Source: a bacterium
GTDB lineage: Bacteria > SAR324 > NAC60-12
Length of the DNA: 16,812 nt
NCBI GenBank assembly: GCA_965233585.1
Contig: CBDDTI010000679.1
Location: 1-16,812 of the forward strand
Reading direction: 5' to 3'
Shown here: positions 1 to 16,812 of the stretch, piece after piece
How the letters are laid out: each line of letters begins with the position of its first letter
How positions within the stretch are numbered: the first letter of the stretch is position 1
The notes under the pieces: model-generated
Seen by the model: only the letters and a program-made list of their open reading frames with translations
Database searches by the model: none
What the model was told of the DNA's origin: nothing
Program-made: the position numbers and the translations under genes

Positions 1-81
1 CACGGCCGCAGGCGCCGGCGCCGTGGTGGGAGCCACGGCGCGGAGCGACTCCAGGGCCATCTGCAGCTCGCTGCTCAAGTC
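1..81 (-). CDS. Host gene exon (DLSSELQMALESLRAVAPTTAPAPAAV..., runs off window)
   Basis: GC-rich, cag|G acceptor at 84-82, open in phase 0, matches the phase of exon 465-501. Confidence 0.75.
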
Positions 82-3000
82 CTGGGGATGCAAAAAAAGG
101 GGCCATTGAGAAACATATTTCAACTGGGAAGCACTGGGAATCTGAAATTTTGGGGAGATGTGACATGTAAATTTTCTATATATATATATCTATATGTGAT
201 ATGAATTCATATGACTGATGAATGTTTTTTGGGCAAATGTTCATGATCTGATCTGGCAGGACTTGAGGTTGTTGCAAATGAGCACTGACAAGCCTTAGAT
301 CAAGCCAATGGAGGGTTGAACAGAAGTGCGAATATCTCTTCAGGTGAACCTTACGGCCTTACAGCAATCACTTTTTTCAACATGCTCCGGCACATGAAAG
401 CCAATGACCAAACACCTAATAGGACCATACAGGACCTAACATGGCACATGATTTAACGCTGTGCCTTCTTTTTGGCTTCGATGTCGAGGGTTGTGGCCTT
501 CCTTAAGTGATGGAATCAGGTGATGTCACTGGCATAGAAAATCATAGAACCAGCCCCAGGATGCCCGTCAGCTTTGTCTTGGTGGATCATGAGATGGATC
601 CAAGATTCACATGTTCAAATGGTATGTATGCATATATATATATGATTATATATGTTTAATCTGTTTAATCTAATTTTGAATAGTTTTCAAATATAGATTA
701 TTGCACACTTTGCAGTTTGCAAACTCATGGCAACCGTTTGGTACAAGGATGGACGAGCAGCCCATTGTGGAGTTGAAGCGCCGCTGATGTGCGCAGTCCA
801 ACTTTCCCACATGTCCATCTAAAGTTCGAAAACGCTAAAAGCGACTGTCTCAGCAAGCTCTCGCAACCATTTTTGACACCAAAGAAAGCAAACCGGTTGG
901 TGCTCTCAACCCATCCTAACAAACATGTGTCAAATCTTTCCAATGGCAGTCAATGAAGAATACCCTCTGGTAAATTAACATAGACCCTGGCAGATAGGGG
1001 TTGGAAGACTAGTTTCCATTAAACATTGTTGATTTTCAGGGTCTATGTTTATTTACCAGAGGGTAACAGATTCGAAACAAGCAGCCTGGACCCTGTCTCC
1101 CGAAGCCAATCTCTGCTGAGTCTCTGCATGGAGGACATCAGTTCGCTACTTAGCGCACGTAGCTGCACCGAAGCCTCGTTGAAGGCGTCTGCGATGGCTT
1201 TCGATGCCTTGGGGCTGAAGATCGGTGGGGCTTTCCATCGTCAAAAAACATGGAACTAAGATGAACTAAGGCAAACCTCGAATCATTAATTACCTGCGGT
1301 TAATAGATATGTGAATAGTCTATACAAGTCTATCACAAGTTTTAAAGGTTCAAGGAATTACCTTACCTTCAGTCAATGTTGATGGAAGAAATCTGGGCAA
1401 TCGCCAAGCAGCTGCTGATTCGAACAATTTCCGGTGATCGACGCTACCCTGCAAAGACTGTGGACGACGTTACACACATGTGCACAAAATGTTGATAGAT
1501 TTGTGATTGCACGATTGAATCTTATCATTCCAATCTTTGGCAATATTGATCATGCATTAATATATGATAAGTTATCATTATTATATCTTATGCTTATGAA
1601 AATGCAGCAAATCAAAGTTTAAACCATGATACTTTTGCACTTTCTGTCAAATAGATATGGTTTTTTCATCAACATCGCAAGCTGCAGACCTGGTGTACCT
1701 GACTTGTCACGAGAGGCAAGGTCTGAGGCCTGCCAAGGGCGCATCATGGCGCATCAGTGGCAGCTTCAAATGTGCGAATGTTTGGAGACAGGTCGGTACA
1801 CATATTCTATATGTGGGTTTGACAAAAAAGGACGGAACACCCTCGAAAGGGCTGTTGAATAGAGGGAACATTTATATGAATTTATTTATGTATATACATG
1901 AAACCATATGAACATATCGGCGCGCAGGAAATTGATGATCAAACAAACATCAAAATTTGGAAGTGCACTGTTTTCATTTGCAAAGCCATATGCAAACGGA
2001 AGTATGAACACATCGGAAATTGGCTGGTGCCTTGCAGTCAATTTCTCTTGCGCTTTGCTGATGAGCTCACCTGCGACATATTTTTGCAATCCATACCTGG
2101 GTTGAGGTCCTCACCAGGACCCACCTCTGCATCCAACCTCAACAAACATCTGATCCGTCATTCCTTCATGTTCTTTCTGTTTCGTCATCAAAACATACCC
2201 TCTGGTAAACTAACATAACTATGGAAAATCACCATTTTTAATGGGAAAACTCACTATAAATGGCCATTTTCAATAGCTATGTTAAATTACCAGAGGGTAT
2301 CACCTTTTGGGCTGCCTGGAGCTTCATAGCCGCTCCACGTGGCAACTTCCCTGCGCCCTCTCGGACGGCTGGCCACTTCGGAAGGTGAACGACGACCTGC
2401 CACTTCGCAAGCCCCGGTAGGAAAATCATTGGGGATCCATGATATACCGATGATCATCTATGATCCTTCATGATTCTGTCTTTTTGGAATGGGAAGATAT
2501 GTAGAAAAGAAGCCGTCCATGCCATTGTCCAAAACATTGATAAAACAATTGTTAACAAATCAATCATTTAATTAGAAACTTGACTTACGCAAGCTGCGCA
2601 GCTGTACTCATCAAATTGGGGTAGAAACACTTTCGCCCAAATCCCTGTCACACTCAAAGAATTCACAGTATGCGCTTTTTGGTCAGATTCAACGATGCCT
2701 GCTGCAAAGACTTAAGCTGCGCAAATTGAAAACCATTTAACGTCACAATGCACCAACATGAAACGCACATGCCTTTACTGTCTCATATTTCACTGACCGC
2801 ACGTTCTGACATGTGGATGTTTGATTCAAAATTGCAACAATAATTATCCTTCTGATTCAGTTTTGTCGAAGGGCACCTTATCAACAGGGCATCAAGAGCT
2901 ACCAATACCAGTGGCCTGCCGTGGCAAGGTCCAAATGGAAGAGGTCCACATCCGCTTTCCGTGGGGAATCCTCCGAAGCAAACTCAAACTTTCAATGGAT

Positions 3001-6000
3001 GGACTTGAGGGAAAAACACACACACACACACTACAGATATCTAATATGATCTAATGATATCTACAGATCACTAAAGCATGGTTTCTACGCCCCAAATTTG
3101 TTTTTCGAATATCCTTCAAACATCTCAAACTCTGCAAGGAATCGCCGAAGCATTTTGAATCCGCCAAATCCGCTGCTCGATTCAAAGCTCTCCTCCTCCG
3201 TAAAGCTTGGTGCACTCTGACGCCTCAAGATGCGAGCAGCGGAACGTGATCATGCCATGGGGATGGTTTTTTTAATGTTGAACCCTCACAGAAATAGGAA
3301 TACAGTATTTCTGCTTCAAACATTTAGTTAATGCGTTTCGTCCCAGGAACCTAGAAAACTTGTTCTTTGCACTCCGACTCCGTATCAAAATTCTTAAAGA
3401 GAGGTCTAATTTCATAGAGTGGGGAGATGACAAAATCTCTCCTGCAACAACTGTTTATAAGATGTTATAAGTGTTCTATCACTTGTGACTCGGACTGCAC
3501 ACTTGATTTTCTGACAATGAAGCTCAGGCGGGAAAGGTCATTTGATGCGGACATGGAGTGATGATTTATCACTCTTCCACAATGCCTTATCGGTAGACCC
3601 ATCATCTGAACCATGAAATCTGATGAAACCAGGACACATCTTCAATTCAAGCTGTTCCAAGCGCTCTTCGACCGATGCCCCTTGGCAATTGATGTTCTCC
3701 ACCTGTCCACGAGATTGCCGGCTTGCACTTGGATCACAGGGTGGCGACTGCATCTATATGACATTGATAGAACATGGCGTGTGACATGTATGTTTTCATA
3801 TAATTAGTAGTTATTAGCTATATATGAACCAACTGGTTACTAGTGGTTACCATTGCTCAATATCTATTAATTAATGGCTACTGATTATCTATTGCAGTTC
3901 CCAGCACTGTATACAGTAAGAATTTCTTGTATAAGAAAATCAGGGGCTGGATTTGTTTCCCGCGTAGATGTTTTGTGGAATGTATATGCAAATGGAAAGT
4001 AAGAAATTGAGGGACCCCGGAATCTTCAAGCCAAAGAAATTCGGATGTTTGCGAAGAAACTGATGGGCACAAGAGATTGAGGGGCTGGATTTCTTAGCCA
4101 TGGTGTGATTTTAGAGACTAGCCATGACTAGCCATGACTAGCCTGGACACCTCCGTGAAAGAACTGGCTCCTACCCCTATCCCGTGAAAGGTTGCGGTTC
4201 CTACGCCTAAGGTTGCGGAGACTTTATGAACATCTATCTGCTCTTGTGTTTTGCCCTCTGATTGACTTTAATATCTGTAATCTAAATTTGGAATGACAGG
4301 CAAAATGCCGCATGAACCTGAAGCCAAGGCGCCGATATCCGTCAGCATGTTGGGAATCTTGGGTGTGTCATTGTATGCTACCCCTGGTGAACATCAAAAT
4401 AGCTGGTAAATGGATGTTCATCCCATTAAAAATGGTATTAATAGGTATTGATCCATACCTACATTAAGAAATTGCTAAGAAATTGAGGGACCCTCGACTG
4501 AAAAAAAGCACACACATACTCTTCAGTACATGGGCCCTTTCCGGACCAAGATTCTTATATAACGCTTGCGCTGTAATTAGTACACTTAATTAATGGTTAC
4601 TAACAATTACTAATGGTAATCTTCCTTACCATCTGGTTATTTAACATAGCCATGGAAAATGGCAATTTATAGATGGTTTACCGCTGGATCTTTCCATGGC
4701 TATGTTAGTCATAACCAGATGGTAATGTTTCGATGGTAAACAACAAACATCTCCCGTGTCGCCTCTTGAGCCGTTCGCACCAGCTCCTTGGCCAAATCCA
4801 AGATCACCGACTCGGCATTGGCGTGCTTCGCCTGCGCTTAATACATCCGAGATCTTGGGCAGCTGATGTTTTTCTGATATTTGTTGAAGGTGAATGGATC
4901 TTGCCAATCATGATATGATATTCATGATCAATGAGGTGAATCTGGGTCAGAATCCAACACTAAGAATAGGCTCGAGAAGCGAGCTTCATGCTCGATGGTC
5001 GTCCTCAAGTTCCGCCATGAACTTGCTCAACTGCCACTCCATCTGCAAAAGACCTGCCACGCAACAAGAAACAGCCATTTTTTGACACCTGTGCGACTCA
5101 GTGCTTCGGGCAGAGCATCTATAGTAATTCTTTACATATTCTCTCAGAGTACCTCTGCATATAGCAATTTATGGGTATATATATATTATATACTGTGTTT
5201 TGGATTTCCGTGTAGTATATATATATATATATCAGCATTGTGAAGATAGTATATAATGAAATGTAATAAACATATTGCTGAAGGTGGACATTGCACGGCA
5301 ATGTGGCTCTGATTGTTCAAGAAAACATCTTCATGGCAAACATCCAGTTTCCACAAATGTGTCACCACTTCCAGGTTCGTCATGGTAATTCCAGTCTCAG
5401 AATGATCACAATGTAAGTAGTTATAATCCAAGAAATGTCAAGGAAACCTGCTTTGGCACTTTGGCATAGTTGATTATAGTTGTGAGGTGTAGATCTATTT
5501 CAGCAAATTTCAGTACATTTCAATACATTTCAGTACATTTCAATACATTTCAATATATTCCTAGCTGATCAGCCATGGAAAGATTGGAAAGGGCTGGTTC
5601 TCCCATAGGCCATGGCTTCATCATGGCTTCCCCTCCCTTTTGGGTAGCCGCGTAGCCGCACCTTGAACCTGGTATGGCCGACCAGCTTCAATCTGCTCTC
5701 GAATCTTGCTCCTGAAAATTGGGAAATATTGCCATTCGCGTATACTGACAAATCACTGCACCTACAGCTGTCAGCATTAAAACTGCAACTCTGTCCATTT
5801 GATTGATTGCTCATTGCTTGTCAATTCTGGAACGATGTTACAAGGACATGGAGGAGCGAACATTTCAAGTACAGGTTCAGTTCTTGACTCTTTGCTGCCC
5901 AGACTCTGTTCCGACCAAAGGCGTTGTATGTCCTGAGATCACCCAGGCCCACGTTGCCCGTGTTGCTTTCATGGCTTCATGGCAGTCTGATGATGACTCT

Positions 6001-7936
6001 AAACAGCTTACGCATGTTGTCTCGACAGCTGGGTCGACATTTATTTATGCAACCACGGACCATGACCACAATCCAAACATGCCAACAAATGCAATGAATG
6101 CATCAGGCAGGTTGTGCCTATATATATTTGATCACACAAGCACATCCCCTCCAATAGTGCTAATGATATCTCATACCCACAACACATGGTAAACAAATAT
6201 AGCACAAGTGCCACTTTTATCCATGATTGGGTGGCAAAATAGCAGTTATATCATTTTTACATGTCATTTCAATACATATATCATACTTATATTATTTTAT
6301 AATCTATAATGCATTAATTCTATGATATCTATAATTCTATTAGCACATTCTAATAGCATACTTGTTGTGGGATCTTGTGTTTTTTTGAGGGTCTAGATAT
6401 CCACAAAACATCCCAAAACCATGGCCGGGGAACTGGGGGAACGTCCACGTGATTTCTCACCGAGCGTCACAGCCGCGAATCTTTCGGGTGACTTTGGTGG
6501 TGGCCTTGGGCTTCAAGCTCTTGGTCGCCTCCGAGGTGCGATGTTTGGAAGGATTGTAAATTGTACTGTACAAAGTGTCTTAAAGTCTTTCCAATCTCAG
6601 TTCTACTTCCCTTAACAGATCTTGAAACATCTGAAGTGTGTCTCCAATATTTGGAGAATGTCGCACCGCCAGGCAAAACGGATCTTCGCAAAACGAACTG
6701 GTACATGACACGGAAGGGCGTCCTGCATCAAAGGCTCTGCAGGTTCTTTCCTCCGGAAAGGCACCTTCCAATGACATGGTGTCGATTGGTTTGGGGAGAC
6801 GTGTTGGAAACTCTTGGAAACTCCAGCTTCGGAGAGGACTGGAAGAGTGCTAAACTGGATGTCCCATCGGTCAAGGTGTCCAAGTCCAGGCGTACAAATC
6901 AACATAAACATACTAAAACTGTAGTCTTAGACTGTCTTAGATTGTCTTTAGATGTTGAACTCAATCTCCATCTTTTGTCAAGAAGACACAAAAGAAAACA
7001 CATTGATTGAATAGATTTGAATAGTATTAAACATCTCTGTGAACTGCTCCAGGGTACCTGCCGCATTACTTTCAGCCTCGGCATCGCTGCTGCGACAACT
7101 TGAACTTGGACCCATCCTTGTGGAATCACCAGAGGTCGGTGGCACCTCATGGTTCAAGCGCCCAATGGAATTGAAACGGCAACAGAGTCGGCAACAGAGT
7201 CGCAGAAAACATCAGTCAATGGACTCCATATGACTCCATGATCAGTCTGACTTGGGGATCTGGTCGGCATAGGCATCTCTGGTCAATCAGCTGTTTGGAT
7301 ATGTTTGGATGTTTGTTTCAGGATCTACGTCACTAACTCGAAAAACTCTGCAACACTTTGCCAAAAGATTCAAGGCCTCGCCTCATCCATTGCAACTTGC
7401 CGAAGACCGGCTGGGAGATGGGGAAGGTTGTAATGAATCAGCTGAGAAAAAATGCCACGGTATGTCACAGCATCACAAAATGTGTCAACATGTCGACATC
7501 TTTGCGGGACCTCAGCATTCACTGTGCGAATTGTAGGTAAGCAGCAATATATCTTCAGGCAACGTCTTTAGTACTAACTTGTACGGCAAGTATACCTGCC
7601 ACACTGATCACTAAAATCTTTACAGCTGTCCTTTTTTTGCAACTAAACTTCAAGAAGCTAATCCCGGGTGTTCCACTTCTGAAACAGTGTCAAATTCCCA
7701 GCAAATCAAAGGTAGCCTTTCCACATTTCGAACGTGTAAACACTTGGTCTCAAATTCTGGCATTGCAAGGGTCAAACTTGCTGGTCCCCCCAAAAAAAAC
7801 AATTAAAAACTGCAAAAGGATGCAAAAGGGACAACCGTTTTGTGGGTCCATTGGTTCCCAGCAGCCGCACAGCTGTTGACTCTTGACCTCCGATGCACTG
7901 CGCGGCAGCACTTTGGACTCCAGAGGTCTGGGTGGC
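1..7936 (-). CDS. Multi-exon host protein-coding gene (partial; continues beyond base 1 and probably has further 5' exons); product unknown
   Basis: Series of 37-122 nt GC-richer islands bounded on the minus strand by AG|G acceptors and AG|GT, AG|GC or AG|GA donors. Several consecutive exons join in phase without stops. The 2070 to 1 chain reads GELISKAQEKLTAR-PQTLPLVTSQVHQ-GSVDHRKLFESAAAWRLPRFLPSTLTEGK-ASKAIADAFNEASVQLRALSSELMSSMQRLSRDWLRETGSR-KATTLDIEAKKK-DLSSELQMALESLRAVAPTTAPAPAAV. No family recognised; some middle exons are unresolved. Confidence 0.7.
465..501 (-). CDS. Host gene exon (KATTLDIEAKKK)
   Basis: aag|G acceptor, AAG|gc donor, 37 nt. Phase 2 in and phase 0 out fit both neighbours. 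Confidence 0.7.
961..1065. mobile_element. Intronic MITE, TA-flanked
   Basis: 29-bp terminal inverted repeat TACCCTCTGGTAAATTAACATAGACCCTG (961-989) versus 1037-1065 with 1 mismatch; TA at both ends. Confidence 0.85.
1086..1207 (-). CDS. Host gene exon (ASKAIADAFNEASVQLRALSSELMSSMQRLSRDWLRETGS)
   Basis: aag|G acceptor, CAG|gc donor, 122 nt, open, phase 0 to 2. Confidence 0.75.
1362..1448 (-). CDS. Host gene exon (GSVDHRKLFESAAAWRLPRFLPSTLTEGK)
   Basis: cag|G acceptor, AAG|gtaat donor, 87 nt, phase 0 to 0. Confidence 0.65.
1690..1729 (-). CDS. Host gene exon (PQTLPLVTSQVHQ)
   Basis: cag|G acceptor, CAG|gt donor, 40 nt, phase 2 to 0. Confidence 0.6.
2031..2070 (-). CDS. Host gene exon (ELISKAQEKLTA)
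   Basis: cag|G acceptor, AAG|gc donor, 40 nt, phase 1 to 2. Confidence 0.65.
2196..2299. mobile_element. Intronic MITE, TA-flanked
   Basis: Ends TACCCTCTGGTAA...TAACATA and TATGTTA...TTACCAGAGGGTA. Same termini as 961-1065 with a different interior. Confidence 0.85.
2316..2396 (-). CDS. Host gene exon (81 nt; frame ambiguous)
   Basis: GC-rich island with cag|G acceptor and CAG|gc donor. Open in two frames; the phase-1 frame (RRSPSEVASRPRGRREVATWSGYEAP) fits the next exon. Confidence 0.55.
3586..3702 (-). CDS. Host gene exon (VENINCQGASVEERLEQLELKMCPGFIRFHGSDDGSTDK)
   Basis: cag|G acceptor, AAG|gc donor, 117 nt, lies within ORF 3538..3753. Confidence 0.55.
4116..4143 (+). repeat. 10-bp tandem repeat (GACTAGCCAT) x2.8
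   Basis: Read directly. Confidence 0.85.
4379..4459. repeat. Probable short interspersed repeat or MITE fragment
   Basis: Begins TACCCCTGGT like the MITE ends and has an internal dyad TGAACATC...GATGTTCA. No matching second terminus seen. Confidence 0.4.
4627..4724. mobile_element. Intronic MITE, TA-flanked
   Basis: TIR TACCATCTGGTTAT-TAACATAGCCATGGAAA versus TTTCCATGGCTATGTTA-ATAACCAGATGGTA; related to the other two MITEs. Confidence 0.85.
4763..4831 (-). CDS. Host gene exon (AKHANAESVILDLAKELVRTAQE)
   Basis: cag|G acceptor, GAG|gc donor, 69 nt, phase 0 to 0, helical-looking peptide. Confidence 0.65.
5004..5053 (-). CDS. Host gene exon (LLQMEWQLSKFMAELE)
   Basis: cag|G acceptor, GAG|ga donor, 50 nt. 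Phase 1 to 0 fits both neighbours. Confidence 0.6.
5497..5559 (+). repeat. 10-bp tandem repeat (ATTTCARTAC) x~6
   Basis: Read directly; CAG and CAA variants alternate. Confidence 0.85.
5662..5711 (-). CDS. Host gene exon (SKIREQIEAGRPYQVQ)
   Basis: cag|G acceptor, AAG|gt donor, 50 nt, phase 2 to 1. Confidence 0.6.
6610..6722 (-). CDS. Candidate host gene exon (RPSVSCTSSFCEDPFCLAVRHSPNIGDTLQMFQDLLR)
   Basis: cag|G acceptor; phase 1 entry fits exon 7058-7145. Donor position uncertain. Confidence 0.4.
7058..7145 (-). CDS. Host gene exon (VPPTSGDSTRMGPSSSCRSSDAEAESNAA)
   Basis: gag|G acceptor, CAG|gt donor, 88 nt, phase 0 to 1. Confidence 0.55.
7888..7936 (-). CDS. Host gene exon (PPRPLESKVLPRSASE)
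   Basis: cag|G acceptor, GAG|gt donor, 49 nt, phase 2 to 0. Confidence 0.55.
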
Positions 7937-8815
7937 CTGGAGTAGTTCCCAAATCTTCCCACTGGTGTTAGGGCGTCGCAAACGACTGCTTCAAAATTTA
8001 GACATTTGAAATGGCATGTATATAAATAATTGATCCCCCTTGCAATTCAGTGTGAAGGTCGCGCTCGCACCCCCTGATTCTGTAAGCACAAAGCTGGGGC
8101 CTGACCCTCAGACAGGGGTGCCCATCATTACAAAATCAAAGGTACCAGACCATTCCTAGCATGGTTATCATTACAAAATCAAGACTGAACATGTATTTTT
8201 CAATAAAAAGGCGAAAAATAGGATAACTTGAAACAACACCCAAAAACCACACAAGTCAGCTTCTGGGGCCTCTTTTCCTTGAGCCAAAATTAGTAACATT
8301 CGAGGAGGTGAAAACCGACCCTTGTGGCTGGAATTCTTCTGTGCCCCCCTCCTACGAGAATGTTCGCCTGCAAGCTACGGCATATGCTGGCCAAACACTG
8401 CGGTGGCAAGACTTGGTGACCTAAGGGTTCTTGCTGCATGAGACCTGGCTTGGACAAATATGCTCCTAAGGAACCTATACATTGACCAAGGACAAGTGTG
8501 GGATATGGACAGGACATGCGCTTTAGGAAGTTTGGCCTGTTCGTCTTTGGTGCTGCGGCCGCTGCTCCCACCACGCATGGATGACAGTGCTAACATACTA
8601 GTGAGAACTGATCTCATATTCCAACTTAATTTTTGGAAATACAAGGCATTTGGCTGACAGGGCGCGGAATGAACCGCGGCTCTCTGCCGTTTGCAACATG
8701 CAATTCCTCTTGCAACTTTGGTCCCTACCAAGGAGTGGCCAAAATGGCCTTCCAACACAAGAACTGATCAAGGCTGGCTCAACAAGGAAATGGGTCTATT
8801 TCGGGCATTGGTATG

Positions 8816-11458
8816 CTATTTCTTTTCTTTGCAAGGGTCAAAAACTCCAATCATGTCCAAGGCTGCCGTCCACTTGTGGACCTCCAAGCATTTCGTGAAT
8901 ACGTCTGCAGCCTGTTGCTCTGTCGGGCAATGTTGGATGCTGATATCCGGCTCTTTGAACGCATCATAAAGCCCCTGGACATTTATTTTGTGGGTTTTAC
9001 CTAAATGTCTTAGGCGAGCAGAGTATCCATTTTTAATTACTTGTATGGTGGCAGTATTATCTTGGTGACATGTTAATGGAATTGCACTTCCAAGCAACTC
9101 TGACAAAAACTGTTGCGCAGGGATCGCATCATGAAACAGAGCAGTGGCCAGGGCTATGGCCTCGGCCTCTGTGGTTGAACGACTGCATGTTGTCTGCCGT
9201 TTCGACTGGAACGAAATAGGGAAAAGGATGAACCACCTGAGATCACAAGAGCCTGAAGTTGAGTAACCATGGTCTGCCTTTGATGCATGGTCAGCATCCG
9301 TGAATAACCACAGGTTCCATTCAGCATCTGGATCTAGTTTCAACCTCATCCTATATTGTTTTGTTCCATGAAGGTAGCTGAATACCCTGAACAAACGCCT
9401 GTCATCATTTTTACTCCATTTCGTTATCCTTTTACTTAACTCATTCAGCGCATGAAGCAAGTCAGGCCGGCTAAGCCTTGCAAGCCAGTAAGCTTTCATG
9501 ATCAGCTTTGCCGCTGAGTTGGCTAAGTTACCCTGGCTGTCCCAATCTTCTACCGGCAACGAACTTTCATCAAGATAAGGGGTTGAAGCCTTCTTGATGC
9601 CTTTGAAGTCCTTGCATTCTTGCTCATATAGTTTGCACGTGACATCAGCAAACTCGTGCATGTCTAGCTGGACCTCTCCCTCCTTAATCAAGTGAGTCCT
9701 GCCTAGGACTTTTGAGACATCTTGTGGTGGTTCGAAATGAAGATGGCTGGACAATTCATCCCAAAACTGCTGATGATTCTGGCTTGGGCCTGAAACAACT
9801 ATGTCATCTACGTAAAGTGTGACCAGCAGTCCTAAACGCTCAACGACAAAGTTTGATGGAAACAATGGAGATTCAACTCCGCCTAGCAAATCCATTATTG
9901 ACTTAAACTTCAAACCCCAGTGTCCTCCCGACTCCGGGTGCCCGTACAACGATTTGTGGAGCTTAGTGCATGGGCGGTGCATCCATTTGAGATGGCCAGG
10001 AGCCAACTCTTCAGGCAACTCGATGTACGTGTCATTTTCTGTTTGAAGGTCTCTCTGGATGTAAGCCTTGATCACATCGCTTTGAGATGTTTTGTTTCCT
10101 CTTTTCAGGCCGAACGCCAGATTTATGTTCAATCCAGCAATGGTTGTTGGAATGATCTTGATTTCTTGGAATTCGCTGGCTAAACCAAACTCGTCACGAA
10201 CATTGTTACCAAGAAATACAATTCTGGCCTTGAGCCGCTTCTCTTCTGCTGATTCGGCATTCTTTCAACTCATGATTGTCATGAGACGTCCGATAGCAAC
10301 CTTAGTTCCACTTTGCCTGGCTTGACGCTCTAAATCGTGCCTTTGGATCACATGCTTGTAATCCCATGTTCCAGCTTCGATCAACCCTTGAGCTTCCTTC
10401 TTGGCTTCATTTACTGCAGCTGGATCACTTTTCCAGACTTTCTTGTCGATAAGCTCATGAATGCCAAGAGGAATTTGTTCAGGCTCAACTTCTTTTGGAA
10501 CGTGCACTGGCTCTTCAGTTGTTGGCACGCAGCTCATGCTAGGGACAAATTTGTGGAACAAGTCGGGGAACAACGATGACATGATGCTTTCGCACATCTG
10601 CGTTGGATAGAATGCTGAGTTTGGAGTTTTGGAACCACACAATGGCACATGCTTGTGGTCATGGCTGCATGTCTTGGTTCTCAAGCATCGGATTAAACTG
10701 TCATCTGTTGATGCAACAGTCCAAGGTTTGAAAGAATCTCCTCCTACAAAATGGTTCGAGTTAAAGAAGTCCTGAAGTTCCTGCAACTGCCAACCAGAGC
10801 ATCCTGAGGGCCACTCGAAATGAACCCTAGCTCCACGTTTCAGGATGATTTTGGCAAACTGGAAAAAGAACCGAAGGAGTTTCTTGCTCTCTAATCTCTG
10901 TGCCATCAATCTCCTACGAAATTCTGGACCCAACCTTCTCCAGTTAAGGCGTTGCCAACTCGACCAAGGATTGCAAGGAATCGATCCCCAAAGATCAACA
11001 CCGTTCATTGCATCTGAGTCTAAAACTTCGAGAAGTTGTGATTGCACTTCAAGCTCTGCAACATTACCATTGGCTTTGGTAAGGCGAATGTGTTTCACAC
11101 CAATAGATTCCGACGCCTTTCCAAGATTGGATTGAGGGCTACAACAAAACTCAATCATAGTACCATAAGCTGGCAACAATTTCTGGGCAGATTTCTTTCC
11201 CTTCTTTCCACCCTGGATGGGGCGCGGCAATGCCTGCTGCTCTCCACCCTTTGCGTCAAAAGCGCCACTCGGAACTTCATCGGCCTCAGGCAGAAGTTGG
11301 AAGATGGTCTTTCCAGTCCAGAACTCTTTCAATGTTTTGTTGTTCCCTTTCCAATGCTCATTAGTGATGGTTTCCTCACTACCGCTCTCAAAGTACTTTA
11401 CTTCGGTTATTCTAGCCCCAAGTCTTTTGGCTTTCACGGGAAGATCATCGAGACGAGT
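8816..11458 (-). pseudogene. Copia pol polyprotein fragment: WTGxTxF module - C5-MTase-like domain - reverse transcriptase - RNase H; one in-frame TGA at 10265-10267
   Basis: ORFs 10265..11437 and 8816..10132 are in the same frame. The 44 codons between them read KNAESAEEKRLKARIVFLGNNVRDEFG... (copia KARLV motif). RT motifs: QSDVIKAYIQ, KSLYGHPESG, LYVDD, SRPDL. RNase H motifs: FTDADHA, STSG, SKRQ..SRSTTEAE, HQDN, QAADVFTK. Confidence 0.92.
10580..11158 (-). other. C5 cytosine DNA methyltransferase-like domain within the copia polyprotein
   Basis: Ordered motifs: MIEFCCS (motif I-like, degenerate), DLWGSIPC (motif IV, catalytic PC, Cys codon 10973-10975), HFEWP (motif VI, ENV/ENP-like), KPW (motif VIII position), SAFYPTQMCESI (motif X-like). 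Recognised by eye; no HMM was run. Confidence 0.65.
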
Positions 11459-11510
11459 GTGTTACCACTTTATAAACGTTAATTTCTCAACCATTTTTTG
11501 AAATGTTGTA

Positions 11511-11596
11511 ACCATTTTATAAAAAATATTGCTTACCATTTTATAAAAAATATTGCCTACCATTTTATAAAAAAGTATTGCTTATCATTTTAAAAA
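11511..11596 (+). repeat. 24-bp AT-rich tandem repeat (ACCATTTTATAAAAAATATTGCTT) x~3.5
   Basis: Copies start at 11511, 11535, 11559 and 11584 (partial). Confidence 0.9.
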
Positions 11597-11769
11597 GATA
11601 AATTTATAATATTTTCTATTTTAAGTTTTCTTGGCGTGAATCTACATTTATTTGTTTTGAAGGCCCCAAAGTAAATTACAATGGCATGTGAAGAGTAACT
11701 GAGATGCCAGCATACTTTGGACAATAGAACTTTTCTGCGGCATAATCGTGCCGGGCAGGTTCTCGAATG

Positions 11770-14700
11770 TTGTATTTTGCCCAGAATGCTTTTTTTTGTA
11801 TGTATTTTGCCGAAACCTCTACGCATTCTCCATTGTATTTTGCCCAGAATGCTTTTTTTTGTATGTATTTTGCCGAAACCTCTACGCATTCTCCATTGTA
11901 TTTTGCCCAGAATGCTTTTTTTTTGTATGTATTTTGCCGAAACCTCTACGCATTCTCCATTGTATTTTGCCCAGAATGCTTTTTTTGTATGTATTTTGCC
12001 GAAACCTCTACGCATTCTCCATTGTATTTTGCCCAGAATGCTTTTTTTTGTATGTATTTTGCCGAAACCTCTACGCATTCTCCATTGTATTTTGCCCAGA
12101 ATGCTTTTTTTTTGTATGTATTTTGCCGAAACCTCTACGCATTCTCCATTGTATTTTGCCCAGAATGCTTTTTTTTGTATGTATTTTGCCGAAACCTCTA
12201 CGCATTGCATTCTCCATTGTATTTTGCCCAGAATGCTTTTTTTGTATGTATTTTGCCGAAACCTCTACGCATTCTCTATTGAATTTTGCCCAGAATGCTT
12301 TTTTTTGTATGTATTTTGCCGAAACCTCTACGCATTCTGCATTGTATTTTGCCCAGAATGCTTTTTTTTGTATGGATTTTGCCGAAACCTCTACGCATTC
12401 TCCATTGTATTTTGCCCAGAATGCTTTTTTTTGGTATGTATTTTGCCGAAACCTCTATGCATTCTCCATTGTATTTTGCCCAGAATGCTTTTTTTTGGTA
12501 TGTATTTTGCGGAAACCTCTACGCATTCTCCATTGAATTTTGCCCAGAATGCTTTTTTTTTGTATGTATTTTGCCGAAACCTCTACGCATTCTCCATTGT
12601 ATTTTGCCCAGAATGCTTTTTTTTTGTATGTATTTTTCCCGAAACCTCTACGCATTCTCCATTGTATTTTGCCCAGAATGCTTTTTTTTGGTATGTATTT
12701 TGCCGAAACCTCTACGCATTCTCCATTGTATTTTGCCCAGAATGCTTTTTTTTTGTATGTATTTTGCCGAAACCTCTACGCATTCTCCATTGTATTTTGC
12801 CCAGAATGCTTTTTTTTGTATGTATTTTGCCGAAACCTCTACGCATTCTCCATTGAATTTTGCCCAGAATGCTTTTTTTTGTATGTATTTTGCCGAAACC
12901 TCTACGCATTCTCCATTGTATTTTGCCCAGAATGCTTTTTTTTGTATGTATTTTGCCGAAACCTCTACGCATTCTCCATTGTATTTTGCCCAGAATGCTT
13001 TTTTTTTGTATGTATTTTGCCGAAACCTCTACGCATTCTCCATTGTATTTTGCCCAGAATGCTTTTTTTTTGTATGTATTTTGCCGAAACCTCTACGCAT
13101 TCTCCATTGTATTTTGCCCAGAATTCTTTTTTTTGTATGTATTTTGCCGAAACCTCTACGCATTCTCCATTGTATTTTGCCCAGAATGCTTTTTTTTAAA
13201 TGTATTTTGCCGAAACCTCTATTCTTTTCTCCATTGCAGGTTGCCTCAAATGCCTTTTTTTCTTTTGAAAAAATAAATTGTTTTCCTGTGAATTTTGCCT
13301 AAACTTCTAAGCTTTTCTGCATTGTATCTTACCCCAAATGCAATTTTTCTCCATTGTATTTTGCCCAGAATGCATTTTTTTTTGTATGTATTTTGCCGAA
13401 ACCTCTACGCATTCTCCATTGTATTTTTGCCCAGAATGTTTTTTTGTATGTATTTTGCCGAATGCTTTTTTTGGTATGTATTTTGCCGAAACCTCTACGC
13501 ATTCTCCATTGTATTTTGCCCAGAATGCTTTTTTTTGTATGTATTTTGCCGAAACCTCTAGGCATGCTCCATTGTATTTTGCCCAGAATGCTTTTTTTGG
13601 TATGTATTTTGCCGAAACCTCTACGCATTCGAATGCTTTTTTTGTATGTATTTTGCCGAAACCTCTACGCATTCTCCATTGTATTTTGCCCAGAATGCTT
13701 TTCTTTTGTATGTATTTTGCCGAAACCTCTACGCATTCTCCATTGTATTTTGCCCAGAATGCTTTTTTTGTATGTATTTTGCCGAAACCTCTACGCATTC
13801 TCCATTGTATTTTGCCCAGAATGCTTTTTTTGTATGTATTTTGCCGAAACCTCTACGCATTCTCCATTGTATTTTGCCCAGAATGCTTTTTTTTGTATGT
13901 ATTTTGTCGAAACCTCTACGCATTCTCCATTGTATTTTGCCCAGAATGCTTTTTTTGTATGTATTTTGCTTTTTTTTGTATGTATTTTGCCGAAACCTCT
14001 ACGCATTCTCCATTGTATTTTGCCCAGAATGCTTTTCTTTTGTATGTATTTTGAAACCTCTACGCATTCTCCATTGTATTTTGCCCAGAATTTTTTTTTG
14101 TATGTATTTTGCCGAAACCTCTACGCATTCTCCATTGTATTTTGCCCAGAATGCTTTTTTTGGTATGTAGAAACCTCTACGCATTCTCCATTGTATTTTG
14201 CCCAGAATTCTTTTTTTTTGTATGTATTTTGCCGAAACCTCTACGCATTCTCCATTGTATTTTGCCCAGAATGCTTTTTTTTGTATGTATTTTGCCGAAA
14301 CCTCTACGCATTCTCCATTGTATTTTGCCCAGAATGCTTTTTTTTTGTATGTATTTTGCCGAAACCTCTACGCATTCTCCATTGTATTTTGCCCAGAATG
14401 CTTTTTTTGTATGTATTTTGCCGAAACCTCTACGCATTCTCCATTGTATTTTGCCCAGAATGCTCTTTTTTTGTATGTATTTTGCCGAAACCTCTACGCA
14501 TTCTCCATTGTATTTTGCCCAGAATGCTTTTTTTGTATGTATTTTGCCGAAACCTCTACGCATTCTCCATTGTATTTTGCCCAGAATGCTTTTTTTTGTA
14601 TGTATTTTGCCGAAACCTCTAGGCATGCTCCATTGTATTTTGCCCAGAATGCGAATGCTTTTTTTTGTATGTATTTTGCCGAAACCTCTACGCATTCTCC

Positions 14701-16812
14701 ATTGTATTTTGCCCAGAATGCTTTTTTTTGTATGTATTTTGCGGAAACCTCTACGCATTCTCCATTGTATTTTGCCCAGAATGCTTTTTTTTGTTTTTTT
14801 TCCGAAACCTCTACGTATGTATTTTGCCGAATGCTTTTTTTGTATGTATTTTGCCGAAACCTCTACGCATTCTCCATTGTATTTTGCCCAGAATGCTTTT
14901 TTTTTGTATGTATTTTGCGGAAACCTCTACGCATTCTCCATTGTATTTTGCCCAGAATGCTTTTTTTTGTATGTATTTTGCCGAAACCTCTACGCATTCT
15001 CCATTGTATTTTGCCCAGAATGCTTTTTTTTTTGTATGTATTTTGCCGAAACCTCTACGCATTCTCCATTGTATTTTGCCCAGAATGCATTTTTTTTTGT
15101 ATGTATTTTGCCGAAACCTCTACGCATTCTCCATTGTATTTTGCCCAGAATGCTTTTTTTTGGTATGTATTTTGCCGAAACCTCTACGCATTCTCCATTG
15201 TATTTTGCCCAGAATGTGTTTTTTTTGTATGTATTTTGCGGAAACCTCTACGCATTCTCCATTGTATTTTGCCCAGAATGGTTTTTTTGGTATGTATTTT
15301 GCCGAAACCTCTACGCATTCTCCATTGTATTTTGCCCAGAATGCCCTTTCTTGTATGTATTTTGCCGAAACCTCTACGCATTCTCCATTGTATTTTGCTC
15401 AGAATGCGTTTTTTTGGTATGTATTTTGCCGAAACCTCTACGCATTCTCCATTGTATTTTGCCCAGAATTCCTATATATGCCAGATTTTTTTTGGTATGT
15501 ATTTTGCCGAAACCTCTACGCATTCTCCATTGTATTTTGCCCAGAATGCTTTTTTTTTTGTATGTATTTTGTCGAAACCTCTACGCATTCTCCATTGTAT
15601 TTTGCCCAGAATGCTTTTTTTTTGTATGTATTTTGCCGAAACCTCTACGCATTCTCCATTGTATTTTGCCCAGAATGCTTTTTTTTTGTATGTATTTTGC
15701 CGAAACCTCTATGCATTCTCCATTGTATTTTGCCCAGAATGCTTTTTTTTTGTATGTATTTTGCCGAAACCTCTACGCATTCTCCATTGTATTTTGCCCA
15801 GAATGCTTTTTTTTTGTATGGATTTTTGCCGAAACCTCTACGCATTCTCCATTGTATTTTGCCCAGAATGCTTTTTTTTGGTATGTATTTTGCCGAAACC
15901 TCTACGCATTCTCCATTGTATTTTGCCCAGAATGCTTTTTTTTGTATGTATTTTGCGGAAACCTCTACGCATTCTCCATTGTATTTTGCCCAGAATGCTT
16001 TTTTTTTGTATGTATTTTGCCGAAACCTCTACGCATTCTCCATTGTATTTTGCCCAGAATGCTTTTTTTGTATGTATTTTGCCGAAACCTCTACGCATTC
16101 TCCATTGTATTTTGCCCAGAATGCTTTTTTTTTGTATGTATTTTGCCGAAACCTCTACGCATGCTCCATTGTATTTTGCCCAGAATGCTTTTTTTTGTAT
16201 GTATTTTGCCGAAACCTCTACGCATTCTCCATTTTGCCCAGAATGCTTTTTTTTGTATGTATTTTGCCGAAACCTCTACGCATTCTCCATTGTATTTTGC
16301 CCAGAATGCTTTTTTTGGTATGTATTTTGCCGAAACCTCTAGGCATGCTCCATTGTATTTTGCCCAGAATGCTTTTTTTTGTATGTATTTTGCCGAAACC
16401 TCTACGCATTCGAATGCTTTTTTTTGTATGTATTTTGCCGAAACCTCTACGCATTCTCCATTGTATTTTGCCCAGAATGCTTTTCTTTTGTATGTATTTT
16501 GCCGAAACCTCTACGCATTCTCCATTGTATTTTGCCCAGAATGCTTTTTTTTGTATGTATTTTGCCGAAACCTCTACGCATTCTCCATTGTATTTTGCCC
16601 AGAATGCTTTTTTTTTGTATGTATTTTGCCGAAACCTCTACGCATTCTCCATTGTATTTTGCCCAGAATTTTTTTTTTGTATGTATTTTGCGGAAACCTC
16701 TACGCATTCTCCATTGTATTTTGCCCAGAATGCTTTTTTTTGTATGTATTTTGCCGAAACCTCTACGCATTCTCCATTGTATTTTGCCCAGAATGCTTTT
16801 TTTTTGTATGTA
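11770..16812 (+). repeat. Satellite/minisatellite array, 62-65 bp unit TTGTATTTTGCCCAGAATGC(T)7-10GTATGTATTTTGCCGAAACCTCTACGCATTCTCCA, about 80 copies, runs off window
   Basis: Near-identical head-to-tail units differing mainly in poly-T length; degenerate segment at ~13197-13350. Confidence 0.98.

Follow-up and report, generated by a model that had tools for sequence, protein, structure and literature searches.

A predicted C5-methyltransferase-fold domain within the Pol of a dinoflagellate Ty1/copia retrotransposon lineage

Methyltransferase domains of retrotransposons and small viral putative methylases

Retrotransposons that carry a DNA methyltransferase are a recent and rare discovery. 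SymbioLINE-Dnmt, SymbioDIRS-Dnmt3 and KnitGypsy-Dnmt3 are described in the available text of de Mendoza et al. (2018, PMC5890265), and the EpiLTRs of Cymbomonas and Euglena in the available part of a preprint (bioRxiv 10.64898/2026.05.21.726589). For Symbiodinium, the former text states that the DNMT domains within the Pol of DIRS elements methylate CG de novo, and that Copia is the most abundant superfamily and 'lacks any DNMT domain'. PMC12344493, citing PMC5890265, mentions 'LTR Copia and DIRS' elements as those in which DNMT3 is 'embedded'; in the passage available, this remark concerns canonical DNMT3 domains and not the cryptic copia-borne domain reported here.

The copia-borne domain resembles these DNMTs, as the available texts portray them, in being a domain of predicted C5-methyltransferase fold encoded by a retrotransposon (inside Pol also in DIRS and Gypsy), in being old and under purifying selection, and in its occurrence in Symbiodiniaceae genomes. 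Unlike the LINE, DIRS and Gypsy DNMTs, it belongs to Ty1/copia and lies between integrase and reverse transcriptase (RT). According to the same texts, the described DNMTs were found with the Pfam model PF00145 and keep the key residues, whereas the copia domain is invisible to PF00145 and lacks both FxGxG and a target recognition domain (TRD). The domain is previously undescribed in Symbiodiniaceae copia, where the Pfam-model survey of PMC5890265, in its available text, found none. This agrees with an earlier reading of the DNA made from its letters alone (the sequence-only reading), which placed the DNMT-carrying retrotransposons of Symbiodinium among LINE, DIRS and Ty3/gypsy elements and not in copia.

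A published element nevertheless carries the domain without annotation. SmTCL1-4 are heat-activated Ty1-copia-like elements of the coral symbiont Symbiodinium microadriaticum, for which the available text of Chen et al. (PMC5776459) names only integrase, RT, RNase H and LTRs. In the supplementary file 2 of that paper, the same domain can be recognized by eye in SmTCL3, in frame and directly upstream of the RT that the authors aligned. The RT start of SmTCL3 resembles that of our relative P0011, and that of SmTCL1 looks like a different copia lineage. SmTCL3 departs from the family, again by eye, in having Ser for the Cys of the Pro-Cys motif and E-Q-C for K-P-W. Its copies are described as full-length with LTRs, whereas the copy studied here is a fragment.

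The closest relatives of the domain are small viral 'putative C5 methylases', next to which it forms a subfamily of its own. Those of the phage family phrog_2882 include Lactococcus phage P087 gp15, Mycoplasma phage MAV1 MarMP, and proteins of streptococcal and enterococcal phages; by its fold, a protein from Tetraselmis virus 1 also joins the small TRD-less viral group. For 936-type phages, the available text of PMC4190342 treats adenine methyltransferases and is silent on the small C5-like family. The viral proteins and the copia domain (Foldseek TM 0.49-0.67 between them) are alike in being single domains of about 210-270 residues with the same motif order and a beta1 loop that ends in Ser. 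Common to the copia domain and the phage family are D-L-x-x-S-x-P-C-x-x-W-S, E-x-P-x(4)-W, K-P-T/W and a P..L/M...I helix. The phage proteins, however, stand alone and mostly keep G-x-G (F-D-S-G-N-G-S), P-P-C and E-N-P. The copia domain sits inside Pol, reads C-C-S-P-D-S where they have the glycines and E-W-P where they have E-N-P, and carries an additional conserved cluster of Cys and His. Membership in phrog_2882 is not supported by HMM, with 1 of 56 members matching in hmmscan (E 0.06).

The pol remnant and its full-length relatives

The window, that is, the whole stretch of 16,812 nucleotides analysed, contains at 8816..11461 on the minus strand a 5′-truncated remnant of a Ty1/copia-type pol frame, recognized by two adjoining open frames in one phase, a match to RVT_2 and the upstream extension of its relatives. 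Its parts are, in order, the tail of a variable region, the methyltransferase-fold domain, a linker, RT and an RNase H-like tail; the frame ends with a stop codon at 8818-8816. The tail at 11174..11461, in which DDLPVKAKRLG... matches P0002 and P0007, belongs to a poorly conserved spacer following the integrase domain. Its homology to relatives begins near 11452, and the spacer is 81% identical between the window and P0007. The spacer was also considered as an obligate partner or TRD of the domain; this was dropped, as identity is 8-39% among divergent polyproteins and low-complexity sequence takes its place in L020.

The domain itself occupies 10520..11173 (minus strand; family profile positions 1-222), as delimited by the family profile and supported by conservation, the AF2 model, Foldseek and a chain of profiles. 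The span of 11158-10580 proposed from sequence alone was thus slightly narrow. RT (9641..10246, minus strand) is recognized by Pfam PF07727 (RVT_2; E 1.4e-9, with a score of 38.4 bits where the curated cut-off is 31.6; residues 7-208 of a 482-residue piece), which bears out the assignment to Ty1/copia. The RNase H-like C-terminal part (8819..9640, minus strand) gave no match with Pfam and is assigned by position and by alignment to full-length relatives, with 67% identity to P0009 over 231 columns. An in-frame fusion of the domain to RT had been proposed as well. The same frame does run from the domain into RVT_2, but it is broken by a TGA at 10267-10265 (minus strand), where relatives have Trp (P0007 and P0009: ...MSWKNAES).

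What the window holds of the element is a dead fragment. The copy is 5′-truncated at about 11452-11461, where the relatives P0002, P0007, P0009 and P0011 extend upstream into integrase, and gag, protease and integrase are all absent from the remnant (8816..11461). No direct repeat of at least 40 nt was found within 1-11800, and no LTR pair is expected in the window, because the 5′ part of the element has been replaced by satellite DNA. The domain is itself defective in this copy through a deletion of 9 residues between HFEWP and KPW, with its junction between 10748 and 10747 (10745..10750, minus strand). The stretch is kept in P0002, P0003 and P0007 and missing in the window and P0004. It holds the G-C of the conserved F-D-G-C motif of the family (G 138/145, C 142/145) and corresponds to strand 142-147 in the AF2 model of an intact relative. 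Because of truncation, stop and core deletion together, this copy cannot work. The observed/expected CpG ratio is the same in element (0.58) and flank (0.62), with no element-specific methylation signal.

The architecture of the intact element is given by full-length relatives, in which a CCCH gag is followed by rve integrase, the methyltransferase-fold domain, RVT_2 and an RNase H-like tail. Of 27 family proteins scanned with Pfam, 10 have RVT_2, 3 have rve and 6 have zf-CCCH. The rve domain lies upstream of RVT_2 in P0009 and P0062, and in P0002, P0007, L020 and L021 the methyltransferase-fold domain follows an integrase-like tail. L020 is a single open frame of 1225 residues that runs from the integrase tail through the domain and RT to the RNase H-like part. 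The domain is therefore almost certainly an integral part of this copia Pol, placed between integrase and RT as had been supposed from the window.

The family comprises 4865 representative clusters at 50% identity (E<=1e-3). Some matches are labelled as Symbiodiniaceae, among them the relative P0010, named Cladocopium goreaui. A very large dinoflagellate Ty1/copia lineage carries the domain, which has diverged alongside RT under purifying selection. Between the window and P0011 the domain is 30% identical and RT 33%; between the window and P0044 the values are 33% and 25%. Judged from such identities, the domain is conserved as strongly as RT across divergent polyproteins. For the single pair L020/L021, pN is 0.217 for the domain, 0.167 for RT and 0.277 for the linker, with a saturated pS of 0.79 for the domain; raw pN/pS values of this one pair are reported, since dS is saturated under Nei-Gojobori.

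Fold and motifs of the domain

The AF2 model of the domain of P0007, an intact relative 82% identical to the window, was obtained with a pLDDT of 95.5 and a pTM of 0.91. When the model was compared with the PDB by Foldseek, 38 of the 40 rows listed were C5 methyltransferases (E 6e-4 to 2e-2), including DNMT3A/3B/3L, EhMeth, DNMT2, M.HaeIII, M.HhaI and DNMT1, with TM-scores by query of 0.35-0.49, all below 0.5 among the rows listed. In BFVD, 12 matches had E<=1e-3. The best of them, with TM 0.64-0.67, are TRD-less viral proteins of 210-218 residues annotated as "putative C5 methylase", and one of these, from Tetraselmis virus 1, bears the name putative cytosine DNA methyltransferase. The BFVD matches also include gp15 of Lactococcus phage P087, a 'putative DNA methylase' (E 5e-5, TM 0.49-0.51). 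A TRD is absent from the model, in which only about 35 residues separate beta7 (strand 158-163) from the C-terminal helix (199-209).

The predicted structure thus supports a methyltransferase fold. The domain resembles canonical C5 enzymes (M.HhaI, M.HaeIII, Dcm, DNMT1, DNMT3A/B, DNMT2) in fold and in the order of strands and loops, and shares with them a Pro-Cys that follows beta4, a Glu where beta5 ends and a basic residue at beta7. It differs from them in lacking FxGxG, the motif II acid and the TRD, and in its length of about 215 as against 270-330 residues. A cysteine-protease or amidotransferase type of Cys-His reading was dropped, as no such fold occurs among the Foldseek rows listed.

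Sequence searches alone do not reach this result. No Pfam family is recognized in the domain; PF00145 was matched neither by the window at E<=1, nor by any of 27 family proteins at E<=0.01, nor by any of 56 members at E<=10. Sequence and profile searches of the PDB with the domain returned nothing relevant. The check suggested by the sequence-only reading, by structure prediction and by PF00145, therefore succeeded in its first half, through the model of a relative, and failed in its second. With hhalign, no match was significant, whether in local, low-mact or global mode: the probability was 1.4% against E. coli Dcm, the sole match being motif IV to motif IV, and 0.2-0.3% against a profile of 12 true C5 methyltransferases. 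In forced long alignments to true C5 methyltransferases the motifs were not collinear. The Dcm homologue set, with at least 74% identity among the 120 listed, was unsuited to a diverse profile, which was built from phage records in its place.

A separate profile of 9 members of the phage family supplies the intermediate. It matches the true C5 methyltransferases at 92.6% probability (E 4.6e-7), in an alignment that brings motifs I, IV and VI into register. In turn, the 154-row copia profile matches the phage profile over 173 collinear columns (E 3.7e-4, score 32.7, probability 36%). In this match PC stands opposite PPC, FEWP opposite IENP, KPW opposite KPT, and YP..M..I opposite IP..L..I. As a control, the reversed profile scored 14.8 and 30 column shuffles scored 7.8-18.7, so that the real score lies above 30 of 30. 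A 56-row copia profile reached a probability of only 3.4% against the phage family. The link to the phage family is modest at the level of profiles, and the domain would be tied to true C5 methyltransferases through that family and not by any sequence method directly. Two further observations serve as leads only: feature matches to small phage clusters, in one of which (score 0.86) 73% of the members carry PF00145, and a feature match to a cluster with PF00145 on 13% (score 0.80).

Alternatively, the order of the motifs could be a chance resemblance in a domain unrelated to methyltransferases. The missing direct profile signal to PF00145 or the 12 true C5 methyltransferases and the low TM-scores in the PDB would fit such a coincidence. 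It is nonetheless highly improbable, as C5 methyltransferases make up nearly all of the PDB rows listed and most of the named BFVD rows, out of all folds, small viral C5-methylase-like proteins match well, and the phage profile is matched collinearly beyond every shuffle. Fold and remote homology taken together, this is very probably a compact domain of C5-methyltransferase type.

The motifs agree with this assignment. The translation of 11158-10580 (minus strand) has 193 residues without a stop and contains IEFCC, DLWGSIPC, HFEWP, KPW and SAFYPTQMCESI in the order that had been read from the window. All five fall on the most conserved columns of the family and, because each sits on such a column, are not due to chance. 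DLWGSIPC (10973..10996, minus strand) comprises strand beta4 and, next to it, the Pro-Cys that corresponds to motif IV; P is found in 134/149 and C in 141/149 rows, and the model has strand 59-62 followed by S-L-P-C. The exceptions at Cys are His in P0005, Thr-Cys in P0011 and the Ser seen by eye in SmTCL3. HFEWP (10808..10822, minus strand) lies at the end of strand beta5 (116-121 in the model), where its Glu is the counterpart of that of motif VI (ENV), with E in 153/155, W in 148/155 and P in 153/154 rows. The claim that Pro-Cys and Glu are retained thus holds through the phage intermediate, by which they align with motifs IV and VI.

KPW (10721..10729, minus strand; K 132/137, W 122/138) places its Lys at the start of strand beta7 and aligns with the KPT of the phages; this Lys may be equivalent to the arginines of motif VIII. 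SAFYPTQMCESI (10583..10618, minus strand; Y 107/109) forms a C-terminal helix (199-209 in the model) in place of motif X and aligns with S..IP..L...I of the phage family. Cys, Glu and Lys occur together in 116/127 family rows.

IEFCC (11141..11155, minus strand) forms strand beta1 and the start of the loop equivalent to FxGxG of motif I. This region reads E-F-C-C-S-P-x-S in the family and E-F-C-C-S-P-Q-S in the window, with E in 111/112 or 115/116 rows depending on the count, C in 97/115 and S in 114/116. F.G.G occurs in 0/110 family rows, G.G in 1/110 and any Gly at profile positions 9-15 in 11/110. The odd motif I is accordingly a property of the whole family, and the suspicion of a distinct subfamily agrees with small TRD-less viral proteins being the nearest. 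In C5 methyltransferases, motif II at the end of beta2 has an acidic residue that binds the ribose of S-adenosylmethionine (SAM). The copia family has R-L-T at this position (R 127/133), with the equivalence given by strand position only, outside the hhalign match. Where C5 methyltransferases usually have the SAM loop and the motif II acid, the family has different conserved residues (E, C, S and R).

Possible activity and role in the element

We tentatively propose, with somewhat less than even confidence, that the copia-borne domain methylates C5 of cytosine in the element's own nucleic acid. The proposal starts from the fold, the collinear Pro-Cys, Glu and Lys motifs, their conservation, the position in Pol and the constraint on the sequence, and extends from these to a presumed catalysis, a presumed substrate and SAM as the presumed cofactor. 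Following reverse transcription, the domain would bind the nucleic acid of the element; the Cys after strand beta4 would attack C6 of cytosine with help from the Glu that ends beta5 and from the beta7 Lys, and C5 would be methylated. New copies could in this way reach the CG-hypermethylated host genome pre-marked. The logic of pre-marking has already been proposed in print for Dnmt3-carrying DIRS elements. An active domain would mean that transposon copies in these hypermethylated genomes in large part encode a cytosine-modifying activity of their own, which bears on the making of the unusual dinoflagellate methylome and on the ways in which transposons escape or exploit methylation.

The family-wide absence of the glycine loop, together with Arg at the motif II position, the lack of a TRD and the silence of PF00145 (0/56 members), suits a pseudoenzyme, in which the fold is kept as a non-catalytic module of Pol that binds nucleic acid or protein. 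Such a module could serve to hold the cDNA, to recognize modified bases or flip them, to direct integration or to bring in host enzymes, comparable to the inactive partners DNMT3L and DNMT3B3; the best PDB rows are indeed chains of DNMT3A2-DNMT3B3 complexes. SmTCL3, which is recently expanded and heat-activated according to the available text of PMC5776459, has Ser for Cys and Glu for Lys by eye. Transposition can therefore do without the Cys, at any rate over short times. Nevertheless, the Cys, Glu and Lys are kept together in most rows of the family, and the strong conservation of the residues that stand in for the SAM loop suggests a kept pocket. Inactive relatives such as DNMT3L have lost catalytic residues, which also counts against a pseudoenzyme, and we regard this alternative as somewhat unlikely. 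Should the domain be inactive or serve another chemistry, it would be a natural example of a methyltransferase core retained for another use.

That the motifs of the catalytic side are kept and those of the cofactor side exchanged for other conserved residues also permits an enzyme that works without SAM. Attack of the Cys on a pyrimidine would then add or remove another one-carbon group, or bring about exchange or deamination at C5/C6. C5 methyltransferases are capable of SAM-free side reactions, namely deamination and the addition or removal of aldehydes. The target could be the modified bases of dinoflagellate DNA (5mC, 5hmC, 5hmU), whereby host silencing would be countered; according to the available part of a preprint, transposons of a dinoflagellate, Copia among them, are marked and repressed by 5hmU and 5mC. 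No substrate or cofactor of this kind was found, however, the phage relatives are annotated as methylases and partly retain G-x-G (F-D-S-G-N-G-S), and SmTCL3 has no Cys, so that a SAM-free enzyme is unlikely. Its fuller form, in which the domain keeps the cytosine-attacking half, has the SAM pocket swapped for a conserved pocket of E, C-C, S and R, and edits C5 groups independently of SAM, seems at least as unlikely; if true, the most abundant retrotransposons of Symbiodiniaceae would edit the silencing marks of their host.

A third alternative keeps the cytosine-5 chemistry and changes the substrate, in that the domain would act on RNA as DNMT2 does, with the genomic RNA or tRNA primer of the element, and not its cDNA, as the target. 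EhMeth, a DNMT2 homologue, is at rank 9 and human DNMT2 at rank 40 among the PDB rows listed, the lack of a TRD fits a substrate without sequence specificity, and the authors of PMC5890265 raise RNA methylation for a LINE-borne DNMT in the text available. Yet the DNMT2 rows do not stand above those of DNMT3 and bacterial DNA methyltransferases among the PDB rows listed, and the doubts about the cofactor apply equally, which makes an RNA methyltransferase distinctly unlikely.

Methylation of the element's own nucleic acid is thus our working proposal. Apart from activity, what is new is a cryptic C5-methyltransferase-fold domain, missed by ordinary domain searches, in a copia lineage with thousands of clusters. 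HMM-based surveys of epigenetic domains in transposons overlook such diverged members, and structure prediction recovers them.

The conserved cysteines and histidines of the family may bind zinc. A C-x-H-x-H-x-H stretch at 10649..10669 (minus strand) contains a conserved Cys (125/129) and His (113/120), and C-C-C-H at profile positions 125, 150, 178 and 184 is present in 73/117 rows. With the Cys that follows EWP and the one that the deletion has removed from the window copy, this stretch makes up a candidate zinc site.

Frame, motifs and damage of the window copy

Translation of 11158-10580 on the minus strand gives 193 residues without a stop, in which IEFCC, DLWGSIPC, HFEWP, KPW and SAFYPTQMCESI follow one another. 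The sequence-only reading had named these five motifs, in the Pol frame and in the order of C5 methyltransferases, and all are present in that order. The piece lies in the first of two abutting open frames of one phase (11461-10265 and 10264-8816, minus strand), which are split by an in-frame TGA (10267-10265, minus strand) at a position occupied by Trp in the relatives. The second frame contains a copia-type reverse transcriptase (RVT_2, 10246-9641, minus strand), with a Pfam E value of 1.4e-9 and a score above the curated cut-off. For the first frame and the 193-residue piece alike, Pfam gave no family at E≤1 and a PDB sequence search no chain at E≤10.

Homology of the relatives to the window ends upstream at ~11452-11461, beyond which a 24-bp tandem repeat gives way to 5 kb or more of 63/127-bp satellite; this copy therefore lacks the 5′ LTR, gag, protease and integrase. 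No direct repeats of at least 40 nt occur in window 1-11800. Compared with intact relatives, 9 residues are missing between HFEWP and KPW (junction 10748|10747), a deletion that removes a core strand and a conserved G-C and is shared by the relative P0004. Owing to this deletion, the TGA for Trp and the 5′ truncation, the window copy is a dead fragment. The element and its flank have observed/expected CpG ratios of 0.58 and 0.62, respectively.

Family architecture and conservation

Word-indexed searches returned five relatives of similar length and five longer ones, one with the source name Cladocopium goreaui. In the full-length relatives P0009 (1517 residues) and P0011 (1942 residues), gag-like and integrase regions are followed by the domain, the RT and an RNase H-like tail, which agrees with the placement between integrase and RT proposed from the sequence. 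When 1.84 billion representatives were scored with a profile built from six domain sequences, 4865 proteins reached E≤1e-3, 1912 of them E≤1e-10 and 187 E≤1e-30. Among 27 family proteins scanned with Pfam, RVT_2 was found in 10, rve in 3 and a CCCH zinc finger in 6, and PF00145 in none. A zinc-finger-like motif, P-G-C-x2-C ... H-x3-C-R-x-R-F, is conserved between the integrase tail and the domain in every full-length relative seen (P0002, P0007, P0009, P0011, L020 at ~370-520, and L021); its absence from the window follows from the 5′ truncation. Pieces of this Pol also occur inside the long chimeric gene models P0008 and P0010, one of them labelled 'Ankyrin-3' by its source (Cladocopium goreaui), suggesting that transposon pieces get annotated as host genes.

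The best-conserved columns among 162 aligned domain rows are the motifs already singled out: the E of IEFCC (115/116), Pro-Cys (P 134/149, C 141/149), E-W-P (E 153/155, W 148/155, P 153/154), K-P-W (K 132/137, P 87/137, W 122/138) and the Y of YP (107/109). S15, R30, the G-G ahead of the EWP strand, F-D-G-C and a Cys/His pair are conserved as well. In a comparison of ten polyproteins, conservation of the domain roughly equals that of RT, with identities for domain and RT of 30% and 33% (window/P0011), 33% and 25% (window/P0044), and 35% and 29% (P0044/P0134), against 8-39% for the region upstream of the domain in divergent pairs.

Two short contigs, L020 (1-4548) and L021 (1-3469), came up in a scan of prokaryote-labelled genomes, in a bin labelled uncultured actinobacterium. 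Both encode an integrase tail, the zinc-finger-like motif, the domain, RT and an RNase H-like part; L020 does so in one uninterrupted frame of 1225 residues, and L021 has a frameshift within the domain. They are probably eukaryotic contigs placed in the wrong bin. In this single pair, where pS is saturated (0.76-0.79), pN amounts to 0.167 in RT, 0.217 in the domain and 0.277 in the linker.

Probable relationship to C5 methyltransferases

The fold was modelled for the intact domain of P0007, 82% identical to the window, from a 56-row alignment (pLDDT 95.5, pTM 0.91). The model folds as an alpha/beta sandwich whose strands span 4-8, 26-30, 59-62, 116-121, 142-147 and 158-163, in which Pro-Cys comes after the third strand and Glu stands at the end of the fourth. 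A Foldseek comparison with M.HhaI-type structures had been proposed along with the motifs; against the PDB, C5 cytosine methyltransferase entries make up 38 of the 40 matches listed (DNMT3A/3B/3L complexes, EhMeth, DNMT2, M.HaeIII, M.HhaI and DNMT1). E values lie between 6e-4 and 2e-2, TM-scores by query are 0.35-0.49, and identities are 9-14%. The remaining two are FtsJ-type RNA methyltransferase contexts. Predicted viral structures gave 12 matches at E≤1e-3. The top two, 210 and 218 residues long (TM 0.64-0.67), include a Tetraselmis virus 1 'putative cytosine DNA methyltransferase', and third comes the Lactococcus phage P087 protein annotated 'putative DNA methylase' (E 5e-5, TM 0.49-0.51). 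As leads only, Atlas feature searches pointed to one cluster in which 13% of members carry PF00145 (score 0.80) and to small phage clusters (score 0.86), in one of which that share is 73%.

Direct profile comparison of the copia domain with true C5 methyltransferases (Dcm, two close Dcm homologues and nine phage enzymes) failed, at a probability of 0.2-0.3%; when Dcm was the sole partner, a single match (1.4%) set motif IV against motif IV. The phage protein P087 gp15 (212 residues) offers a bridge. It matches phrog_2882 at E 1.3e-60 and PF00145 at E 0.022, below the cut-off. A profile of gp15 with eight phage proteins annotated 'putative C5 methylase', including MAV1 MarMP, reached 92.6% (E 4.6e-7) against the true enzymes, in an alignment that brings motifs I, IV and VI together. 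The copia family is in turn collinear with this phage profile across 162-173 columns, at E 0.013 and a probability of 3.4% with 56 copia rows, and at E 3.7e-4, 36% and a score of 32.7 with 154 rows. The reversed phage profile scored 14.8 in the latter comparison, and 30 column shuffles scored 7.8-18.7; that the resemblance arose by chance is very hard to believe. Copia S-L-P-C-T-P-W-S pairs with phage S-P-P-C-E-S-W-S, F-E-W-P..G-W with I-E-N-P...W, K-P-W with K-P-T, and the C-terminal Y-P..M...I with I-P..L...I. The proposed equation of the window's PC with motif IV and its E with motif VI rests on this two-step chain, the predicted fold and the strand positions. The reading of a C5-methyltransferase-like domain in a copia Pol is supported, and the predicted fold and remote homology are very probably correct.

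Possible catalysis, SmTCL3 and the surroundings

Cys, Glu and Lys occur together in 116/127 rows. That most family members are enzymes has a little over even chances. The motif I loop departs from a working methyltransferase: F.G.G is found in 0/110 rows, as befits the separate subfamily with an odd motif I that had been suggested, G.G in 1/110 and any Gly in 11/110. The loop instead reads E-F-C-C-S-P-D-S, its E, second C and last S strongly conserved. The second strand ends in R-L-T (R in 127/133); in C5 methyltransferases an acid stands at the end of this strand. The P0007 model has no space for a target-recognition domain, and the Cys is missing in a few members (His in P0005, Thr-Cys in P0011). 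SAM-dependent cytosine-5 methylation of the element's DNA, akin to the cDNA methylation that the sequence-only reading had put forward, is a tentative choice of reaction, short of an even chance. Pyrimidine chemistry independent of SAM, which would suit conserved Cys, Glu and Lys beside an altered loop, is rather unlikely, and an RNA target for the domain is quite improbable.

A non-catalytic module would also explain these departures and, if still somewhat unlikely, is strengthened by SmTCL3, the heat-activated Ty1-copia-like element of Symbiodinium microadriaticum. Its reference row in the nucleotide alignment of Chen et al. (supplementary file 2, PMC5776459) was translated by eye. At ~6475-7275 of the element, directly upstream of the stretch called RT, the family motifs appear in frame: a V-E-Y-A-L-D-P-V-S loop, L-K-V-L-R-L-S, D-L-W-I-S-L-P-S-S-P-W-S, G-R-V-V-F-E-W-P-A-A-C-K-G-W, V-R-F-D-S-C, and then a Cys/His stretch and a helix. 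In this by-eye translation, unlike in the family, Ser replaces the Cys of Pro-Cys and E-Q-C replaces K-P-W. The in-frame motifs indicate that the published, recently expanding SmTCL3 carries the domain, unannotated.

DNMTs were described in Symbiodinium LINE and DIRS elements and in a Klebsormidium Gypsy element from a PF00145 search (de Mendoza et al. 2018, PMC5890265), and that paper says that Copia, the most abundant Symbiodinium superfamily, has no DNMT domain. A 2026 preprint (10.64898/2026.05.21.726589) catalogues transposon-borne DNMTs to date and adds chromovirus-type 'EpiLTRs'; the word copia is absent from it. PMC12344493, crediting the 2018 paper, describes 'LTR Copia and DIRS' elements as having DNMT3 embedded in them, wording taken here to refer to canonical DNMT3 domains. 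The literature searched yielded no published account of this copia domain. In an Amphidinium preprint, Copia and other transposons are reported to carry 5hmU and 5mC marks, and less 5hmU leads to more transposon transcripts.

Around the element, window 1-8800 has no gene-like open frame of at least 90 residues, judged by eye alone. Tandem repeats of 10-12 bp lie amid non-coding-looking sequence at 5497-5559, 4116-4143 and 7177-7202. The 24-bp repeat (3.8 copies, 11511-11600) sits between the satellite and the truncated retrotransposon, whose 5′ end appears cut off at this junction. The satellite, of 63/64-bp units with a higher-order unit of 126-127 bp, runs from 11770 off the end of the window at 16812; its copies are 84-97% alike, with a strong excess of T on the plus strand (AT skew about -0.4). 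A near-perfect hairpin at 2195-2300 has 49-nt arms, 84% complementary, and an 8-nt loop; two further, inverted copies of the arm sequence lie within 4 kb (1013-1065 and 4627-4682), and the repeat looks like a foldback or MITE-like element.
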